Part shown: one piece after another, positions 1 through 12,283 of the stretch
Layout: each line of letters begins with the position of its first letter
How positions within the stretch are numbered: the first letter of the stretch is position 1
Origin: a virus
Length of the DNA stretch: 12,283 nucleotides
Strand: one strand, 5' to 3'
Virus genome (UHGV): UHGV-0153572
Notes under the pieces: generated by a model
Seen by the model: the letters and a program-made list of their open reading frames with translations, nothing else
Databases searched by the model: none
Told to the model about the DNA's origin: nothing
Made by a program: the position numbers and the translations under genes

Positions 1-272
1 AGTAAGGCCAAACGCCTTAAAACGGTTGCAGGGGCATAGATTTTCAACCATTCATCTCTCAGCTTGGCGACATCGGCACTCCTGATGCTGGCCATATAGT
101 TTTTCGCCAGCTGAGTGCCTTTTAGTATCCGCACCAATGATTGGTCTTGCACTGCCCCTTTTTTGTCGGGAACAATCTCTTTTTCATATCGCGTTAGGGC
201 TTCATACAATGTCGTAGATTCCGCTTCGCTGCGGCTAAGCCAAACTCCTCTCGCCATTTCTGACTCGATCAT
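1..272 (-). CDS. Partial CDS (N-terminal ~90 codons; continues past the window start): putative tyrosine recombinase/integrase, core-binding N-terminal region
   Basis: Minus-strand ORF with ATG at 272..270 (alternative in-frame ATG at 284..282), open to position 1. Translation MIESEMARGVWLSRSEAESTTLYEALTRYEKEIVPDKKGAVQDQSLVRILKGTQLAKNYMASIRSADVAKLRDEWLKIYAPATVLRRLAL. The RYEK ... NYM(A/S)-I ... TVxRRLALL spacing resembles the core-binding domain of lambda-Int-type recombinases. Not in the ORF track because it is cut by the window edge. Confidence 0.4.
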   Translation of the reverse strand, partial: MIESEMARGVWLSRSEAESTTLYEALTRYEKEIVPDKKGAVQDQSLVRILKGTQLAKNYMASIRSADVAKLRDEWLKIYAPATVLRRLAL

Positions 273-501
273 TTTTGGGAACATACAATGTAATTAAAAT
301 AGACCCAGCTTACCGCCCTGCACCTATTGAACACAAAGATGTTGAGAGGGAAAACCTCGTTTACGGATTTGAGCTTCCCATTGGTAGTTACCACGTTTGC
401 GTATAGTCGCCATTTCTGTCTGATTCCTAACGAACTGTGGCAATATTGTGGCAAAAAATCCATTTAAATTCGATAGGTATTGATTTTACAAGATCAATTT
501 A

Positions 502-550
502 CGCATTCGTAATGCGAAGGTCGTAGGTTCGACTCCTATTATCGGCACCA
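502..550 (+). tRNA. Orphan 3' fragment (49 nt) of a tRNA-Thr(CGU) gene (thrW-type): anticodon arm, variable loop, T-arm, 3' acceptor strand and CCA; putative prophage att core, not a complete tRNA
   Basis: Sequence CGCATTCGTAATGCGAAGGTCGTAGGTTCGACTCCTATTATCGGCACCA matches, from memory, the 3' two-thirds of enterobacterial tRNA-Thr(CGU), including the GGTTCGACTCC T-arm and terminal CCA. The 27 nt upstream (475-501) do not match the 5' acceptor/D-arm, so no cloverleaf can form. Confidence 0.8.
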
Positions 551-564
551 TTTAAATCAATAAG

Positions 565-1728
565 TTACACATCATTAGTACCTTCCTTATTTTTTGACTG
601 GGACAAATTTGGGACCGATGGGTTCAGGATCGAGTCTATTTGCCGTGCGTGTTCGGTAAGGTGATTAGGTGCAAGGTGAGCATATCGACGAACCATTTCG
701 ATAGACTCCCACCCTCCCATTTCCTGTAACACTGACAACGGGACTCCGGCTTGAACCAGCCAACTTGCCCAGGTGTGTCTCAAGTCGTGAAATCTGAAAT
801 CATCAATACCAGCCCGTCTCAGCGCCGCTTTCCAGGCTGTGTTTGCGTCATACCGCATCTTCCTTACTGTTGGCGCTTTCGTTCCGTCTGGTTTGGTACA
901 GCTTTCCTTGTACACAAATACCCAACGGTGATGATTCCCGATTTGTTTTTTCAATACGCGACATGCAGTATCATTCAGCGCAACGCCAATTGCGCGGTTT
1001 GATTTACTCTCTTCCGGGTTTATCCATGCCACCCGGCGCTGCATATCTATTTGTTGCCATTCAAGGTTGATGATGTTCGAGCGTCTTAAACCTGTTGCCA
1101 GTGCAAATTCAACAACAGACTTTAATGGCTCCGGACATTCATCAATCAGCCTTTGTGCTTCATGGGGCTCCAGCCAGCGGATCCGTTTATTCTTTGGTTG
1201 AGGCACTTTAATAATTGGTGCCTTATCCAGCATTTTCCATTCACGCTCTGCGGCTCTTAGTAGGGCCTTTATAAATGAAAGATGCGTAGCCTTCGTTGCA
1301 ACGGACGCTGGTTTTGGCGTGTATTCTGGAACAGGTTTCCCTTTTTTTCTGCATGCTTCTGCCCTGAGTTTCCAGTTTTCCTCATGACGCCGGTTCGTCA
1401 TTTTCTGCATTGCTGAATAAATTTTTGATTCAGTAATGTCTCTTAGTTGCATTCCTGCGAAATGTTGAAGCCAGAATCCGATCCGGCTTTTGTCATCGTC
1501 CAGTGATTTTTTATGTGCTTTCTCTTCAAGCCACCTGACACACGCTTCCTCGAACGTTATATCAGGTATTTCACCAAGTTTGCTGACCCGCCATGCTTCA
1601 GCCTTTAGCTTGTCATGGAGTTCTGTCGCCTGCCTTTTGTCCTTTGTTCCAAGAGACTGTTTAAATCTTTTACCGTTCGGCAATGTGAAACTGGCGTACC
1701 ATATTTCACCTCTGCGGAAGAGTGACAT
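565..1728 (-). CDS. int: Site-specific tyrosine integrase, phage P22 Int-type (387 aa)
   Basis: 387-aa ORF with ATG at 1728..1726 preceded by an AGGAAAG/GAGG Shine-Dalgarno. C-terminal catalytic signature of tyrosine recombinases ([39 protein letters not shown], with R...HxxR...Y). Length and N-terminus ([24 protein letters not shown]) resemble P22 Int as remembered. Its 3' end lies 15 bp from the tRNA-Thr att core. Confidence 0.93.
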
Positions 1729-1955
1729 TTTCTTTCCTCTGTTATGCCATCACCCGCGCTCACCTGGACAGTATGCAGCGGAGACTGAAGAGCCGCAATG
1801 CAGGCTTGTCGTGTTGTGAGGTAAGGAGATTTATTCTTAGTGGGATCTTTGCGTGTTGCCTGAAGACGCCCTGTGCGTATCCAGTTAATGGCAGTCGGTC
1901 TGGATATCTTGAGAAAATGACAGGCCTCATCGAGTGTGAGGCTGTATGGCTCCAT
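1605..1955 (-). CDS. xis: Excisionase (Xis), helix-turn-helix excisionase family, 116 aa
   Basis: ATG at 1955..1953 with GAGGTG Shine-Dalgarno 6 nt upstream. N-terminus [33 protein letters not shown] fits the excisionase/AlpA-type HTH pattern. It overlaps the int start by ~120 nt, as in P22 xis-int. The ORF-track entry 1605..2039 is trimmed to the internal Met with an RBS. Confidence 0.75.
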
Positions 1956-2260
1956 TATTTCACCTCTTGCTGTGACATTGTTGAAAAATGGATACCAGCT
2001 CGTTGCTGCCAGACGATCCAACCGAGAGTCATATCCCATGCCATGTATTCGTTATCGCCGTTTTTTGCTCTCCGACGATCTACTAAGTCACCGAAACGCT
2101 TTTCCATGAATAATTCATAAGCTTCGCGTTCATCTGGTTCTACTTCCAGCGATAGGAGTGCGATTTCATAAGCACGGCGCTCAATATCGTCTCGCACGTC
2201 AAGGCTGCTGATACGCTCTTTAATTTCTTTAATCAGTTCTTTGTCGGTAAAAGTGATCAT
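1955..2260 (-). CDS. Hypothetical phage accessory protein (101 aa), acidic, no recognised domain
   Basis: ATG at 2260..2258. Its TAA stop (1957..1955) overlaps the xis ATG (TAATG), indicating translational coupling within the leftward operon. Sequence MITFTDKELIKEIKERISSLDVRDDIERRAYEIALL... Confidence 0.55.
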   Translation of the reverse strand: MITFTDKELIKEIKERISSLDVRDDIERRAYEIALLSLEVEPDEREAYELFMEKRFGDLVDRRRAKNGDNEYMAWDMTLGWIVWQQRAGIHFSTMSQQEVK

Positions 2261-2622
2261 TATGCTCCAGCCTCCGGTGCTTTTGGCATTATTGCCCAGT
2301 GAGTGATATTGACGTTTTCAAGGTCCCCGACCTGAAATGTCCACAGCCATTCTCCGGTTTCTTTTTGTCCCCAGGTGTACCAGAGAGAACGCCAGCCAAT
2401 TAGCCAGCCTTCTCCGTTAGCATCAAATAACAAAACACTTTCATTTGCTGGTGGCAGTTCAGCTGACACTGGTATTACTTTGTTTTCCTGTGCTGCACAT
2501 TTAGCTTCAAGCGCATCGAATTTACGCACCAGGTATTCAGCATCTGTTTCATTTACTTTCAGATCTCGCGGTACACATCTCCCACGAAGAAACCCTTCCA
2601 TTTCGAAAACATTCATGCGCAT
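2260..2622 (-). CDS. DUF551-like phage protein (118-120 aa)
   Basis: C-terminal Trp-rich block WLIGWRSLWYTWGQKETGEWLW...ITHWAIMPKAPE resembles the DUF551 signature (...THWMPLPEPP) common in lambdoid early-left regions. Candidate starts are ATG 2622 or ATG 2616; the latter overlaps the stop of the upstream HD gene (ATGA). Its stop overlaps the next gene's ATG (TAATG at 2258-2262). Confidence 0.6.
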   Translation of the reverse strand: MRMNVFEMEGFLRGRCVPRDLKVNETDAEYLVRKFDALEAKCAAQENKVIPVSAELPPANESVLLFDANGEGWLIGWRSLWYTWGQKETGEWLWTFQVGDLENVNITHWAIMPKAPEAGA

Positions 2623-3149
2623 TTGCGTAACTCCGATAACTCGTTAAAACGTTCCATAAACATCCCGTAGGCATGGCCCGGTGCCTGTGGAATCACTTTG
2701 AACATCTCTGTTGCCGGGATACCTTCCAGTACAGGCCAGAAAGAGCCATCATCAAGCCCGAGATCGCGGCGTTCGGTTGCCAGCATAATGAGATCGGCAT
2801 ATTTCACTGGCGTGCTCATAACAGGAGGTAACCCGTATTTCTCACGTATTACGGCGTCTATTTTTTCTTCCATCCGTTTATAGTCAGGAAGAAGTCGTTT
2901 CAGTGGTGCGGGGATGTCCTGGCAATATGCTTCTGTTGCATCATGCATTAAAGCTTCAAAAGCAAATTCCTGTGGCACCAGCTGGCTGCAAAGCACCGCA
3001 TGTTGGGCGACACTGTAGAAGTGTGAAAGATGTCCTGCAAAGCGACAGATATTTGAAAGGGAAACCGCGATATCGTTAATAACGATGTCGTCTTTATTTA
3101 TCCTGTCATAATAAAAATGCTTCCCGGAAAAAGTTTTAATAAATGACAT
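2613..3149 (-). CDS. HD-domain metal-dependent phosphohydrolase (178 aa from ATG 3149; the ORF extends to a GTG at 3176)
   Basis: H...HD motif context (VAQHAVLCSQ ... EALMHDATEAY) and later acidic residues typical of the HD phosphohydrolase superfamily. ATG 3149..3147 has a GGAGA Shine-Dalgarno 5 nt upstream; the longer ORF-track version starts at GTG 3176 without an obvious RBS. Confidence 0.7.
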   Translation of the reverse strand: MSFIKTFSGKHFYYDRINKDDIVINDIAVSLSNICRFAGHLSHFYSVAQHAVLCSQLVPQEFAFEALMHDATEAYCQDIPAPLKRLLPDYKRMEEKIDAVIREKYGLPPVMSTPVKYADLIMLATERRDLGLDDGSFWPVLEGIPATEMFKVIPQAPGHAYGMFMERFNELSELRKCA

Positions 3150-3273
3150 TTTGTTCTCCACGTATATGCGCTGCACCGCGCTGAATTCGGGTAAAAGGAA
3201 GCCCTCACCGTCCGGCGATTATTGAGTCAATTACATTTCCATAAATGCCCCCGTAGGGGCGGTTAGTTTCTCC

Positions 3274-3362
3274 ACAAAACAGAGAAGAACACCTGCGGTG
3301 GCAGCCGCCCGGATGGATTGGGTTATGAGCCCGTCGTCCGGTGATGCTCTTCTCTGTTTTGT
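3274..3362. repeat. 15-bp perfect inverted repeat (ACAAAACAGAGAAGA at 3274-3288; TCTTCTCTGTTTTGT at 3348-3362) with a 59-bp spacer, in the divergent intergenic region
   Basis: Direct reading: reverse complement of 3274-3288 equals 3348-3362 exactly. Lies between the leftward (int-proximal) and rightward operons. A GC-rich hairpin (GCCCC-CGTA-GGGGC, 3247-3260) lies just upstream. Confidence 0.6.
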
Positions 3363-3407
3363 AAAAAGGACGGTATCCGCCTGACGGCTAATCAGGCATA
3401 TCACCAG

Positions 3408-3611
3408 ATGGTGAAGCTGGGGATCGTCGAGCAGCGCGAACGATACAGCCGTACCGCGATTAACAACATCAAAAAATTCTGGTCGCTGACAGCGAAAGGC
3501 TGCATGTTCGGCAAGAACATCACCAGTCCTGCAAATCCGCGCGAGACGCAGCCGCATTTCTTCGAATCCCGATTCCCTGAGCTGTTAAAGCTGCTCGATA
3601 CCGTTCATTGA
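3408..3611 (+). CDS. Possible small hypothetical protein (67 aa); weak call
   Basis: ATG ORF ending 1 nt before the start of the next gene; amino-acid composition is more protein-like than the overlapping minus-strand 108-aa ORF. No strong RBS identified; could equally be non-coding regulatory sequence. Confidence 0.25.
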   Translation: MVKLGIVEQRERYSRTAINNIKKFWSLTAKGCMFGKNITSPANPRETQPHFFESRFPELLKLLDTVH

Positions 3612-3612
3612 G

Positions 3613-4608
3613 GTGACCGTGAGAGCACTACTGACCCCTGAAATAGCCCCGCGTATGGGGATCGTATTGTTCAGACCCGGTTCAGAGCTGATGCCCCTGT
3701 TTATGCAGGGGCGTGTCCTGCTGGAGCCTGAGCCGGAACGTTATTCATCTTTCGCCAGTGGTGCCGTTCCCGCGGCATCACAACCGCTGGCGGATGATCC
3801 TGCCGTTCGAGCCGTGTTCTGCAATGAGGCAGTGATCCGTCGTGCTGGTGGCGTGGAATGTCTTGAAAGCTGGTTACTTCGTGAAAAGGGCTGTCAGTGG
3901 CCTCATTCCGACTGGCACAGCGAGAACATGACCACAATGCGACACGCGCCGGGCGCGATCCGTCTGTGCTGGCACTGCGATAACCAGCTGCGCGATCAGT
4001 TCACGGAACGGCTGGAATCAATGGCAACGGATAACTGTGCCCGCTGGGTGTTGTCTGTTGTGCGTCGGGATCTCGGTTTTGATGACAGTCACGTTGTGAC
4101 AATGCCGGAACTGTGCTGGTGGCTGATTCGTAATGACCTGGCGGATGCCTTACCGGAAAGTGCAGCCCGTAAGGCACTGAGATTACCGAAGCCTGTTGTG
4201 CCGTCTGTCACCCGGGAAAGTGACCTTGTGCCTTCGGTTCCTGCCACCAGCATCATCCAGGATAAGGCGAAAAAGGTGCTGGCGCTGAAAGTGGATCCGG
4301 AGTCGCCGGAGTCTTTTATGTTACGCCCAAAACGTCGCCGCTGGGTTAATGAAAAGTACACGCGCTGGGTTAAGACACAGCCGTGTGCATGTTGTGGAAA
4401 GCCTGCTGATGATCCCCACCACCTGATAGGCCACGGTCAGGGTGGGATGGGTACAAAAGCGCATGACCTCTTTGTGTTGCCTTTGTGCAGAAAGCATCAC
4501 GACGAGCTGCATGCGGATACCGTGGCATTTGAAGAGAAGTATGGCTCCCAGCTGGAGCTGATATTTCGTTTTATCGATCGTGCGCTGGCAATAGGCGTAC
4601 TGGCGTAA
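3613..4608 (+). CDS. DUF968-like phage protein with C-terminal HNH/zinc-binding nuclease-like motif (~330 aa)
   Basis: C-terminal CACCGKPADDPHHLIGHGQGGMGTKAHDLFVLPLCRKHHDELH has Cys pairs and HH...H spacing like HNH-type modules. Overall architecture resembles the DUF968 (YdfU-type) proteins of lambdoid nin regions as remembered. Start is GTG 3613, or GTG 3619 with a GAGGTG Shine-Dalgarno. Confidence 0.7.
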   Translation: MTVRALLTPEIAPRMGIVLFRPGSELMPLFMQGRVLLEPEPERYSSFASGAVPAASQPLADDPAVRAVFCNEAVIRRAGGVECLESWLLREKGCQWPHSDWHSENMTTMRHAPGAIRLCWHCDNQLRDQFTERLESMATDNCARWVLSVVRRDLGFDDSHVVTMPELCWWLIRNDLADALPESAARKALRLPKPVVPSVTRESDLVPSVPATSIIQDKAKKVLALKVDPESPESFMLRPKRRRWVNEKYTRWVKTQPCACCGKPADDPHHLIGHGQGGMGTKAHDLFVLPLCRKHHDELHADTVAFEEKYGSQLELIFRFIDRALAIGVLA

Positions 4609-4621
4609 GTGGAGAACGAGC

Positions 4622-5350
4622 ATGAACCTTGAAGCTTTACCAAAATATTACTCCCCAAAATCTCCAAAATTGAGTGATGACGCACCGGCGACAGGCTCGG
4701 GTGGTTTAACAATTACAGATGTGATGGCTGCGCAGGGGATGGTGCAGTCGAAAGCACCGCTTGGGTTTGCCTTATTCCTGGCAAAAGTTGGTGTTCAGGA
4801 TCCTCAGTTTGCGATTGAAGGTCTGCTCAATTACGCGATGGCACTGGATAACCCGACATTGAACAAATTGAGTGAAGAAATCCGGTTACAGATCATCCCT
4901 TACCTTGTGAATTTTGCCTTTGCTGATTATTCCAGGTCTGCGGCAAGTAAGGCTCGCTGTGAGCATTGTGCTGGTACTGGATTTCATAATGTATTGCGCG
5001 AGGTGGTGAAACACTCCAGAAGCGGGGAATCTGTTATCAAGGAAGAGTGGGTGAAGGAACTATGTCAGCATTGTCATGGTAAGGGAGAAGTCAGCACAGC
5101 GTGCAGAGGGTGTAAGGGTAAAGGTATTGTCCTGGATGAAAAAAGGACCCGGCTTCATGGCACGCCTGTTTATAAGATTTGTGGGCGTTGCAATGGAAAC
5201 CGATTTAGCCGTTTACCAACCACACTGGCGCGGAATCATGTCCAGAAGCTGGTACCAGACCTGCCGAAGATCTGGGAAAAGTCACTTTCCGCCCGTCCAT
5301 CACGGCTTATGTGGTGGGAGATGACTGCTTTGACCAGCGCGATCGCCTGA
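4622..5350 (+). CDS. Phage antitermination protein Q-like protein with DnaJ-type zinc-finger repeats (242 aa); C-terminus possibly chimeric
   Basis: ATG 4622 with GGAGA Shine-Dalgarno. Four CxxCxGxG-type motifs (CEHCAGTG, CQHCHGKG, CRGCKGKG, CGRCNGNR; nt ~4958-5191). Resembles, from memory, the Q-type antiterminators of E. coli lambdoid prophages that sit next to a DUF968 gene. The last ~30 codons overlap, in another frame, DNA homologous to the DNA-circulation gene. Confidence 0.65.
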   Translation: MNLEALPKYYSPKSPKLSDDAPATGSGGLTITDVMAAQGMVQSKAPLGFALFLAKVGVQDPQFAIEGLLNYAMALDNPTLNKLSEEIRLQIIPYLVNFAFADYSRSAASKARCEHCAGTGFHNVLREVVKHSRSGESVIKEEWVKELCQHCHGKGEVSTACRGCKGKGIVLDEKRTRLHGTPVYKICGRCNGNRFSRLPTTLARNHVQKLVPDLPKIWEKSLSARPSRLMWWEMTALTSAIA

Positions 5351-6465
5351 TTGACGCGCTGAATAAACCCGGTCCCGGCACGCTTGTCCACCCGACATAC
5401 GGTGAGTTGAAAGTCTGTGTTGACGGGGAAGTTCGGGTCAGCACATCGAAGAGTGAAGGGCGTATTGTCCGCTTTGACCTGAAGTTTGTCGAAGCGGGAG
5501 ATCTCTCTTACCCCACATCAGGCGTGGCGACGGCGCAGACGCTGATGTCATCCTGTTCTGCACTGGATGACTGCATCAGTGACAGCTTCAGCGGTTTCAG
5601 TATCGATGGCGTGGCAGATTTTGTGCAGAACGACGTCGTCGGTAATGTCGGCACAATGCTTGGGTATGTTTCTGATGCGATGAAAGTGGTGGATTCTGCC
5701 GTATCGGATGCCGCCAGGCTGTTGCAGGGGGATATCTCGGTACTTCTTCCGCCGCCATCGTCAGGCAAAAATTTCGTTGAGCAGGTGCAGAAAATGTGGC
5801 GTACCGGGAAACGCCTTTATGGTAACGCCAGCGACCTGGTCACCATGATCAAAACGCTTTCCGGTGTCAGCCTTGGCAGCGATCTGCAACCGCGCGGCGT
5901 CTGGAAAACGGACAGTAAAACCACCGCCACGGCGACGCAGCAGCGTAACGTGGTTGCCAGCACCCTTCGTACGACCGCAATCAGCGAAGCGGCGTATGTC
6001 GTCACACGATTGCCTGCGCCCACAACTTCCGCGGTGATGCAGAATGCCACAGTGGGGCAGTCAACAACACCCGCGCAGAGCACCGGCTGGCCTTCTGTCA
6101 CGCATCCGGCACTGAACAATGCACCGGCGGTGAAAAACACGGTTGACCTGCCAACGTGGGAAGAACTGACCGACATTCGCGACACACTGAATACGGCAAT
6201 TGATAAGGAGTTGTCCCGTACAACCAGTGATGCGCTGTTTCTGGTGCTGCGCCGGGTGAAAGCAGATCTGAATGCGGATATCAACACGCGCCTTGAACAG
6301 TCTGCACGGATCATTCAGCGCACGCCGGATGAGGTTTTACCCGCGCTGGTGCTGGCGGCGACCTGGTTTGATAACGCGGCGCGTGACGCGGACATTATCC
6401 GGCGTAATGCCATTACGCATCCCGGCTTTGTGCCGGTGATCCCTCTGAAGGTGCCAGTGCAATGA
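5311..6465 (+). CDS. Mu-type DNA circulation protein (gpN family), N-terminally truncated; possible pseudogene
   Basis: Contains the family block AYVVGDDCFDQRDRLIDALNKPGPGTLVHPTYGELKV. The frame is open upstream only to 5209 (in-frame TAG at 5206-5208) and similarity begins around AEDLGK (~5263). The first possible start is GTG 5311 with no RBS, so ~45-60 N-terminal residues of a typical homologue are absent. Confidence 0.75.
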   Translation: MVGDDCFDQRDRLIDALNKPGPGTLVHPTYGELKVCVDGEVRVSTSKSEGRIVRFDLKFVEAGDLSYPTSGVATAQTLMSSCSALDDCISDSFSGFSIDGVADFVQNDVVGNVGTMLGYVSDAMKVVDSAVSDAARLLQGDISVLLPPPSSGKNFVEQVQKMWRTGKRLYGNASDLVTMIKTLSGVSLGSDLQPRGVWKTDSKTTATATQQRNVVASTLRTTAISEAAYVVTRLPAPTTSAVMQNATVGQSTTPAQSTGWPSVTHPALNNAPAVKNTVDLPTWEELTDIRDTLNTAIDKELSRTTSDALFLVLRRVKADLNADINTRLEQSARIIQRTPDEVLPALVLAATWFDNAARDADIIRRNAITHPGFVPVIPLKVPVQ

Positions 6466-7541
6466 ACGACAATGTCACGCTACGGGTAAATGGCCGGGAG
6501 TGGAATGGCTGGACATCGGTGCGCATCGGTGCCGGTATTGAACGGCTGGCGCGGGATTTCAGTGTGGAGATCACCCGCCAGTGGCCGGGAGATGAGGGTA
6601 TCACCACGCTTCAGCCGCGCATTAAAAACGGTTCAAAAGTGGAAGTGCTGATTGGTGATGAGCTGGTGATCACCGGCTGGGTGGAGGCGACGCCCGTTCG
6701 TTACGATGCCCGTTCGGTCAGCACCGGTATTGCCGGACGTAGTCTGACGGCTGACCTGATTGACTGTGCAGCCGAACCGACACAGTTTAACGGACGCTCG
6801 CTGGTGCAGATTGCGCAGGCGCTTGCTGCGCCTTTCGGCATTGAGGTGGTGAACAGCGGTGCGCCGTCGGGTGTTATTCCTGATGTTCAGCCTGATCACG
6901 GTGAAACGGTGATTGAGGTAATAAACAAAATACTCGGTCAGCAGCAGGCGCTGGCTTACGACGACCCGCACGGCAGGCTGGTGATTGGCGGTATTGGCTC
7001 AACGCGGGCACATACCGCGCTGGTACTTGGGGAAAACATCCTTTCCTGCGATACGGAGAAGAGTATCCGGGAGCGGTTTTCTGTTTACCAGGTGGCGGGG
7101 CAGCGTGCCGGAAACGACGATGATTTCGGTGAGGTCACCACCACCGCGCTGCGGGCCCGCACAGAGGACGCATTTATTGCCCGTTACCGTCCGATGTATA
7201 TCAGGCAGACAGGGCAGGCCACGGGGGCAGGCTGTATTGCGCGTGCTGACTTTGAAGCCCGACAACGGGCGGCGCGGACGGATGAAACCACCTATGTGGT
7301 GCAGGGCTGGCGACAGGGTAACGGTACGCTGTGGCAGCCCAACCAGCGGGTGATTGTCTTTGATCCGGTCTGTGGTTTCGACAATACCGAACTGCTTGTC
7401 TCGGAAGTCACGTTTACTCAGGACCAGAACGGCACCCTGACGGAAATCCGTGTCGGCCCGCCTGATGCTTATCTGCCTGAACCCGAAGCCCCCGGCGCGC
7501 GGAAAAAGAAAAAAGCCAGAGTACAGGAGGACCCGTTCTGA
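6462..7541 (+). CDS. Mu gpP-type tail/baseplate protein (phage late control D / baseplate hub family), 359 aa
   Basis: ATG 6462 overlaps the upstream stop (ATGA). Size, position directly after the DNA-circulation gene and sequence character fit the Mu P / P2 gpD family. Part of a tightly overlapping operon. Confidence 0.8.
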   Translation: MNDNVTLRVNGREWNGWTSVRIGAGIERLARDFSVEITRQWPGDEGITTLQPRIKNGSKVEVLIGDELVITGWVEATPVRYDARSVSTGIAGRSLTADLIDCAAEPTQFNGRSLVQIAQALAAPFGIEVVNSGAPSGVIPDVQPDHGETVIEVINKILGQQQALAYDDPHGRLVIGGIGSTRAHTALVLGENILSCDTEKSIRERFSVYQVAGQRAGNDDDFGEVTTTALRARTEDAFIARYRPMYIRQTGQATGAGCIARADFEARQRAARTDETTYVVQGWRQGNGTLWQPNQRVIVFDPVCGFDNTELLVSEVTFTQDQNGTLTEIRVGPPDAYLPEPEAPGARKKKKARVQEDPF

Positions 7542-8089
7542 TGAGGACGATTGAAGCCATGCAGCGACAACTTCTCGGCCTGATTGCGCGGGCAGTGGTG
7601 AAAAGCATCAGTGCCGCCACGAAATGTCAGACCGTGGATGTGTCCCTGATTGCCGGTGAACCCAAAGCCGGGGTTGAACATCTTGAACCCTACGGTTTTA
7701 CCGCAAGGGCAAACAGCGGCGCGGAAGCGGTGGTGTTGTTTCCGGATGGCGACCGTTCTCATGCGGTGGTTGTTACGGTGTCGGACCGGCGCTACCGCCT
7801 GAAAGGGTTGCAGACGGGTGAGGTGGCTGTCTATGACGATCAGGGGCAGTCTGTGACGCTGACCCGGGAGGGGATCGTGGTGGACGGTGCAGGTAAAACG
7901 ATCACGTTTCGCAATTCACCTAAAGCACGTTTTGAAATGGACCTGGAAGTGACAGGACAGGTGAAAGACCTGTGCGACTCCAGCGGCACTACCATGTCAG
8001 CGATGCGGCTTGCCTATAACGGGCATCGTCACAGAGAGAACGGTCAGGGCAGTAACACCGACAAACCGGATAAAGCGATGGAGGCATGA
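7541..8089 (+). CDS. Baseplate assembly protein V-type (Mu gp45-like spike protein), 182 aa
   Basis: ATG 7541 overlaps the upstream TGA (TGATG), with an AGGAGG Shine-Dalgarno. N-terminal region MRTIEAMQRQLLGLIARAVVKSI...GEPKAGVEHLEPYGFTARA is typical of the phage baseplate V family. Confidence 0.8.
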   Translation: MRTIEAMQRQLLGLIARAVVKSISAATKCQTVDVSLIAGEPKAGVEHLEPYGFTARANSGAEAVVLFPDGDRSHAVVVTVSDRRYRLKGLQTGEVAVYDDQGQSVTLTREGIVVDGAGKTITFRNSPKARFEMDLEVTGQVKDLCDSSGTTMSAMRLAYNGHRHRENGQGSNTDKPDKAMEA

Positions 8090-8514
8090 TGGAACTGTGG
8101 CTGACGGTGAACGGTAAACGCACCTGCGCCAGCGCACCGCTGGATCCGCTGACCCGCGCCGTGGTGATTTCCCTGTTTACCTGGCGGCGGGCGGAGCCTG
8201 ATGACAACGCCGACGTCCCGATGGGATGGTGGGGGGATACCTGGCCTGCGGTACAGAATGACCGTTACGGCTCCCGACTGTGGCTGCTTCAGCGCAGCAA
8301 ACTGACCAATCAGCTGGTGCAGACAGTAAGGGGGTATATCCGCGAATGCCTGCAATGGATGATTGATGACGGCGTGGTGTCCCGTATTGATCTGGATATC
8401 CGCCGCACCGGGATTAATGAGCTGGGTAACAGTATCACCCTCTGGCGTCGTGACGGACCGGTAATGATTTCTTTTGATGATCTGTGGAGTGCGATAACGC
8501 ATGGCGGACAGTGA
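8086..8514 (+). CDS. Phage GP46-family baseplate protein (Mu gp46 / gpW-like), 142 aa
   Basis: ATG 8086 overlaps the upstream stop, with a GGAGG Shine-Dalgarno. Small protein in the conserved position between the V-type and J-type baseplate genes. Confidence 0.8.
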   Translation: MMELWLTVNGKRTCASAPLDPLTRAVVISLFTWRRAEPDDNADVPMGWWGDTWPAVQNDRYGSRLWLLQRSKLTNQLVQTVRGYIRECLQWMIDDGVVSRIDLDIRRTGINELGNSITLWRRDGPVMISFDDLWSAITHGGQ

Positions 8515-9559
8515 ATTTCAGCGCCCGACGCTGGCAGAAAATATCAGTATGCTCCGTAACGATTTATTCGCCAGGCTGGACGTCAGCGACACGCTCCGGC
8601 GCATGGATGAAGACGTGCGGGCAAAGGTGTATGCGGCGGCGCTGCATACGGTTTACGGGTACATCGATTATCTGGCAATGAACATGCTGCCTGACCTGTG
8701 CGATGAGTCCTGGCTGGCGCGACATGCTGCGATGAAACGGTGTCCGCGCAAGGGGGCCACGGCTGCCAGCGGGTATATGCGTTGGGAAGGTGTCAGCGAT
8801 GGCCTGAAGGTGACCGCCGGGAGTGTTATTCAGCGCGATGACCTGGTTCAGTACACGGCAACTGCCGATGCAACCAGCTCCGGTGGTGTCCTGCGCGTGC
8901 CGATCGCCTGCTCAAGTGCAGGCGCGGTCGGTAACGCTGACGACGGTACGTCATTAATCCTGGTCACGCCGGTTAATGGTCTGCCGTCTTCCGGCGTGGC
9001 AGATACCCTTACAGGCGGATTTGATACTGAAGAGCTGGAAACGTGGCGCGCCCGCGTCATTGAGCGGTATTACTGGACGCCTCAGGGCGGGGCTGACGGG
9101 GACTATGTCGTCTGGGCTAAAGAAGTGCCCGGCATTACCCGCGCATGGACATACCGTCACTGGATGGGAACGGGAACTGTCGGTGTGATGATTGCCAGCA
9201 GTGACCTGATTAATCCCATTCCGGAAGAATCAACGGAAACGGCAGCAAGACAACATATCGGGCCACTGGCCCCGGTGGCAGGCTCTGATTTGTATGTATT
9301 CAGGCCGGTGGCACATACGGTGGATTTTCATATCCGCGTGACGCCGGACACACCGGAAATACGGGCTGCCATTACCGCGGAGTTGCGTTCGTTCCTGCTG
9401 CGTGATGGTTATCCGCAGGGAGAACTGAAGGTATCGCGTATCAGTGAGGCGATTTCCGGTGCGAACGGGGAATACAGCCATCAGTTGCTTGCACCGGTGG
9501 ACAATATCTCCATTGCGAAAAACGAACTGGCGGTACTGGGGACGATTTCATGGACGTGA
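8501..9559 (+). CDS. Baseplate J-like protein (Mu gp47 family), 352 aa
   Basis: ATG 8501, overlapping the upstream gene by 14 nt. Size and synteny (after gp46-like, before the DUF2313 gene) fit the Baseplate_J family. Confidence 0.8.
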
Positions 9560-10134
9560 CAAACGATGATTACATCCGCCTGTTATCGGCACTGTTGCCG
9601 CCCGGTCCGGCGTGGTCAGCCAGCGATCCGGCGATTGCCGGTGCGGCACCGTCATTAACCCGTGTTCATCAGCGTGCGGATGCCCTGATGCGGGAGCTGG
9701 ATCCGCGCACCACCACTGAACTGATAAACCGCTGGGAGCGTCTGTGCGGTCTGCCGGATGAATGTATTCCGGCGGGAACGCAGACCCTTCGCCAGCGTCA
9801 GCAACGGCTGGATGCGAAGGTTAACCTGGCGGGCGGCATCAACGAGGATTTTTATCTTGCACAGCTTGCTGCCCTGGGCAGACCAGATGCCACCATCACG
9901 CGATACGACAAAAGCACGTTCACCTGCTCATCGGCCTGTACTGACGCGGTGAATGCGCCGGAATGGCGGTATTACTGGCAGGTCAACATGCCAGCCGCCA
10001 CCAACACCACCTGGATGACATGTGGCGATCCCTGTGATTCCGCACTGCGTATCTGGGGTGACACCGTTGTCGAGTGTGTGCTTAACAAACTCTGCCCGTC
10101 GCATACCTACGTAATTTTTAAATATCCGGAGTAA
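9550..10134 (+). CDS. DUF2313 tail protein (Mu gp48 / P2 gpI-like; YmfQ-type), 194 aa
   Basis: ATG 9550, overlapping the upstream gene by 10 nt. N-terminus [22 protein letters not shown]... and the Cys-rich C-terminus resemble, from memory, the YmfQ/DUF2313 proteins encoded immediately upstream of tail-fibre genes. Confidence 0.8.
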
Positions 10135-10137
10135 TCC

Positions 10138-10902
10138 ATGCATCGTATAGACACGAAAACCGCGCAGAAGGATAAGTTCGGCGCGGGTAAGAACGGTTTT
10201 ACCCGTGGTAACCCCCAGACCGGCACGCCTGCCACCGATCTGGATGATGACTACTTTGACATGTTGCAGGAAGAGCTTTGTGGCGTGGTGGAGGCATCCG
10301 GTGCCAGCCTGGAGAAGGGGCGGCATGACCAGCTGCTTACCGCGCTTCGTGCGCTGCTGTTAAGCCGCAAGAATCCGTTTGGCGATATCAAATCGGATGG
10401 CACCGTGAAAACGGCTCTCGAAAACCTTGGTTTGGGAGAAGGTGCTCCAGCTATTGGCGTTCCGTTCTTCTGGCCGTCCGCTGCAATGCCAAATACTGTA
10501 ATCGACAGCTGGTCCGGTATGGTGTTTTTGAAGTTCAACGGCGCGAAATTCTCTGCCACTGATTACCCTGTGCTGGCGAAAGTGTTTCCTTCGCTGGTAT
10601 TACCTGAAGCCCGCGGTGATTTCATTCGTATCTGGGATAATGGTCGTGGTGTAGATAGTGGACGTGGATTACTTAGTACGCAGTCTGACCTGATGAAACA
10701 ATTTACTTTGCAATACTACGGTCCTTCTGCTGGTACTGGAACAAGAACGGTTTTCGCCCTCCAGAGTAATGCGAACGGCATATATACGAGTGGTATTAGT
10801 CAGAATGATGGTAGTGGCACCGCTGCGGCTTTTAATGTACCAGGCGGCACCGAAACACGCCCACGTAACATTGCATTCAACTTTTTAGTAAGGGCTAAAT
10901 AA
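10138..10902 (+). CDS. Tail fibre protein (S-type): conserved N-terminal baseplate-attachment region plus variable C-terminal receptor-binding region, 254 aa
   Basis: ATG 10138 with GGAG Shine-Dalgarno. N-terminus [55 protein letters not shown] is the conserved tail-fibre constant region. Codons ~93-101 ([10 protein letters not shown]) are encoded by a Hin/Gin-type crossover-like site. The AT-richer downstream part is the variable region. Confidence 0.85.
10415..10440. other. Candidate Hin/Gin/Cin/Pin-family DNA-invertase crossover site inside the tail-fibre gene
   Basis: CTCTCGAAAACC-TT-GGTTTGGGAGAA: 26 bp with near-symmetric 12-bp arms around a central dinucleotide. It matches the remembered hixL (TTCTTGAAAACCAAGGTTTTTGATAA) at 19/26 positions and shares the AAACC/GGTTT core with gix. 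It sits at the constant/variable junction of the fibre gene, as gix does in Mu S. Confidence 0.55.
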
Positions 10903-11495
10903 TGAAACCTGTTTTTGATAAAAATGGGCTGGCTACAGTACCGGGTGATATGCGTTGTTTTTATTATGATGCAGTAACGTCTGAATATACTGGCTGGTCT
11001 GATGAATATATTAATACTGGTGTAAGTATGCCCGCCTGTTCCACTGGTATTGACCCGGGCGAATACATTCCGGGGAAAGTGGCAGTATTTACGGGTAAGG
11101 GATGGAGCCATGAAGAAGACCACCGCAATGAGACTGCTTACTCAATCGAAAATGGCGCAGCTGTTACAGTGGATTATATCGGTGCCATCAAAGACGGTTA
11201 TGTCACGCTTTCACCGTTAACGCCATACGATAAATGGGATGGTGAGAAATGGGTGACAGATACTGAGGCACAGCATAGTGCCTCAGTAGACGCGGCAGAA
11301 GCACAGCGCCAGTCGCTGATTGATGCTGCAATGGCTTCCATCAGTCTGATTCAACTGAAATTGCAGGCCGGGCGGAAGCTGACGCAGGCAGAAACAACCC
11401 GACTTAACGCCGTGCTGGATTACATTGACGCGGTGACGGCAACAGATACCAGCACCGCGCCGGATATCATCTGGCCTGAACAGCCGGAGGCGTAG
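10902..11495 (+). CDS. Tail fibre assembly chaperone (Tfa / Mu U-type), 197 aa
   Basis: ATG 10902 overlaps the tail-fibre stop (TAATG). N-terminus [36 protein letters not shown] and C-terminal DTSTAPDIIWPEQPEA are characteristic of the Tfa family. Confidence 0.9.
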   Translation: MKPVFDKNGLATVPGDMRCFYYDAVTSEYTGWSDEYINTGVSMPACSTGIDPGEYIPGKVAVFTGKGWSHEEDHRNETAYSIENGAAVTVDYIGAIKDGYVTLSPLTPYDKWDGEKWVTDTEAQHSASVDAAEAQRQSLIDAAMASISLIQLKLQAGRKLTQAETTRLNAVLDYIDAVTATDTSTAPDIIWPEQPEA

Positions 11496-11907
11496 GCCAT
11501 TCAATATCTGGAGCACTGGAAGTATCGACCAGTTCCAGTGCGTCAAGATAATCCAGCCATAAATTATATTGCGCCAGTTCCTCACCTTTCAGACGACCAA
11601 TAGCAGCCTTTCCTGGCCACTGCTTACTGTTAATATATTCATTAACTCGATTTATGAGTGCCTGTTTTTTTCGTTCCGCTTCTGACAGTTGTTCTTCATG
11701 AGTTAGCGGCGGTACGTCATCCCATGCAGGATAGCCATCATCACCCGCAACTCTCACTTTCCCTGGAGGTGGGGACAGGTACTTAATAAATATATCCTCA
11801 TCAACTTCAACTCCATTATGAGGCCATAACCCAGACTTCTTATACTGACTTTCCAGAGTAAATGGGTAAAACATATTAGTTTTAGCATCGTAAAGATATT
11901 TACTCAT
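11467..11907 (-). CDS. Second tail fibre assembly chaperone (Tfa'-type), inverted orientation, 146 aa
   Basis: ATG 11907..11905 with AGGAAG Shine-Dalgarno 7 nt upstream. C-terminus ...LVDTSSAPDIEWPTPPAVQAR carries the Tfa family motif. Its 3' end overlaps the plus-strand tfa 3' end convergently by 29 nt. The ORF-track version (to 12006) is trimmed to the Met with an RBS. Confidence 0.8.
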   Translation of the reverse strand: MSKYLYDAKTNMFYPFTLESQYKKSGLWPHNGVEVDEDIFIKYLSPPPGKVRVAGDDGYPAWDDVPPLTHEEQLSEAERKKQALINRVNEYINSKQWPGKAAIGRLKGEELAQYNLWLDYLDALELVDTSSAPDIEWPTPPAVQAR

Positions 11908-11908
11908 T

Positions 11909-12283
11909 TTATCTTCCTGTGGCAAACCAGCGGCAACCAGCGACAGTTGGAACATTGAAGGATGGATTTCCTTTATCAAGAGATCCCAGGTTATCTGCCA
12001 TGACACTTGAGTTAGTCAATTGATAGAATTGCCATACTGACATTTTCCCTGGCACAGGAGCATGGTCATGTTCATTAATAGAAATGACGCCTGTCGGAAA
12101 TGGGATAGGAAAATTAATCAAAACTTCATTTATTGTGGCCCCAGTTAGCCCCCATTGTTCAATATAACCATCCGGGCTTCGCCTCCATCCCGTCGTTGTA
12201 TCTCCCCAAAAGCCAAGAACTCGGACATTGGCAGCAGCACCAGCATGTGGATCAGTGCTACATCCATTTTGGTATCTCTTGCA
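11909..12283 (-). CDS. Partial CDS (C-terminal 124 codons; 5' end beyond the window): alternative tail-fibre C-terminal (receptor-binding) region
   Basis: Minus-strand frame is open from the window end to the TAA at 11911..11909, 1 nt before the tfa' start. Translation ...ANVRVLGFWGDTTTGWRRSPDGYIEQWGLTGATINEVLINFPIPFPTGVISINEHDHAPVPGK... contains the PDGxIxQWG-type motif of tail-fibre distal domains and a diverged copy of the LGxGxG junction. Confidence 0.7.
   Translation of the reverse strand, partial: CKRYQNGCSTDPHAGAAANVRVLGFWGDTTTGWRRSPDGYIEQWGLTGATINEVLINFPIPFPTGVISINEHDHAPVPGKMSVWQFYQLTNSSVMADNLGSLDKGNPSFNVPTVAGCRWFATGR

Follow-up and report, generated by a model that had tools for sequence, protein, structure and literature searches.

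A thrW 3' fragment between a genomic island and a deleted SfV/SfIV-type prophage: a probable junction of two tandem integrations in Escherichia coli

Introduction

In simple lysogens of SfV/SfIV-type phages the whole thrW gene is present at the position of the att core, and the end of int adjoins this core, in the manner of P22 and lambda. The thrW gene is a recognised integration hotspot (PMC7545054). In Shigella flexneri the phage SfI integrates at attL of a resident SfX at thrW, and the resulting tandem array has been demonstrated experimentally (PMC3306764).

Here we report on a stretch of 12,283 nt deposited as virus genome UHGV-0153572 and called the window throughout, in which the 3' fragment of a tRNA-Thr gene lies between two recombinase genes. 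A preliminary description of the window had offered two explanations, namely tandem integration of two elements at one and the same tRNA or an intact attP-like configuration. Our analysis favors the tandem arrangement. We estimate a probability of about 0.9 that the att core at positions 502-550 stems from two site-specific integrations, one after the other, at the 3' end of thrW.

Results

The tRNA fragment

The 49 nt at 502-550 on the plus strand (CGCATTCGTAATGCGAAGGTCGTAGGTTCGACTCCTATTATCGGCACCA) extend from the anticodon stem to the CCA end. All of them (49/49 nt) agree with the 3' terminus of the complete thrW gene, tRNA-Thr(CGT), of E. coli TUM10008, which bears out the 49-nt tRNA-Thr 3' end noted earlier at this place. 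A chance match of the 49-nt core was seen in 0 of 200 shuffles. ARAGORN detected no tRNA gene in the window, and the Rfam tRNA model gave 22.3 bits, i.e. under the gathering score of 29. Thus the 5' half of the tRNA is absent from the window, in agreement with the preliminary description. The SfV-type core is slightly shorter and comprises 505-550, base 505 being the position at which all phage matches begin.

An att core should be identical to the 3' end of its target tRNA, should recur in further direct copies, one of them inside an intact tRNA gene, and should have a constant arm on one side and a variable neighbour on the other. Exact identity is given by the match to thrW, further copies including one in an intact tRNA gene were found in TUM10008, which served as a stand-in genome, and the constant arm with its variable neighbour was seen in 21 metagenome loci. 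We read 502-550 as the probable common att core, which would be attR of the island on the left and attL of the prophage remnant on the right.

The prophage remnant on the right

To the right of the core a 14-nt spacer (551-564) precedes the stop codon of an intact integrase gene of the SfV/SfIV/P22-type. The spacer is the start of an SfV-type P' arm and is situated inside a match to SfIV that covers 505-2300. The int ORF (565-1728, minus strand) encodes a protein of 387 aa with a full-length Phage_integrase domain (PF00589, 3.2e-48). Its stop codon ends 15 nt past base 550, exactly the distance that had been given for a P22-type int. The excisionase gene xis of the remnant occupies 1605-2039 on the minus strand (HTH_17, 3e-8), and its counterparts in SfIV, SfV and SfII are annotated as excisionases. 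From 505 to 2300 the window is 99.6% identical at the nucleotide level to attP/int-xis of SfIV, 99.1% identical to SfV and about 80.5% identical to P22. The near-identity to SfIV and the core 15 nt from the int stop identify an Int-Xis module of the P22/SfV-type. The remnant retains int, xis and yfdT/S/R-like genes, which are followed by late-gene fragments and a Mu-like baseplate/tail-fibre block. The prophage is a heavily deleted remnant without most of its essential genes.

Deletion scars are visible at 3231-6465, where a partial KilA-N gene, DUF968 and a shortened antiterminator Q are found; the latter abuts a DNA-circularisation gene that lacks its N-terminus. Early prophage genes are thereby joined directly to the Mu-like baseplate genes, and head, terminase, lysis and replication genes are missing. 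Further to the right a segment of 1.79 kb (10422-12207) with tail-fibre and tail-fibre-assembly genes is inverted with respect to E. coli TUM10008 and E. coli E4 at 99.9% identity. Crossover sites of the gix/pix-like kind were found by hand at both of its ends, a repeat search found no long inverted repeats there, and pinE is located just beyond the window end in TUM10008. It is an ordinary Pin-type invertible tail-fibre segment in the other orientation.

An int gene that ends next to a tRNA 3' fragment without the 5' half is also the layout of attP in SfV and P22. The region could accordingly belong to a phage genome, free or circular, or to a permuted phage record, with its attP intact, which is the second explanation offered by the preliminary description. 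We reject it and regard its probability as practically negligible. All phage matches stop short of the left side at base 505, and the sequence beyond is unrelated to the P arm of SfIV; it belongs to the integrase gene of a chromosomal island that was found in 107 E. coli chromosomes. The SfIV-type P arm is located 18.9 kb downstream in TUM10008, and a prophage without most essential genes is hardly a free phage genome. With island sequence in place of a phage P arm on the left of the core, the attP-like reading cannot hold.

The island integrase on the left

The gene to the left of the core runs off the left window edge. Positions 1-275 on the minus strand hold codons 39/40 to about 130 and are 100% identical to the coding sequence of WP_087902575 of TUM10008, a 'site-specific integrase' of 357 aa. 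The native 5' end of the gene, i.e. the ATG at 413-411 and codons 1 to 24 (MATIRKRGNYQWEAQIRKRGFPSQ), is found at 342-413 on the minus strand and is likewise identical to TUM10008. Transcription is directed away from the core. In this window two stop codons interrupt the reading frame, both of them located between codons 24 and 40. The preliminary description had let the gene begin at 272. Yet the ATG at window position 413 is the start in all intact copies and is where PGAP starts the coding sequence in TUM10008, while the methionine at 272-270 is residue 40 of the native 357-aa protein.

Since the window does not extend to the catalytic domain, this was judged on the TUM10008 protein, which is identical over the common part. 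The full-length protein matched PF00589 with E = 3.6e-26, and the catalytic motifs RRSEI, HDLRH and RYYH are readable in it. This substantiates the tyrosine-recombinase-like character that had been assigned to the left gene. It aligned end to end, at 35-56% aa identity, with integrases of elements and phages from Paraburkholderia, Pseudomonas and Ralstonia. The N-terminus resembled the arm-binding domain PF14657 (Arm-DNA-bind_4) with E = 0.012 and 15.6 bits, which is below the cut-off of 22.3. A sequence search of the PDB with the integrase returned no match.

Of 5426 complete E. coli genomes, 107 carry the integrase gene, each as a single chromosomal copy, and the intact 357-aa protein is encoded on 336 contigs in a collection of 15 billion proteins. 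Distant relatives (60-72% identity) adjoin whole tRNA-Thr(CGT) genes or 3' ends resembling those of such genes; therefore the integrase lineage seems to be tied to tRNA-Thr.

Still farther relatives, with 46-63% identity over the N-terminal 90 aa, adjoin complete genes for tRNA-Thr(CGT), tRNA-Thr(TGT) or tRNA-Ala(CGC) (metagenome loci L081, L083, L084, L094, L078, L079 and L089). At some loci of farther relatives the tRNA gene points towards the integrase gene, unlike in the Enterobacterales clade.

The island arm and the boundary of the two elements

An AT-rich arm of about 230 bp had been described between the left gene and the core. This stretch, 273-501 with 38% GC, is in fact a composite. 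It contains 72 nt of integrase coding sequence (342-413) and a foreign patch (277-342) with a filler T at 276, base 342 being common to the end of the patch and the resuming coding stretch. The true intergenic arm is only the 88 nt at 414-501 with 30.7% GC. It is the integrase-proximal arm of the island att site and is conserved in E. coli and metagenome copies. Across 21 close metagenome loci the 49-nt core was conserved together with the arm (0-7 mismatches), and the arm was nearly invariant even in an E. coli copy with 88.8% identity to the integrase-plus-arm query. On the other hand, the sequence after ACCA took at least 14 different forms among the 21 loci. The conserved arm and core versus the variable sequence past ACCA place the island boundary at window 550/551.

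The arm holds two TGTGGCAA repeats 11 nt apart at 436-443 and 447-454. An identical direct-repeat pair, TGTGGCAA-N3-TGTGGCAA, is present in the other island arm of TUM10008, 82-100 nt past thrW (969-987 of L001, our extract of the TUM10008 locus). In 42 kb TGTGGCRA is matched eight times, and four of these matches belong to the two pairs. Repeats paired in this way on both sides of the island fit an N-terminal arm-binding domain in the island integrase, and the repeats are probably its arm-type binding sites. A scan of 200-700 for promoters and terminators yielded nothing above the expectation from shuffles.

In most of the listed island-carrying E. coli genomes PGAP/RefSeq annotates a 112-nt 'tRNA-Ser' over the equivalent of 439-550 (L001 20415-20526), a unit made of part of the island arm and the thrW 3' fragment. 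Together with the island sequence upstream, the fragment could be a functional or pseudo tRNA gene. Besides the annotation itself, six of the seven bases of TTCGATA (469-475) would be able to pair with the acceptor 3' strand, and a 6-bp hairpin occupies the place expected of a D arm. However, the anticodon is CGT and specifies Thr, not Ser, ARAGORN finds no tRNA gene and the Rfam score stays under its gathering score as mentioned above. The minimum-free-energy fold is no cloverleaf and has a z-score of -1.0, and the hairpin carries an uncompensated change in GDSC2239PM. Compensatory changes in the acceptor- and D-arm-like elements of the arm were looked for and none was found. The chance that a tRNA gene exists here is vanishingly small, and the 'tRNA-Ser' looks like a systematic annotation artefact.

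The complete locus in E. coli TUM10008

The left edge of the window cuts the island integrase gene; what lies beyond, up to and including the complete thrW, we infer from TUM10008 and other genomes. Positions 1-10441 of the window are, the patch excepted, 100% identical to TUM10008 (NZ_CP135658). In this chromosome the order is proA, the intact thrW (L001 812-887), the island, its integrase, core copy 2, the remnant with cargo, core copy 3 and yagP-paoD. The island measures about 19.6 kb between thrW and core copy 2. Its integrase gene is located at its thrW-distal end (L001 19316-20389, minus strand). Core copy 2 follows at L001 20478-20526 with the full 49 nt, and next to it is the SfV-type int. 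Only two full 49-nt cores exist in the TUM10008 stretch, the one in thrW and copy 2. Thus the leftward extension suggested by the preliminary description, carried out on this near-identical genome, yielded both the intact tRNA gene and a second full-length core. Core copy 3 was found by a search with a shorter query and by alignment. It has 45 nt with one mismatch (approximately L001 39435-39479), is situated 18.9 kb further on and is preceded by about 130 nt that are nearly identical to the left arm of the SfIV attP; yagP-paoD comes thereafter.

A free-phage attP would have a phage P arm (gtr side) directly to the left of the core; it is absent there, and alignment to the SfIV attP puts the P arm at the far end of the remnant.

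After core copy 2 the remnant of TUM10008 contains the SfV-type int, xis, yfdT/S/R-like genes, a truncated KilA-N gene and DUF968. Next come a truncated antiterminator Q fused to a truncated DNA-circularisation gene, the baseplate/tail-fibre block and pinE. The cargo behind pinE consists of GIY-YIG, a Dcm methylase with a restriction enzyme, and AbiTii, after which yagP and paoD are reached.

The cargo of the TUM10008 island (L001 1742-17941) comprises DUF4297 with a coiled-coil protein, an AAA ATPase with an HNH endonuclease, a pPIWI-associated nuclease with a partner of 464 aa, DUF4365 and the antitoxins HigA and VbhA. These defence genes are interleaved with traJ/trbJ/trbL remnants and two copies of IS1. 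The cargo looks like a defence island.

The three cores of TUM10008 and the presence of both integrases bear out the earlier proposal of two elements in tandem at the same tRNA. The layout recurs: among the 107 genomes with the island integrase, identified in the search of 5426 complete E. coli genomes, the SfV-type int stood beside it in 15. Since the three cores are directly repeated and bound an array of 38.6 kb, island and remnant might also form a single composite mobile unit delimited by core copies 1 and 3. Yet each half is met without the other and in numerous different pairings, and nothing joins them functionally. We consider a composite element quite improbable.

Two successive integrations, our preferred reading, would have produced the junction in the following way. 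To the right of the core lies a deleted SfV/SfIV-type prophage with the end of its int gene next to the core. The left side is the terminal part of a different element, the island of about 19.6 kb, with its 357-aa integrase and the 88-nt arm before the core. The island would have recombined via its own 49-nt copy of the thrW 3' end, and therefore the 5' half of the tRNA would now be found 19.6 kb upstream with the other island arm. The junction would keep only the tRNA 3' fragment, serving the island as attR and the remnant as attL. The remnant is bounded by an SfV-type attL (505-550 and the int side) and an attR, the island by thrW and core copy 2. Either element may still be able to excise.

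The order of arrival

The most economical history is that the remnant was there first and the islands came later. Different islands would then have integrated into the thrW gene reconstituted at attL of the resident remnant. In the reverse order the island would have come first, and an SfV-type phage would then have entered the distal core of the island, which has no tRNA 5' half. The resulting junction would be identical, and the SfV-type core at 505-550 is contained wholly inside the distal core copy. Strain E4 speaks against the reverse order. There the 100%-identical deleted remnant sits behind a different, CP4-6-like island with cbtA/cbeA and its own outward-reading integrase of 439 aa, and a 46-nt core is found between island and remnant. 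Moreover, the same Int is usually found directly beside proA/thrW. The exact 387-aa protein is on record in 28,578 blocks of a public collection and is placed directly beside proA in 10 of the 10 places listed, which is the layout of a simple prophage. In the experiment with SfI and SfX the incoming element took attL of the resident (PMC3306764). Taken together we regard an island-first history as unlikely, while giving it some weight, and prefer the remnant as the first occupant of thrW.

A foreign patch in the island integrase gene

The two stop codons in the integrase frame are brought in by a foreign patch at 276-342, which consists of the filler T at 276 and the 66 nt at 277-342. These 66 nt are an exact match (100% identity) to a purH-like gene (AICAR formyltransferase) of Phocaeicola vulgatus and Bacteroides, and the donor gene matched NF005492 (AICAR formyltransferase, purH-like) with 5.7e-226. 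The whole 66 nt were recovered from three Bacteroidaceae contigs, Phocaeicola vulgatus included (L007, L008 and L009), and a 26-nt piece was present in four Bacteroidaceae genome contigs and one viral contig. The patch displaces 42 nt of the integrase gene, which correspond to residues 25-38. Both flanks are 100% identical to TUM10008, and microhomology at the junctions amounts to one or two bases at most. Short repeats that link the patch with the 3' region of int were dismissed as they are at chance level for 8-11-mers in 700 nt.

The patch sequence had no match in the 5426 complete E. coli genomes, and its left junction was absent from metagenome contigs. In 72 of 72 metagenome loci with the island integrase family the patch was absent. 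An ORF of 64 aa that spans the patch is not on record, and the shortened integrases of 322 and 318 aa that the patched allele would give were absent from the collection of 15 billion proteins. We consider an artefact of assembly, gap-filling or editing most likely. A genuine event in a gut E. coli, i.e. cross-phylum short-patch illegitimate recombination in vivo that inactivated the integrase and locked the island, appears very improbable. Given the patch, the window cannot be taken base for base as a faithful copy of a natural E. coli locus. The junction is real whatever caused the patch because many independent genomes support it.

Discussion

The junction represents a textbook outcome of repeated integration at a tRNA hotspot. 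The 66-base fragment of a Bacteroides gene in the island integrase gene is the only oddity at the locus. It is mainly a data-quality warning for the window sequence and would be biologically notable only if confirmed at the read level. If it were real, the island integrase would be broken and the island locked in place.

The practical use of the analysis is in annotation. The boundary of the two elements is fixed at window 550/551 and the start of the island integrase is corrected to 413. Probable arm sites are identified for a little-studied thrW-specific integrase that travels with defence-gene cargo. Furthermore, the 'tRNA-Ser' found in most of the listed RefSeq genomes with the island is exposed as spurious.

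Among the closest described systems is the tandem lysogeny of SfI and SfX, which shares with the present locus thrW as the target, the type of integrase and the att core (PMC3306764). There, too, the second element enters attL of the resident and leaves a core without the tRNA 5' half between the two (PMC3306764). In contrast to SfI/SfX, the upstream element is a 19.6-kb island of non-phage nature with an unrelated 357-aa integrase at its far end, and the prophage downstream has been reduced by deletion and lacks gtr genes. CP4-6 of E. coli K-12 resembles the island in being inserted at thrW with a thrW-distal integrase (intF) that reads away from the right att end, and in having yagP-paoD as the chromosomal right flank. 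It differs in that IntF has 466 aa, the cargo is another one and no second element follows; in strain E4 a CP4-6-like island fills the place of the TUM10008-type island. The right half of the window corresponds to attP-int-xis of P22, SfV and SfIV, where a 46-nt thrW core is likewise 15 nt from the int stop, but the P arm of these phages is replaced by island sequence, which gives an attL-type junction. With tandem arrays at tRNA-gene hotspots the locus has in common repeated cores, one integrase per unit and variable neighbours, and there is no difference in principle. The junction fits throughout a pattern of tandem integration that is already known.

Follow-up and report, generated by a model that had tools for sequence, protein, structure and literature searches.

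A window of 12,283 nt from UHGV virus genome UHGV-0153572 joins integration and antiterminator genes of lambdoid type directly to Mu-like baseplate genes, raising the question of how such an element arose and whether its surviving genes are kept for the benefit of the host. With a probability of roughly 0.88, we regard it as a cryptic SfV/e14-type Escherichia coli prophage at thrW, a passive remnant of recent internal deletions. The prophage part of the window (505-12206) descends by deletion from a SfV-like temperate phage integrated at thrW, a hot spot for integration, and it retains collinear blocks with SfV and SfIV at 97-98% nucleotide identity. The original prediction of a mosaic, heavily deleted prophage holds for the deletion and not for the mosaicism: the SfV-like layout seen here, lambdoid early genes with Mu-like contractile tail genes, is that of intact SfV and SfIV and of the H10407 and JE86-ST05 prophages. 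This mix is native to the SfV type, and only the joint between a truncated antiterminator gene (Q') and a truncated DNA-circulation gene ('N) stems from deletion.

The prophage begins at a 46-bp att core (505-550, plus strand), the 3' part of the tRNA-Thr gene thrW, and not at 565 as first proposed. The core is an exact match to the published core ATTCGTAATGCGAAGGTCGTAGGTTCGACTCCTATTATCGGCACCA of SfI, SfII, SfV, SfX and P22 (PMC3636060) and is also supported by alignment to SfV attP and to thrW of H10407. Its 5' arm derives from an adjoining island rather than from thrW, and neither ARAGORN nor Rfam detects a complete tRNA in the window. Att cores flank the element in two sister genomes, as two perfect copies in E4 and with one mismatch in TUM10008. 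To go by these genomes, the right end, with the right crossover site, pinE and attR, should lie beyond the window.

The left arm is intact. The P22/SfV-type integrase gene (565-1728, minus strand; PF00589, E=3e-48) is stop-free with 11 differences from SfV, and its 387-aa product shares 90% amino acid identity with P22 Int over 387 aa. Excisionase (1605-1955, minus strand; HTH_17) measures 116 aa from the P22-equivalent start, in an ORF open to 2039; it is 87% identical to P22 Xis at the amino acid level, and PGAP annotates the equivalent TUM10008 CDS. The early recognition of P22-type int and xis was therefore correct, and P22 has the same attP core in thrW. The remainder of P22 is unrelated, with a short podovirus-type tail and canonical nin genes, and Q is 32% identical to P22 gp23. 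What had been called nin-region genes are a DUF968 gene and a KilA-N stub beside Q, not lambda or P22 nin genes. Three intact genes of the leftward early region, resembling yfdT, yfdS (DUF551) and yfdR (an HD-domain 5'-deoxynucleotidase), occupy 1955-3149 (minus strand; Pfam, PHROG); they are collinear with SfV orf28-30 and 95% identical in nucleotide sequence to yfdT-yfdR of K-12 CPS-53. At about 3249-3260, the yfdQ/yfdP gap may reflect either an earlier deletion or naturally varying modules.

The deletion breakpoints, which alignment had been expected to locate, map against SfV and JE86-ST05 to 3375|3376 (D2) and 5263|5264 (D3). A fragment upstream of yfdP (3249-3375, equivalent to SfV 24640-24766 in BLAST maps and junction alignment) ends at D2, where 4 nt (GGTA, 3372-3375) are common to both parental sides. 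Many genomes carry 3180-3384 contiguously; the extension across D2 occurs only in TUM10008 and E4. Beyond the junction lies a kilA-N 3' stub (SfV orf44; 3376-3611, plus strand) that has lost its N-terminal part and matches only positions 206-269 of 273 in phrog_129, followed by an intact DUF968/HNH-like gene (SfV orf45, YdfU family; 3613-4608, plus strand; PF06147, E=3.5e-81; phrog_96 at full length) whose protein accession is identical in TUM10008, E4 and JE86-ST05. Q' (4622-5350, plus strand; PF03589) keeps codons 1-214 of 250, to 5263. It lacks the last 36 aa and instead carries a 28-aa out-of-frame tail read from the DNA-circulation gene, and its alignments to SfV Q and Qin YdfT part ways after residue 214. 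At D3, with a microhomology of 0-3 nt in the junction alignments, Q' is fused to the Mu-N-like DNA-circulation/tail gene 'N (5264-6465, plus strand), which is without its first 48 codons and retains only the last 34 positions (55-88 of 88) of the DNA_circ_N profile; a Q-like gene does abut a truncated DNA-circulation gene, as the original prediction stated. PGAP independently annotates as pseudogenes, in two complete genomes, the antiterminator without its C-terminus, the DNA-circularization protein without its N-terminus and KilA-N without its N-terminus. The claim that the retained genes are intact is thus accurate for int, xis, yfdT/S/R, DUF968 and the baseplate genes and wrong for kilA-N', Q' and 'N, which the junctions truncate. 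Of 5426 complete E. coli genomes, only TUM10008 and E4 have the two junctions, each at 100% identity; in these two the same remnant sits amid different neighbouring islands.

To the right of D3 the anticipated Mu-type baseplate and tail-fibre module is present. Five baseplate genes (6462-10134, plus strand), each assigned by Pfam to a Mu-named family, are intact: a gpP-like hub (6462-7541), the gp45 spike (7541-8089), gp46 (8086-8514), gp47/J (8501-9559) and gp48/YmfQ (9550-10134). They align without gaps to SfV orf16-20 at 97.8% identity and are stop-free, with pN/pS of 0.00-0.13. The tail-fibre gene (10138-10902, plus strand; 254 aa by translation) matches PHROG tail-fibre families along the whole ORF; its N-terminal part is constant to 10441, and its variable C-terminal part comes from an invertible segment in the present orientation. 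Within it lies the left Pin (Din-family) crossover site (10415-10441, plus strand), 27 nt of sequence CTCTCGAAAACCTTGGTTTGGGAGAAG that is identical in K-12 e14, H10407, TUM10008 and E4. The invertible segment (10442-12206) stops about 64 nt short of the right crossover site and comprises, in order, fibre variable part B, two opposed Caudo_TAP chaperone genes, tfa B (10902-11495, plus strand) and tfa A (11467-11907, minus strand), and a promoterless fibre variable part A (11909-12206, minus strand).

This cassette is a switch, as had been suspected. The strand of homology to the sister genomes flips exactly at the crossover site: 10422-12207 corresponds, at 99.9% and with the strand reversed, to TUM10008 L001 20266-18481, and the E4 segment is oriented as in TUM10008. 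Because the segment is inverted relative to both, inversion has occurred since their divergence, and Pin-mediated tail-fibre inversion is the sole activity of the remnant with direct evidence. As in other Din-family switches (Mu G/Gin, P1 C/Cin, e14 P/Pin), the crossover site lies within a tail-fibre gene, two sets of fibre C-terminus and chaperone are opposed, and inversion is seen between near-identical genomes. Unlike those, this switch resides in a tail-incompetent element, with the invertase gene and right crossover site beyond the window, and inversion has no obvious phenotypic output because the element cannot make a tail.

The deletion history can be read against close intact relatives. 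JE86-ST05 carries an intact, 39-kb near-parent prophage with a full 250-aa Q, and 3372-5266 shows 1 mismatch to it in 1895 nt; ETEC H10407 holds an intact relative with equal layout at thrW, attR present. In both, the order runs from att, int, xis, yfdT/S/R, immunity, replication, kilA-N, DUF968, Q, lysis and terminase on the left to head, sheath/tube/tape measure, Mu-like baseplate, invertible tail fibre, pinE, cargo and att on the right. The ancestor would have been a temperate phage of about 39 kb resembling these two prophages, reduced by two illegitimate-recombination deletions whose sizes, about 6.3 kb for D2 and 16.3 kb for D3, follow from the intact near-parent. D2 would have cost the phage its early promoters and cI/cro, its replication genes, then dam and rusA, and the 5' part of kilA-N. 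D3 would have cut into Q at its 3' end and run through the late promoter region, the lysis genes, cos/terminase and the head genes to sheath, tube and tape measure, ending after codon 48 of the DNA-circulation gene.

The gene content agrees. Among all window ORFs tested against Pfam and PHROG, genes for repressor, cro, replication, lysis, terminase, portal, capsid, sheath, tube and tape measure are absent, just as originally listed; about 22.6 kb of the SfV-like gene set is gone. The reading of the element as a remnant that cannot be induced, and not as a viable phage, is supported; it should have no means of replication, lysis, DNA packaging or tail assembly, and most of its genes, without native promoters, are probably silent. 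The original prediction looked to the right of the window for capsid, terminase or lysis genes that might overturn it. Sister genomes show pinE-to-attR cargo there, and the test is ill-posed because capsid and terminase genes of the SfV type always lie left (upstream) of the baseplate genes, never right.

Comparison with known elements places the remnant among SfV-type relatives. SfV, SfIV, SfI and the JE86-ST05 and H10407 thrW prophages share the 46-bp att core, int, xis and orf28-30, and intact SfV-like phages share DUF968, Q and the Mu-like baseplate in the same order at 97-99.9% nucleotide identity (PMC3636060, PMC3851460). These phages, however, are complete: at 37-40 kb they have genes for immunity, replication, lysis, head and tail shaft. 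The Shigella phages SfV, SfIV and SfI carry gtrABC beside att where the window type has the pin cassette. The likeness to e14 of K-12 noted at the outset is close: e14 is likewise what is left of a phage of this type; int-xis stand at its left, and internal deletion has joined early to morphogenesis genes (ymfN, a replication/terminase chimera, and the fragments beeE and jayE), and it holds gp47'(jayE)-gp48(ymfQ)-stf-tfa-tfa'-stf'-pinE. Its jayE'-ymfQ-stfP stretch is 98% identical in nucleotide sequence to 8772-10445, the inversion site included without change. Yet e14 lies in icd with a different integrase, still has the repressor/cro pair ymfK/ymfT, has lost gpP through gp46 and carries lit and mcrA as cargo, whereas the window element is at thrW, without its immunity region and with all five baseplate genes. 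The proposed likeness to Qin resides in the DUF968-Q pair ydfU-ydfT (57% and 86% amino acid identity, respectively) and a pin gene; CPS-53 (KpLE1) shares a tail-fibre fragment besides yfdT-yfdS-yfdR. Both differ in site (argW for CPS-53, the ydfJ region for Qin), integrase and retained gene set, and neither has the baseplate module.

Could the element instead be an excisable carrier of defence cargo, an int/xis/att-competent chassis of a roughly 19-kb island with its payload between pinE and attR? To the right, TUM10008 and E4 carry pinE, a GIY-YIG nuclease, a restriction-modification pair (Dcm-type methylase and type II restriction enzyme), DUF6650, AbiTii and attR, and JE86-ST05 and H10407 have other cargo at the equivalent position. 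With int and xis intact and both att cores present in the sister genomes, occasional excision is plausible from the sequence. The native promoters of int and xis are deleted, however, and the cargo lies beyond the window. We consider this reading unlikely as an account of the window genes; it is compatible with their being a recent passive remnant and does not replace that explanation.

Recombination between phages and defective prophages is established, and the baseplate and fibre genes might serve as templates for superinfecting or co-resident SfV-like phages, altering host range. An identity of 97-98% to functional SfV-like phages across 5.2 kb offers ample homology, and genomes carry homologous segments at several sites each. 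Such a reservoir would be a by-product of any prophage remnant, not a host-selected function, and is a doubtful explanation here.

The original prediction inferred from intact, tightly coupled genes that the host selects for beneficial cargo, whether a tail-fibre switch or enzymes such as YfdR and DUF968. K-12 cryptic prophages, e14 and CPS-53 included, measurably affect stress tolerance (PMC3105296), and e14 independently holds the same right-end module; that independent remnants retain the J-gp48-fibre-pin end could point to selection instead of chance or position. The retained genes are also stop-free, with pN/pS of about 0.09 against SfV. These values fit recent decay: the low pN/pS dates from the time when the element was a functional phage under selection and does not measure selection since the deletions. 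With junctions so rare and invariant, the deletions are recent and have left no time for decay, which is why the retained genes are intact; intactness says nothing about later selection. Nor is tight coupling a sign of it: start and stop codons overlap in the native SfV operon too, and the alignment of 5264-10441 to SfV is gap-free. None of the window proteins hits a known defence family, a crude consensus scan detects no sigma-70 promoter ahead of either gene block on its coding strand (expression may still occur), and a baseplate without sheath, tube and tape measure has no known cellular use. Selection for host benefit is, on this evidence, unsupported and quite improbable, and the passive remnant remains the preferred reading.

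The idea that the source assembly created the Q'/'N joint by chimeric joining can be dismissed, for although the window does hold two short foreign stretches, identical D2 and D3 joints occur in the two independently finished genomes, TUM10008 and E4, with their different neighbouring islands. Both stretches are almost certainly artefacts of foreign Bacteroidales DNA. The element had been drawn to 12283; E. coli sequence stops at 12206, and the last 77 nt (12207-12283), without a match among 5426 E. coli genomes, are probably a chimeric contig end. They match the 3' end of a Poly_export/SLBB gene in L007 at 100% identity and L006, a contig recorded as Phocaeicola vulgatus, at 98.7%, in keeping with a Phocaeicola-type polysaccharide-export gene. 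At the other end, outside the prophage, 1-413 (minus strand) is the 5' part of an integrase gene (PF00589, annotated site-specific integrase) from a different island in tandem at thrW, and it equals TUM10008 L001 except at 276-341. In the foreign segment (277-342), 66 nt stand in place of 42 nt of E. coli sequence and put two in-frame stops into the translated integrase. The 42-nt version is found in all 93 E. coli genomes with this flank (93/93), and the 66-nt segment, a probable artefact, is 100% identical to 72 human-gut metagenome contigs, in which it falls within an AICARFT/PurH-type ORF.

The element in the window is a derivative of the SfV-like thrW phage family and not a functional member of it. 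Megablast against phage records recovers collinear blocks in the Shigella phages SfIV, SfV, and SfI at 97-98% identity, and nucleotide identity to SfV is 98%. Window 505-3260 corresponds to SfV 20592-23347 (attP, int, xis, and orf28-30), window 3249-3384 to SfV 24640-24775 (the region upstream of yfdP), window 3363-5263 to SfV 31557-33457 (orf44', orf45, and Q minus its last 111 nt), and window 5264-10441 to SfV 11797-16974 (orf15 minus its first 142 nt, through orf21). SfV orf15-21 aligns to the baseplate-fibre region of the window without gaps, and the overlapping operon is the native SfV layout. The core shared by SfI, SfII, SfV, SfX, and P22 (PMC3636060) recurs unchanged as the att core at 505-550. 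Phages of this type pair a lambdoid early region with a Mu-like contractile tail as their native arrangement, as their annotations also indicate (PMC3636060, PMC3851460). The "mosaic" of the original prediction is an architecture normal for SfV-like phages and did not arise from the deletions. The E. coli strains ETEC H10407 and JE86-ST05 carry intact prophages at thrW that share this layout and have a pinE cassette at their right end. Across window 3372-5266, JE86-ST05 shows one mismatch in 1895 nt and encodes a full 250-aa Q; its prophage is a near-parent of the remnant. Missing from the window are the SfV and JE86-ST05 intervals for immunity, replication, lysis, packaging, head, sheath, tube, and tape measure.

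Gene layout was derived from an ORF listing combined with Pfam and PHROG scans, and each window gene was identified at 57-100% identity to annotated relatives. The start of an integrase that belongs to a different island (1-413, minus strand) precedes the 46-bp att core, which is the 3' part of the tRNA-Thr gene thrW (plus strand). The minus strand then carries a P22/SfV-type tyrosine integrase gene, int (387 aa, 565-1728), followed by xis (1605-1955) and by yfdT, yfdS (DUF551), and yfdR (an HD-domain 5'-deoxynucleotidase; 1955-3149). A short non-coding or fragmentary stretch (3249-3375) leads into the plus-strand genes: a 3' stub of kilA-N (kilA-N', 3376-3611), a DUF968/HNH gene (3613-4608), a truncated Q-family antiterminator gene (Q', 4622 onwards), and a Mu N-like DNA-circulation gene without its 5' end ('N, 5264-6465). 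Baseplate genes for Mu gpP-like, gp45, gp46, gp47/J, and gp48 proteins span 6462-10134 and are followed by a tail-fibre gene (10138-10902), so that the Pfam families appear in the Mu-type order N, P, 45, 46, 47, 48, then tail fibre. The layout closes with a pair of opposed genes for tail-fibre chaperones (10902-11495, plus strand; 11467-11907, minus strand) and a promoterless alternative fibre C-terminus (11909-12206, minus strand).

These scans agree with the gene content first proposed, missing modules included, with minor corrections only. Neither Pfam nor PHROG identifies a repressor, cro, replication, lysis, terminase, portal, capsid, sheath, tube, or tape-measure gene among the window ORFs, and the window contains no complete tRNA or other RNA family (ARAGORN; Rfam at the gathering threshold). 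The description of int and xis as P22-type is borne out by 90% identity of Int and 87% identity of Xis to the P22 proteins. The "nin-region" label is not: a KilA-N stub and a DUF968/HNH gene lie upstream of Q, the P22 nin genes have no counterpart, and the equivalence to a lambda/P22 nin region, in which NinB to NinH separate the replication genes from Q, is limited to position relative to Q. No sigma-70-like promoter emerges from consensus scans of the coding strand ahead of either gene block; this is weak negative evidence that fits a loss of the early and late promoters. An R-type tailocin is ruled out, as sheath, tube, tape-measure, and lysis genes are missing beside the baseplate.

Two internal deletions, D2 and D3, were sized against JE86-ST05. 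D2, of about 6.3 kb, removed the early promoters, repressor/cro, the replication genes, dam, and rusA and cut off the 5' part of kilA-N; its joint at 3375|3376 shows GGTA microhomology. D3, of about 16.3 kb, cut 36 codons from the end of Q and 48 from the start of the DNA-circulation gene and removed what lay between them: the late promoter region, the lysis genes, cos/terminase, and the head, sheath, tube, and tape-measure genes. The D3 joint at 5263|5264 shows 0-3 nt of microhomology, and Q' continues past it through 28 out-of-frame codons to end at 5350. kilA-N', Q', and 'N are thus all truncated at the two internal joints, and the junction of a Q gene with a truncated DNA-circulation gene proves to be one at which both gene ends are cut. 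Truncated genes at deletion joints and the missing functions for lytic growth uphold the original view of the element as a remnant. A 108-aa ORF on the minus strand (3231-3557) runs across the D2 junction, with only residues 59-100 matching phrog_33599 (unknown function); it is probably a chance fusion ORF made by the deletion.

Of 5426 complete E. coli genomes, only TUM10008 and E4 carry the D2 and D3 joints, in both cases at 100% identity. Because these sister genomes share the joints while carrying different islands to the left of the remnant, the joints are not assembly artefacts; an assembly chimera at the Q'/'N joint is likewise ruled out by the two finished genomes that carry it. An exact-match scan of a set of genome contigs with the sequence of this joint gave no hit. 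Across the collinear element, the sister genomes show no difference from the window, leaving no time for decay since the deletions. The element is a recently formed ordinary cryptic prophage of the SfV/e14 kind. A third apparent gap lies at about 3249-3260, where yfdQ/yfdP is missing. It was rejected as a third lineage-specific deletion, since many genomes, O157:H7 among them, have window 3180-3384 as one uninterrupted stretch, and the joint reflects either natural module variation or an old event. A GC-rich hairpin, GCCCCCGTAGGGGC, sits at 3246-3261, exactly at the presence/absence point of the yfdQ/yfdP module among related prophages. Similar hairpins flank the module on both sides in SfV, which suggests that the site is a recurrent recombination point between modules.

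Several K-12 cryptic prophages resemble the element. The likeness to e14 named in the original prediction is close: this remnant derives from the same type of phage and matches window 8772-10445 at 98% identity. Its left end carries int-xis, the deletion chimeras ymfN, beeE, and jayE lie inside, and its right end has the order jayE'-ymfQ-stfP-tfaP-tfaE-stfE'-pinE. Unlike e14, the window element occupies thrW rather than icd, uses another integrase, has lost its immunity region, and keeps all five baseplate genes. The likeness to Qin holds for the DUF968-Q pair (YdfU 57% and YdfT 86% identical), and CPS-53 has yfdT-yfdR in common with the window element at 95% identity. E. coli genomes are full of SfV/e14-type remnants, some part of the window is matched in 5422 of the 5426 complete genomes, and the remnant is already annotated in two RefSeq genomes, TUM10008 and E4, where PGAP flags the same three pseudogenes; as a finding it matters little. 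Its value is as a clean, dated case of early prophage decay, with a near-identical intact parent in JE86-ST05, base-exact joints, and no later decay.

The intact, tightly coupled genes had been read as a sign of selection for host-beneficial cargo. The retained genes indeed lack internal stops, and they differ from those of SfV by 151 synonymous and 44 non-synonymous changes (pN/pS 0.09). This ratio built up during life as a working phage. Because the deletions are recent, intactness and a compact overlapping operon are uninformative about selection since they occurred, a caution for any remnant of this sort, in which such features are no sign of selection. With the joints found at 100% identity in only the two sister genomes and the compact operon native to SfV, the inference of selection is unsupported. 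A defence function for the window genes was rejected, as PADLOC finds no defence-family match among the window proteins.

The tail-fibre region at 10415-12206 has the layout of a Din-family invertible tail-fibre switch (Pin/Gin/Cin), with the invertase known from relatives. The left crossover site, CTCTCGAAAACCTTGGTTTGGGAGAAG, lies within the fibre gene at 10415-10441 and is identical in K-12 e14, H10407, TUM10008, and E4. Two opposed cassettes, each with a fibre C-terminus and a chaperone, follow at 10442-11495 (plus strand) and 11467-12206 (minus strand). The right crossover site and the adjacent serine invertase gene would lie beyond 12206, where the window turns foreign; TUM10008, E4, H10407, and JE86-ST05 have them, the invertase gene being pinE. 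Window 10422-12207 matches the opposite strand of TUM10008 at 99.9%, while the left 10.4 kb is collinear with and identical to TUM10008 except for a foreign 66-nt stretch at 277-342. The E4 segment is oriented as in TUM10008. The fibre is in frame in both orientations, giving 254 aa with a 197-aa chaperone in the window versus 221 aa with a 146-aa chaperone in the sister genomes. Opposite orientations in the window and its sisters imply that the Pin-type inversion system has operated since they diverged; Pin inversion goes on in an element unable to make a tail.

The surroundings of the remnant are visible in the sister genomes. From the left, the TUM10008 thrW locus comprises proA, thrW, a 19.5-kb island ending with the integrase of window 1-413, a partial thrW, and the remnant; to the right follow pinE, a GIY-YIG nuclease, a Dcm-type methylase with a type II restriction enzyme, DUF6650, AbiTii, an att core, and paoD. 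The remnant and its cargo recur in E4, where an IS3 follows pinE and the island on the left is a different one. The left att core lies inside the window; the right core, outside it, is perfect in E4, as is the left, and has one mismatch in TUM10008. The stretch between pinE and the right core (TUM10008 piece L004, 3006-9542; E4 piece L085, 3687-10223) is a variable cargo slot at the prophage right end, filled in JE86-ST05 and H10407 by other genes (FlxA-like; AraC-type regulator). Capsid, terminase, and lysis genes are absent to the right of the remnant in the sister genomes; in SfV-like phages they would lie left of the baseplate genes, so a search on the right could not encounter them.

Since int and xis are intact, as are both att cores in the sister genomes, the remnant could plausibly excise. 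It might then be an excisable chassis with active Pin and competent int, xis, and att, kept for carrying and moving a variable thrW defence payload, with the baseplate genes as tolerated passengers. The payload would comprise the GIY-YIG nuclease, the Dcm/type II restriction-modification pair, and AbiTii of the sister genomes. The intact excision genes and the variable slot speak for this reading, which we consider unlikely.

Two short stretches of the window are foreign. The 3' end of a Poly_export/SLBB polysaccharide-export gene on a contig recorded as an uncultured Lachnobacterium MAG (L007) matches the last 77 nt (12207-12283) at 100% identity; a contig recorded as Phocaeicola vulgatus (L006) matches them at 98.7%. 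A 24-nt pattern from the window end matches only contigs recorded under these two names, and distant BLAST of the last 94 nt against all complete E. coli genomes returns no match. An exact scan of viral contigs with the last 50 nt was likewise negative. The join at 12206|12207 has about 1 nt of overlap and falls about 64 nt short of the point where the right inversion site is expected. The stretch looks like a chimeric contig end, and the right boundary of the element should accordingly be 12206. A contig break near an invertible segment would also be expected in a population of mixed orientation. At 277-342, 66 nt stand in place of a 42-nt stretch common to 93 of 93 E. coli genomes with this flank. 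The 66-nt version occurs in no complete E. coli genome; it is 100% identical to 72 human-gut metagenome contigs, inside an AICARFT/PurH-type gene, and puts two stops into the integrase of the neighbouring island. The joints of both stretches show 0-1 nt of overlap. Both are almost certainly chimeric or another artefact from a gut-metagenome source and not biology. Their identity to Bacteroidales sequence could also be read as a pair of real cross-phylum insertions, which we regard as so improbable as to be negligible. The stretches are a data-quality warning for users of the UHGV-0153572 contig.

thrW is occupied in tandem, with the 19.5-kb island lying between the intact thrW and the remnant (window 1-504; TUM10008 piece L005, 28875-48589). 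In TUM10008, this island encodes DUF4297, an AAA ATPase/HNH pair, HigA, TraJ/TrbJ/TrbL remnants, a pPIWI-associating nuclease, DUF4365, VbhA, and its own integrase; the different island of E4 at the same place carries cbtA/cbeA. In TUM10008 and many other genomes sharing this flank, PGAP places a 112-nt "tRNA-Ser" over the hybrid att (window 415-526; TUM10008 piece L001, 8415-8526). Neither ARAGORN nor Rfam finds a tRNA there. The interval joins the 3'-terminal 46 nt of thrW to an arm of the other island, and the annotation looks spurious.

Follow-up and report, generated by a model that had tools for sequence, protein, structure and literature searches.

Orthologues of yfdS and yfdT upstream of xis in a partly deleted prophage: mosaic accessory proteins with a possible link to DnaA-dependent initiation

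The yfdR-to-int gene string and its junctions

The window, by which we mean the whole 12,283-nucleotide stretch of the virus genome UHGV-0153572 that was analyzed, contains a contiguous string of five genes on the minus strand. Their order, yfdR > yfdS > yfdT > xis > int, is read directly from the open reading frames. The two small genes in the middle of the string, encoding 120 and 101 aa, lie exactly where the first-pass annotation had placed them. The genes, their junctions, and the site of a deletion are as follows.

2613–3149, minus strand: yfdR (178 aa), HD-domain 5'-deoxynucleotidase, upstream gene of the string; PHROG 318 at 2e-110
2260–2622, minus strand: yfdS orthologue (120 aa), open reading frame with start ATG at 2620–2622; PHROG 583 full length
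1955–2260, minus strand: yfdT orthologue (101 aa), open reading frame; PHROG 660 at 7e-30
1605–1955, minus strand: xis (116 aa, P22-type excisionase); PHROG 2907 full length at 1e-50, Pfam HTH_17
565–1728, minus strand: int (tyrosine integrase), last gene of the string; Pfam Phage_integrase at 3e-48
2613–2634, minus strand: yfdR/yfdS junction, ATGCGCATGA at 2622–2613, yfdR stop TGA at 2613–2615, GGAG at 2631–2634
2258–2275, minus strand: yfdS/yfdT junction, TAATG at 2258–2262 (CATTA on the plus strand), yfdS stop at 2262–2260, yfdT ATG at 2260–2258
1953–1966, minus strand: yfdT/xis junction, TAATG at 1953–1957 (CATTA on the plus strand), yfdT stop TAA at 1957–1955, xis ATG at 1955–1953
3363–3384, no strand: deletion junction, about 6.1 kb lost relative to the intact prophage of strain H8; collinearity ends here and then resumes

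The start assigned to xis is that of the 116-aa P22-type protein, in agreement with the full-length match to PHROG 2907 and with the RefSeq annotation. It overlaps the yfdT stop, and the 3' end of xis overlaps int by 124 nt. The int gene adjoins a remnant of the thrW attachment site, and a tRNA-Thr gene is adjacent in strain H8. YfdR has the start given in RefSeq and also gives weak Pfam matches to YfbR-like and HD_3. No RNA family was found in the window with Rfam, and no tRNA with ARAGORN.

The suggestion that the HD gene, the DUF551-like gene, the 101-aa gene, and xis are linked by overlapping stop and start codons holds. The four genes are contiguous and co-oriented, and their overlaps and internal Shine-Dalgarno sequences are compatible with translational coupling. 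The overlaps measure 10 (or 4), 1, and 1 nt, and GGAG or GAGGTG lies 4–8 nt before each start, an arrangement that has the structural features of coupling. The Shine-Dalgarno sequences of yfdT (GGAG at 2265–2268 and GGAGG at 2271–2275) are spelled by the last codons of YfdS (PEAGA), and that of xis (GAGGTG at 1961–1966) by the last codons of YfdT (QEVK). The ATGA proposed for the yfdR/yfdS junction is real, at 2616–2613, but it belongs to the third codon of yfdS and arises from an alternative ATG at 2614–2616. The longer start at 2622, which has GGAG 8 nt upstream (2631–2634) and is annotated in RefSeq and in K-12, gives an overlap with yfdR of 10 nt rather than 4. From this arrangement we infer translational coupling along yfdR-yfdS-yfdT-xis. 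RNA folding around the three junctions is not distinctive (z −0.24, −0.64, and −1.87), with no clear occlusion of a start.

The overlaps are nevertheless largely ordinary. Among the late genes of the same window (5311–11495), six of seven junctions also overlap, by 1–14 nt; the pattern in the yfdR-xis string is therefore no more than expected by chance for a phage and is generic among phage operons. K-12, SfII, SfV, and Kati have identical junctions, with the exception of the K-12 xis start, where ATG has become ATA. In IMG/VR, the yfdS/yfdT junction is identical in 78 of 80 loci and the yfdT/xis junction in 77 of 80, but these loci are 99–100% identical overall and do not constitute independent support for junction conservation.

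Identity and domain make-up of YfdS and YfdT

Judged by sequence, the two small genes correspond to yfdS and yfdT, which are known from a prophage of E. coli K-12 and from the Shigella phages SfII and SfV. YfdS shares 114 of its 120 residues with K-12 YfdS (95%) and is 97.5% identical to SfV orf29; its match to PHROG 583 covers residues 1–120 of 120 (E 1e-81). YfdT shares 96 of 101 residues with K-12 YfdT (95%) and is 99% identical to SfV orf28 and SfII gp32. Identity extends over the full length in both cases. yfdS lies directly downstream of yfdR with the same 10-nt overlap as in K-12, and yfdT lies directly downstream of yfdS with the same TAATG junction. The neighboring YfdR is 98% identical to its K-12 counterpart (174 of 178 residues), and the int-yfdR DNA is 98.9% identical to that of SfII. 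Describing the two proteins as uncharacterized was thus an overstatement, as both genes are named and have genetic data (Noguchi & Katayama 2016; for yfdS also Wang 2010, with H2O2). RefSeq lists yfdS orthologues under the names yfdS, DUF551, or phage protein.

Poor conservation in related prophages, which had been raised as a possible objection, was looked for and not found. Of 5426 complete E. coli genomes, 3879 match some part of the 1.8-kb int-yfdR stretch and 1107 match at least 80% of it. The protein clusters of YfdS and YfdT have about 1000 members each, and both genes are present in the functional phages SfII, SfV, SfIV, and Kati. Across K-12, SfV, Kati, and SKA5, dN/dS is 0.12–0.20 for yfdS and 0.10–0.14 for yfdT, values that indicate purifying selection on both genes.

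Each protein can be divided into two parts.

2485–2622, minus strand: YfdS N-terminal module (aa 1–46); residues 1–25 predicted disordered, 28–46 predicted helix (AF2)
2263–2484, minus strand: YfdS C-terminal domain (aa 47–120); divergent DUF551, all-beta, 5 predicted strands, 7 Trp
2135–2260, minus strand: YfdT N-terminal module A (aa 1–42); predicted helical hairpin, AF2 helices 6–19 and 25–39
1991–2134, minus strand: YfdT core domain (aa 43–90, about 48 residues); predicted helix, beta-hairpin, helix (AF2)

YfdS, an acidic protein (pI 4.77), is a mosaic of an EaE-type N-terminal module and a divergent DUF551 domain, a composition that is newly described here. The N-terminal module is common to P22-type EaE and HK620 HkaH proteins. 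PHROGs 614 and 14548 match residues 1–50 only, and tblastn finds matches to residues 2–44, annotated EaE, in P22-like, HK620, and Stx phages. The DUF551-like character proposed for the 120-aa protein is borne out for its C-terminal domain. The score against Pfam DUF551 (PF04448) is a marginal miss (21.0 bits where the cut-off is 22; E 6e-4, profile positions 3–68 of 68), and hhalign of the YfdS family with 13 canonical DUF551 segments supports homology (probability 96.4%, E 1.2e-9, 61 columns). W109, P113, and P116 are invariant across the YfdS-family and canonical DUF551 sets. The AF2 strands of this domain span residues 49–111 at pLDDT 73–83. In many other prophages, the YfdS-type C-terminal domain is fused to Ead/Ea22 N-domains.

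YfdT is likewise a mosaic, also new here, of an EaA/Ea22-type N-terminal module and a core of about 48 residues. In line with the first-pass annotation, the protein is acidic (pI 4.84) and has no match in the Pfam copy used. Many longer mosaic proteins of the EaA/Ea22 type begin with module A. PHROGs 5117, 60, and 3323 match residues 1–50 only, representative proteins of 60–264 aa have only residues 1–43 in common, and tblastn finds matches to residues 1–42, annotated EaA or Ea22, in Stx phages. The core follows the consensus PDERxAFExFMxxRFGDxIDRRRAKNGDxEYMAWDMxVAWIVWQxRA, with nine residues invariant in the alignment. It is carried, at any position, by 104 of the 131 representatives listed, in proteins of 66–448 aa, and has thus been shuffled through at least 104 protein clusters. 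Among 103 core-containing representatives, it is fused to DUF551 in 16, to Ead_Ea22 in 3, and to a dATP/dGTP pyrophosphohydrolase (PF04447) in 2. The core also occurs in Acinetobacter, where the fusion to DUF551 is found, and in Pectobacterium, Klebsiella, Pseudocitrobacter, and Entomohabitans.

Neither the Pfam copy used, NCBIfam, nor the PDB profile search gave a match to the YfdT core. A precomputed table attaches PF26207 to Cronobacter relatives, but the Pfam copy used matches neither these proteins nor YfdT with that family. One hit (P0241, 3652 aa, 32 matched stretches) was discarded as a repeat-protein false positive. NCBIfam gave no family for YfdS or YfdT. Ead_Ea22 (PF13935) gave no Pfam match at E ≤ 0.01 in either protein and is present in relatives that carry the YfdS C-terminal domain or the YfdT core (in the case of the core, P0258).

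Structure prediction yielded moderate AF2 models, with pLDDT 75 and 65 for the two proteins. Sequence searches of solved structures with YfdS, YfdT, and the YfdT core profile gave nothing below E 0.1. In fold searches against the PDB, neither model had a significant analogue; the best E value was 0.83 for the YfdS model and 0.97 for the YfdT model, for which BFVD returned only unnamed viral relatives. Tudor, SH3-like, and Hfq barrels recurred as weak matches to YfdS (TM-score normalized to the target 0.45–0.56) and were not taken as evidence. No mechanism can be read from the predicted folds.

Expression in the window and possible functions

In blastn comparison with the sequence L001, window positions 502–3384 align with 10003–12885 and positions 3363–4616 with 19017–20274. 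The deletion of about 6.1 kb at this point takes out cI and cro, the promoters pL and pR, and the replication genes, with the H8 annotation as reference. The prophage in the window has lost its immunity region, its replication genes, and most of its late genes. The gene yfdQ (DUF2303) is also absent, as the SfV segment containing yfdQ and orf32 (4762–6053 of L004) has no counterpart. The window thus holds yfdR, yfdS, and yfdT of the YfdQRST inhibitory set, without yfdQ. A promoter scan found no sigma-70-like site on the minus strand between 400 and 3700, and none upstream of yfdR on that strand. The first-pass annotation had deduced stoichiometric co-expression from the leftward promoter. Co-expression of this kind cannot be shown in the window because pL, cI, and yfdQ are deleted and the region 400–3700 has no sigma-70-like site on the minus strand; furthermore, overlapping codons do not imply stoichiometric co-expression. 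Since yfdQ, cI, and pL are missing, the yfdRST module in the window is orphaned and probably poorly expressed and incomplete.

The published work on the K-12 proteins bears directly on function. Multicopy yfdQ and yfdR together with either yfdS or yfdT inhibit DnaA-dependent initiation at oriC, a yfdS frameshift shows that the protein itself is needed, and extracts containing YfdQRST inhibit oriC replication in vitro (Noguchi & Katayama 2016, PMC4776307). Only YfdR was found to bind DnaA; neither YfdS nor YfdT was seen to interact with DnaA or with YfdR. On domain I of DnaA, YfdR makes contact at Phe46, the residue equivalent to the one that SirA contacts. Deletion of yfdQRST left initiation unaffected, and the authors allow for an overexpression artefact (PMC4776307). 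Separately, deletion of yfdS leads to H2O2 sensitivity (Wang 2010, PMC3105296). The earlier guess that small early-left proteins of this kind act on host factors fits the K-12 multicopy initiation data (PMC4776307).

On balance, we favor the reading in which the YfdS and YfdT orthologues are mosaic early-left accessory proteins that help YfdQ and YfdR restrain DnaA-dependent initiation. Both are small, acidic, probably non-enzymatic proteins of SfII/SfV/CPS-53-type lambdoid phages, encoded in the early-left part of the genome with the recombination genes on one side and xis on the other. A single leftward transcript would carry the genes in an intact phage, and ribosomes may pass from gene to gene. 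Experiments on the 95%-identical K-12 proteins suggest that YfdS and YfdT could serve as interchangeable helpers that, with YfdQ and the DnaA-binding HD protein YfdR, would restrain DnaA-dependent initiation at oriC. The purpose would probably be host takeover or the slowing of growth early after infection or induction. Both proteins probably act through weak protein contacts, because neither bound DnaA or YfdR stably. Weighing against this reading, the K-12 phenotype is seen only with multicopy supply and depends on yfdQ, a gene that both the window and SfII lack; in addition, no promoter was identified in the window.

A rather unlikely alternative is that YfdS and YfdT, drawn from the same mosaic pool as the exo-xis/ea genes, are Ea22-type modulators of the choice between lysis and lysogeny, whose acidic C-terminal domains bind a host protein other than DnaA and tilt the outcome to lysogeny or to a later induction, oxidative stress being one possible setting. 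Many prophages join the DUF551-like domain of YfdS to Ead/Ea22 N-domains. In Ea22 variant V2, the C-terminal domain is DUF551, and acidity is common to Ea22 C-terminal domains (PMC10834534) and to YfdS and YfdT. The H2O2 sensitivity of the yfdS deletion (PMC3105296) is in line with this possibility, and exo-xis genes are reported to affect lysogenization and H2O2-mediated induction. However, neither protein carries the Ead_Ea22 domain, and the sole direct genetic data point to replication initiation.

Somewhat less likely still, the YfdT core and DUF551 could be alternative, sometimes fused, adaptor domains within a single shuffling system of gammaproteobacterial prophages, both docking on the same target, either a host replication factor (e.g., DnaB or DiaA) or YfdR. 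A shared target would account for the interchangeability of the unrelated YfdS and YfdT in the K-12 assay, as well as for the presence of both domains in one chain in 16 of 103 core-containing clusters. If this were the case, the core would define a new family of domains by which phages modulate replication initiation. A hidden homology of YfdS and YfdT behind their redundancy was considered and rejected: BLASTP aligns only an NG..W..W motif (E 0.31), and the hhalign probability is 0.1%.

We regard as improbable a role in counter-defense or superinfection exclusion, in which the proteins would block a system of the host or of a rival phage and their shuffling would reflect an arms race. Their extreme mosaicism, variable accessory location, and acidic charge would suit such a role, as would the nucleotide-pool enzymes with which they are combined in a few relatives (yfdR adjoining, the PF04447 pyrophosphohydrolase fused). 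Yet PADLOC defense models gave no family at E ≤ 0.01 for YfdR, YfdS, or YfdT, there is no structural likeness to any solved protein, and literature searches turned up no evidence.

Two further explanations have very little to recommend them. That yfdT serves mainly as an upstream reading frame setting Xis translation through the TAATG overlap, its protein being secondary, would be in keeping with the xis start on the yfdT stop, the Shine-Dalgarno sequence within the last yfdT codons, and a weak hairpin (z −1.87) in which the xis start region pairs with a part of yfdT about 30 nt upstream, but K-12 yfdT is intact at dN/dS 0.10 though the xis that follows is destroyed (its ATG changed to ATA, with ypdJ as the remnant), more than 100 clusters conserve the core in contexts lacking xis, and P22-like phages have the same xis behind a 211-nt gap. 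Equally hard to sustain is the idea that yfdS and yfdT are decaying, functionless remnants of a dead prophage: despite the loss of the immunity region, replication genes, and most late genes and the many frameshifted or fused variants in databases, both open reading frames are intact with dN/dS 0.10–0.20 (K-12, SfV, Kati, SKA5), the genes occur in functional SfII, SfV, SfIV, and Kati, and the K-12 genetic phenotypes depend on the proteins (PMC4776307).

The practical value of these results lies in annotation. The names yfdS and yfdT are the right ones for the two open reading frames, which are not unknowns, and nothing special should be read into the overlap pattern; a large share of E. coli and Shigella genomes carries the gene set. 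The favored role as helpers of YfdR and YfdQ raises a modest question, namely how two unrelated proteins replace each other in restraining DnaA. The domain map (YfdS head and DUF551, YfdT head and core, core-DUF551 fusions) provides constructs for pull-downs and structural work.

Comparison with known systems

The closest systems are K-12 CPS-53 (KplE1) with YfdS (b2362) and YfdT (b2363), SfV with orf29 and orf28, and SfII with gp33 and gp32, all in the same order yfdR-yfdS-yfdT. Full-length identity is 95% to K-12 and 97–99% to SfV, and the yfdR/yfdS and yfdS/yfdT junction sequences are identical to theirs. The K-12 string lies in an argW-side prophage, comes after yfdQ, and closes with the xis remnant ypdJ and torI. 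In contrast, the window represents a thrW site where an intact P22-type xis and int follow, and yfdQ is lacking, as in SfII.

Lambda P, which acts on DnaA, and the cellular analogue SirA of B. subtilis provide a functional comparison, since the YfdQRS/T set likewise lowers DnaA-dependent initiation (PMC4776307). Unlike such inhibitors, YfdS and YfdT do not themselves bind DnaA, and their contribution is seen only in multicopy (PMC4776307).

The YfdS C-terminal domain has the same motifs as lambdoid-phage proteins of Pfam DUF551 (PF04448), I-x-[VC]-S-x-x-[LM]-P and T-H-W-x-x-[LM]-P. Like DUF551, including that of the Stx-phage Ea22 variant V2, it is portable and usually C-terminal (PMC10834534). 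Its mid-domain, GEGWLIGWRSLWYTWGQKETGEW, differs from canonical DUF551 as a distinct, nearly invariant Trp-rich version. For YfdS and YfdT alike, neither sequence nor fold searches matched any PDB entry, the solved lambda Ea22 C-terminal domain included.

The exo-xis proteins of lambda and Stx phages (Ea22, Orf60a, Orf61, Orf63, and Orf73) and P22 EaA and EaE come from the same early-left operon site by xis-int. In mEp460, VT2-Sakai, and SE1, the place of yfdS and yfdT is that of the exo-xis/ea accessory genes. These proteins are likewise small, acidic, mosaic, and non-essential, whereas YfdS and YfdT lack the Ead_Ea22 coiled-coil domain. The N-terminal modules are literally shared, that of YfdS with EaE and that of YfdT with proteins annotated EaA or Ea22.

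Identity of the small genes and their junctions

The two small proteins encoded next to xis are, with near certainty, YfdS and YfdT, known from the E. coli K-12 prophage CPS-53. The 120-aa protein is identical to K-12 YfdS at 114/120 residues and the 101-aa protein to YfdT at 96/101, while the neighboring HD protein matches YfdR at 174/178. The first-pass annotation had regarded both as uncharacterised; the genes are in fact already known and named, and K-12 data on them have been published. The gene string comprises the following features.

565-1728, minus strand: int (integrase), downstream flank
1605-1955, minus strand: xis (excisionase), 116 aa, downstream flank of the small ORFs
1955-2260, minus strand: yfdT ORF, 101 aa
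2260-2622, minus strand: yfdS ORF, 120 aa
2613-3149, minus strand: yfdR, HD-domain gene, upstream flank (coordinates from the annotated ATG)

Over the 1.8 kb between int and yfdR, identity is 98.9% with Shigella phage SfII, about 98% with SfV and SfIV, and 99.9% with thrW prophages in many E. coli genomes. The latter are annotated as yfdR, yfdS, yfdT, HTH protein (xis) and integrase, with 'DUF551 domain-containing' or 'phage protein' as alternative labels for yfdS. Among 5426 complete E. coli genomes, 3879 contain DNA resembling some part of this stretch, and 1107 have at least 80% of it. The small ORFs are real genes, conserved in related prophages: dN/dS (Nei-Gojobori) is 0.10-0.14 for yfdT, 0.12-0.20 for yfdS and 0.04-0.07 for yfdR, measured against K-12 and phages Kati and SKA5 in small, mutually consistent samples of 13-26 substitutions per comparison.

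The overlapping stop and start codons reported for the HD gene, yfdS, yfdT and xis were confirmed. The plus strand reads CATTA at 1953-1957 and 2258-2262, corresponding to TAATG on the coding strand, so that one base is common to stop and start at both sites. The ATGA motif described at the yfdR/yfdS junction does exist (2616-2613), but a 10-nt overlap is more likely than one of 4 nt, because the ATG at 2622 has a GGAG 8 nt upstream and is annotated as the start in RefSeq and K-12; the coding strand over 2622-2613 is ATGCGCATGA. The yfdR/yfdS and yfdS/yfdT junction sequences are unchanged in CPS-53. The Shine-Dalgarno of every downstream gene is encoded in the final codons of the gene before it, namely the terminal PEAGA codons of YfdS for yfdT (GGAGGCTGGAGCA) and the terminal QEVK codons of YfdT for xis (CAAGAGGTGAAA). 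However, such overlaps are not unusual, since overlaps of 1-14 nt also occur at six of the seven late-gene junctions of this window (5311-11495). Nor do overlapping codons imply the 'stoichiometric' expression that had been proposed. RNA folding at the yfdR-yfdS-yfdT-xis junctions is unremarkable, apart from a weak hairpin at 1910-2010 (minus strand) in which the xis start codon and spacer pair with yfdT about 30 nt upstream (MFE -26.4 kcal/mol, z -1.87; 5/200 shuffles as stable). The int/xis overlap (1605-1728) amounts to 124 nt, read in different frames, and agrees with the annotation of P22-type int-xis modules in SfII and SfV; a shorter int start in H8 RefSeq reduces it to 79 nt.

Modular composition of YfdS and YfdT

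YfdS and YfdT are each two-module mosaics. In YfdS, PHROGs 614 and 14548 match residues 1-50 alone, and residues 2-44 resemble the N-termini of EaE/HkaH from P22-like, HK620 and Stx phages (tblastn). Residues 47-120 match DUF551-type PHROGs, with Pfam DUF551 itself just below threshold (21.0 vs 22 bits). Aligning the YfdS-family profile with 13 canonical DUF551 segments (96.4% probability, E 1.2e-9) identifies this domain as a divergent DUF551, in keeping with the earlier DUF551-like label. The same domain is joined to Ead/Ea22 N-domains or other heads in other prophages. The AlphaFold2 model (pLDDT 65, weaker than that of YfdT) predicts a disordered N-terminus, helix 28-46 and, at 49-111, a beta domain of five strands (pLDDT 73-83); Foldseek gave no significant PDB match (best E 0.83). 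Tudor, SH3-like and Hfq barrels recur weakly among these matches, a lead rather than a result.

Residues 1-42 of YfdT form the N-terminus of many longer Stx-phage proteins annotated EaA or Ea22. The segment that follows, the YfdT core (43-90), is strongly conserved, with nine residues invariant across 28 diverse sequences and the consensus PDERxAFExFMxxRFGDxIDRRRAKNGDxEYMAWDMxVAWIVWQxRA. Across 1.84 billion representative proteins, an exhaustive HMMER search returned 336 clusters at E <= 0.001, and 104 of the 131 listed representatives contain the core in N-terminal, middle or C-terminal position, in proteins of 66-448 aa. A Pfam scan of 103 core-bearing representatives found DUF551 in 16, Ead_Ea22 in 3, dATP/dGTP pyrophosphohydrolase in 2 and none in the rest. 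Prophage regions of Klebsiella, Pectobacterium, Pseudocitrobacter, Entomohabitans and Acinetobacter encode the core as well, in one Acinetobacter case as a fusion to DUF551. Neither the local Pfam copy nor NCBIfam has a model for it. Cronobacter relatives (P0384, P0388-P0410; 82-98 aa), with an N-terminal core and a C-terminal segment of about 35 residues, carry the precomputed label PF26207, a family absent from that Pfam copy. In the Entomohabitans (L011) and Klebsiella spallanzanii (L013) loci, two of the 103 representatives, the core lies downstream of a fused PF04447 dATP/dGTP pyrophosphohydrolase, a second link, besides the neighbor yfdR, of these modules to nucleotide-hydrolysing enzymes. 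The moderate AlphaFold2 model (pLDDT 75, pTM 0.47; 48-sequence alignment) predicts a helical hairpin at 6-39, a core of helix 44-59, hairpin 64-74 and helix 75-87, and a disordered tail. Foldseek gave no significant match in the PDB (best E 0.97) and only unnamed viral relatives in BFVD.

Many of these mosaic proteins end in purine-rich tails (QEVK, QEVNRG, QGEKQ, EGGNG, KDGDA), and a QE[VAG]-type tail is present in 30 of 104 core-containing representatives. The tails were noted at 1958-1969 and 2263-2277 of the window and in representative proteins P0240-P0370. On the simplest reading of these sequences, they would be ribosome-binding sites (Shine-Dalgarno) of the next gene; the conserved tails may also be recombination joints between modules.

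A prophage remnant at thrW

The prophage in the window is a remnant. Its collinearity with the thrW prophage of E. coli H8, which is intact, extends over 502-3384 and resumes about 6.1 kb farther along, at the gene preceding DUF968.

3363-3384: deletion junction, from comparison with the H8 thrW prophage, about 6.1 kb missing

This deletion takes out cI (ymfK-like), cro, pL/pR and the replication genes, and fuses the DNA upstream of yfdR to the 3' end of a LexA-like or KilA-N region gene by DUF968 (3613-4608). The yfdQ gene is absent from the window, as it is from SfII, and what the locus retains of the YfdQRST set is an orphaned fragment. Because pL/pR are deleted and no sigma-70-like promoter was found upstream of yfdR on the minus strand, the suggested co-expression from the leftward promoter fits the ancestral phage, not this locus. 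The earlier interpretation is partly supported.

A second large deletion lies at about 5300-5350 (within 4622-6465), with lysis, terminase, head and tail-tube genes gone. Here the ORF for antiterminator Q (4622-5350) leads into a Mu-type DNA circularisation protein (5311-6465) that has lost its N-terminal part and matches only Pfam profile positions 55-88, at residues 2-35. It is followed by Mu-type baseplate genes (homologues of gp44 to gp48), one tail fibre gene and two tail-fibre assembly genes. At the left end, the first 470 or so bases correspond to the 5' portion of a site-specific integrase of another island, present in 95 E. coli genomes. Of tRNA-Thr only the 3' 49 nt remain, at 502-550, and ARAGORN detected no tRNA in the window. 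The foreign integrase part and the tRNA-Thr remnant suggest two elements in tandem at thrW.

Possible function and relation to other phages

On the best-supported reading, YfdS and YfdT are mosaic accessory proteins of the early-left operon, laid out for coupled translation. By analogy with the K-12 orthologues, they may help YfdQ and YfdR, each in place of the other, to restrain DnaA-dependent initiation. In multicopy, K-12 yfdQ and yfdR together with yfdS or yfdT inhibit initiation; the set did so as well in dnaAcos, seqA, diaA and wild-type cells, and also in vitro, and a yfdS frameshift indicated that the YfdS protein matters (PMC4776307). DnaA is bound by YfdR alone, via domain I Phe46; stable binding to either DnaA or YfdR was not seen for YfdQ, YfdS or YfdT. 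Deletion of all four genes was without effect, and the authors allowed for an overexpression artefact (PMC4776307). The helper role is put forward tentatively, since it rests on a multicopy phenotype. Hidden homology between YfdS and YfdT was rejected, their sequences being unrelated; their interchangeability in the K-12 assay is thus not due to homology.

That the proteins play an Ea22-like part in choosing between lysis and lysogeny, or in the oxidative-stress response, is unlikely, if worth naming. DUF551 has been described in an NMR study of Ea22 as a portable domain of the mosaic exo-xis region, present in Stx-phage Ea22 variant V2 and YfdS (PMC10834534), and Wang et al. found lower H2O2 survival after yfdS deletion (PMC3105296). 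It is doubtful that the YfdT core and DUF551 serve a single host replication factor as alternative adaptors, and counter-defence or exclusion is more improbable still. There is very little to favor yfdT as a leader frame for Xis: it is under purifying selection in K-12 although the xis behind it is dead, the ATG overlapping the yfdT stop now being ATA, with the first 57 nt of xis alone kept before torI. K-12 ypdJ (8095-8235 of locus L003) is a remnant of the same P22-type xis. Plain decay is equally remote, given the dN/dS values and the intact copies in functional phages.

The analysis adds a domain map, including the ~48-residue YfdT core, which lacks a local Pfam model and is repeatedly fused to DUF551, and the recognition of the locus as an orphaned YfdQRST fragment. 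In mEp460, VT2-Sakai and SE1, the same modules occupy the same place, the early-left accessory region by xis and int. Their combinations differ among these phages, but the packing is always tight.

Follow-up and report, generated by a model that had tools for sequence, protein, structure and literature searches.

The gene examined here, on the minus strand of a 12,283-nt stretch of viral DNA (UHGV-0153572; hereafter the window), is an ordinary copy of yfdR, an already known and named prophage gene. Comparison of sequences, together with analogy to characterised relatives, leads us to favour, with a probability of roughly 0.6, a reading in which the yfdR product is a nucleotide-pool phosphohydrolase of a lambdoid prophage, made from the early leftward transcript and possibly damping initiation at oriC. 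In an intact phage, yfdR would be transcribed with yfdS, yfdT, xis and int on the leftward early transcript, and YfdR would act on the nucleotide pool while phage DNA replicates. The chemistry would be attack of a metal-activated water on the 5′-phosphate, converting a dNMP to nucleoside and phosphate. YfdR may in addition dampen initiation at the host oriC, with DnaA binding as a second property of the protein that is possibly specific to enterobacteria.

The window gene is yfdR

The open reading frame reported in the earlier note at 2613..3176 is real, and its product carries the motif LMHDATEAY (residues 67–75 in the numbering of a 178-aa form). It lies on the minus strand, which the note left unstated, and has 187 codons when read from a GTG. 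The ATG at 3149..3147, in frame with the GTG, is on the sequence the better start: it gives a protein of 178 aa, as in K-12 YfdR and most relatives. The 5′ end first assigned to the gene thus probably lies 27 nt too far upstream. The matches of most relatives likewise start at residues 1–4 of the 178-aa form. The features discussed below are collected in Table 1.

Table 1. Features of the yfdR region and of the deletion joints, in window coordinates.
Feature	Position	Strand	Remarks
int, tyrosine integrase	565..1728	−	Pfam Phage_integrase E = 3e-48
xis, excisionase-like HTH gene	1605..1955	−	Pfam HTH_17 E = 1.6e-8; PHROG 2907 'excisionase' E = 1e-50
yfdT, 101 aa	1955..2260	−	95% identical to K-12 YfdT; PHROG 660
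yfdS (DUF551), 120 aa	2260..2622	−	95% identical to K-12 YfdS; PHROG 583 E = 1e-81
yfdR CDS	2613..3149	−	178 aa; predicted HD-domain nucleotide phosphohydrolase
Asp119 codon, last metal ligand (VKYAD motif)	2793..2795	−	at least 90% conserved in 70-sequence alignment
His69-Asp70 codons, HD dyad in LMHDATEAY	2940..2945	−	at least 90% conserved in 70-sequence alignment
His50 codon, first HD metal ligand	3000..3002	−	invariant in 70-sequence alignment
Shine-Dalgarno GGAG	3156..3159	−	6 nt 5′ of yfdR ATG; read off the sequence
Deletion joint 1	3363..3384		22-nt overlap of two alignments to the intact H8 prophage
Deletion joint 2	5263..5266		Q-type antiterminator 4622..5263, annotated without its C-terminus, abuts Mu gpN-like circularization gene 5266..6465, N-truncated

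The protein is identical to K-12 YfdR (b2361, cryptic prophage CPS-53, '5′-deoxynucleotidase'), which has the same 178 aa, at 174 of 178 positions (98%; BLASTP E = 1e-136), and none of the four substitutions (R16K, K151N, Q155L, E170D) falls on a catalytic residue. It matches PHROG 318, 'deoxyribonucleoside 5′ monophosphate phosphatase', at E = 3.8e-109, and its sequence assigns it to the YfdR orthologous group and to that PHROG, with similarities well outside anything due to chance. E. coli strain TUM10008 holds DNA 100% identical to the window gene, annotated by RefSeq as yfdR / WP_000008235.1. A 1051-bp query running from the 5′ end of yfdT through yfdS and yfdR, both complete, to the 101 bp that precede yfdR matched 3252 of 5426 complete E. 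coli genomes (about 60%), under the RefSeq label 'yfdR: 5′-deoxynucleotidase'. The gene had at first been treated as unknown, which does not fit with its being annotated as a 5′-deoxynucleotidase in thousands of genomes. Against the K-12 alleles, dN/dS was 0.067 for yfdR, 0.156 for yfdS and 0.104 for yfdT, low values that indicate purifying selection on the coding sequences, a record of past selection only.

YfdR has a complete HD site in a predicted HD fold

The LMHDATEAY motif had been read as part of an HD-superfamily site, and wider comparison bears this out. In an alignment of 70 YfdR relatives with 40–67% identity, H50 was invariant, and R36, F37, H40, H69 (codon 2945..2943), D70 (codon 2942..2940), E73, D78, K116 and D119 were each at least 90% conserved; these residues were also retained in homologues from virulent and other distant phages (MAFFT alignment). 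Judged from these alignments, the protein has a complete H...HD...D site together with R36, E73, D78 and K116, as in small nucleotide phosphohydrolases. An AlphaFold model (pLDDT 97.5, pTM 0.92) and a fold search gave the all-alpha fold of the HD superfamily. Sequence and model together identify YfdR as a member of the HD superfamily, and as a predicted metal-dependent phosphohydrolase.

The Pfam HD and YfbR-like profiles put forward as a check in the earlier note did find the protein, in each case below the gathering score (YfbR-like PF12917, 24.5 vs 25.9 bits; HD_3, 17.1 vs 22.5 bits), and no Pfam HD model passed its threshold. The NCBIfam YfbR equivalog model (PRK03826) likewise scored 19.9 vs 122 bits, and identity of YfdR with the YfbR equivalog was rejected on the NCBIfam and PF12917 scores. 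Because these profile scores are sub-threshold, HD membership rests on motif conservation and fold; the low Pfam HD scores are a gap in model coverage, not counter-evidence on the fold.

YfbR, the housekeeping 5′-deoxynucleotidase / dCMP phosphohydrolase (PDB 2paq, 2par), has about 20% identity to the phage-borne YfdR of the window. The central segment alone (HDAsEvltGDlPtPvK) aligned between the two by BLASTP, hhalign (E = 4.8e-8) and MAFFT, and all three paired H68, D69, E72 and D77 of YfbR with H69, D70, E73 and D78 of YfdR. The termini were left unaligned by MAFFT and hhalign; there, R18, W19, H33, K134 and D137 of YfbR have motif-level counterparts in R36, F37, H50, K116 and D119, and we infer the equivalence of the N- and C-terminal ligands from motif resemblance and fold. 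The catalytic and substrate residues of YfbR, reportedly described by Zimmerman in 2008, are said to be R18, H33, H68, D69, E72, D77 and D137, and the YfbR sequence does carry the stated residue type at each of these positions. The same work is said to have proposed Trp19 as a deoxyribose selectivity switch; Phe37, conserved to 90% or more across the family of YfdR, is its apparent counterpart when the RW and RF motifs are compared. Atu1052 of Agrobacterium tumefaciens (PDB 2gz4) is in the same structural subfamily as YfdR; it is chromosomal, entered the PDB without an assigned function and adds no functional information.

For DatZ, the HD dATP triphosphohydrolase of cyanophage S-2L (PDB 6zpa), a two-metal mechanism with the ligands H34, H66, D67 and D119 plus E70 and K116 has been described and proposed for all HD phosphohydrolases (PMC8065100). 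The corresponding YfdR residues are H50, H69, D70, D119, E73 and K116; the match of Asp119 to D119 of DatZ, as to D137 of YfbR, is one of motif resemblance only. YfdR could itself be a DatZ- or OxsA-like (d)NTP phosphohydrolase or pool sanitiser that removes a particular triphosphate, canonical or non-canonical, during phage replication, a role compatible with the fold but one that we regard as improbable. DatZ removes dATP for a 2-aminoadenine genome and does so alongside purZ and mazZ, and no gene of the purZ/mazZ type was found in the window. Whereas the DatZ substrate is dATP, the YfdR activity reported in passages of PMC4776307 and PMC10870394 is on monophosphates, and PHROG 7076 is matched far better by YfbR (E = 4e-31) than by YfdR.

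The reaction annotated for the early gene product Dmp of phage T5, a deoxynucleoside-5′-monophosphatase, is the same (5′-dNMP to deoxynucleoside), making Dmp a functional analogue. Homology between Dmp and YfdR was rejected: Dmp is of another fold family, the hhalign probability was 0.09%, and Dmp falls in PHROG 415, of the 'polynucleotide kinase' type, not in PHROG 318.

The location of the gene in an int-proximal accessory block had suggested to the earlier reader that its product might degrade an immune signal; cyclic-nucleotide phosphodiesterases and alarmone hydrolases such as Aph1 (PMC10083569) are indeed among the members of the HD superfamily. As an anti-defence enzyme, YfdR would act on cyclic oligonucleotides or on alarmones of the (p)ppGpp/(p)ppApp type. 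The closest folds, however, were nucleotide monoesterases and triphosphohydrolases, not cyclic-nucleotide phosphodiesterases, whose HD domains were far more distant in the fold search (PgpH 5.3, V-cGAP 4.8, HD-GYP about 4); by closest fold and GYP motif, YfdR falls outside the HD / HD-GYP phosphodiesterases. PADLOC gave no match in the window, a result of little weight given that its models cover defence, not anti-defence. Together with the gene neighbourhoods of virulent-phage homologues described next, this makes an anti-defence role very improbable.

YfdR relatives recur in replication and nucleotide-metabolism modules of phages

The family is very large. In an exhaustive HMMER search, with clusters formed at the 50% identity level, 22,738 of them matched at E <= 0.001; with the stricter cutoff of E <= 1e-10 the number was 15,310. 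By tblastn, YfdR matched 332 phage records, among them SKA5 (100%), SfII, cdtI, many Stx2 phages and ST64B (67%), with remoter matches of 27–58% in phages of Klebsiella, Pseudomonas, Vibrio, Caulobacter, Rhizobium, Bacillus and others. HD proteins of this YfdR/Atu1052 type turn up repeatedly in phages, whether temperate, virulent or jumbo, and often lie within modules for replication and nucleotide metabolism.

We looked at gene context in nine hand-picked phages, a sample that illustrates and yields no statistic. In the virulent phage phiKT the HD homologue lies in the order primase, helicase, HD homologue, DNA polymerase I, and in the virulent phage JWF it is placed between DNA polymerase I and a ligase followed by a Holliday junction resolvase. 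VpKK5 has Sak4, SSB, the HD homologue, a Cas4 exonuclease and a helicase; Turba has a dNMP kinase, the HD homologue and a cytosine methyltransferase; and Bacillus phage Chewbecca (L013 1104..5518) has thymidylate synthase, DHFR, the HD homologue, thymidine kinase and Pol III alpha. These virulent-phage neighbourhoods, as far as gene content can indicate, point to nucleotide or DNA metabolism over an accessory anti-defence role.

The thymidylate synthase, DHFR and thymidine kinase genes flanking the Chewbecca homologue suggest a possible phage-encoded deoxynucleoside salvage route to dTMP. The set recalls the salvage of deoxycytidine to dTMP, in which YfbR is the dCMP phosphohydrolase according to the K-12 annotation; that route and the part of YfbR in it were reportedly described by Weiss in 2007. 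In seven relatives (P0122, P0126, P0130, P0139, P0168, P0214 and P0266), of 354–401 aa, two matched stretches suggest tandem-duplicated YfdR-like HD domains.

yfdR heads a leftward gene chain that lacks yfdQ

On the minus strand, yfdR is followed by yfdS, yfdT, the xis-like HTH gene and int, an order that agrees with the int-proximal leftward block of a lambdoid-type prophage described in the earlier note. The stop of yfdR and the start of yfdS overlap by 10 nt (ATGCGCATGA), TAATG is common to both genes at the yfdS/yfdT junction and again at the yfdT/xis junction, and GGAG or GAGG stands a few bases 5′ of every start in the chain. From these stop/start overlaps and Shine-Dalgarno-like sites, we infer a single transcript with translational coupling. 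The overlaps in the proposed operon of yfdR with two genes are real, and its co-transcription is putative; the candidate promoter for it is deleted in the window (see below). The two partner genes, described at the time as uncharacterised, are indeed small and of unknown function, but they already bear the names YfdS and YfdT. The yfdS product scores 21 bits against the Pfam DUF551 model, just below its threshold of 22. The int gene starts at 1728 (ATG), which would give a 124-nt overlap with xis, or at 1683 according to RefSeq.

K-12 resembles the window in having yfdS and yfdT downstream of yfdR, in the leftward arm of a defective prophage. It differs in that yfdP and yfdQ lie directly upstream of yfdR and torI is the recombination directionality factor, whereas the window is without yfdQ and has xis and int of a different type. 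The gene order in K-12 and in ST64B runs from a cI-like gene through a yfdP-like gene, yfdQ and yfdR onward to xis and int. No ORF of the yfdQ (DUF2303) type was found in the window or in an intact relative, the prophage of E. coli strain H8, and the window therefore lacks the upstream yfdQ of the replication-inhibiting yfdQRST cluster.

To count neighbours we used 80 IMG/VR loci with YfdR at >=94% identity, taking 3 kb per side (upstream sequence reached 1.5 kb or more in 72 of them); these are near-identical E. coli prophages only, a set that serves neighbour counts and not diversity. YfdQ was the most constant neighbour (66/80), with YfdS at 55/80 and YfdT at 27/80, which places the window prophage in a minority lineage without yfdQ. 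Beside the distant phage homologues of YfdR, DUF2303 was not found.

Two published activities of YfdR

The yfdQRST genes were isolated as a multicopy suppressor of hda-185 by Noguchi and Katayama (PMC4776307). Extra copies of yfdQRS or yfdQRT inhibit initiation at oriC, in vivo and in vitro (PMC4776307; review PMC5448010), with yfdQ needed for the in vivo phenotype, and K-12 YfdR binds DnaA domain I via Phe46 (PMC4776307). This DnaA binding and the replication-initiation phenotype were missed by the earlier note. Its idea of an action on the nucleotide pool agrees with the activity published for the near-identical K-12 protein, which, according to passages in PMC4776307 and PMC10870394, hydrolyses nucleoside and deoxynucleoside 5′-monophosphates with an affinity below that of the housekeeping YfbR. 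In its passage summarising Zimmerman et al. 2008, PMC4776307 describes YfdR as structurally homologous to YfbR but so much lower in its affinities for nucleotides that its function 'remains elusive', and a passage of the metabolic engineering paper PMC10870394 credits the same study with a phosphatase activity of YfdR on CMP.

The main job of YfdR could be inhibition of host replication, through binding of DnaA domain I at Phe46 in competition with DiaA and DnaB, with the HD site vestigial or regulatory. The multicopy phenotypes speak for this, as does the protein of the window, which differs from K-12 YfdR at only four, non-catalytic, positions. Yet the effect requires overexpression plus yfdQ, which both the window and its intact H8 relative lack; deletion of yfdQRST left replication initiation unchanged, and the authors themselves concede that an overexpression artefact is possible (PMC4776307). 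Moreover, the catalytic residues are conserved over the 22,738 clusters, including homologues in Bacillus, Caulobacter, Vibrio and Rhizobium phages. Conservation so far beyond the enterobacteria argues for selection on catalysis, not on binding of E. coli DnaA, and we hold host inhibition as the main function to be possible but unlikely.

The reading that we favour, a nucleotide-pool phosphohydrolase, has counter-evidence of its own. The reported affinities are low, and deletion had no effect, whether of yfdQRST, as above, or of yfdR, which gave no rise in CMP yield (PMC10870394). Since canonical nucleotides are reportedly bound so weakly and deletions are without phenotype, the real substrate could be something other than canonical dNMPs. 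YfdR might then be a conserved enzyme of phage replication modules that acts on one specific nucleotide, whether damaged, modified or signalling, with inhibition of host initiation through DnaA perhaps added in enterobacterial phages; we rate this as decidedly unlikely.

For the window itself the consequences are small: yfdR is a routine prophage gene, already named, annotated and in part characterised, and the prophage that holds it has decayed. Of broader interest is a very large phage-associated HD family without an established physiological role, whose best-studied member, YfdR, has two unreconciled activities, a weak nucleotidase activity and DnaA binding. Knowing which of them phages use would help to explain how, early in their development, temperate phages deal with nucleotide pools and with the replication of the host.

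The window prophage has lost its early region and the candidate promoter of yfdR

The prophage in the window is lambdoid and defective, and its tail genes are Mu-like. Over positions 1..10441 the window is 100% identical to a prophage of E. coli TUM10008 that is likewise defective. RefSeq labels three genes there as partial: a KilA-N fragment, a Q antiterminator truncated at its C-terminus and a DNA circularization protein truncated at its N-terminus. As the reference for deletions we used strain H8, whose prophage at thrW (locus L001) is intact. Window 502..3384 corresponds to L001 8303..11185 and window 3363..4616 to L001 17317..18574, and about 6.1 kb of the H8 prophage is gone at this first joint: the cI-like ymfK, a cro-like gene, replication genes and a candidate leftward early promoter. 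At the second joint the Q antiterminator abuts the truncated circularization gene, and the prophage is thus without its lysis and head genes and most of those for the tail. The first joint has also left a C-terminal KilA-N fragment at 3363..3611 (plus strand) fused to the region upstream of yfdR, and a 108-codon ORF at 3231..3557 (minus strand) crosses the joint and is probably a chimera.

The H8 prophage carries a near-consensus leftward promoter, TTGACA-16-CATAAT, at L001 12056..12029, reading towards yfdR. A terminator-like hairpin precedes it, and both lie within L001 12029..12084, just 3′ of the cI-like ymfK. The site may be the equivalent of pL for the transcript from yfdR to int. Hairpin and promoter are both inside the segment deleted from the window, and a search of the minus-strand sequence upstream of yfdR in the window gave no sigma-70-like site. 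With the candidate promoter deleted and no such site upstream, expression of yfdR is doubtful; in the window the gene is probably transcribed weakly or not at all.

Independently of what YfdR does, the gene might thus be an unexpressed passenger of a decaying prophage, of no use to its present host. The two internal deletions, which removed immunity, replication, lysis and head genes, and the loss of the H8-type leftward promoter support this. On the other side, the yfdR ORF is intact and the yfdR-yfdS-yfdT-xis-int chain unbroken, weak or read-through transcription is possible, and CPS-53 genes of K-12 that are similarly cryptic have stress phenotypes on deletion, according to work cited in a passage of PMC4776307. 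We put passenger status at somewhat short of an even chance.

Two further regions of the window differ in state or annotation. Window 10422..12207, which holds tail fibre and assembly genes, is 99.9% identical to TUM10008 (L003 16266..14481) in inverted orientation; its TUM10008 counterpart adjoins pinE, and the region looks like a Pin-type invertible segment in the other orientation. RefSeq annotates a 112-nt 'tRNA-Ser' on the TUM10008 sequence identical to window 439..550. ARAGORN found no tRNA there, the Rfam tRNA model reached 22.3 bits (threshold 29) at 476..543, and neither program found an RNA gene anywhere in the window. The segment 439..550 looks like a 3′ tRNA fragment or an att core, and homology to the H8 attachment-site region, with its tRNA-Thr gene, begins at window 502.

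Follow-up and report, generated by a model that had tools for sequence, protein, structure and literature searches.

A deletion scar in an SfV/e14-like Escherichia coli prophage appears to retain a conserved structured element of minus-sense RNA

Decaying cryptic lambdoid prophages of Escherichia coli, of the e14, Qin, Rac and DLP12 type, carry internal deletions, and intact phage SfV is the relative with which the locus described here can be compared. Leftward transcripts of such phages may contain RNase III hairpins; in phage lambda, sib is such a hairpin in the leftward, int-containing transcript and lies beyond int and att. Small RNAs that resemble tRNAs are also found in phages, and the species 1 and 2 RNAs of T4 are tRNA-like small stable RNAs located in phage tRNA clusters. 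Finally, STnc100 and PasD are described as known prophage sRNAs by Zhu, Shabalina and Storz (bioRxiv 10.64898/2026.05.13.724894), and the searched passages of that preprint do not mention the inverted-repeat element reported below.

The DNA analyzed here, hereafter the window, is the whole stretch of 12,283 nt, which by sequence comparison is an SfV/e14-like defective lambdoid prophage of E. coli, integrated at thrW and carrying two internal deletions. Its minus strand carries genes for a tyrosine integrase and an HTH_17 excisionase-like protein, yfdT, a DUF551 gene and the HD-domain gene yfdR, and its plus strand carries DUF968/HNH, the Q antiterminator, a truncated Mu-N-like DNA circularisation gene and Mu-type baseplate genes. 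We studied positions 3150 to 3612. The left border is the yfdR-like HD-domain 5'-deoxynucleotidase gene (2613-3149, minus strand; Pfam YfbR-like/HD_3; called by PGAP in strain TUM10008; 98% identical to SfV orf30), the final gene of the leftward block. The right border is a DUF968/HNH gene of the ydfU family (3613-4608, plus strand; Pfam DUF968, E = 3.5e-81; also called by PGAP), the first intact gene of the rightward block. An earlier note had described the region between them as a low-coding divergent control region, and proposed a residual operator/promoter, a structured small RNA or a deletion scar. We put at roughly 85% the probability that the region is a deletion scar in an SfV/e14-like prophage, and that its inverted repeat is a pre-existing conserved element, structured in minus-sense RNA.

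Local blastn of the window against phage SfV gave four collinear blocks: window 505-3260 with SfV 20592-23347 (98% identity), 3249-3384 with 24640-24775 (94%), 3363-5263 with 31557-33457 (97.5%), and 5264-10441 with 11797-16974 (97.8%). Relative to SfV, about 6.8 kb is missing (24767-31569). The yfdR upstream or leader sequence (3150-3246, minus strand) is native and unrearranged; it is collinear with SfV 23237-23347 and identical in the intact prophage ECCHD184, and the yfdR Shine-Dalgarno sequence GGAGAA stands directly before the ATG at 3149. The ECCHD184 prophage is 100% identical to window 3177-3365 and then continues into early-left genes, an XRE-type repressor gene, cro, ymfL and replication genes. 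Compared base by base, the window equals ECCHD184, its left parent, as far as 3375 and, from 3372 on, the SfV orf44 (KilA-N) sequence. The junction at 3372-3375 is therefore the overlap of the two, a 4-bp microhomology GGTA found in both parental sequences, and it sits within an imperfect 12-bp similarity.

Of the three earlier options, the deletion scar is the one borne out, since the flanks are collinear with intact relatives while the cI/cro/replication interval between them is gone, and truncated elements, namely the KilA-N gene and an sRNA terminator, abut at the junction. Illegitimate recombination at GGTA excised the 6.8 kb and joined the leftward non-coding module tail-to-tail with the 3' end of the rightward KilA-N gene. 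Palindromes are known to favor slippage at short repeats, and the deletion endpoint would fit this, as it lies inside one hairpin and 10 bp away from the base of a second. A second large deletion has removed the lysis, head and tail-shaft genes. Compared with SfV, the window thus resembles the cryptic prophages named above in its collinear order on both sides, its abutting truncated genes, its lost immunity and replication modules, and its second large deletion. The scar itself is ordinary. It differs from other internal deletions of cryptic prophages in its location, inside a prophage sRNA terminator beside a large hairpin, and in its rarity, the junction occurring in just two of the 5426 complete E. 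coli genomes. The stretch 3100-3700 is 100% identical to two complete chromosomes, those of strains E4 and TUM10008; as a whole it is absent from all other genomes in the set, and parts of it occur in 3062.

The deletion took with it an STnc100/DicF-like sRNA and the remaining early-left gene or genes. In SfV, the corresponding interval contains a non-coding sRNA region and orf33, together with cI, the annotated operator region, cro, replication genes, dam and rusA, and it takes in codons 1-187 of orf44. Both the cI-operator-cro segment (25686-26651) and the operator region within it (26377-26445) fall inside the deletion, so that the comparison with immunity regions of related prophages, which the earlier note had called for, finds no counterpart in the window. 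The observation that no repressor- or cro-sized HTH gene is present holds, as neither such an ORF nor a Pfam match was found. We asked whether the region could still be a residual immunity region in which the repeat is an operator, driving the int block and the DUF968-Q block divergently. Its place between divergent gene blocks and the frequent occurrence of inverted repeats in operators speak for this. We nevertheless regard it as very unlikely, because the true operators of the relative are in the deleted interval and a consensus scan found no sigma-70-like promoter on either strand of 2900-3900 (the same scan of the intact relative gave one weak plus-strand site). Moreover, there is a single inverted repeat with arms 59 bp apart and no closely spaced dyads, and the repeat stands about 1 kb or more from cI in intact phages, while a version of it stands downstream of Q in Klebsiella phages. 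The strand-asymmetric G·U pattern described below is also unexpected for a DNA site. The reading as a divergent control or residual operator-promoter region was therefore abandoned in favor of the deletion scar.

To the right of the junction, the sequence is the 3' remnant of a KilA-N-family gene (3376-3611, plus strand; the last 82 of 269 codons, counted from 3363). Its translation is identical to SfV Orf44 residues 188-269 at 79 of 82 amino acids (96%). The KilA-N domain, Orf44 residues 7-109, is lost along with about two thirds of the gene, and PGAP calls the remnant a pseudogene lacking its N-terminus. The description "low-coding" is accordingly correct for 3150-3371 and wrong for 3372-3611, which is the in-frame 3' end of a conserved gene. 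Two ORFs had been pointed out here as possible conserved proteins. The ORF at 3408-3611 belongs to the KilA-N remnant. The ORF at 3231-3557 on the minus strand is a chimera spanning the junction, and because it crosses the junction, its 5' two thirds are antisense KilA-N sequence.

An annotation exists for the left part, since the homologous e14 sequence is annotated in K-12 as the protein YmfH. Close relatives carry frameshifts in the ymfH ORF, and Pfam offers no match to it. Among 32 distinct variants, 48 variable columns were spread 22/23/19 across the three codon phases, with no third-position excess. With its variable columns even over the codon phases, its frame broken in relatives and no Pfam match, we consider the repeat region not to be coding. 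That the region encodes real small proteins, either a ymfH-like product of 3231-3557 or a product of 3408-3611, seems extremely unlikely to us: the K-12 annotation and the in-frame relation of 3408-3611 to a conserved protein would agree with it, yet the former ORF spans the junction and shows none of the signs of coding just listed, and the latter has neither the KilA-N domain nor an identified promoter. For annotation, the lesson is that the "control region" of a repressor-less prophage can be a deletion junction, and that ORFs called across such regions, 3231-3557 here and YmfH in K-12, are spurious.

The reported inverted repeat is perfect over 15 bp (3274-3288 and 3348-3362, ACAAAACAGAGAAGA / TCTTCTCTGTTTTGT, with a 59-bp spacer), and over 25 nt its arms are still 84% complementary. 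When 3150-3612 was shuffled 1000 times with dinucleotides preserved, no perfect inverted repeat was longer than 13 bp, and the longest was usually 7-8 bp; the observed repeat exceeds all of them and is therefore not due to chance. Both arms are unchanged in intact phages such as SfV, SfII, SfIV, cdtI, mEp460, Stx2a and Stx2c. The 5-bp GC stem-loop at 3247-3260 (GCCCC-CGTA-GGGGC) is likewise present as described, and is an instance of a small hairpin that always follows the large element. In e14, ST64B, F1055, Stx2c and Kp4866-6 its sequence varies and its stem is kept. It also lies at a boundary between mosaic modules: in SfV, orf31-32 are bracketed by a pair of such hairpins, and the window lacks orf31-32. 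Judging from these comparisons, both the inverted repeat and the GC hairpin belong natively to the leftward non-coding module; they were not made by the deletion and are not operators.

An intrinsic terminator would have a GC-rich stem with a short loop and a U-tract directly behind it, in the sense of a transcription unit. The GC hairpin (3246-3261) fits this consensus only on the plus strand, where it has no gene upstream. In the large hairpin, the interior is branched and 49 nt long, and the U-rich 3' end is paired.

We modeled the inverted repeat as the outer helix of an 89-nt three-way-junction element (3274-3362, minus strand), based on the predicted fold, compensatory pairs and a covariance model. 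In the minus-sense RNA, the outer helix would comprise 20 bp (3343-3362 with 3274-3293) and enclose arm A (3309-3341) and arm B, a variable hairpin (3295-3308). The flanks 3267-3273 and 3363-3369 could add about five further weak pairs. Stem pair 11 is G-C in 25, A-U in 4 and C-G in 2 of the distinct variants. In a cross-genus alignment of 34 sequences, 95.7% of the cells were paired versus 83.7% in shuffles, and none of 500 shuffles reached the observed value, although the 3' strand of the outer stem was selected by best pairing in this set, which favors the outer helix. In eight pairs both partners had changed; the slid controls gave 29-47%. The number of independent compensatory events is small, since most double changes separate two clades, a long-stem early one and a short-stem late one. 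A covariance model built from this alignment recovered the window copy (3287-3349, minus strand, 77.5 bits), as well as e14 and Citrobacter copies outside the training set, at 45-47 bits (E about 1e-8 to 1e-9) and on one strand only.

The earlier note had suggested folding both strands. The 89-nt core turned out to be strand-neutral (mean −43.3 versus −42.5 kcal/mol), while the minus-sense fold of the longer segment 3262-3372 was strongly stable (−51.2 kcal/mol, z = −7.0). The whole "ymfH" region of intact relatives gave z = −5.8 on the minus and −3.1 on the plus strand. Because the core folds equally on either strand, our strand call rests on the wobble pattern. At stem positions 16, 17 and 19, the plus strand would have A·C or C·A mismatches, whereas the minus strand has G·U, U·G or Watson-Crick pairs in 32/32 variants. 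The minus strand thus keeps 20 contiguous conserved pairs, or 25 with the flanks. The compensatory changes and the G·U pattern fit a structure in minus-strand RNA, of the same sense as the early-left operon.

An antisense sRNA structured on the plus strand, ending at or near the GC hairpin region, could also be imagined. It would draw on the equal stability of the core, on the terminator-like score of the GC hairpin followed by GGTTAGTTTCT on that strand, and on two Citrobacter variants in which a G·T at stem position 14 pairs only there. On the plus strand, however, the GC hairpin lies upstream of the repeat and cannot terminate an RNA containing it. Stem positions 16 and 19 are mispaired on that strand in 18/32 and 29/32 variants, respectively, the flanking extension pairs on the minus strand only, and the window region has no promoter-like site on the plus strand. 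In addition, the late-type copies described below are co-oriented with adjacent tRNA genes and carry RCCA in that sense. We therefore judge a plus-strand RNA to be improbable.

A second possibility is that the repeat acts as DNA, for example as a cruciform, a recombination hot spot, a symmetric protein-binding site or a MITE. The perfect 15-bp arms and their symmetric changes would suit a symmetric DNA-binding protein, and the element is found at mosaic module boundaries, with the deletion endpoint 10 bp from its base. Against this, positions 16, 17 and 19 can pair on one strand only, as G·U; the inner arms change in concert as well; and in late-type copies the outer helix is reduced to 7 bp around a constant core, which a DNA palindrome would hardly explain. 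The element also seems non-mobile, because it lacks a target-site duplication and its flanks are invariably GTTTCTCC...AAAAAGG; a MITE was rejected on the same grounds, no target duplication and a constant context. A DNA-level role appears to us unlikely, and a structure in minus-sense RNA remains our preferred explanation. The earlier proposal of a structured small RNA was in this respect right in spirit, as the repeat is a conserved structured element with compensatory changes; that it is transcribed is something we infer.

In intact relatives, the sequence directly upstream of the element in the minus sense resembles an sRNA. In ECCHD184, this position gives a match to STnc100 (RF02076) of 43.4 bits, against a gathering threshold of 47 (E = 5e-8), and the match ends at the position of a terminator remnant that the window retains. 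Matches in e14 and ST64B were also below threshold (29-35 bits), and the Rfam covariance model gave no STnc100 match in the window. The terminator hairpin of the sRNA resembles DicF (RF00039). Alignment with intact ECCHD184 and e14 identified the remnant (3363-3375, minus strand) as the 3' stem half and U-tract of this STnc100/DicF-like intrinsic terminator. As the deletion cuts at the 3' half of the terminator, the window keeps only these 13 nt, UACCGUCCUUUUU, and the sRNA is lost. The locus is thus similar to the STnc100/PasD/DicF module in that, in intact relatives, sub-threshold STnc100 sequence adjoins the hairpin upstream; it differs in that the sRNA is deleted from the window and the element lies outside the Rfam model.

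In contrast to the junction, the element is common. Of the 5426 E. coli genomes, 3044 carry the 117 bp of 3249-3365, at a median of two places per genome. An 18-mer scan of genome contigs returned only seven true matches (E. coli, Shigella and Citrobacter) besides chance matches; homologues of the element were also found in phages of Salmonella, Citrobacter, Klebsiella and Pantoea. The long-stem copies all have the same flanks and the same neighbors. A sensitive search of phage records located the inner core in Klebsiella and Pantoea phages directly 3' of tRNA-Asn or tRNA-Arg genes, downstream of Q and in the orientation of the tRNA. The version in Klebsiella phages has a short stem and belongs to a different operon. 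Such late-type copies are nearly always followed by RCCA, and one viral contig carries both the early and the late form.

Searches of Rfam 15 with the window and nine related loci at permissive E-values assigned the hairpin to no family, the only adjoining signals being the sub-threshold STnc100 and DicF matches. Full-text literature searches with the arm and core sequences returned nothing or only papers on human miR-942, and the literature on ymfH, STnc100 and tRNA mimics gave the STnc100/PasD context, with the element absent. Identity of the hairpin with the RNase III site downstream of dicF in Qin was considered and rejected, the hairpin being absent there. From these comparisons, the repeat is apparently a widespread, uncatalogued phage RNA motif, carried by more than half of complete E. 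coli genomes, usually in several copies, and absent from Rfam 15.

To define the shared architecture, we collected 72 distinct variants by pattern scans of viral contigs. The predicted common form has an outer stem (20-25 bp in early and 6-7 bp in late copies), a 1-nt linker, arm A and the variable arm B. Arm A consists of a 7-bp stem, an AC / AAUC internal element, a GGG/YCC stem and the loop CUCAUAA, giving the core formula AC / GGG-CUCAUAA-YCC / AAUC. The collecting pattern fixed AC, AAUC and most loop positions, so that constancy among the 72 is partly by construction. In the window, the 7-nt loop is at 3323-3329 (minus strand; TTATGAG on the plus strand) on a GGG/CCC stem. Among the pattern-selected variants the loop is CUCAUAA in 68/72 and CUCAUUA in 4/72, the core pattern fixing most loop positions. 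The e14 copy, which falls outside the pattern, has the loop UUAAUAA.

This arm resembles part of a tRNA. In the E. coli copies, the 14 nt CGGGCUCAUAACCC are identical to the anticodon stem-loop of initiator tRNA-Met, whose sequence was confirmed in 5426/5426 genomes, with the same CUCAUAA loop on a GGG/CCC stem. CUCAUAA also fits the general pattern of a tRNA anticodon arm, a 7-nt loop Y-U-NNN-R-N. The late-type copies further recall tRNA-like phage RNAs, as they stand directly after tRNA genes and have a 6-7-bp acceptor-like stem and an RCCA end. RCCA is confined to the late-type copies; unlike a tRNA, the copy in the window lacks CCA and has an outer helix of 20-25 bp, and the element lacks a D arm and a T-loop consensus and has a variable arm B. 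With ARAGORN, neither the window copy nor those of Klebsiella, Pantoea and L165 yielded a tRNA at the element, and RF00005, the tRNA model of Rfam, did not match there either. From its resemblance to an anticodon arm, arm A may be recognised by a factor that binds tRNA(CAU).

How the element might work can be proposed from its position and predicted shape. In intact phages, we infer that it is made only in read-through or antiterminated transcripts, because it lies immediately 3' of the intrinsic terminator of the sRNA; the late form would likewise be made by read-through of the tRNA cluster, in either case during lytic, antiterminated transcription. The predicted 20-25-bp minus-strand helix has the size of an RNase III substrate, that is, about two turns or at least 20 bp of nearly uninterrupted double-stranded RNA. 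RNase III would cut this helix and separate the sRNA from the yfdR-xis-int message, and the CUCAUAA arm would present a mimic of the tRNA(CAU) anticodon arm to some tRNA-recognising factor. In this model, the most likely role of the element is that of a processing signal or insulator, placed between the sRNA and the yfdR-xis-int message that follows it.

A parallel is lambda sib, together with other RNase III hairpins of leftward operons. Both have long, nearly perfect helices of at least 20 bp in an int-containing leftward transcript, and sib, as we suppose for the element, is made only by read-through transcripts and is suited to differential processing. Unlike sib, which lies beyond int and att, the element is upstream of yfdR-xis-int; there is no sequence similarity between them, the helix of the element closes a three-way junction and not a simple hairpin, and its cleavage by RNase III is putative.

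We also entertain, as a possible but doubtful extension, that the element represents an undescribed RNA family of temperate enterobacterial phages, with two forms processed from antiterminated lytic transcripts by RNase III and RNase P, respectively, and mimicking the anticodon arm of tRNA-Met/Ile2. In such a scheme, the long-stem form would follow just after STnc100/DicF-like sRNA terminators, and the short-stem RCCA form would end a tRNA cluster downstream of Q. The mimic might serve as a decoy against host anticodon nucleases, for instance the VapC-type toxins that cleave initiator tRNA, or alternatively as a ligand of an enzyme recognising tRNA(CAU). A functional tRNA mimic or processing signal would bear on the organisation and processing of non-coding transcripts in temperate phages, and possibly on how phages handle host defences that target tRNAs.

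The window copy itself is intact but probably an untranscribed relic. With the upstream sRNA, the promoter region and the whole immunity region gone, it is probably silent. Some unrecognised promoter could still transcribe across the scar.

One last claim concerned short direct repeats resembling GGTAAAAGGA at 3190-3200 and 3360-3370. It did not stand up: the two copies can be aligned only with an indel and were missed by a repeat search, and for these reasons we treat them as chance. The second copy is the complement of the terminator U-tract (CCUUUUU).

Comparison with SfV, the intact reference phage, placed a second deletion junction at window 5263/5264. The Q antiterminator gene is truncated at 5263 (SfV 33457), 111 nt short of its 3′ end, and is directly joined to a Mu-N-like DNA circularisation gene, which starts at 5264 with its nt 143 (SfV 11797). 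The approximately 15.4 kb missing at this junction carries the lysis, terminase, head, sheath, tube, and tape-measure genes; no microhomology was found at 5263/5264, and both Q and the circularisation gene are pseudogenes in the PGAP annotation. At the first deletion junction, the minus strand rebuilds a small hairpin (3369-3381) with the pre-existing U-tract after it (GGCGGAUACCGUC CUUUUU). This hairpin is terminator-like by score, and the resemblance is probably accidental.

The GC hairpin of the window (3247-3260) is similar to two small GC hairpins of SfV (23336-23349 and 24640-24653), which flank orf31-orf32, the yfdQ module. Both the window and the intact related prophage of E. coli ECCHD184 have a single GC hairpin and lack this module. 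From the sequences, it looks as if orf31-orf32 was gained or lost via recombination between the GC hairpins, and the site looks like a typical lambdoid mosaic boundary.

Next to int (window ~501-550), we observed only the 3′ part of thrW (tRNA-Thr) with the P22/SfV attP core ATGCGAAGGTCGTAGGTTCGACT, and unrelated sequence takes the place of the 5′ half. Rfam gave a sub-threshold tRNA match at 476-543, and ARAGORN detected no tRNA at ~501-550. In TUM10008, a genome identical to the window over 3100-3700, PGAP called a 112-nt ‘tRNA-Ser’ at the thrW-fragment site, with a second integrase on its opposite side. Taken together, the replaced 5′ half, the ‘tRNA-Ser’ call, and the second integrase suggest tandem integration of two elements.

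Further copies of the three-way-junction element, a predicted structured RNA, were located among Klebsiella phage and other viral sequences (L146 and L147, both 2477-2544; L149, 2477-2545; L165, 6060-6124 and 14614-14682), and one viral contig carries the long-stem and short-stem forms together. In Klebsiella phages, the short-stem copy lies downstream of Q, immediately after tRNA-Asn or tRNA-Arg genes, and has an acceptor-like stem of 6-7 bp with RCCA after it. In this form, the acceptor end and the loop appear to resemble tRNA-Ile2(CAU). The Pantoea PA-1 copy lacks RCCA, and no tRNA was detected next to it.

The K-12 Qin interval between dicF and dicB (L009 14270-14400) lacks the three-way-junction element. 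By eye, the sequence 3′ of dicF, GTGGTGAATGCGGCTGAGCGCACGCGG...CACCTGGAGGCACCAGGCAC, resembles the STnc100-like RNA of SfV-type phages over the 5′ and central portions of that RNA, so the modules encoding DicF and STnc100-like RNAs may be neighbours or relatives of each other.

In K-12 e14 (L003 2989-3300), the annotated protein YmfH overlaps the three-way-junction element, which scores 47 bits with our own covariance model, and also a 29-bit STnc100-like sequence. No codon periodicity is seen in the ymfH reading frame, which is disrupted in close relatives; ymfH probably does not encode a protein. In e14, the loop of the element is also mutated, reading UUAAUAA where CUCAUAA is usual.

Follow-up and report, generated by a model that had tools for sequence, protein, structure and literature searches.

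The window analyzed here, a 12,283-nucleotide stretch of the UHGV virus genome UHGV-0153572, carries one uninterrupted ORF on the plus strand at positions 3613–4608. The gene within it belongs to DUF968/YdfU, a phage gene family that is very common and has been catalogued before, and this copy is intact. An earlier note on this DNA had taken the whole ORF as the gene; the reading frame is indeed real and intact, but GTG 3619 fits better as its start. Translation almost certainly begins at GTG 3619 and not at GTG 3613, because all homologues open with the residues MRALL, PGAP places the coding sequence (WP_044864229.1) at 3619–4608, the PHROG 96 alignment opens at residue 3 of the 331-residue reading, and a GAGGT motif (3610–3614, plus strand) lies 4 nt upstream of this codon. 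The motif, read straight from the DNA letters, is a putative Shine-Dalgarno sequence and overlaps the stop codon of the preceding KilA-N remnant. The gene thus occupies 3619–4608 on the plus strand, two codons less than the ORF, and the protein comprises 329 amino acids followed by the stop codon.

Both neighboring genes on the same strand are truncated. Upstream lies a KilA-N domain pseudogene (3363–3611; PGAP, PHROG 129/6486) with a deleted N terminus, and downstream a Q-type antiterminator gene (4622–5263; Pfam Antiterm, E 9.7e-42) that has lost its C terminus and is called a pseudogene by PGAP. Homology to lambdoid phages, judged by the extent of the megablast alignment, stops at ∼5264–5267. 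The phage early promoter, the replication genes, and RusA are lost from this prophage, and the exact arrangement was seen in only 2 of 5426 genomes. The gene is therefore an intact survivor in a deletion-riddled Escherichia coli prophage. We found no promoter-like (sigma-70-like) site in 3100–5400; because the gene has no recognizable promoter of its own, we infer that it is probably silent or transcribed by read-through only, which makes its activity in this host doubtful.

These losses, the missing promoter, and the rarity of the arrangement speak for a functionless and unexpressed relic that is intact only because the decay of the prophage is recent, a reading to which we give an even chance. 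Against it stand read-through transcription, which could still reach the gene, and the integrity of the protein. The protein has no disabling change; it matches the one encoded on an IMG/VR viral contig (L013) at 100% identity, is 99.4% identical to the homologue of phage mEp460, and shares 99–100% identity with its counterparts in lambdoid phages that are active (mEp460, SfII/SfIV, and Stx2 phages). Whether the gene is a relic is a question of its expression in this host, not of the identity of the protein.

A profile HMM search, the first check proposed in the earlier note, assigned the protein unambiguously to Pfam DUF968 (PF06147; E 3.5e-81, 271.7 bits at a gathering cutoff of 27.8), with model positions 2–171 of 171 aligned to residues 160–326 (4096–4596, plus strand). 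This region comprises a helical segment, a linker, and the HNH domain. PHROG 96, labeled “HNH endonuclease,” matched with an E-value of 1.1e-176. The HNHc_6 model (PF16784) scored 26.9 bits, just above its cutoff of 26.6, over 58 residues that correspond to model positions 123–184 of 204, so that similarity to both DUF968 and an HNH profile was found; full-length membership of HNHc_6, including its NinB/Orf-like N-terminal domain, does not apply.

Other nuclease families gave no assignment. The Ref family (PF16786) remained below its cutoff of 26.9 with the whole protein (12.6 bits) and with the C-terminal fragment (18.2 bits). The window protein had no significant match to YbcO/DUF1364 (PF07102), which was matched by 1 of 28 family members (E 0.16), and no Pfam match to λ NinG/Rap (PF05766). 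The general HNH model PF01844 was likewise matched by a single member of the 28 (E 0.15), and a search of the window protein against NCBIfam found none. Among 5426 complete E. coli genomes, ∼4000, or about three-quarters, contain DNA matching the gene, and 74 alleles show strong purifying selection (pN/pS 0.02–0.08).

The C-terminal part of the protein carries a stretch of cysteines and histidines that the earlier note had read as a zinc-binding HNH-type fold. Residues 256–298 (4384–4512, plus strand) form the core of this His-Me (HNH) finger, as delimited by the alignment to PhiNM1 Gp16, by conservation, and by the predicted fold. In an AF2 model built from a diverse alignment (A2; pLDDT 89), two β-strands (residues 265–268 and 286–289) and an α-helix (residues 291–299) make up a β-β-α unit spanning residues 265–299. 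This model replaced an earlier run on an alignment (A1) of close homologues sharing at least 69% identity, which had reached a pLDDT of 69.8 and returned meaningless PDB matches.

Foldseek searches of BFVD with the A2 model retrieved DUF968, Ref-like, and HNH proteins with probabilities of 0.97–1.0. Among these, stand-alone DUF968 proteins matched with an E-value of 8.5e-8 and a TM score of 0.77, RecA_dep_nuc (Ref-like) proteins with probabilities of 0.97–0.99, and stand-alone YbcO-like phage proteins were the best structural matches. A Foldseek search of the PDB gave nothing significant (best E 0.11), its weak top matches all being HNH proteins, and when PDB sequences were queried with the single protein, with A2, or with A3, the outcome was a weak match to YbcO (E 1.2) or noise only. 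Agreement among hhalign, AF2, Foldseek, the HNHc_6 score, and residue conservation supports the assignment of residues 256–298 to a zinc-stabilized His-Me finger with a predicted β-β-α-metal fold, in line with the earlier claim.

Within this fold, Cys-256, Cys-259, Cys-290, and His-293 are predicted to grip a structural zinc. His-268 at the end of the first strand is predicted to serve as the general base that would activate the attacking water, and His-294 and His-298 on the helix, together with His-267, would hold the catalytic divalent metal. Among 75 representatives, each standing for a cluster at 50% identity, His-267 is conserved in 70, His-268 in 71, His-294 in 69, and His-298 in 67. 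Position 293 is occupied by histidine or cysteine in 59 of the 75, and Asp-283 in the GxGxK..D loop is invariant (75/75). Overall, the catalytic and zinc residues are kept in ∼90–95% of the cluster representatives.

The boundaries drawn in the earlier note require revision. The 43-residue Cys/His stretch quoted there is encoded exactly by nucleotides 4384–4512. It had been described as the C-terminal ∼45 residues; the stretch itself is exact, but 31 further residues with predicted helices (residues 301–324) follow and belong to the same domain. Nor is the HNH module attached to a separate uncharacterized region of ∼280 amino acids, as had been proposed, for it sits within the Pfam DUF968 model, and the part without family assignment amounts to only ∼160 amino acids.

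This N-terminal part (residues 1–158; 3619–4092, plus strand) is organized in a family-specific domain without a relative in Pfam, the PDB, or BFVD. Pfam searches with 28 diverse members gave no match to the domain; a sequence search of the PDB and a Foldseek search of the PDB likewise returned nothing, and the Foldseek matches of the model were confined to its C-terminal part. A search with the domain itself found it in DUF968 proteins, in fragments, and in a few chimeras that seem to stem from frameshifts or assembly, and in nothing else. AF2 nevertheless models the domain with a pLDDT of 80–96, including a β-hairpin (residues 104–117) that is followed by a short helix (residues 118–124). 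We considered an Orf/NinB-like fold and rejected it, as hhalign gave probabilities of 0.1% for λ Orf and 0.2% for Gp16, and no match to the fold of 1PC6 was found.

The hairpin and helix contribute to a putative second zinc site of treble-clef-like appearance (3892–3993, plus strand), composed of Cys-92, His-100, Cys-117, and Cys-120 and accompanied by Trp-118 and Asp-121. At varying coverage, the representatives retain Cys-92 in 70 of 72 and Cys-117 in 74 of 74 cases, and Trp-118 and Asp-121 in 66 of 74 each. The two remaining positions vary among the 74 representatives: position 100 is histidine in 46 and cysteine in 25, and position 120 is cysteine in 37 and histidine in 37. This pattern of residues suggests that the N-terminal site may also bind zinc.

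A conserved basic linker, DPESPESFMLRPKRRRW (residues 226–242; 4294–4344, plus strand), lies ahead of the HNH core and is predicted to be flexible; the block of residues 221–230 has a pLDDT of 63. In the A1 alignment, the segment from Pro-230 to Trp-242 is invariant except for the near-invariant Arg-236, and in the A2 alignment Lys-238 is invariant and Pro-237 nearly so. By analogy with the basic N terminus of Ref (PMC4330346), the linker may contact DNA or a partner protein.

In intact phages the genes follow the order RusA, KilA-N, DUF968, Q, with DUF968 closing the early rightward operon, and an intact KilA-N gene precedes it in functional phages (mEp460 and Stx2 phages). The same order recurs in mEp460, Stx2a WGPS2, ST64B, and Hafnia yong2. 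Among 80 viral contigs, RusA and KilA-N lie upstream in 76, Q lies downstream in 78, and NinG occurs in none; because the search with A1 that gathered these contigs returned only loci of at least 98% identity, the count describes close relatives only. The position directly upstream of Q confirms the placement in a lambdoid nin region made in the earlier note.

Taking architecture and context together, we consider it rather probable that the protein combines a C-terminal HNH nuclease with an N-terminal recognition module and acts on DNA intermediates of recombination or replication. The C-terminal module (residues ∼245–329) would be a zinc-stabilized HNH nuclease of the subgroup that includes YbcO, P1 Ref, and PhiNM1 Gp16, and the N-terminal module of ∼160 residues would most likely recognize the substrate or a partner. 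The protein may nick or cut DNA that is branched or bound by RecA, for instance D-loops and replication intermediates that have stalled or are recombining, and may act beside the neighboring RusA resolvase, favoring recombination-dependent replication of the phage in the manner of Ref and Gp16. A role as a nickase or endonuclease on such intermediates is likely; nuclease activity, the substrate, and a link to RecA are what we infer for the protein. DUF968 has been placed in group 7 of the His-Me fingers with a proposed function in recombination (Jablonska et al. 2017, PMC5714182) and has been found fused to Erf, Rad52, and RusA (PMC4118853).

A different role is suggested by the P1 protein PdcB. 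It is homologous over its full length (26% identity across 329 residues, E 6e-41; DUF968 E 3.6e-50) and keeps the N-terminal domain and the four cysteines, but its catalytic histidines, all of which are retained in the window protein, are replaced (HH by PY, His-294 by Gln, and His-298 by Glu), and PdcB is therefore predicted to be inactive. Some full-length members, PdcB among them, are devoid of any catalytic histidine, so the family has a function that is independent of catalysis. Conceivably, the two zinc modules of a non-catalytic DNA-binding or regulatory protein attach to DNA or to a partner and help time the switch from early to late genes, with the HNH site being vestigial. PdcB and the few other members that lack the catalytic histidines yet keep the four cysteines and the N-terminal domain fit such a role, as do the position of the gene directly upstream of a late-gene regulator (Q in lambdoid phages and Lpa in P1) and a member from Arsenophonus annotated as a transcriptional regulator (PMC5714182). 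We nonetheless regard it as quite unlikely. The full HH...H...H set is present in the window protein and in ∼92–95% of the cluster representatives, which, together with the strong purifying selection, would not be expected of a vestigial site. Moreover, Pfam searches found no helix-turn-helix or other regulator domain.

Many phage HNH proteins serve in packaging, where they stimulate the terminase, or in homing. In P1 the homologue sits two genes before pacA/pacB, which might suit a packaging endonuclease of the HK97 gp74 type, but this copy is the one predicted to be catalytically dead, and in every lambdoid context examined the gene precedes Q and the lysis genes and is remote from the terminase. 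A selfish homing endonuclease fits poorly with a constant, syntenic locus that shows no sign of an intron or intein. His-Me group 7 is also distinct from the gp74-type and homing HNH families, and PF01844 matched only 1 of the 28 members (E 0.15). A packaging or homing function is accordingly most improbable.

A nuclease of this type could also be directed against the host or against other phages, damaging their DNA, arresting host replication, and excluding competitors, as the earlier note had considered for inter-phage competition. When Gp16 is over-expressed, Staphylococcus aureus stops growing, its nucleoid condenses, and its replication is suppressed (PMC12817073); P1 Ref increases the lethality of ciprofloxacin (PMC4713147); and a strong Rho-dependent terminator before ydfU in K-12 has been discussed as a means of keeping toxic prophage genes silent (PMC9160355). 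We still consider such a primary role unlikely: no PADLOC-DB defense-system model matched at E ≤ 0.1, the gene holds a fixed position in the early operon beside RusA and not a moron or otherwise variable site, and it is retained in many unrelated phage backbones, including that of P1. The takeover reading overlaps with the function on replication and recombination intermediates proposed above and is not exclusive of it.

The gene itself is already known and routinely annotated as a regular part of lambdoid prophages, and that it is of the HNH type has been on record since 2016–2017; the HNH assignment and the hypothesis of a recombination nuclease are published (PMC5714182, 2017; PMC4999995, 2016; PMC4118853, 2014). 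Little is to be gained from this locus as such. The wider family merits study, as it matches DNA in about three-quarters of complete E. coli genomes and adjoins Q in Stx2-converting phages.

One extension of the published picture would be that YdfU-type DUF968 proteins are tandem zinc-finger enzymes, in which the N-terminal domain derives from the HNH treble clef as a degenerate copy without catalysis and guides the active C-terminal HNH. This domain, with its site of Cys-92, His-100, Cys-117, and Cys-120, would then recognize branched or RecA-coated DNA. The N-terminal domain and the C-terminal HNH were aligned in register twice, at a probability below 1% that is not significant; an internal duplication is thus speculation, and we hold the tandem arrangement to be doubtful. 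If it were true, the adjacent pair of RusA and DUF968 would stand in functionally for λ Rap in many lambdoid phages, a large share that includes the Stx2 phages, the gene would be one determinant of phage replication and therefore of the toxin yield after induction, and dead members such as PdcB would keep the targeting function alone.

For the reading that we prefer, a C-terminal nuclease joined to a recognition module, the closest characterized relatives are Ref and Gp16, two nucleases linked to RecA that influence phage replication and the lethality of antibiotics. Cleavage that depends on RecA or is stimulated by it is known for these two alone (PMC3973344, PMC12817073). Gp16 of the staphylococcal phage PhiNM1, a Gram-positive relative characterized biochemically, is a RecA-binding nickase without which the phage does not replicate properly (NAR 2026, PMC12817073). 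Its HNH core is homologous to that of the window protein (hhalign 95%, E 3.8e-8) and shares the CxxC...H...CxxHH...H pattern; Cys-145, Cys-148, Cys-181, and His-184 of Gp16 align to Cys-256, Cys-259, Cys-290, and His-293, and His-157, His-185, and His-189 to His-268, His-294, and His-298. Each of the seven positions tested by mutation in Gp16 carries an identical residue in the window protein (7/7). The Gp16 variant H157A, at the equivalent of His-268, had no growth phenotype. Gp16 itself matches both the HNHc_6 and the DUF968 model, and both genes lie in an early operon near ssb, replication, and RusA genes. The two proteins differ in their N-terminal domains: that of Gp16 is NinB/Orf-like, whereas that of the window protein resembles neither Orf nor the N terminus of Gp16, so the RecA link of Gp16 is not simply transferable.

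P1 Ref (PF16786, PDB code 3PLW), a RecA-dependent HNH nuclease (PMC3973344, PMC4330346), is of the same HNH subtype (hhalign 78%) and shares the PLCR(K/W)HH motif on the helix. Both proteins possess a basic, probably flexible segment before the nuclease core. The N terminus of Ref, however, consists of 76 disordered residues, whereas that of the window protein is modeled as a folded zinc-type domain of 160 residues. YbcO from E. coli DLP12 (PF07102, PDB code 3G27) aligns with the HNH and the C-terminal helices over 74 columns (hhalign 81%), and its gene is likewise located in a nin region, where it adjoins rusA and precedes a Q gene. In contrast to the window protein, YbcO is a 96-residue nuclease domain alone, lacks the N-terminal domain and the linker, and forms a separate Pfam family.

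λ Rap (NinG), a branch-specific HNH-like endonuclease, occupies a comparable niche, the nin region that separates the replication genes from Q, and both Rap and DUF968 have been proposed to work on recombination intermediates. Homology between the two was rejected (hhalign 4.6% over 13 columns), and NinG is absent from 80 of 80 DUF968 contigs, with RusA being present instead. YdfU from the Qin prophage of K-12 is a full-length homologue that shares the two-module architecture, the HNH motif, and the position upstream of Q. Phage-borne copies annotated as ydfU (H40 and H41, not the K-12 sequence) are ∼47–50% identical to the window protein, which, unlike YdfU, belongs to the allele group of mEp460, SfV, and the Stx2 phages.

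Window positions 3613–4608 (+) form one ORF without interruption, in which nucleotides 4384–4512 encode the Cys/His stretch CACCGKPADDPHHLIGHGQGGMGTKAHDLFVLPLCRKHHDELH, as the earlier note had described. The start codon assumed there is less favorable. Translation almost certainly begins at GTG 3619 rather than GTG 3613, yielding a product of 329 amino acids, because MRALL forms the N terminus of every homologue, the PGAP coding sequence is 3619–4608 (WP_044864229.1), the PHROG 96 alignment starts at the third residue of the longer (3613) reading, and a GAGGT lies close upstream of GTG 3619. All residue numbers given here are those of the 329-residue form.

The protein matches the whole Pfam DUF968 model with residues 160–326 (E 3.5e-81) and PHROG 96 (“HNH endonuclease”) over its full length (E 1e-176). 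HNHc_6 matches residues 251–308, slightly over the cutoff (26.9 versus 26.6 bits), and searches of NCBIfam and PADLOC gave zero matches. The protein is a genuine member of DUF968 and belongs to the His-Me finger proteins. The earlier note had proposed this membership correctly, but with the HNH module attached to an uncharacterized region of ∼280 residues. Since the DUF968 model spans residues 160–326 including the HNH part, the module is internal to DUF968 rather than a separate addition, and the stretch devoid of a family assignment comprises only the first ∼160 residues.

An AlphaFold2 model with a mean pLDDT of 89 was obtained from 28 diverse full-length homologues (26–51% identity), which were drawn from an exhaustive HMMER search (3098 relatives). 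The model shows strands 265–268 and 286–289 followed by helix 291–299, a ββα unit, and then helices 301–324. In hhalign comparisons, the HNH region matched Gp16 of the staphylococcal phage PhiNM1 (95%, E 3.8e-8), Escherichia coli YbcO (PDB code 3G27; 81%, E 1.2e-5), and Ref of phage P1 (78%, E 1.8e-5). Kinship with the λ nin-region endonuclease Rap/NinG was ruled out (4.6%, E 0.0087). The protein is thus related to YbcO, Ref, and HNHc_6/Gp16 at the profile level but falls outside those families. Gp16 itself matches both HNHc_6 (E 5e-117) and DUF968 (29.1 bits). Foldseek matches in BFVD were confined to the C-terminal ∼90 residues. They comprised phage proteins of the stand-alone DUF968/YbcO-like kind, at E 8.5e-8 with a TM of 0.77 and an rmsd of 0.9, together with Ref-like “RecA-dependent nuclease” proteins, matched at a probability of 0.97–0.99. 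No significant match was found in the PDB, where the top weak ones were all HNH proteins (McrA, Cas-HNH Cascade, Cap5, and IscB).

Gp16 has been shown to act as a nickase, to bind RecA, and to be required for phage replication; it coordinates zinc through Cys-145, Cys-148, Cys-181, and His-184, and its active site contains His-157, His-185, and His-189 (PMC12817073). In the hhalign alignment, these correspond one-for-one to Cys-256, Cys-259, Cys-290, and His-293 and to His-268, His-294, and His-298, respectively. Among 75 cluster representatives covering the region, Asp-283 is invariant (75/75), and His-267 (70), His-268 (71), His-294 (69), and His-298 (67) are nearly so; position 293 is histidine or cysteine in 59. 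The predicted ββα unit, the profile matches, the Gp16-aligned residues, and their conservation together lend good support to the zinc-binding HNH fold that had been proposed for the Cys/His stretch.

Residues 1–158 are modeled confidently (pLDDT 80–96) and have no relative in Pfam, PDB sequences, PDB folds, or BFVD folds. This domain was found only in DUF968 proteins or as gene fragments. An Orf/NinB-like N-terminal domain has been proposed for DUF968 proteins from Gram-positive members (PMC4118853); for the clade of the window protein it was rejected (hhalign 0.1% versus λ Orf and 0.2% versus Gp16). The domain carries a conserved zinc-type ligand set, with Cys-92 in 70/72 and Cys-117 in 74/74 representatives, histidine or cysteine at position 100 in 71/74, and cysteine or histidine at position 120 in 74/74; Trp-118 and Asp-121 are each found in 66/74. 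This cluster (window 3892–3993) lies on a predicted β-hairpin (104–117) followed by helix 118–124, a treble-clef topology, and resembles a treble-clef zinc finger devoid of catalytic residues. Alignments with the C-terminal HNH module or with Gp16 place it in the register of the real HNH, but their scores fall short of significance, so that an origin as a degenerate second copy of the HNH is no more than speculative. In some close homologues (≥69% identity; P0040, P0050, P0066, and P0073), which are mosaic relative to window 3619–4605, residues 1–120 are strongly diverged and residues 121–300 almost identical, a pattern indicative of an intragenic recombination breakpoint directly after the zinc cluster. 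The two domains are connected by a highly conserved, predicted flexible basic linker, DPESPESFMLRPKRRRW (window 4294–4344), which may serve to contact DNA or a partner. Its Lys-238 is invariant in the deep alignment, in homologues down to 26% identity.

The chromosomes of E. coli E4 and TUM10008 contain the 2.4 kb surrounding the gene at 100% identity, and the central part (∼3372–5266) matches 4009/5426 complete E. coli genomes, with a median of two sites in each. The E4 annotation describes a prophage riddled by deletions, with the order integrase, HTH protein, yfdT, yfdS, yfdR, a KilA-N domain pseudogene lacking its N terminus (3363–3611), the intact DUF968 gene (3619–4608, +), and a pseudogene for a Q antiterminator without its C terminus (4622–5263). 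A truncated Mu-N-like “DNA circularization” gene adjoins the Q remnant and is followed by baseplate, tail-fiber, and pin genes. No σ70-like promoter was found between 3100 and 5400. Given the truncated flanking genes and the lack of a promoter in this interval, the DUF968 gene is a lambdoid fragment stranded amid unrelated prophage pieces, probably devoid of its native promoter. The K-12 paralogue ydfU is preceded by a very strong Rho-dependent terminator (PMC9160355).

At the left edge, lambdoid homology starts at ∼3372, directly after a CPS-53-type yfdR-yfdS-yfdT block (1955–3176, minus strand), and the junction of this block with the KilA-N pseudogene is common to only 2/5426 complete E. 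coli genomes. On the right, ORF 4622–5350 is a Q-type antiterminator cut at ∼5263 that continues into unrelated sequence; its Q part matches a DnaJ-type CXXCXGXG zinc finger slightly under the Pfam cutoff (31.1 versus 32.7 bits). The abutting Mu-N-like gene (5266–6465) is truncated at its 5′ end. Further downstream, two tail-fiber assembly genes (10902–11495, +, and 11467–12006, −) are convergent and overlapping, and the pinE invertase adjoins them just outside the window in strain E4; this arrangement is the invertible host-range segment typical of e14/Mu-type tails.

Phages mEp460, SfII, and SfIV and many Stx2 phages carry homologues of ≥98% identity; more distant full-length ones are present in phages of Klebsiella, Salmonella (ST64B), Yersinia, Hafnia, Morganella, and Vibrio and, as PdcB, in P1. 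The ST64B copy (L012:3537–4491) is annotated as two coding sequences, sb47 (“HNH endonuclease”) and sb48 (“DUF968”), a split apparently due to a frameshift. The order Dam–RusA–(KilA-N)–DUF968–Q is found in mEp460, Stx2a WGPS2, ST64B, and Hafnia yong2. Across 80 IMG/VR contigs with a DUF968 protein of ≥98% identity, hence close relatives only, RusA and KilA-N lie upstream in 76 and a Q gene lies downstream in 78, whereas NinG, NinB, and YbcO were found within 6 kb in none. Q is of two unrelated types, mEp460/λ-like (45 contigs) and Stx2/QuuD-like (33 contigs). Because both follow near-identical DUF968 genes, the DUF968–Q boundary is a module exchange point, with RusA–KilA-N–DUF968 moving as a block. 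The short relative YbcO also adjoins rusA in DLP12; thus, a predicted His-Me nuclease beside RusA, just ahead of Q, is a recurrent module. Purifying selection is strong (pN/pS 0.02–0.08, 74 alleles).

The earlier interpretation is upheld overall; only the start codon and the limits of the domains needed slight adjustment. The DUF968/HNH finding is already known, because the HNH assignment is in print for DUF1364 (2016; PMC4999995) and DUF968 (2017; PMC5714182), and this sequence is annotated in thousands of genomes. The remaining value attaches to two aspects of this very widespread phage gene, the biochemistry of its product and the orphan, predicted zinc-type domain at the N terminus. A ydfU allele is among 26 accessory genes tied to hemolytic uremic syndrome in a STEC GWAS (OR 4.3; PMC11950266), which probably reflects its linkage to stx2 phages, in whose genomes ydfU adjoins Q.

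Family membership, the predicted fold, the conserved active-site and zinc residues, RusA/Q synteny, and selective constraint are established. By analogy with Ref and Gp16, we infer that the protein is a metal-dependent nickase or endonuclease acting on branched or RecA-bound DNA, whose cleavage would aid recombination-dependent phage replication, with the N-terminal domain and basic linker providing targeting. This proposal is consistent with the published hypothesis for His-Me group 7 (PMC5714182). The N-terminal domain differs from those of Ref and Gp16, which calls for caution in the nuclease analogy. P1 PdcB (L006:5001–6044), flanked by phd/doc/pdcA and lpa-pacA-pacB, is homologous to the DUF968 protein over its full length (26% identity, E 6e-41); its gene lies directly upstream of the late-gene activator, much as its relatives precede Q. 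PdcB has lost every catalytic histidine (HH to PY, His-294 to Gln, and His-298 to Glu), yet it retains the four cysteines and the N-terminal domain, and the DUF968 scaffold therefore has some cleavage-independent function.

Follow-up and report, generated by a model that had tools for sequence, protein, structure and literature searches.

According to its ORF list and family scans (Table 1), the window analysed here, the whole 12,283-nt stretch of the viral genome UHGV-0153572, has early genes of lambda type and a contractile tail of Mu type, as do the lambdoid myoviruses of the SfV/SfI/e14 group. It is a degraded, defective E. coli prophage of the lambdoid SfV/e14 type, located next to proA at the tRNA gene thrW; phage SfI integrates at thrW adjoining proA (PMC3636060). 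On the 3' side of the baseplate genes follow the tail fibre and then the tail-fibre assembly genes, as seen in the ORF list and family scans. A tRNA scan of the window found no complete tRNA, because only a partial thrW att core lies there.

Table 1. Genes, gene remnants and junctions in the window, numbered from its first base.
Feature	Position	Strand	Details and basis
Tyrosine integrase	565-1728	minus	ORF list, family scans
HTH/excisionase-like gene, then yfdT-, yfdS- and yfdR-like genes		minus	ORF list, family scans
Second, independent deletion junction	3372-3375		GGTA microhomology common to both parents (10/13 imperfect over 3372-3384)
DUF968 gene	3613-4608	plus	ORF list, family scans
Q antiterminator ORF, 242 aa, frame 2	4622-5350	plus	PF03589, E = 9.7e-42
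Q', first 214 codons of an antitermination gene of the Q-lambda family (250 aa when intact), a pseudogene truncated at its 3' end	4622-5263	plus	Alignment, PF03589, PGAP
TAG closing the tail-gene frame upstream, in Q-derived DNA	5206-5208	plus	Translation
Deletion junction	5263/5264		Last Q base 5263 (G), first tail-gene base 5264 (C); three-way base comparison
28 foreign codons and TGA ending the Q' ORF (tail-gene DNA in the wrong frame)	5264-5350	plus	
Mu gpN-like baseplate/tail gene, 5'-truncated, from the second base of codon 43 to the stop	5264-6465	plus	
GTG, earliest start available to the truncated tail-gene frame, equivalent to codon 59 of the intact gene	5311-5313	plus	ORF list
ORF with the C-terminal two thirds of Pfam DNA_circ_N	5311-6465	plus	ORF list, family scan
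Kept baseplate genes (gp44/P-, gp45-, gp46-, gp47/J- and gp48-like)	6462-10134	plus	ORFs intact, directly 3' of the scar

Two observations concern the surroundings of the central region. In the ORF list the DUF968 gene begins at GTG 3613, a codon without a Shine-Dalgarno sequence (-1.5 kcal/mol); PGAP and the gene calls in other loci start it 6 nt downstream at GTG 3619, which has a good one (-6.9 kcal/mol) and gives a protein of 329 aa. The left flank of the prophage (window 1-504) varies between the genomes and contigs that carry the element. In the window, in strain TUM10008 and in locus L007 another integrase island abuts the prophage on the left, in strain E4 the flank is a CP4-type island with Ag43 and cbtA/cbeA, and in locus L011 it is proA directly. 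These variable flanks indicate tandem island accretion at thrW.

The comparison of the window with intact Q and tail genes allowed us to place the junction between them to the base. Base 642 of the Q gene, the last of codon 214, is joined to base 128 of a Mu gpN-like gene of the kind annotated as DNA circulation or DNA circularization protein. Aligned at the join, intact Q reads ...GACCTG/ACGGATT, the window ...GACCTG/CCGAAGA and the tail gene ...CCTATA/CCGAAGA, the latter from a base-by-base comparison with two intact tail genes. The base-by-base comparison with intact Q and tail genes revealed neither filler DNA nor a mobile element at the join. Microhomology or a repeat was considered as the cause of the join and rejected: position 5263 matches Q only and position 5264 matches the tail gene only, and the sole matches in the immediate flanks are scattered (T at -2, CG at +2/+3).

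The same boundary is found in genome collections. In a megablast search of window 4400-6000 against 5,426 complete E. coli genomes, the Q side was matched in 3,789 genomes and the match ended at window 5263-5266 in all but two of them, while the tail side (query 5200-6500, coverage of at least 80%) was matched in 1,080 genomes and always started at window 5264. Phage records break homology at the same base as the E. coli genomes. Their left half is the Q of phage Ayreon and of Stx2c phages (~98% identity) and their right half the 'tail/DNA circulation protein' of SfII/SfI/SfV (97.9-98.4% identity), and the two halves are adjacent in none of the 50,697 phage records. The initial annotation, made from the letters of the window, had proposed a breakpoint within 5190-5315, an interval that indeed holds the junction, and had let the similarity to DNA-circulation proteins begin in frame 1 at about 5263, where we find nucleotide 5264. 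At the amino-acid level, identity in the tail-gene frame begins at the E of codon 5266-5268; the A that precedes it (5263-5265) is specified by GCC, a hybrid codon with its first base contributed by Q. Translation of frame 1 around the junction gives a TAA at 5173 and a TAG at 5206, followed by ...RPAEDLGKVTFRPSITAYVVGDD, and the in-frame TAG at 5206 blocks the frame upstream, as had been claimed.

On the left of the junction, residues 1-214 of the truncated Q (hereafter Q') are 100% identical to the full-length Q of strain ECCHD184. The ORF then continues with a foreign C-terminal tail, PKIWEKSLSARPSRLMWWEMTALTSAIA, which puts 28 residues in place of 36 native ones. Both earlier statements about this ORF, namely that it is a Q-like ORF in frame 2 ending at 5350 and that its C-terminus is translated from DNA of the tail gene, agree with the family match in Table 1 and with the divergence from full-length Q (WP_077520917.1) after residue 214. 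Full-length homologues are 250 aa long and end differently, in a conserved C-terminus that can be aligned with the last part of Q-lambda (PDB 7ubm), and the 28-residue tail is otherwise found in exact copies of the same fusion alone.

Proteins of the Q-lambda family (PDB 7ubm, 4mo1, 7ubj; PF03589; including E. coli QuuQ/YdfT) provide a measure of what was lost. Full-length relatives of Q' align to Q-lambda end to end, the aligned parts of full-length Q being residues 1-120 and 160-250 in the comparison with PDB 7ubm. Q' keeps the N-terminal region, in which residues 1-120 align to Q-lambda 1-125, together with the zinc-ribbon cysteines in their CxxC motifs, whereas the lost residues 215-250, the equivalents of Q-lambda 172-207 in this alignment, are replaced by unrelated sequence. 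The HTH of Q-lambda sits on a four-helix body, of which residues 153-207 form half. NusA contacts are made by residues 182-197 and, upon refolding, contacts to the RNAP flap-tip helix by residues 195-207; antitermination is lost when L202 or T206 is substituted (PMC9388147). The C-terminal body of Q' is incomplete, lacking the last HTH helix as well as the NusA-contact and flap-tip-helix-contact segments. From the alignment to Q-lambda and these published residue roles we infer that Q' is dead. Probably Q' has lost its target site too. In the window it is followed directly by tail-gene DNA in place of the sequence found after Q in intact relatives, and by analogy with lambda the Q-dependent late promoter, the Q-binding site and the terminator would have been in the lost Q-to-holin intergenic DNA.

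On the right of the junction, the tail-gene frame matches the DNA circularization protein of strain F1005, 442 aa long, at 399/399 positions from residue 44 to residue 442. The missing 5' part amounts to 127 nt (42 codons plus 1 nt) relative to this 442-aa form and to 57 codons relative to the 457-aa annotation of ECCHD184, and 58 N-terminal residues would be missing if translation began at GTG 5311. The initial annotation had rightly described the gene as truncated but had estimated the loss at roughly 50 codons, compared with the 42 counted against the 442-aa form. Of the 88 profile positions of Pfam DNA_circ_N (PF07157), the remnant covers 31-88 and the intact protein 2-88; a product from GTG 5311 would keep positions 55-88 only. 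The gene had also been said to lack a proper start and ribosome-binding site, and the first start available, GTG 5311, indeed has no Shine-Dalgarno sequence: the anti-Shine-Dalgarno pairing energy of the 20 nt upstream is -1.7 kcal/mol, weaker than the window median of -2.8 kcal/mol, and the values for PGAP-annotated gene starts in the window are -3.9 to -10.3 kcal/mol.

An intact relative aligns over residues 10-433 to phage Mu gpN (gp43; PDB 9ki1; PF07157), and the family, which includes Mu gpN and baseplate-centrepiece proteins, is conserved from about residue 10. The DNA-circularization homologues listed are mostly 442 or 458 aa long, with a few shorter ones, one of them labelled partial, and none of those listed was found to start naturally at the equivalent of 5311. 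Both conditions that the initial annotation had set for its own refutation, one on the Q homologues and one on these, were decided in its favour, and its interpretation is essentially right. As in Mu, the gene is located directly upstream of the gp44/P-like hub gene, which overlaps the gpN-like stop at 6462-6465. Unlike Mu gpN, the copy here has no start codon, no ribosome-binding site and lacks 42 codons, with which 30 of the 88 positions in the N-terminal domain profile are lost. With its start signals absent and a third to over half of the conserved N-terminal domain gone, the gpN remnant would, judging from its sequence, be dead as well. An NCBIfam scan assigned neither of the two remnant ORFs to a family at the cut-off, a result that fits pseudogenes and is uninformative alone. 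Equally uninformative on the expression of the remnants was a consensus promoter scan of 3200-6600, with one hit against 2.3 expected by chance; the terminator-like hairpins found in this range are inside coding sequence.

The availability of an intact relative allowed us to determine what once separated the two genes. In the apparently complete, near-ancestral prophage that strain ECCHD184 has beside proA at tRNA-Thr (thrW), a distance of 15,818 bp separates the breakpoints, window 3372-5263 corresponding to positions 31939-30048 of the ECCHD184 locus and window 5264-10443 to positions 14229-9050. Both flanks of the junction have the same order and orientation as far-apart genes of intact relatives, and the integrase, HTH and YfdR proteins of the ECCHD184 prophage have RefSeq protein accessions identical to those of the carriers. 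Between the breakpoints ECCHD184 has 22 complete late genes. After the end of Q come a small hypothetical gene, the holin, a GH24 endolysin and a lysis protein (Rz-like); then a hypothetical gene, an HNH endonuclease, the small and large terminase, YmfR and the portal; then the prohead protease, the major capsid, connector and closure proteins, the tail terminator and DUF2635; and finally the sheath, the tube, a tail assembly protein (chaperone), the tape measure, a hypothetical gene and the start of the DNA-circularization gene. In the elements of E4 and TUM10008 no holin, endolysin, terminase, portal, capsid, sheath, tube or tape-measure gene is annotated, and the ORFs of the window agree. 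The junction thus marks a loss of late genes, as had been proposed from the sequence; the further claim that the whole late region was lost is correct for the lysis, head and tail-shaft genes but not for the baseplate, tail-fibre and invertible-segment genes, which are kept intact.

The early region has been shortened independently. The second junction links a point ~195 nt upstream of yfdR with the final ~80 codons of a KilA-N gene, and ~7.4 kb of the ECCHD184-type early region is missing, including the repressor/cro-like genes, ymfL, the replication genes, the methylase, RusA and the N-terminus of KilA-N. PGAP annotates the remaining C-terminal fragment as 'KilA-N, incomplete, missing N-terminus'.

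The Q/gpN junction is present in 2 of the 5,426 complete E. coli genomes, E4 (CP104516; poultry, USA) and TUM10008 (CP135658; Japan). In both, PGAP has annotated an 'antitermination protein, incomplete, missing C-terminus', the end of which corresponds to 5263, and a 'DNA circularization protein, incomplete, missing N-terminus', the two halves abutting at the equivalent of 5263/5266. In a large protein collection the exact 242-aa fusion ORF is found on 87 contigs and the 384-aa truncated ORF on 94 contigs, both unnamed, and the other listed members of their clusters are mostly 250 aa (Q) and 442-458 aa (DNA circularization) long. The truncated tail gene directly follows the fusion ORF in all four of the retrieved loci that reach past it. 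The presence of the junction in two complete genomes and on ~90 contigs shows that it is real and inherited. Over the element, the carriers and the window are almost identical (e.g. 5 differences in 9.9 kb in the comparison with E4), so that the event was recent; it probably arose once.

Copies of the doubly deleted element also differ in location. On an ENA metagenome scaffold (locus L008, positions 1-3200) it is situated by fimZ and tRNA-Arg(TCT) (argU, the DLP12 site), while other copies are at thrW/proA (L011, ECCHD184-type). The integrase on this scaffold, 387 aa long, is markedly divergent (about 70% identity), and about 375 of the 379 differences from the window fall in window 500-1750, the remainder being essentially identical. 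Either an exchange of the integrase module took place after the deletions or the scaffold is chimeric.

We consider it very probable that one illegitimate-recombination event in a defective prophage fused a truncated Q gene to a truncated gpN-like gene, with the loss of ~15.8 kb. The comparisons show a single non-homologous join, with the DNA between Q codon 214 and gpN-like codon 43 lost. The blunt join would point to homology-independent end joining or to topoisomerase-mediated illegitimate recombination and not to slipped mispairing, which is unlikely because no repeat is common to both sides at the join. In the absence of sheath, tube and tape measure the assembly of a tail would be impossible, and the baseplate and fibre genes still present would have lost their late promoter. 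With the second deletion, in which the repressor, cro and replication genes went, the element would be neither inducible nor able to propagate. As the late promoter and early control would both be lost, expression would depend on fortuitous promoters.

The closest relatives of the two arms are not the same. ECCHD184 matches the left arm at 99.9% identity, whereas the right arm is 98.1% identical to ECCHD184 and 99.6% to the prophage of strain F1005, which has another early region and is at another locus; identities of at least 99% to the right arm occur in three records only, the two carriers and F1005. No perfect undeleted ancestor was found in the complete-genome set. The closer match of the right arm to F1005 suggests that the parent was an unsampled mosaic or, less likely, that two resident prophages were joined by illegitimate recombination, a thrW prophage supplying the left arm and an F1005-type SfV-like prophage the right one. 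We regard such a join as unlikely. In the carriers and in the ECCHD184 thrW prophage, but not in F1005, pinE is followed by a LEM-3-like GIY-YIG gene, and this common order favours deletion within one prophage. Furthermore, a large part of the chromosome would be deleted or inverted if distant prophages recombined, and modular mosaicism, which is the rule among such phages (PMC3636060), explains the difference in identity. The outcome would in any case be unchanged, a non-homologous join that loses the late genes. We attach practically no weight to the idea that assembly or scaffolding joined two prophage fragments, even though prophage repeats often misassemble and some of the carriers are metagenome scaffolds: two complete genomes of different national origin, isolate draft assemblies and ~90 contigs drawn from several sources all show exactly this junction, and the join offers no repeat common to both sides that could mislead an assembler. 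An assembly artefact was rejected on these grounds.

Inheritance of the scar without further decay on ~90 contigs, together with the intactness of every downstream baseplate and fibre ORF and a fibre segment that still inverts between strains, might be taken to mean that the Q fusion with its new C-terminus and the shortened gpN have been selected as a functional pair, e.g. in a tailocin-like or fibre-donor module. This seems to us highly improbable. The carriers are near-identical, so that the ORFs would be intact through recency and not through selection; the absence of sheath, tube, tape-measure and lysis genes means that no tailocin could come from the element; Q' is without the conserved, functionally mapped residues; and GTG 5311 is without a ribosome-binding site. 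It is very unlikely, too, that the doubly deleted remnant is anything but inert, i.e. still exchanged or relocated between prophage sites or serving as a reservoir of baseplate and fibre genes. The remnant does keep an integrase, an intact baseplate, the fibre and Pin-inversion module and the Q' fusion, and its occurrence with two integrase modules at two tRNA sites (thrW in isolates, argU/fimZ on the metagenome scaffold) could mean relocation. If it were a reservoir, its baseplate and fibre genes would be kept for recombination with incoming SfV-like phages.

Deletion within a single defective prophage has a precedent. The element e14 of E. coli K-12 is likewise of the family with lambdoid early genes, an HK97-type head and a Mu-type tail (PMC3636060), and it too has undergone internal non-homologous deletions that fused truncated genes into chimeric ORFs, leaving as scars the 'chimeric replication protein/phage terminase YmfN' (oweE'/'aaaE) and a beeE that overlaps the jayE pseudogene. 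It also keeps the ymfQ, fibre, tfa and pin (pinE) genes. The two elements differ in their breakpoints, which in e14 connect a replication gene with terminase and portal with baseplate J, and here Q with gpN and yfdR-side DNA with KilA-N, in their attachment site (icd in e14, thrW here) and in their baseplate, which is kept whole here (gp44-gp48) and only from a J fragment onward in e14. Among the complete members of the group, SfV, SfI, SfII and SfIV have tail/DNA circulation and baseplate genes to which the tail arm from 5264 on is 97.8-98.4% identical, and the ECCHD184 thrW prophage has the same int, HTH, YfdR, DUF968 and Q. Unlike the element described here, all of them have a full-length Q and a full-length DNA-circulation gene, with the lysis, head and tail-shaft genes between.

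What we describe is ordinary prophage decay: nothing departs from the known pattern, and both pseudogenes are already flagged in RefSeq. The importance of the junction is mainly a matter of correct annotation and extends little beyond, in that the predicted 242-aa and 384-aa ORFs should be read as pseudogene products and not as a new Q variant or a short gpN. It also provides a base-precise example of prophage domestication or decay through two non-homologous deletions, one blunt and one with a 4-bp microhomology, and adds another e14-type remnant, with other breakpoints and another attachment site. In practice, the element could be used to mark the lineage of the E. coli strains in which it occurs.

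At its right end the window differs from the carriers in orientation. Window 10422-12207, which contains the C-terminus of the tail fibre and the assembly genes, is inverted relative to E4, TUM10008 and locus L007, and the crossover site GAAAACCTTGGTTTGGGAGAAGG is found at about 10419-10441; the segment is a Pin-type invertible fibre cassette in the other orientation. The last 76 bases of the window (12208-12283) have no counterpart anywhere in the 25-kb E4 locus, and a simple two-site inversion would put the reverse complement of E4 locus 18043-18105 at this position. A degenerate crossover-like motif, TTCTTGGCTTTTGGGGAGA, is present on the minus strand in this end of the window and suggests that there is one more alternative fibre cassette or a third site of crossover.

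Follow-up and report, generated by a model that had tools for sequence, protein, structure and literature searches.

A structurally studied relative of the protein analysed here is the lambda Q antiterminator (207 aa; PDB 4MO1 and 7UBJ-7UBN; Pfam PF03589). Its four-helix body comprises residues 61-113 and 153-207, and residues 114-152 form a zinc-ribbon arm. The Q-binding element is bound through a helix-turn-helix (HTH) motif made of helices H4 and H5; NusA is contacted by residues 182-197, and L202 and T206 touch the flap-tip helix and are required for antitermination (PMC9388147). Loading of Q proteins is confined to a promoter-proximal, sigma-dependent pause beside their binding element, and the contacts of lambda Q with RNA polymerase arise only after this DNA-directed loading (PMC9388147).

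A second and closer relative is the Q protein of phage SfV (NP_599078, 250 aa), of the QuuQ/YdfT type (cluster P0001, with 3896 member sequences). The N-terminal segment, the body helices and one ribbon of lambda Q have homologous counterparts in the protein studied here, and the C-terminal HTH is homologous to that of lambda Q only in the full-length relatives. Whereas lambda Q has two cysteine knuckles and one zinc, in this subtype an additional unit of about 48 residues precedes the lambda-type ribbon. The lambda mechanism, with loading at the sigma-dependent pause and a nozzle in the RNA-exit channel (PMC9388147), presumably holds for this subtype as well. In the literature searched, nothing relevant on the four-knuckle Q, QuuQ or YdfT was found; the PDB search gave no four-knuckle Q structure, and neither a publication nor a solved structure on the extra ribbon came to light.

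The DNA analysed here (the window) is a stretch of 12,283 nucleotides from the virus genome UHGV-0153572. An ORF at positions 4622-5350 (plus strand) encodes a protein of 242 aa with four cysteine knuckles, and we consider it very probable that this ORF is an inactivated remnant of the SfV Q/QuuQ (YdfT) subtype of lambda-family late-gene antiterminators. Over residues 1-214 the product is 90-92% identical to SfV Q and the P0001 type, with which it shares the four knuckles and the upstream DUF968/HNH neighbour. In contrast to those proteins, the window copy stops 36 residues short of the family C-terminus and continues with 28 unrelated residues, and in contrast to SfV and intact prophages the window lacks the downstream late promoter, the terminator and the lysis cassette. 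The window shares its prophage backbone (P22-type integrase, yfdT/S/R, Mu-type baseplate) with them, and the host element is an SfV-like, Mu-tailed Escherichia coli prophage from which three internal deletions have taken about 23 kb.

A comparable defective SfV-like prophage is e14 of E. coli K-12, one of those that keep baseplate and tail-fibre genes and a Pin invertase. Like the remnant studied here, it has kept the integrase end and the baseplate/tail-fibre/invertase end and has lost the lysis and head genes. The breakpoints differ; the window junction lies inside Q and inside a circularization gene. RefSeq places the labels ymfQ-family and pinE on genes of this remnant.

Family assignment of the four-knuckle protein

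The ORF stays open for 242 codons and has a good ribosome-binding site. Its four knuckles are the following:

4958-4981, plus strand: knuckle 1, CEHCAGTG (C113-EHC-AGTG), residues 113-120; first half of the predicted extra zinc ribbon, absent from lambda Q
5063-5086, plus strand: knuckle 2, CQHCHGKG (C148-QHC-HGKG), residues 148-155; second half of the predicted extra zinc ribbon
5102-5125, plus strand: knuckle 3, CRGCKGKG (C161-RGC-KGKG), residues 161-168; equivalent to lambda Q C118/C121
5180-5203, plus strand: knuckle 4, CGRCNGNR (C187-GRC-NGNR), residues 187-194; equivalent to lambda Q C144/C147

The four CxxCxGxG-like motifs reported in the initial annotation are real, and the interval 4958-5191 given there runs from the first cysteine of knuckle 1 to the last cysteine of knuckle 4. 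Knuckles 1-3 match CxxCxGxG exactly and knuckle 4 reads CxxCxGxR. The motifs had also been called evenly spaced, which is wrong, as the distances between their first cysteines are 35, 13 and 26 residues. In an alignment of 25 homologues, C113, C116, G118, G120, G153, G155, C161, C164, G166, G168, C187, C190 and G192 were invariant, C148 and C151 were at least 90% conserved, and residues 1-60 were strongly conserved within the subfamily. The knuckles are not a chance feature.

The proposal that the protein is a Q-type antiterminator was confirmed by profile and structure searches. The Pfam Antiterm model (PF03589) gave 141.5 bits against a cut-off of 26.7 (E=9.7e-42), and the best match among solved structures was lambda Q 7UBM (E=9e-31). 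In the HMMER alignments, residues 1-120 matched lambda Q 1-125 at 78.7 bits, a homology covering the lambda residues that fold into the RNA-exit-channel torus, and residues 160-222 matched lambda Q 117-180, with knuckles 3 and 4 set against lambda 117-151. PHROG 127 ('anti-termination protein Q-like') was matched with E=1e-92, over profile positions 1-227 of 253 only. An AlphaFold model of a full-length homologue from P0001 (pLDDT 75) matched 7UBN_Q by fold (E=4e-12, TM 0.69, target-normalised). The protein is 89.7% identical to SfV Q and about 91% identical to the Q proteins of mEp460, Ayreon and Stx2c-converting phages. Near-identical intact genes are named ydfT or antitermination protein Q in RefSeq, and the DNA of the Q region matched 3789 of 5426 complete E. 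coli genomes. The gene also stands where a late antiterminator had been expected, following the DUF968/HNH gene as in SfV.

A rival reading would take the cysteine-rich region as the sign of a DnaJ-like chaperone or of a zinc-finger protein instead of an antiterminator. The CxxCxGxG knuckle is indeed common to this protein, the DnaJ cysteine-rich domain and anti-TRAP (RtpA), and weak matches to models of both were obtained: Pfam DnaJ_CXXCXGXG (PF00684) scored 31.1 bits on residues 148-193 (E=2.9e-07), the NCBIfam DnaJ model TIGR02349 scored 27.3 bits, and the anti-TRAP model NF058604 scored 23.5 bits, below its family cut-off. Knuckles 2 and 3, 13 residues apart, also aligned weakly to the anti-TRAP chain (query 140-179 to chain 4-45, E=0.09). 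Every DnaJ score, however, fell under its curated cut-off, just below it for Pfam (32.7) and far below it for NCBIfam (377.2). In precomputed Pfam annotations, PF00684 already appears on these Q proteins. The Pfam scan reported no J domain and no family beyond Antiterm and DnaJ_CXXCXGXG, DnaJA2 reached only E=0.39 in the fold search with the P0001 model, and no DnaJ cysteine-rich domain was found among the best 50 fold matches of a model of the arm only. The profile searches thus made no assignment to a DnaJ-like or other non-antiterminator family. The chaperone reading was rejected because the scores were below cut-off, the J domain was absent and the whole protein matched lambda Q in fold and sequence; we regard it as extremely improbable. 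By its sequence and modelled fold, the protein is to be classed as a lambda-family Q. The term 'DnaJ-type' in the initial annotation suits the knuckle motif only and not the domain, for which the models favour two tandem ribbons over the interleaved zinc sites (1+4 and 2+3) of the V-shaped DnaJ domain.

Truncation of the Q gene and the deletion map

BLAST comparison with SfV and the surrounding annotations gave the following features:

3249-3384, no strand: scar of two upstream deletions (BLAST against SfV)
3613-4608, plus strand: DUF968/HNH gene, counterpart of SfV orf45 (Pfam DUF968 E=3.5e-81; PHROG 96 E=1e-176)
4622-5263, plus strand: Q', codons 1-214 of a 250-codon gene of the SfV Q/QuuQ-YdfT type (Antiterm, 7UBM, BLAST)
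5263-5264, no strand: deletion junction, ...CCAGACCTG / CCGAAGATC..., about 15.4 kb gone in SfV coordinates (BLAST map)
5264-5350, plus strand: 28 foreign codons and a stop, where Q' runs out of frame into a DNA-circularization remnant
5266-6465, plus strand: 5'-truncated Mu N-like DNA-circularization gene without its first 47 codons (Pfam, RefSeq)

The initial annotation had taken the Q gene as intact. Full-length homologues have 250-252 aa. Up to residue 214 (...VPDL) the window protein hardly departs from them and differs from P0001 at two positions. After this residue it has PKIWEKSLSARPSRLMWWEMTALTSAIA where the homologues keep the conserved TDYQWYKGYADVIDKLVTKCWQEEAYAE.QLRKVTR. The 36 C-terminal residues lost in this way include the invariant W219, L230 and W235 and many positions conserved at 90% or more. 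Up to nucleotides 5263-5266 the DNA of Q' was 97.5% identical to SfV and 99.9% identical to an intact E. coli prophage (BLAST). Window positions 3363-5263 correspond to SfV 31557-33457, and positions 5264-10441 correspond to SfV 11797-16974. SfV orf15 spans 11655-12998 and the window homology begins at 11797. At the junction, Q codon 214 is followed, in another frame, by codon 48 of the Mu-type DNA-circularization gene, whose Pfam DNA_circ_N match covers only profile positions 55-88 of 88. No microhomology was seen when the sequences at the 5263/5264 junction were compared. Both fragments flanking the junction are pseudogenes in RefSeq (strain E4), Q' being described as 'antitermination protein, incomplete, missing C-terminus' and the circularization remnant as 'missing N-terminus'.

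The deletion of about 15.4 kb removed the last 36 Q codons, the late promoter/terminator region, a methyltransferase gene, the holin, endolysin, spanin, terminase, portal, protease, capsid and connector genes, the sheath, tube and tape-measure genes and the first 47 circularization codons. The claim that the late promoter and the lysis and head genes are missing is in agreement with this map; the same deletion cut Q itself. One illegitimate deletion joins codon 214 to circularization codon 48. Helix H5 is lost with it, and so are the late promoter with its pause element and terminator and the genes for lysis, terminase, head and tail (sheath, tube and tape measure). This is textbook prophage decay, in which one deletion takes the lysis and head genes and cripples their switch.

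Other ways of breaking this Q type were also observed. In large homologue clusters (P0013 with 243 members, P0018 and P0014) a frameshift directly follows ...LDEK, at a run of six A (positions 5137-5142, within GATGAAAAAAGGACC, Q codons 172-174), an indication that slippage at this site has inactivated this Q type time and again. Three further fusions (P0077, at locus L011 6001-7206; P0086; P0071) break after Q residue 145 (...EEWV); in this set Q1-145 is joined to a tail sheath protein, a tail-fibre assembly protein and one further partner. This shared breakpoint could represent a recurrent deletion hotspot inside Q, or a coincidence. The independent Q::sheath deletion has a 5-nt GGTGA microhomology, unlike the 5263/5264 junction.

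Upstream, the DUF968/HNH gene is intact and lies directly before Q, a pairing conserved with this Q type. Further upstream, window 505-3260 corresponds to SfV 20592-23347, 3249-3384 to SfV 24640-24775, and 3363 onward to SfV 31557 onward. Of the two deletions behind the scar at 3249-3384, one of about 1.3 kb took yfdQ/orf32, and the other, some 6.8 kb long, took cI and cro with the operators, the replication genes, dam and rusA, and most of KilA-N. At these joins the matching segments overlap by 12 and 22 nt, which suggests short-homology-mediated events. As these deletions took cI, cro and the operator region, the early promoter region that would normally drive Q is gone as well.

Seven intact baseplate/tail-fibre ORFs (6462-11495) lie downstream of Q' in the same orientation. 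The segment 10422-12207, with the tail-fibre C-terminus and the assembly gene, is inverted relative to an otherwise 99.9%-identical remnant in strain E4, with crossover sites near 10416-10441 and about 12200-12226. Contigs with the identical Q' fusion show both orientations, with a fibre ORF of 254 or 221 aa, and a Pin-type invertase gene lies just past the window in relatives. The crossover sites were missed by an inverted-repeat search, and manual comparison gave only an imperfect match near 12200-12226. These observations suggest an invertase that is still active, or was so once the deletions had occurred. At the other end, the integrase region (window 1-505; L003 3620-4939 compared with L006 1-3609) abuts a second integrase island in some genomes and fimbrial and response-regulator genes in others. 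Scans of the window with Rfam and for tRNA genes gave no matches.

Probable functional consequences and spread of the remnant

In the intact 250-aa protein, an N-terminal segment corresponding to the lambda nozzle part in the RNA-exit channel would be followed by two helices and two tandem zinc ribbons. Knuckles 1 and 2 would form the extra ribbon with a long beta-hairpin, and knuckles 3 and 4 the equivalent of the single lambda 'arm', which contacts DNA and sigma region 4. Past the ribbons, the H4-H5 HTH would bind the Q-binding element at the late promoter. H5 would serve both as the second HTH helix and as helix four in the bundle of the body, and would bear the equivalents of the lambda contacts with NusA and the flap-tip helix. 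The full-length P0001 model has helices at 200-210 and 216-248, which correspond to lambda H4 and H5 in the HMMER alignment. The window copy does not have this complete four-helix body with its H4-H5 HTH, as homology stops at residue 214 and helix 216-248 is absent. Since the truncation takes all of H5, correct folding of the body and DNA binding should, by analogy with lambda Q, both be lost in the remnant, which has probably lost its function.

The loading site is missing too. In intact relatives, the first 130 nt or so past the Q stop codon contain an intrinsic terminator, a promoter-like sequence (TTGCAT-17 nt-TAAGAT after SfV Q) and a -10-like element of the AACGAT or TAACGT type. The initial annotation had pointed to positions 5190-5320 as the place for a late promoter and a qut-like site; neither was found there or elsewhere in the searches made. 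A strict-consensus scan, which can miss weak promoters, detected no plus-strand sigma-70-like promoter in 3100-6600, the late promoter region of an intact relative had no match in the window with up to 3 mismatches, and the BLAST match to an intact E. coli prophage stopped at window position 5266, with no match for the late promoter region beyond it.

These results bear on the suggestion that Q' is a working antiterminator re-targeted to the downstream baseplate/tail-fibre operon. Such a role would fit the open frame, which lies immediately upstream of the seven intact ORFs and is co-oriented with them, and the preservation of the nozzle-forming N-terminal homology and of all four knuckles. 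However, the second HTH helix and the conserved last 36 residues are deleted, and Q' runs straight into the truncated circularization gene with no promoter-like sequence, pause element or terminator between them, whereas Q loading needs a promoter-proximal, sigma-dependent pause beside the binding element (PMC9388147). The early promoter region upstream is deleted as well. Because both the HTH helix and the loading site are missing, regulation of the baseplate operon by Q' is very unlikely, and we give re-targeting hardly any credence. The initial annotation had left the choice between such regulation and a relic, and it is the relic that agrees with the data.

The truncated product might instead be made and act as an anti-Q decoy. 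Having kept the RNA-polymerase-binding N-terminus and the zinc ribbons and lost DNA binding, it could damp the late genes of resident or incoming phages with the same Q. The exact Q'-circularization arrangement was found in only 2 of the 5426 complete genomes; the exact 242-aa product was present in 163 blocks of the wider assembly collection, from many independent assemblies, and looks like a fixed remnant of one lineage. This wide occurrence speaks for a decoy, a role that, if true, would explain why many E. coli samples carry this exact remnant. Carrier strains hold further Q-homologous places (5 in E4, 3 in TUM10008), and other truncated or fused Q forms are common, such as P0005 (317 members) and P0013. 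On the other hand, the body domain should be less stable once its four-helix bundle has lost a helix, the scan gave no sign of a promoter, and the lambda Q contacts with RNA polymerase need prior DNA-directed loading (PMC9388147). The many different broken forms, with frameshifts or fusions elsewhere, look like random decay and not like selection. We consider the decoy a slim prospect.

The preferred reading is still that of an inactivated remnant, probably not expressed. The wide spread of the open 242-codon ORF fits a vertically inherited neutral relic, and is also compatible with a retained role. The gene belongs, as a truncated copy, to a known family; the defective prophage around it is of a familiar type, and public annotation already has the gene as a pseudogene.

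The probable additional zinc ribbon of the SfV/QuuQ subtype

HMMER places the first of the two lambda Q knuckles on both knuckle 1 and knuckle 3 of the window protein: the sequence before it fits the residues preceding knuckle 1, and the sequence after it fits the residues following knuckle 3. Because of this double alignment, the SfV/QuuQ type has some 48 residues, one extra unit, more than lambda Q. An exhaustive search of 1.84 billion representative proteins returned 210 relatives at E<=0.001. Four knuckles are present in most of the full-length relatives sampled, knuckle 3 often being CxC and not CxxC, and two-knuckle, lambda-like forms are a minority among them. In the same sample the spacing between knuckles 1 and 2 varied from 14 to 63 residues, whereas the spacings between knuckles 2 and 3 (12-13) and 3 and 4 (26) were constant. 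A Salmonella form of 221 aa (P0017) lacks the hairpin and the knuckle 2 cysteines, leaving three knuckles, and in two forms of 269 aa (P0063 and P0097) knuckles 1 and 2 are separated by a longer stretch of unrelated sequence. The region of the hairpin is evidently a variable module.

A model of the arm only (pLDDT 83) contains two units. Unit A consists of a strand, knuckle 1, a long hairpin, knuckle 2 and a strand, the modelled beta-hairpin being formed by residues 121-147, and unit B consists of knuckle 3, a strand, a helix, a strand and knuckle 4. The best PDB matches of this model were the lambda Q ribbon (40 columns, rmsd 1.7-2.0 A, 48% identity), and the superposed part corresponds to the unit from knuckle 3 through the arm to knuckle 4. 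In a profile-profile comparison, hhalign aligned unit A to unit B with 94.9% probability, knuckle 1 falling opposite knuckle 3 and knuckle 2 opposite knuckle 4. On account of the superposition on the lambda ribbon, of the alignment of the two units and of the lack of DnaJ domains among the listed fold matches of the arm, we favour two tandem zinc ribbons (1+2 and 3+4) that would have arisen by duplication of one ribbon unit, the pairing of the zinc sites being deduced from secondary structure and from the scores of the superposition. Interleaved DnaJ-like sites (1+4 and 2+3) were supported neither by the search with the arm-only model nor by the profile alignment of units A and B.

The mildly new point of this analysis concerns the Q subfamily and not the window itself. 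As far as the full-length relatives sampled are concerned, the four-knuckle Q, which probably binds two zinc ions, is the common form and lambda Q the reduced one. The extra ribbon may have a part in the contacts with DNA or RNA polymerase in this common type of Q, which also occurs in Stx2c-converting phages.

Follow-up and report, generated by a model that had tools for sequence, protein, structure and literature searches.

Mu-type baseplate genes stranded by deletion in a defective prophage of the SfV/e14 family

The virus genome UHGV-0153572 (a stretch of 12,283 nucleotides, all of which was analysed and which is referred to here as the window) raises the question of whether six consecutive baseplate genes can build a tail, borrow one, or are simply left over from a phage that once had one. 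The first-pass annotation, made from the sequence alone, offered two readings of them, a decaying remnant like the tail region of e14 or a module depending on tail parts encoded elsewhere. Our analysis favours the former, and we put at about 93% the probability that the window represents a defective SfV/SfIV/SfI/e14-family prophage which has undergone two deletions by illegitimate recombination, leaving the baseplate genes stranded as inert passengers (see Table 1 for features). It is an ordinary prophage remnant of a known kind.

Pfam matches to six consecutive + strand ORFs (E-values of 1e-10 to 1e-52) bear out the earlier identification of a Mu-type baseplate module and show homologues of gp43–gp48, and the ORF coordinates confirm that the start and stop codons of consecutive genes overlap. 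The gene order is that met in the Mu-type modules of the SfV/e14 family, with gp43, gp44/P, gp45, gp46, gp47/J and gp48 in line and, after these, the genes for the fibre and its assembly. Five of the six are full length, as had been claimed, with no internal stop codon or change in length when compared to SfIV or USMARC-49610 (the hub, gp46 and gp47 homologues differ from those of SfIV by one, zero and four amino acids, respectively), and the hub aligns end-to-end with the Mu gp44 structure (1wru/9ki1, E = 2e-50). The first gene was correctly recognised as a truncated DNA-circularization gene, the gp43 homologue, but 5311 is not where its sequence begins, as this is the first in-frame GTG past a deletion junction and homology already begins at 5264. 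The gene is short by 59 N-terminal codons: the DNA_circ_N match (on 5311–6465) covers profile positions 55–88 of 88 only, the alignment with the Mu gp43 structure (9ki1) takes in residues 62–485, and the PGAP label of this DNA-circularization gene is 'missing N-terminus'. The same protein families are found in the same order in Mu itself (Pfam), although the sequence relationship is distant, the phage behind the window is otherwise lambdoid and not transposable, and the baseplate set is incomplete here.

Table 1. Features of the 12,283-nt window, in order of position.
Feature	Position	Strand	Evidence or remarks
attL: thrW (tRNA-Thr) 3' part, SfV-family attachment core	505..556	+	End repeats, SfIV attP comparison
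Tyrosine integrase	565..1728	-	Pfam Phage_integrase, 3e-48; PGAP version shorter, 372 aa
Left-arm early genes: excisionase-like HTH_17, yfdT, yfdS (DUF551), yfdR (HD 5'-deoxynucleotidase)	1605..3176	-	Pfam, PGAP
KilA-N fragment, C-terminal part only	3363..3611	+	PGAP pseudogene 'missing N-terminus' in TUM10008 and E4
Early-region deletion junction, ~6.4 kb	3372..3384	.	Mapping to L004 and strain 113
DUF968/HNH-like gene, intact	3613..4608	+	Pfam DUF968, 3.5e-81
Q antiterminator without last ~36 codons	4622..5263	+	Pfam Antiterm, 1e-41; PGAP 'missing C-terminus'
Late-region deletion junction, 16,279 nt	5263..5264	.	Mapping to strain 113 and three-way sequence comparison
DNA-circularization/Mu gp43 (tube-initiator) homologue, first 59 codons gone	5264..6465	+	Pfam, Mu gp43 alignment
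Baseplate hub, Mu gp44/P homologue, intact	6462..7541	+	Pfam GpP-like_1st, Gp44-like_2nd, GpP_4th
Spike, Mu gp45 homologue, intact	7541..8089	+	Pfam Phage_Mu_Gp45, 1.5e-24
Wedge protein 1, Mu gp46 homologue, intact	8089..8514 (ORF from 8086/8089)	+	Pfam GP46, 6e-33
Wedge protein 2, Mu gp47/baseplate J homologue, intact	8501..9559	+	Pfam Baseplate_J, 1e-52
Wedge protein 3, Mu gp48/YmfQ homologue, intact	9550..10134	+	Pfam Phage_Mu_Gp48, 9e-27; PGAP name ymfQ
Tail fibre gene	10138..10902	+	Constant N-terminal part to ~10440, variable C-terminal part on invertible segment
Pin/Gin-type crossover site, 26 nt, left end of invertible segment	10415..10440	-	Exact TTCTCCCAAACCAAGGTTTTCGAGAG; 0 expected by chance
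Tail fibre assembly gene	10902..11495	+	Pfam Caudo_TAP, 6e-28
Second fibre assembly gene, for alternative fibre	11467..12006	-	Pfam Caudo_TAP, 1.6e-34; PGAP version 441 nt
Alternative variable fibre C-terminal segment, past window end	12007..12283	-	Open frame; PGAP 'gp53-like / phage tail protein' in relatives

Phages of the SfV/SfIV/SfI/e14 family are temperate, with lambdoid early genes, a head of HK97 type and a contractile tail of Mu type, and they integrate at thrW. The prophage in the window is integrated at the proA–thrW attachment site with two internal blocks missing, and shares gene order, attachment core and 97.7–98% nucleotide identity with SfIV, SfV, SfI and SfII over the int–yfdR arm, the KilA-N fragment and DUF968 gene, and the region from the DNA-circularization gene to the constant part of the fibre gene (5264–10441; SfIV 12137–17314 aligns here without gaps and collinearly at 97.7%). 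These four differ in being complete, inducible, serotype-converting phages with another Q allele (that of the window matches the Stx2c-phage type), and in carrying gtr O-antigen modification genes beside att where the relatives of the window have Pin and defence-type cargo instead. SfI has been described as a myovirus integrating at thrW and related to SfV and e14 (PMC3636060).

At the left end, the exact attachment core is also present in the SfIV attP and in all related loci, with a stretch of 47–52 nt found at both prophage ends in two of these (L003 and L004) and a far-end repeat with one mismatch in TUM10008. There is no complete tRNA at 505..556, nor any tRNA or other RNA gene elsewhere in the window (ARAGORN, Rfam). 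The same integrase accession (WP_001132557.1) occurs in TUM10008 and E4 as well as in the near-intact strain 113 prophage, and the left arm is 99.4% identical to both L004 and strain 113. We also note at least one apparent chimeric patch in the window, 66 nt (277–342) identical to Phocaeicola vulgatus. The hallmarks of a cryptic prophage are all present, namely Int, the thrW att core, the loss of essential lytic modules, and genes cut at junctions (KilA-N, Q and the DNA-circularization gene). In comparison with strain 113, L004 and SfIV, the window lacks the repressor, cro and replication region, the 3' end of Q, and the lysis, terminase, portal, capsid, connector, sheath, tube and tape-measure genes.

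These losses fall into two blocks. The early-region block separates 502–3384 from 3372–5266 of the window by 6,351 nt in L004, and the same junction (at 3384) corresponds to a gap of 7,665 nt in strain 113, where an additional IS3 is included. The microhomology at this junction is GGTA, and the genes lost are the repressor, cro, ymfL, replication genes, PerC, a methylase and RusA, while KilA-N is cut short at its 5' end (the full KilA-N gene is 810 nt in L004 and strain 113). The late-region block runs from about codon 214 of Q to nt 176 of the DNA-circularization gene (nt 176 of SfIV gp14 corresponds to 5264), with positions 5263 and 5264 of the window falling at 16016 and 32296 of the strain 113 prophage (the reverse complement of L012). 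It takes out the stretch following Q along with the lysis cassette (holin, endolysin and Rz), terminase, portal, capsid and connectors, and of the tail genes the sheath, tube, chaperone and tape measure. There are no repeats or IS elements at 5263|5264 and essentially zero microhomology. An intact Q gene, as carried by L004 and strain 113, has 753 nt, and the open frame of the truncated gene continues to 5350 through out-of-frame DNA-circularization sequence; PGAP flags both junction genes as pseudogenes in two RefSeq genomes. This single large deletion removed every gene between Q and the gp43 homologue. What lies distal to its end point survives for that reason alone, including the five intact baseplate genes, the fibre genes and their invertible segment. 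The route of decay is deletion rather than point mutation.

The parental type is seen in strain 113 (NZ_CP028680.1), which carries a near-intact prophage at proA–thrW with all 16.3 kb of late genes, the early region and the IS3. The Int, gpP, gp45 and gp46 accessions are identical between this prophage and the TUM10008 remnant, and the baseplate region of the window is 98.4–98.8% identical to that of strain 113. The 5263|5264 junction was found in two of 5,426 complete E. coli genomes (TUM10008 and E4) and in one metagenome contig, and over the 4.9 kb of 5264–10134 TUM10008 and E4 differ from the window by no bases and one base, respectively. As copies sharing the junction differ by so little, the 16.3-kb deletion is very recent.

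Other deletion derivatives of the family have end points of their own. USMARC-49610 is an independent variant in which a truncated Q runs into what is left of the tape-measure gene, O157:H7 TX 376-2 is another at thrW with IS1203 adjoining gp46, and the fusion in K-12 e14 is between a portal fragment and a shortened J gene. The USMARC-49610 junction lies only 24 nt further into Q than that of the window, and the baseplate region is closest to strain 113 (98.8%, vs 97.8% for USMARC-49610); a stepwise origin through a USMARC-49610-type remnant is neither supported nor excluded. At least 80% of the baseplate module is present at ~95–99% identity in 1,080 of the 5,426 E. coli genomes (about a fifth), and some match to it was found in 1,428 genomes compared to 1,089 for the sheath, tube and tape-measure block (~340 more).

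The likeness to e14 suggested in the first-pass annotation was right, and is literal homology and not mere analogy. The e14 element of K-12 (beeE'–jayE'–ymfQ–stfP–tfaP–tfaE–stfE–pinE) contains the same tail module, with jayE–ymfQ 98.5% identical to 8772–10134, and in both remnants deletion has spared the distal end (baseplate, fibre and Pin-invertible segment) but taken the sheath, tube and tape measure. The relationship of e14 to SfV and SfI was already recognised in published work (PMC3636060). It differs in its end points, as e14 keeps only the truncated gp47 and gp48 homologues whereas the window also retains the truncated gp43 homologue, gp44, gp45 and gp46, and in being integrated at icd (PMC6379469) rather than thrW.

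Could such a module still build or borrow a tail? The statement that nothing upstream encodes a sheath, tube or tape measure held, with the integrase, excisionase-like HTH, yfdT/S/R, KilA-N fragment, DUF968 gene and Q found there, and no such gene was hidden just beyond the window, at least in TUM10008, where none is present within 8 kb upstream and ~25 kb downstream of the element. Sheath, tube and tape measure are likewise absent from the flanks of the element in E4. We searched further for a sheath by appending a 280-nt SfV-type probe to the junction probe and counting matching places at high-identity (megablast) sensitivity. The count for the TUM10008 chromosome stayed at one, a result that covers this one probe at high identity; dependence on tail parts encoded elsewhere was therefore not borne out in this strain, in which the module occurs once and the SfV-type probe for the sheath has no match. 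In E4 the count rose from two to three, so this strain probably has an SfV-type sheath gene elsewhere and it is conceivable that the missing parts are supplied there in trans. A consensus scan of the + strand from 3000 to 11524 identified no sigma-70 promoter, although this is weak negative evidence and there may be read-through transcription from upstream. The lysis cassette and late promoter region are absent, being inside the 16.3-kb deletion, and Q is truncated, and hence the element does not qualify as a tailocin or functional tail.

In Mu the tube is initiated by gp43, through a barrel made by its tube-like domain, and a stable Mu baseplate is reported to be inseparable in its assembly from the tape measure (PMC11915804). 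From this we infer that the module is inert as a tail and that the remnant would be unable to build one, because the late promoter region is missing, the tube initiator would be without the N-terminal part of its tube-like barrel domain, and the tape measure needed for assembly of a Mu-type baseplate is also missing. The baseplate genes would then be passengers awaiting further decay.

It should be noted that the good condition of these genes says nothing about selection. For the five complete baseplate genes dN/dS is 0–0.19 when compared to SfIV (it was also computed against USMARC-49610), and we rejected this as evidence of current selection as the copies sharing the junction are essentially identical (only 0–1 substitutions in the module). 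The recent date of the deletion makes the intact reading frames uninformative, and both these and the low dN/dS fit continued selection and a history as a working phage followed by a very recent deletion equally well. The values obtained with SfIV reflect the history before the deletion.

The right end of the element still appears to be changing. Homology with the SfIV and SfV fibre genes stops at 10441, directly after the crossover site, and fibre genes of comparable size (247–256 aa) are found in L003 and L004. From the crossover site to 12207 the segment is inverted when compared to TUM10008 and E4, and the Pin invertase of the element is therefore probably still active; in TUM10008 the partner crossover site adjoins pinE, and the corresponding position is past the end of the window. 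Neither complete E. coli genomes nor viral contigs gave a match to the last 76 nt of the window.

This region bears on the proposal that the remnant is a reservoir of donor sequence for SfV/e14-type phages, with no function for the host and with the fibre and Pin cassette as the likeliest donor. The proposal is compatible with the remnant explanation, to which it adds a consequence without replacing it, and at most the baseplate genes would be substrates for homologous recombination with incoming relatives. Partners are common, given the frequency of the module in E. coli, and the fibre region is visibly mosaic among relatives, but no recombination event of this copy was identified and the case draws on what is generally known of phages exchanging sequence with defective prophages; we consider it rather unlikely.

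Retention of the distal tail end in K-12 e14, the O157:H7 thrW remnant, USMARC-49610 and the present form could also be read as selection acting on the wedge, fibre, invertible segment and Pin, for a switchable receptor-binding or exclusion complex or for a reservoir of fibre cassettes. We think this very unlikely, and an alternative is the position of the distal end between the integrase and beneficial right-end cargo. The same recurrence, together with the intact ORFs, the low dN/dS against functional phages and the probable sheath gene in E4, speaks for a domesticated module kept by selection, either to work with the sheath, tube and tape measure of a helper prophage or to serve by itself in receptor binding or exclusion, and a review describes the tail regions of lambdoid prophage remnants as relatively well conserved (PMC6379469, citing Bobay et al. 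2014). Set against this, the 0–1 base differences in 4.9 kb leave no time for selection to show, the first gene is truncated, the deletion has taken the late promoter region as well as the 3' end of Q, a cognate sheath is lacking in TUM10008 as judged by the SfV-type probe, a helper of the same family would bring a complete baseplate of its own (as in strain 113), and only two genomes out of 5,426 carry the form; we regard domestication as highly improbable. Finally, the chimeric patch and unmatched end might suggest that the join of Q to the DNA-circularization gene is an assembly mis-join, but this is refuted by an identical junction (with 150 nt on each side 100% identical) in TUM10008 (Japan) and E4 (poultry, USA), complete genomes that were assembled independently of each other, and in the metagenome contig, making the chance of an artefact negligible.

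We return, then, to a defective prophage with stranded baseplate genes. R-type tailocins are also myovirus tail modules retained in bacterial chromosomes, but these keep their sheath, tube, tape measure, regulatory genes and lysis cassette, all of which are deleted in the window. The 'baseplate' genes that annotators and prophage finders will meet here should not be mistaken for a tailocin or for some new, minimal device for injection, and intact reading frames do not point to function in a prophage remnant that was only recently inactivated by deletion. Beyond such housekeeping the finding has little significance. It provides a clean, datable case of a myovirus prophage disabled by one large deletion, with parent and sibling forms at the same chromosomal site, and the stranded genes could pass to related phages by recombination because near-identical modules are so common among E. 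coli genomes.

The (+) strand of the window carries a single run of closely packed ORFs (3613–11495), and the (−) strand encodes a tyrosine integrase, an excisionase-like HTH protein and yfdT/S/R-type early genes, with a second fibre-assembly gene at the right end of the window. The first-pass annotation had recognised a row of six Mu-type baseplate genes, of which the first is truncated, and had noted that no sheath, tube or tape-measure gene precedes them. The six genes were confirmed by Pfam and by alignment to Mu structures, and Pfam analysis of the ORFs found no sheath, tube or tape measure upstream within the window. The hub aligns end-to-end with the solved Mu gp44 (E = 2e-50), and for the product of the truncated first gene the alignment with Mu gp43 does not begin until residue 62.

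Features of the (+) strand ORF run and the evidence for each assignment
Feature	Position	Strand	Basis
DUF968	3613–4608	+	Pfam
Q antiterminator	4622–5350	+	Pfam
DNA_circ_N	5311–6465	+	Pfam; only last third of profile, positions 55–88 of 88
GpP/gp44 hub, three domains	6462–7541	+	Pfam
Phage_Mu_Gp45	7541–8089	+	Pfam
GP46	8086/8089–8514	+	Pfam
Baseplate_J	8501–9559	+	Pfam
Phage_Mu_Gp48	9550–10134	+	Pfam
254-aa ORF	10138–10902	+	No Pfam assignment
Tail-fibre assembly protein	10902–11495	+	Pfam

Over the int–yfdR arm, KilA-N'–DUF968 and 5264–10441, the window shares 97.7–98% nucleotide identity with SfIV, SfV, SfI and SfII, temperate Shigella myoviruses of a type which integrates at the tRNA-Thr gene thrW beside proA and whose relatedness to e14 has been published (PMC3636060). 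The thrW 3' core is located at 505–556 and, in relatives, is repeated at the opposite end of the element. The parent form is represented by a near-complete prophage at proA–thrW in strain 113, which has immunity, replication, KilA-N, DUF968 and Q genes on the early side, lysis, iss, HNH, terminase, portal, protease, capsid and connector genes, and then the tail terminator, sheath, tube, chaperone, tape-measure, DNA-circularization, baseplate and fibre genes and the invertase gene pinE. The Int, gpP, gp45 and gp46 proteins have identical accessions in strain 113 and in the remnant of Escherichia coli TUM10008, and the window is collinear with the strain 113 prophage except for two gaps. The first, joined at a GGTA microhomology, is of 7,665 nt after position 3384 (6,351 nt when compared with the O157:H7 TX 376-2 relative, which is without the IS3 of strain 113). 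The second is of 16,279 nt between 5263 and 5264, where sequence comparison found essentially no microhomology; it cuts the 753-nt Q gene after 642 nt and extends to nt 176 of the DNA-circularization gene. The fragments are not in frame with each other, so the Q frame continues for 29 foreign codons, to 5350, and there is no start in the DNA-circularization frame ahead of the GTG at 5311. Both truncated genes are listed as pseudogenes by PGAP in two RefSeq genomes, and this particular copy already carries pseudogene flags in the RefSeq annotation.

An assembly error at 5263|5264 is ruled out because the same join recurs in two complete genomes and one metagenome contig. A 300-nt probe spanning the junction was matched in full, each time with 100% identity, by two of 5,426 complete E. 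coli genomes, TUM10008 (Japan) and E4 (USA, poultry), and an exact search with 39 nt recovered the contig (3 mismatches in 7,789 nt). Over 505–10441 there are three differences between the window and TUM10008 and five between the window and E4, and the 4.9-kb baseplate module has no base differences from TUM10008 (over 5264–10134) and one from E4. The near-identity of the copies sharing the junction indicates that the main deletion is very recent. The three TUM10008 differences (2345, 2394 and 2425) fall within an 81-nt stretch of a yfdS-type gene and also separate the window from E4, and this clustering suggests a short recombination patch rather than independent mutations.

The earlier suggestion of a decaying remnant is upheld, with the decay being by deletion. 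No stops or frameshifts were found in the complete baseplate genes. Their dN/dS values against SfIV are 0–0.19, and the intact frames and low ratios reflect a history inside working phages and are no sign of selection after the deletion. The likeness to the K-12 element e14, which had also been proposed, proved to be literal homology, with jayE–ymfQ 98.5% identical to 8772–10134; directly upstream in e14 a portal fragment is joined to the truncated J gene, and e14 is itself a deletion product of this tail module. Other forms were also found. In USMARC-49610 Q is joined to a tape-measure gene of which the 3' part is left, and the break in Q (12861 in the sequence of that remnant, L003) is only 24 nt downstream of the break at 5263. 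This closeness of two breaks near the 3' end of Q may have arisen by chance, by a second, nested deletion or at a fragile spot; in O157:H7 TX 376-2, IS1203 abuts gp46. Some match to the baseplate module was found in 1,428 of the 5,426 genomes (1,080 with at least 80% coverage) and to the SfIV sheath–tube–tape-measure block in 1,089, indicating that baseplate-bearing remnants without a sheath are common. The repeated retention of the distal end of the tail in independent remnants is probably a matter of position and not of selection. This remnant belongs to a thoroughly described class, that of defective prophages formed by deletion, and the phage family has likewise been described already, with e14 as the textbook sibling.

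In Mu, gp43 is the tube initiator, with a tube-like domain which forms the tube-nucleating barrel, and the stable assembly of the central baseplate has been described as a process that cannot be separated from the tape measure (PMC11915804). In contrast, the gp43 homologue here is without the N-terminal ~60 residues and the whole tape measure is gone. The remnant also fails as a tailocin or working tail, having no sheath, tube, tape measure, lysis cassette or late regulator. Lambdoid late promoters lie downstream of Q, and the main deletion, which removed the 3' end of Q and the region beyond it, would have taken the late promoter region as well; the early promoter region would have been lost with the early-region deletion, and a consensus scan of 3000–11524 found no (+) strand promoter. 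The first-pass annotation had also raised a dependence on tail components encoded elsewhere in the genome. The TUM10008 chromosome has one copy of the baseplate module, and no extra match appeared there when the junction probe was extended by a 280-nt SfV-type sheath probe. In E4 (NZ_CP104516.1) the number of matching places rose from two to three, so that a sheath-bearing second prophage of the SfV/e14 type is probably present in that strain; judging from strain 113, it would come with a baseplate of its own. Taking these inferred steps together, we conclude that the baseplate module is most likely an inert passenger.

Compared with TUM10008 and E4 (99.9% identity), the segment at 10415–12207, which holds the variable fibre end and two fibre-assembly genes, lies in the opposite orientation. 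It begins at a 26-nt Pin/Gin-type crossover site (10415–10440), and in relatives pinE lies just past the window end. This inversion makes it probable that the remnant's invertase still switches between fibres for which there is no longer any use.

Two patches have no effect on the baseplate-remnant finding. Positions 277–342 (66 nt) are 100% identical to a housekeeping gene of Phocaeicola vulgatus/Bacteroides (L008 5049–5114, within a 425-aa ORF which by eye we take to be PurH-like) and take the place of about 42 nt in the integrase gene of the neighbouring island, creating two in-frame stops. The patch was found in no complete E. coli genome and is most likely chimeric, from a gut-metagenome-type assembly, and not biological. 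The matches of all close relatives end at 12207; the last 76 nt (12208–12283) extend an open, fibre-like (−) strand frame, have no match in complete E. coli genomes or viral contigs, and represent an unsampled fibre variant or, as it looks, a chimeric contig tip.

Left of attL (window 1–504; L001 1–8480 in TUM10008; L005 1–6000 in E4) is another integrative island, with its integrase gene lying directly against the att core. The window and TUM10008 have one island in common, with TrbL, a pPIWI-associated nuclease and a VbhA antitoxin, whereas E4 has a CP4-type island (cbtA/cbeA), so the identical remnant adjoins different neighbours at a tandem-island hotspot at thrW. PGAP places a 112-nt 'tRNA-Ser' over the att region of TUM10008 (L001 8415–8526, window about 439–550). 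Neither ARAGORN nor Rfam detected a tRNA in the window; the sequence is the 3' part of the tRNA-Thr gene thrW, and the label is probably an error.

In TUM10008 the element is ~19 kb long, bounded by attL and by an attR-like thrW core that has one mismatch (L006 7515–7542), and its right end (L006 391–7542) encodes PinE, a LEM-3-like GIY-YIG protein, a cytosine methyltransferase and type II restriction endonuclease, a DUF6650 protein and an AbiTii-domain protein. This defence-type cargo may keep the element in the genome, and the baseplate genes, lying between the integrase arm and the cargo, would simply not yet have been removed. As modules 95–99% identical to this one are present in about one-fifth of E. 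coli genomes, related phages could regain the stranded genes by recombination.

Follow-up and report, generated by a model that had tools for sequence, protein, structure and literature searches.

The 26 bp at positions 10415-10440 of the 12,283-nucleotide stretch analysed here (the window; virus genome UHGV-0153572) are a known site, the one at which the e14-type P tail-fibre segment of E. coli is inverted, and they very probably form the fibre-side crossover of such a segment here. The element that carries them is a defective E. coli prophage whose baseplate module is SfV/e14-like. The system is already known as the e14 Pin/P segment of the Hin/Gin/Cin/Pin family, with identical copies in RefSeq in which pinE is annotated. 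The present locus is this e14 Pin/P system with a different fibre/chaperone cassette pair on a different mosaic prophage remnant. The window is a complete metagenome contig (ENA ERZ773516, NODE_1684_length_12283) with nothing to its right, and the following features were assigned around the site:

9550-10134, plus strand: YmfQ/Mu gp48-like baseplate wedge gene (Pfam Phage_Mu_Gp48; labelled ymfQ in relatives and in K-12)
10138-10902, plus strand: tail-fibre gene in the present orientation, 254 aa, consisting of constant residues 1-101 (10138-10440) and variable end A (10441-10902)
10415-10440, no strand: 26-bp serine-invertase crossover site (e14 pix-type, fibre-gene side), sequence CTCTCGAAAACC TT GGTTTGGGAGAA
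10429-12206, no strand: invertible P-type segment, portion inside the window; the whole segment measures about 1855 bp
10902-11495, plus strand: tfa-A, the chaperone paired with variable end A (Pfam Caudo_TAP, E = 6e-28)
11467-11907, minus strand: tfa-B, convergent tail-fibre assembly chaperone (Pfam Caudo_TAP, E = 8e-35; labelled tail fiber assembly protein in relatives)
11909-12206, minus strand: variable fibre end B, C-terminal ~99 codons from the translation, Gp53-like_C in relatives; 5' part lost at the contig end
12207-12283, no strand: assembly chimera of 77 nt, part of an unrelated Poly_export/SLBB (Wza-like) gene

The preliminary description of this DNA, made from the letters alone, had reported a 26-bp site with an AAACC-NN-GGTTT core at 10415-10440, and the sequence reads as stated. 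Two imperfect, inverted 12-bp half-sites (symmetry 9/12) surround the 2-bp core TT at 10427-10428, as expected of a crossover site in the Hin/Gin/Cin/Pin family, and the site lies in frame within the 254-aa fibre gene, where it codes for ALENLGLGE (residues 93-101). The exact core AAACCNNGGTTT is present as a single copy in the window and occurred at least once in only 2 of 200 dinucleotide-preserving shuffles. When one mismatch was allowed, the core motif was present in 67/200 shuffles, which is not significant by itself. Taken alone, the consensus match is moderate evidence for a crossover site. That the site resembles the invertase consensus by chance and does not serve recombination might be argued from the expectation of 0.44 per window for the 12-nt core with one mismatch, but the rarity of the exact core in the shuffles, the identity of all 26 bases to a proven site and natural inversion breakpoints inside the site speak against it; its probability is negligible, and the inversion comparisons described below already refute it. 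Classical site definitions were checked directly against the K-12 and Mu sequences. In the retrieved e14 region of K-12, stfP/ycfK holds the same 26 bases (26/26; L012 12779-12804). The inverted repeats of the 1797-bp e14 P segment have been published as 5'-TTGGTTTGGGAGAAGG-3' and its complement (PMC12529663), and TTGGTTTGGGAGAAGG corresponds to window 10427-10442.

The site had also been placed exactly at the boundary between the constant and the variable part of the fibre gene, and four independent comparisons break there. SfV-, SfI-, SfII- and SfIV-like phages show 96-97.5 % identity up to window ~10441 and none beyond; K-12 e14 DNA aligns to window 8772-10442 at 98 % and ends there; the K-12 StfP protein is ~98 % identical in the constant part, with identity ending after ENLGLGEGA; and along the 254-aa ORF the PHROG matches change from N-terminal fibre families (residues 1 to ~103) to tail-collar families (~88/101 to 254), with the split at about residue 101-104. 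No Pfam family was assigned to the 254-aa fibre, whereas PHROGs identified it as a tail fibre. A tail-fibre protein of ~248 aa is named 'integrase' by RefSeq/PGAP in several E. coli genomes (e.g. L001 6639-7385), and this label on the crossover-containing fibre gene is evidently a misannotation.

An arrangement shared with e14, SfV and Mu places the baseplate wedge gene directly 5' of the fibre gene, and on the other side the ATG of tfa-A overlaps the fibre stop codon. The variable end, tfa, convergent tfa' and opposite-strand fibre end described earlier for the downstream part are all present, but the last 77 bases (12207-12283) are foreign and not fibre, a chimera that had been overlooked. 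The tfa-B gene would be expressed only after inversion. Full-length fibre end B in the longer assembly L003 (11772-12188) matches Gp53-like_C, and phage records searched by tblastn with the truncated end B of the window gave no match. An 18-nt inverted repeat (89 % complementary) was observed in the 3' parts of the convergent tfa genes (window ~11414-11431 and ~11540-11557; L003 11277-11294 and 11403-11420), which probably derives from the common C-terminal Caudo_TAP coding sequence rather than representing a terminator.

Colinearity between the window and all relatives breaks off at 12206/12207. Bases 12207-12283 are 100 % identical to L011 1159-1235, i.e. the gut MAG contig URSS01000042.1 (labelled uncultured Lachnobacterium), which carries a Poly_export/SLBB gene beside a Wzz/GNVR/P-loop tyrosine-kinase-like gene and to which the rest of the window has no match. 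Neither E. coli genomes nor phages gave a match to the last 76-84 nt of the window, whether searched in near or in distant mode. An origin of the contig end by fold-back or from an internal repeat was excluded, with no match elsewhere in the window, and a longer alternative fibre N-terminus was rejected by the exact 77-nt match to the Poly_export gene. The fibre reading frame passes through the chimera without a stop, by chance. The length of 77 nt would fit a k = 77 de Bruijn vertex joined by a spurious edge. Were the chimera absent, the partner site would be expected to start ~65 nt on, at about window 12272; the contig ends in foreign sequence ~65 nt short of this expected partner, and both partner site and invertase are absent from the window.

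As the window comprises the whole contig, the sequence to the right was inspected on other copies of the element. An exact-protein look-up of the 254-aa fibre led to the longer assemblies L003, L004, L006 and L007, of which L003 shares 99.97 % identity with the window across 11,866 nt. All four show the order fibre, tfa, tfa' (minus strand), Gp53-like_C fibre end (minus strand) and a 184-aa Resolvase+HTH_7 protein (plus strand). The expectation of an invertase gene and an inverted partner site just to the right, outside the window, was therefore borne out in these near-identical copies. The partner site is located at L003 12135-12160 in inverted orientation, with the sequence TTCTCCCAAACC AA CGTTTATGAAAA (written through: TTCTCCCAAACCAACGTTTATGAAAA). 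Its core AA on the plus strand is TT on the minus strand, i.e. an identical core dinucleotide in inverted orientation. Inner half-site and core are identical to those of the window site, with 21/26 identical positions overall, and the pair was the top-ranked repeat in an inverted-repeat search of L003, L004 and L001. A 26-mer search of the window and the loci with up to three mismatches found only the left site, because the partner has five differences, which are confined to the outer half-site and its junction. The recombinase starts 55 bp past the partner (L003, L004, L006, L007 and E. coli E4), comprises 184 aa and has a Resolvase (E = 4e-51) as well as an HTH_7 domain. Its identity to K-12 PinE amounts to 95 %, and it has an N-terminal YVRVSTNDQ motif. 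In K-12, an identical partner site and an identical 55-bp spacer are found between stfE and pinE, and pinE is also the annotation of the recombinase gene in complete RefSeq genomes.

We were interested whether the opposite orientation is found in nature. Region 9700-12500 of L003 was therefore inverted in silico by reversing 10292-12146 between the two core dinucleotides, and the result was identical to E. coli E4 (NZ_CP104516.1) and TUM10008 (NZ_CP135658.1), with 100.0 % over 2801/2801 bases in a single piece. Comparison of the window itself with E4 led to a same-strand block at 505-10441 (99.95 %) and an opposite-strand block at 10422-12207 (99.89 %), which overlap in a 20-bp repeat at the site, with the inversion breakpoint within 10422-10441. 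The two differ only by the orientation of 10422-12207. The non-inverted configuration was observed in the window, in L003-L010 and in other complete genomes at about 95-96 % identity. Related chicken isolates differ, GPEC1209 being flipped and GPEC1035 and GPEC1210 unflipped. Each orientation yields an in-frame fusion with its own chaperone, namely the 254-aa fibre with tfa-A in the window and a 221-aa fibre with tfa-B when flipped. The latter consists of constant residues 1-101 followed by AAKRDVGNGQ…WFATGR; in the E4 record it is an annotated CDS (L013 12302-12967) with tfa-B after it. The segment thus occurs in both orientations with junctions at the site, in a comparison between isolates and not within one population; of the two orientations proposed earlier, the flipped one was found in E4/TUM10008 and the other in the window/L003. 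Inversion of the e14 P segment is documented experimentally (PMC4272514; PMC12529663), and at the identical K-12 e14 sites it was followed within a population by PCR, qPCR and whole-genome sequencing (PMC4272514; PMC12529663). Judging from the near-identical copies, the switch would also be active in this genome and in the sampled cells.

These comparisons also bear on the reading that the segment is frozen by loss or inactivation of partner or invertase, so that the site is a historical boundary kept by the coding constraint on ALENLGLGE. Such a reading would account for a window without partner site and pin, for the identical site retained by SfV without invertase, and for the relative L015 with a shortened 'DNA invertase' CDS of 315 nt. 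However, all six longer assemblies with an identical fibre gene possess the partner site and an intact recombinase of 184 aa, and in the window the reading frames of convergent tfa-B and of fibre end B are intact. In addition, each orientation was found in nature at 100 % identity, and trans-acting E. coli invertases such as PinQ flip the e14 segment (PMC12529663). A frozen segment is therefore very unlikely.

For the preferred reading as a functional e14-type switch, the following sequence of events may be proposed. A Pin-family serine DNA invertase would be encoded just past the segment, its gene being off this contig and present in the near-identical copies. Pin dimers would bind to the 26-bp site and to the inverted partner ~1.85 kb away, and the resulting complexes would assemble with a Fis-bound enhancer, an element that is usually found in the 5' part of the invertase gene. 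The catalytic serine would then make staggered cuts in all four strands at the 2-bp core, which reads TT here and, on the same strand, AA in the partner, with formation of phosphoserine links, and one pair of half-sites would rotate by 180 degrees prior to religation. Inversion would be permitted because the core (TT/AA) is identical in inverted orientation. Promoter and first 101 fibre codons would remain fixed, with exchange of the C-terminal receptor-binding end and the cognate Tfa gene: the window orientation would lead to a collar-type fibre of 254 aa plus tfa-A, the opposite one to a Gp53-like fibre of 221 aa plus tfa-B. Cleavage chemistry and Fis/enhancer dependence are presumed here from family membership; the Hin mechanism, the DNA-invertase subclass and the requirement for the Fis-bound enhancer have been described (PMC3798978).

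Among the known systems, the e14 P segment with PinE (stfP-tfaP/tfaE-stfE-pinE) shares the identical fibre-side 26-bp site and, in the near-identical copies, the identical partner and site-to-pin spacer. Recombinase (95 %) and constant fibre (~98 %) are similar as well, ymfQ is found upstream, the gene order is the same, and both host elements are defective prophages. The variable cassettes, in contrast, differ, as past the site only tfa-related DNA matches (91 %), and the segment is ~1855 bp here compared with 1797 bp in e14. The backbone also differs from that of e14 by CPS-53-like yfdRST on the left, more retained baseplate genes, another integration site and the lack of mcrA and lit. The Mu G segment with Gin (S/U versus S'/U') follows the same plan with gp47, gp48, constant part of the fibre, site, Sv-U, U'-Sv', site and invertase. 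The invertible-segment architecture of e14 P and Mu G that had been claimed for this DNA agrees with the e14 gene order and with the Mu record. According to the latter, the Mu gix sites are TTATCCAAAACC TC GGTTTACAGGAA and its inverted copy, 18/26 identical to the window site, with the AAACC-NN-GGTTT centre common to both and the annotated G-segment boundaries falling on the central dinucleotide. Mu, however, is a viable phage in which the switch truly changes the host range, its G segment is ~3 kb with longer fibres, its core is TC instead of TT, and Gin would be a more distant paralogue. The P1 C segment (Cin) also switches fibre ends, whereas in the Salmonella Hin/H segment a promoter is flipped rather than gene ends. 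The tail module of SfV (and SfI, SfII, SfIV) resembles the present one in baseplate genes and constant fibre (96-97.5 % to 10441) and in the identical 26-bp site, but has a fixed fibre without partner site, second cassette or invertase, and gtr O-antigen conversion genes follow. In orf21 of the functional phage SfV (L016 4416-4441), the identical 26-bp site was observed as a lone module boundary, which suggests that invertible versions gave rise to SfV-like fibres or that exchange occurs between the two. As SfV has the site without the switch, the 26-bp site alone is not diagnostic of a switch.

The element in E. coli E4 is bounded by a 64-nt direct repeat (window 505-568; L013 22883-22946; L003 19321-19384) of 95-97 % identity. 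The repeat overlaps the integrase 3' end, and its second copy is found ~19-20 kb to the right beside a truncated LysR-type gene. The two copies are probably attL and attR of a defective prophage. A tRNA scan of the window for an attachment site found none. A DNA-circularisation gene (5311-6465) is truncated at its N-terminus, with a DNA_circ_N match limited to profile positions 55-88, and is fused, with overlap, to a Q-type antiterminator ORF (4622-5350). Both genes are annotated as pseudogenes in E4 (RefSeq). This fusion marks a large internal deletion by which the genes for lysis, head and tail shaft were removed. Genes for terminase, capsid, sheath, tube and tape measure were not found in the element (longer assemblies and E4), where baseplate genes of SfV/Mu-like type, the fibre and the switch are all that is left of the structural genes. 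Homologues of yfdT/yfdS/yfdR, genes of the K-12 prophage CPS-53/KpLE1, were observed at window 1955-3176. Two prophage lineages are combined in the mosaic remnant, with CPS-53-like genes on the left and an SfV/e14-like baseplate module on the right. Immediately to the right of pin (L003 12830-18882; L013 16392-22423), genes for a LEM-3-like GIY-YIG nuclease, a Dcm-type cytosine methyltransferase, an EcoRII-like endonuclease, DUF6650 and AbiTii were observed, a defence-gene cargo cluster at the prophage end, with an IS3 insertion within this cluster in E4.

With head, sheath, tube and lysis genes lost, there is no virion whose host range the switch could still set. From the preliminary description as a host-range switch the invertible fibre segment therefore remains, but virion host-range switching by this defective prophage is doubtful and vestigial at best. 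The switch may either be a relic that still flips, as in e14, or serve the host in a secondary role. For the latter, the same inversion mechanism might constitute a host-retained, recombinase-controlled anti-phage device in which a fibre chimera masks a surface receptor, as for e14 StfE2 and phage T2. A 2025 study reported that e14 P inversion, mainly by PinQ in trans, leads to a chimeric Stf protein blocking T2 adsorption (PMC12529663). This block, the intact ORFs of baseplate, fibre, chaperone and switch in an element from which no virions are possible, and the defence genes after pin in the relatives (LEM-3-like GIY-YIG, Dcm plus EcoRII-like, AbiTii) would be in line with such a role. The StfE2 result is nevertheless not transferable, since the cassettes differ from K-12 and the fibre identity stops at the site, and the protective K-12 protein starts on the stfE side, where no start is evident here. 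An anti-phage role is thus unlikely, and a T2-type blocking function of this locus would be a low-probability possibility. That non-K-12 fibre chimeras might be kept by the host as Pin-controlled, phase-variable surface or receptor-masking proteins excluding particular phages appears rather unlikely as well. If true, such host use would extend the single case of e14 StfE2 and T2 to an interchangeable cassette family beside a defence island.

Therefore, from the identity with the e14 site, the partner site and recombinase in near-identical copies and the occurrence of both orientations, the locus is best described as an e14-type Pin/P switch, and the current understanding of these systems is unchallenged by it. 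Invertible segments and cassettes common to several prophages break short-read assemblies, as exemplified by the 77-nt chimeric end observed here. The main value of the finding is the correct annotation of 10415-10440 as the left-hand crossover of a Pin-type invertible tail-fibre segment. Such a segment is widespread among E. coli prophages, the fibre/switch region having matches in about 2800-3000 of 5426 complete genomes.
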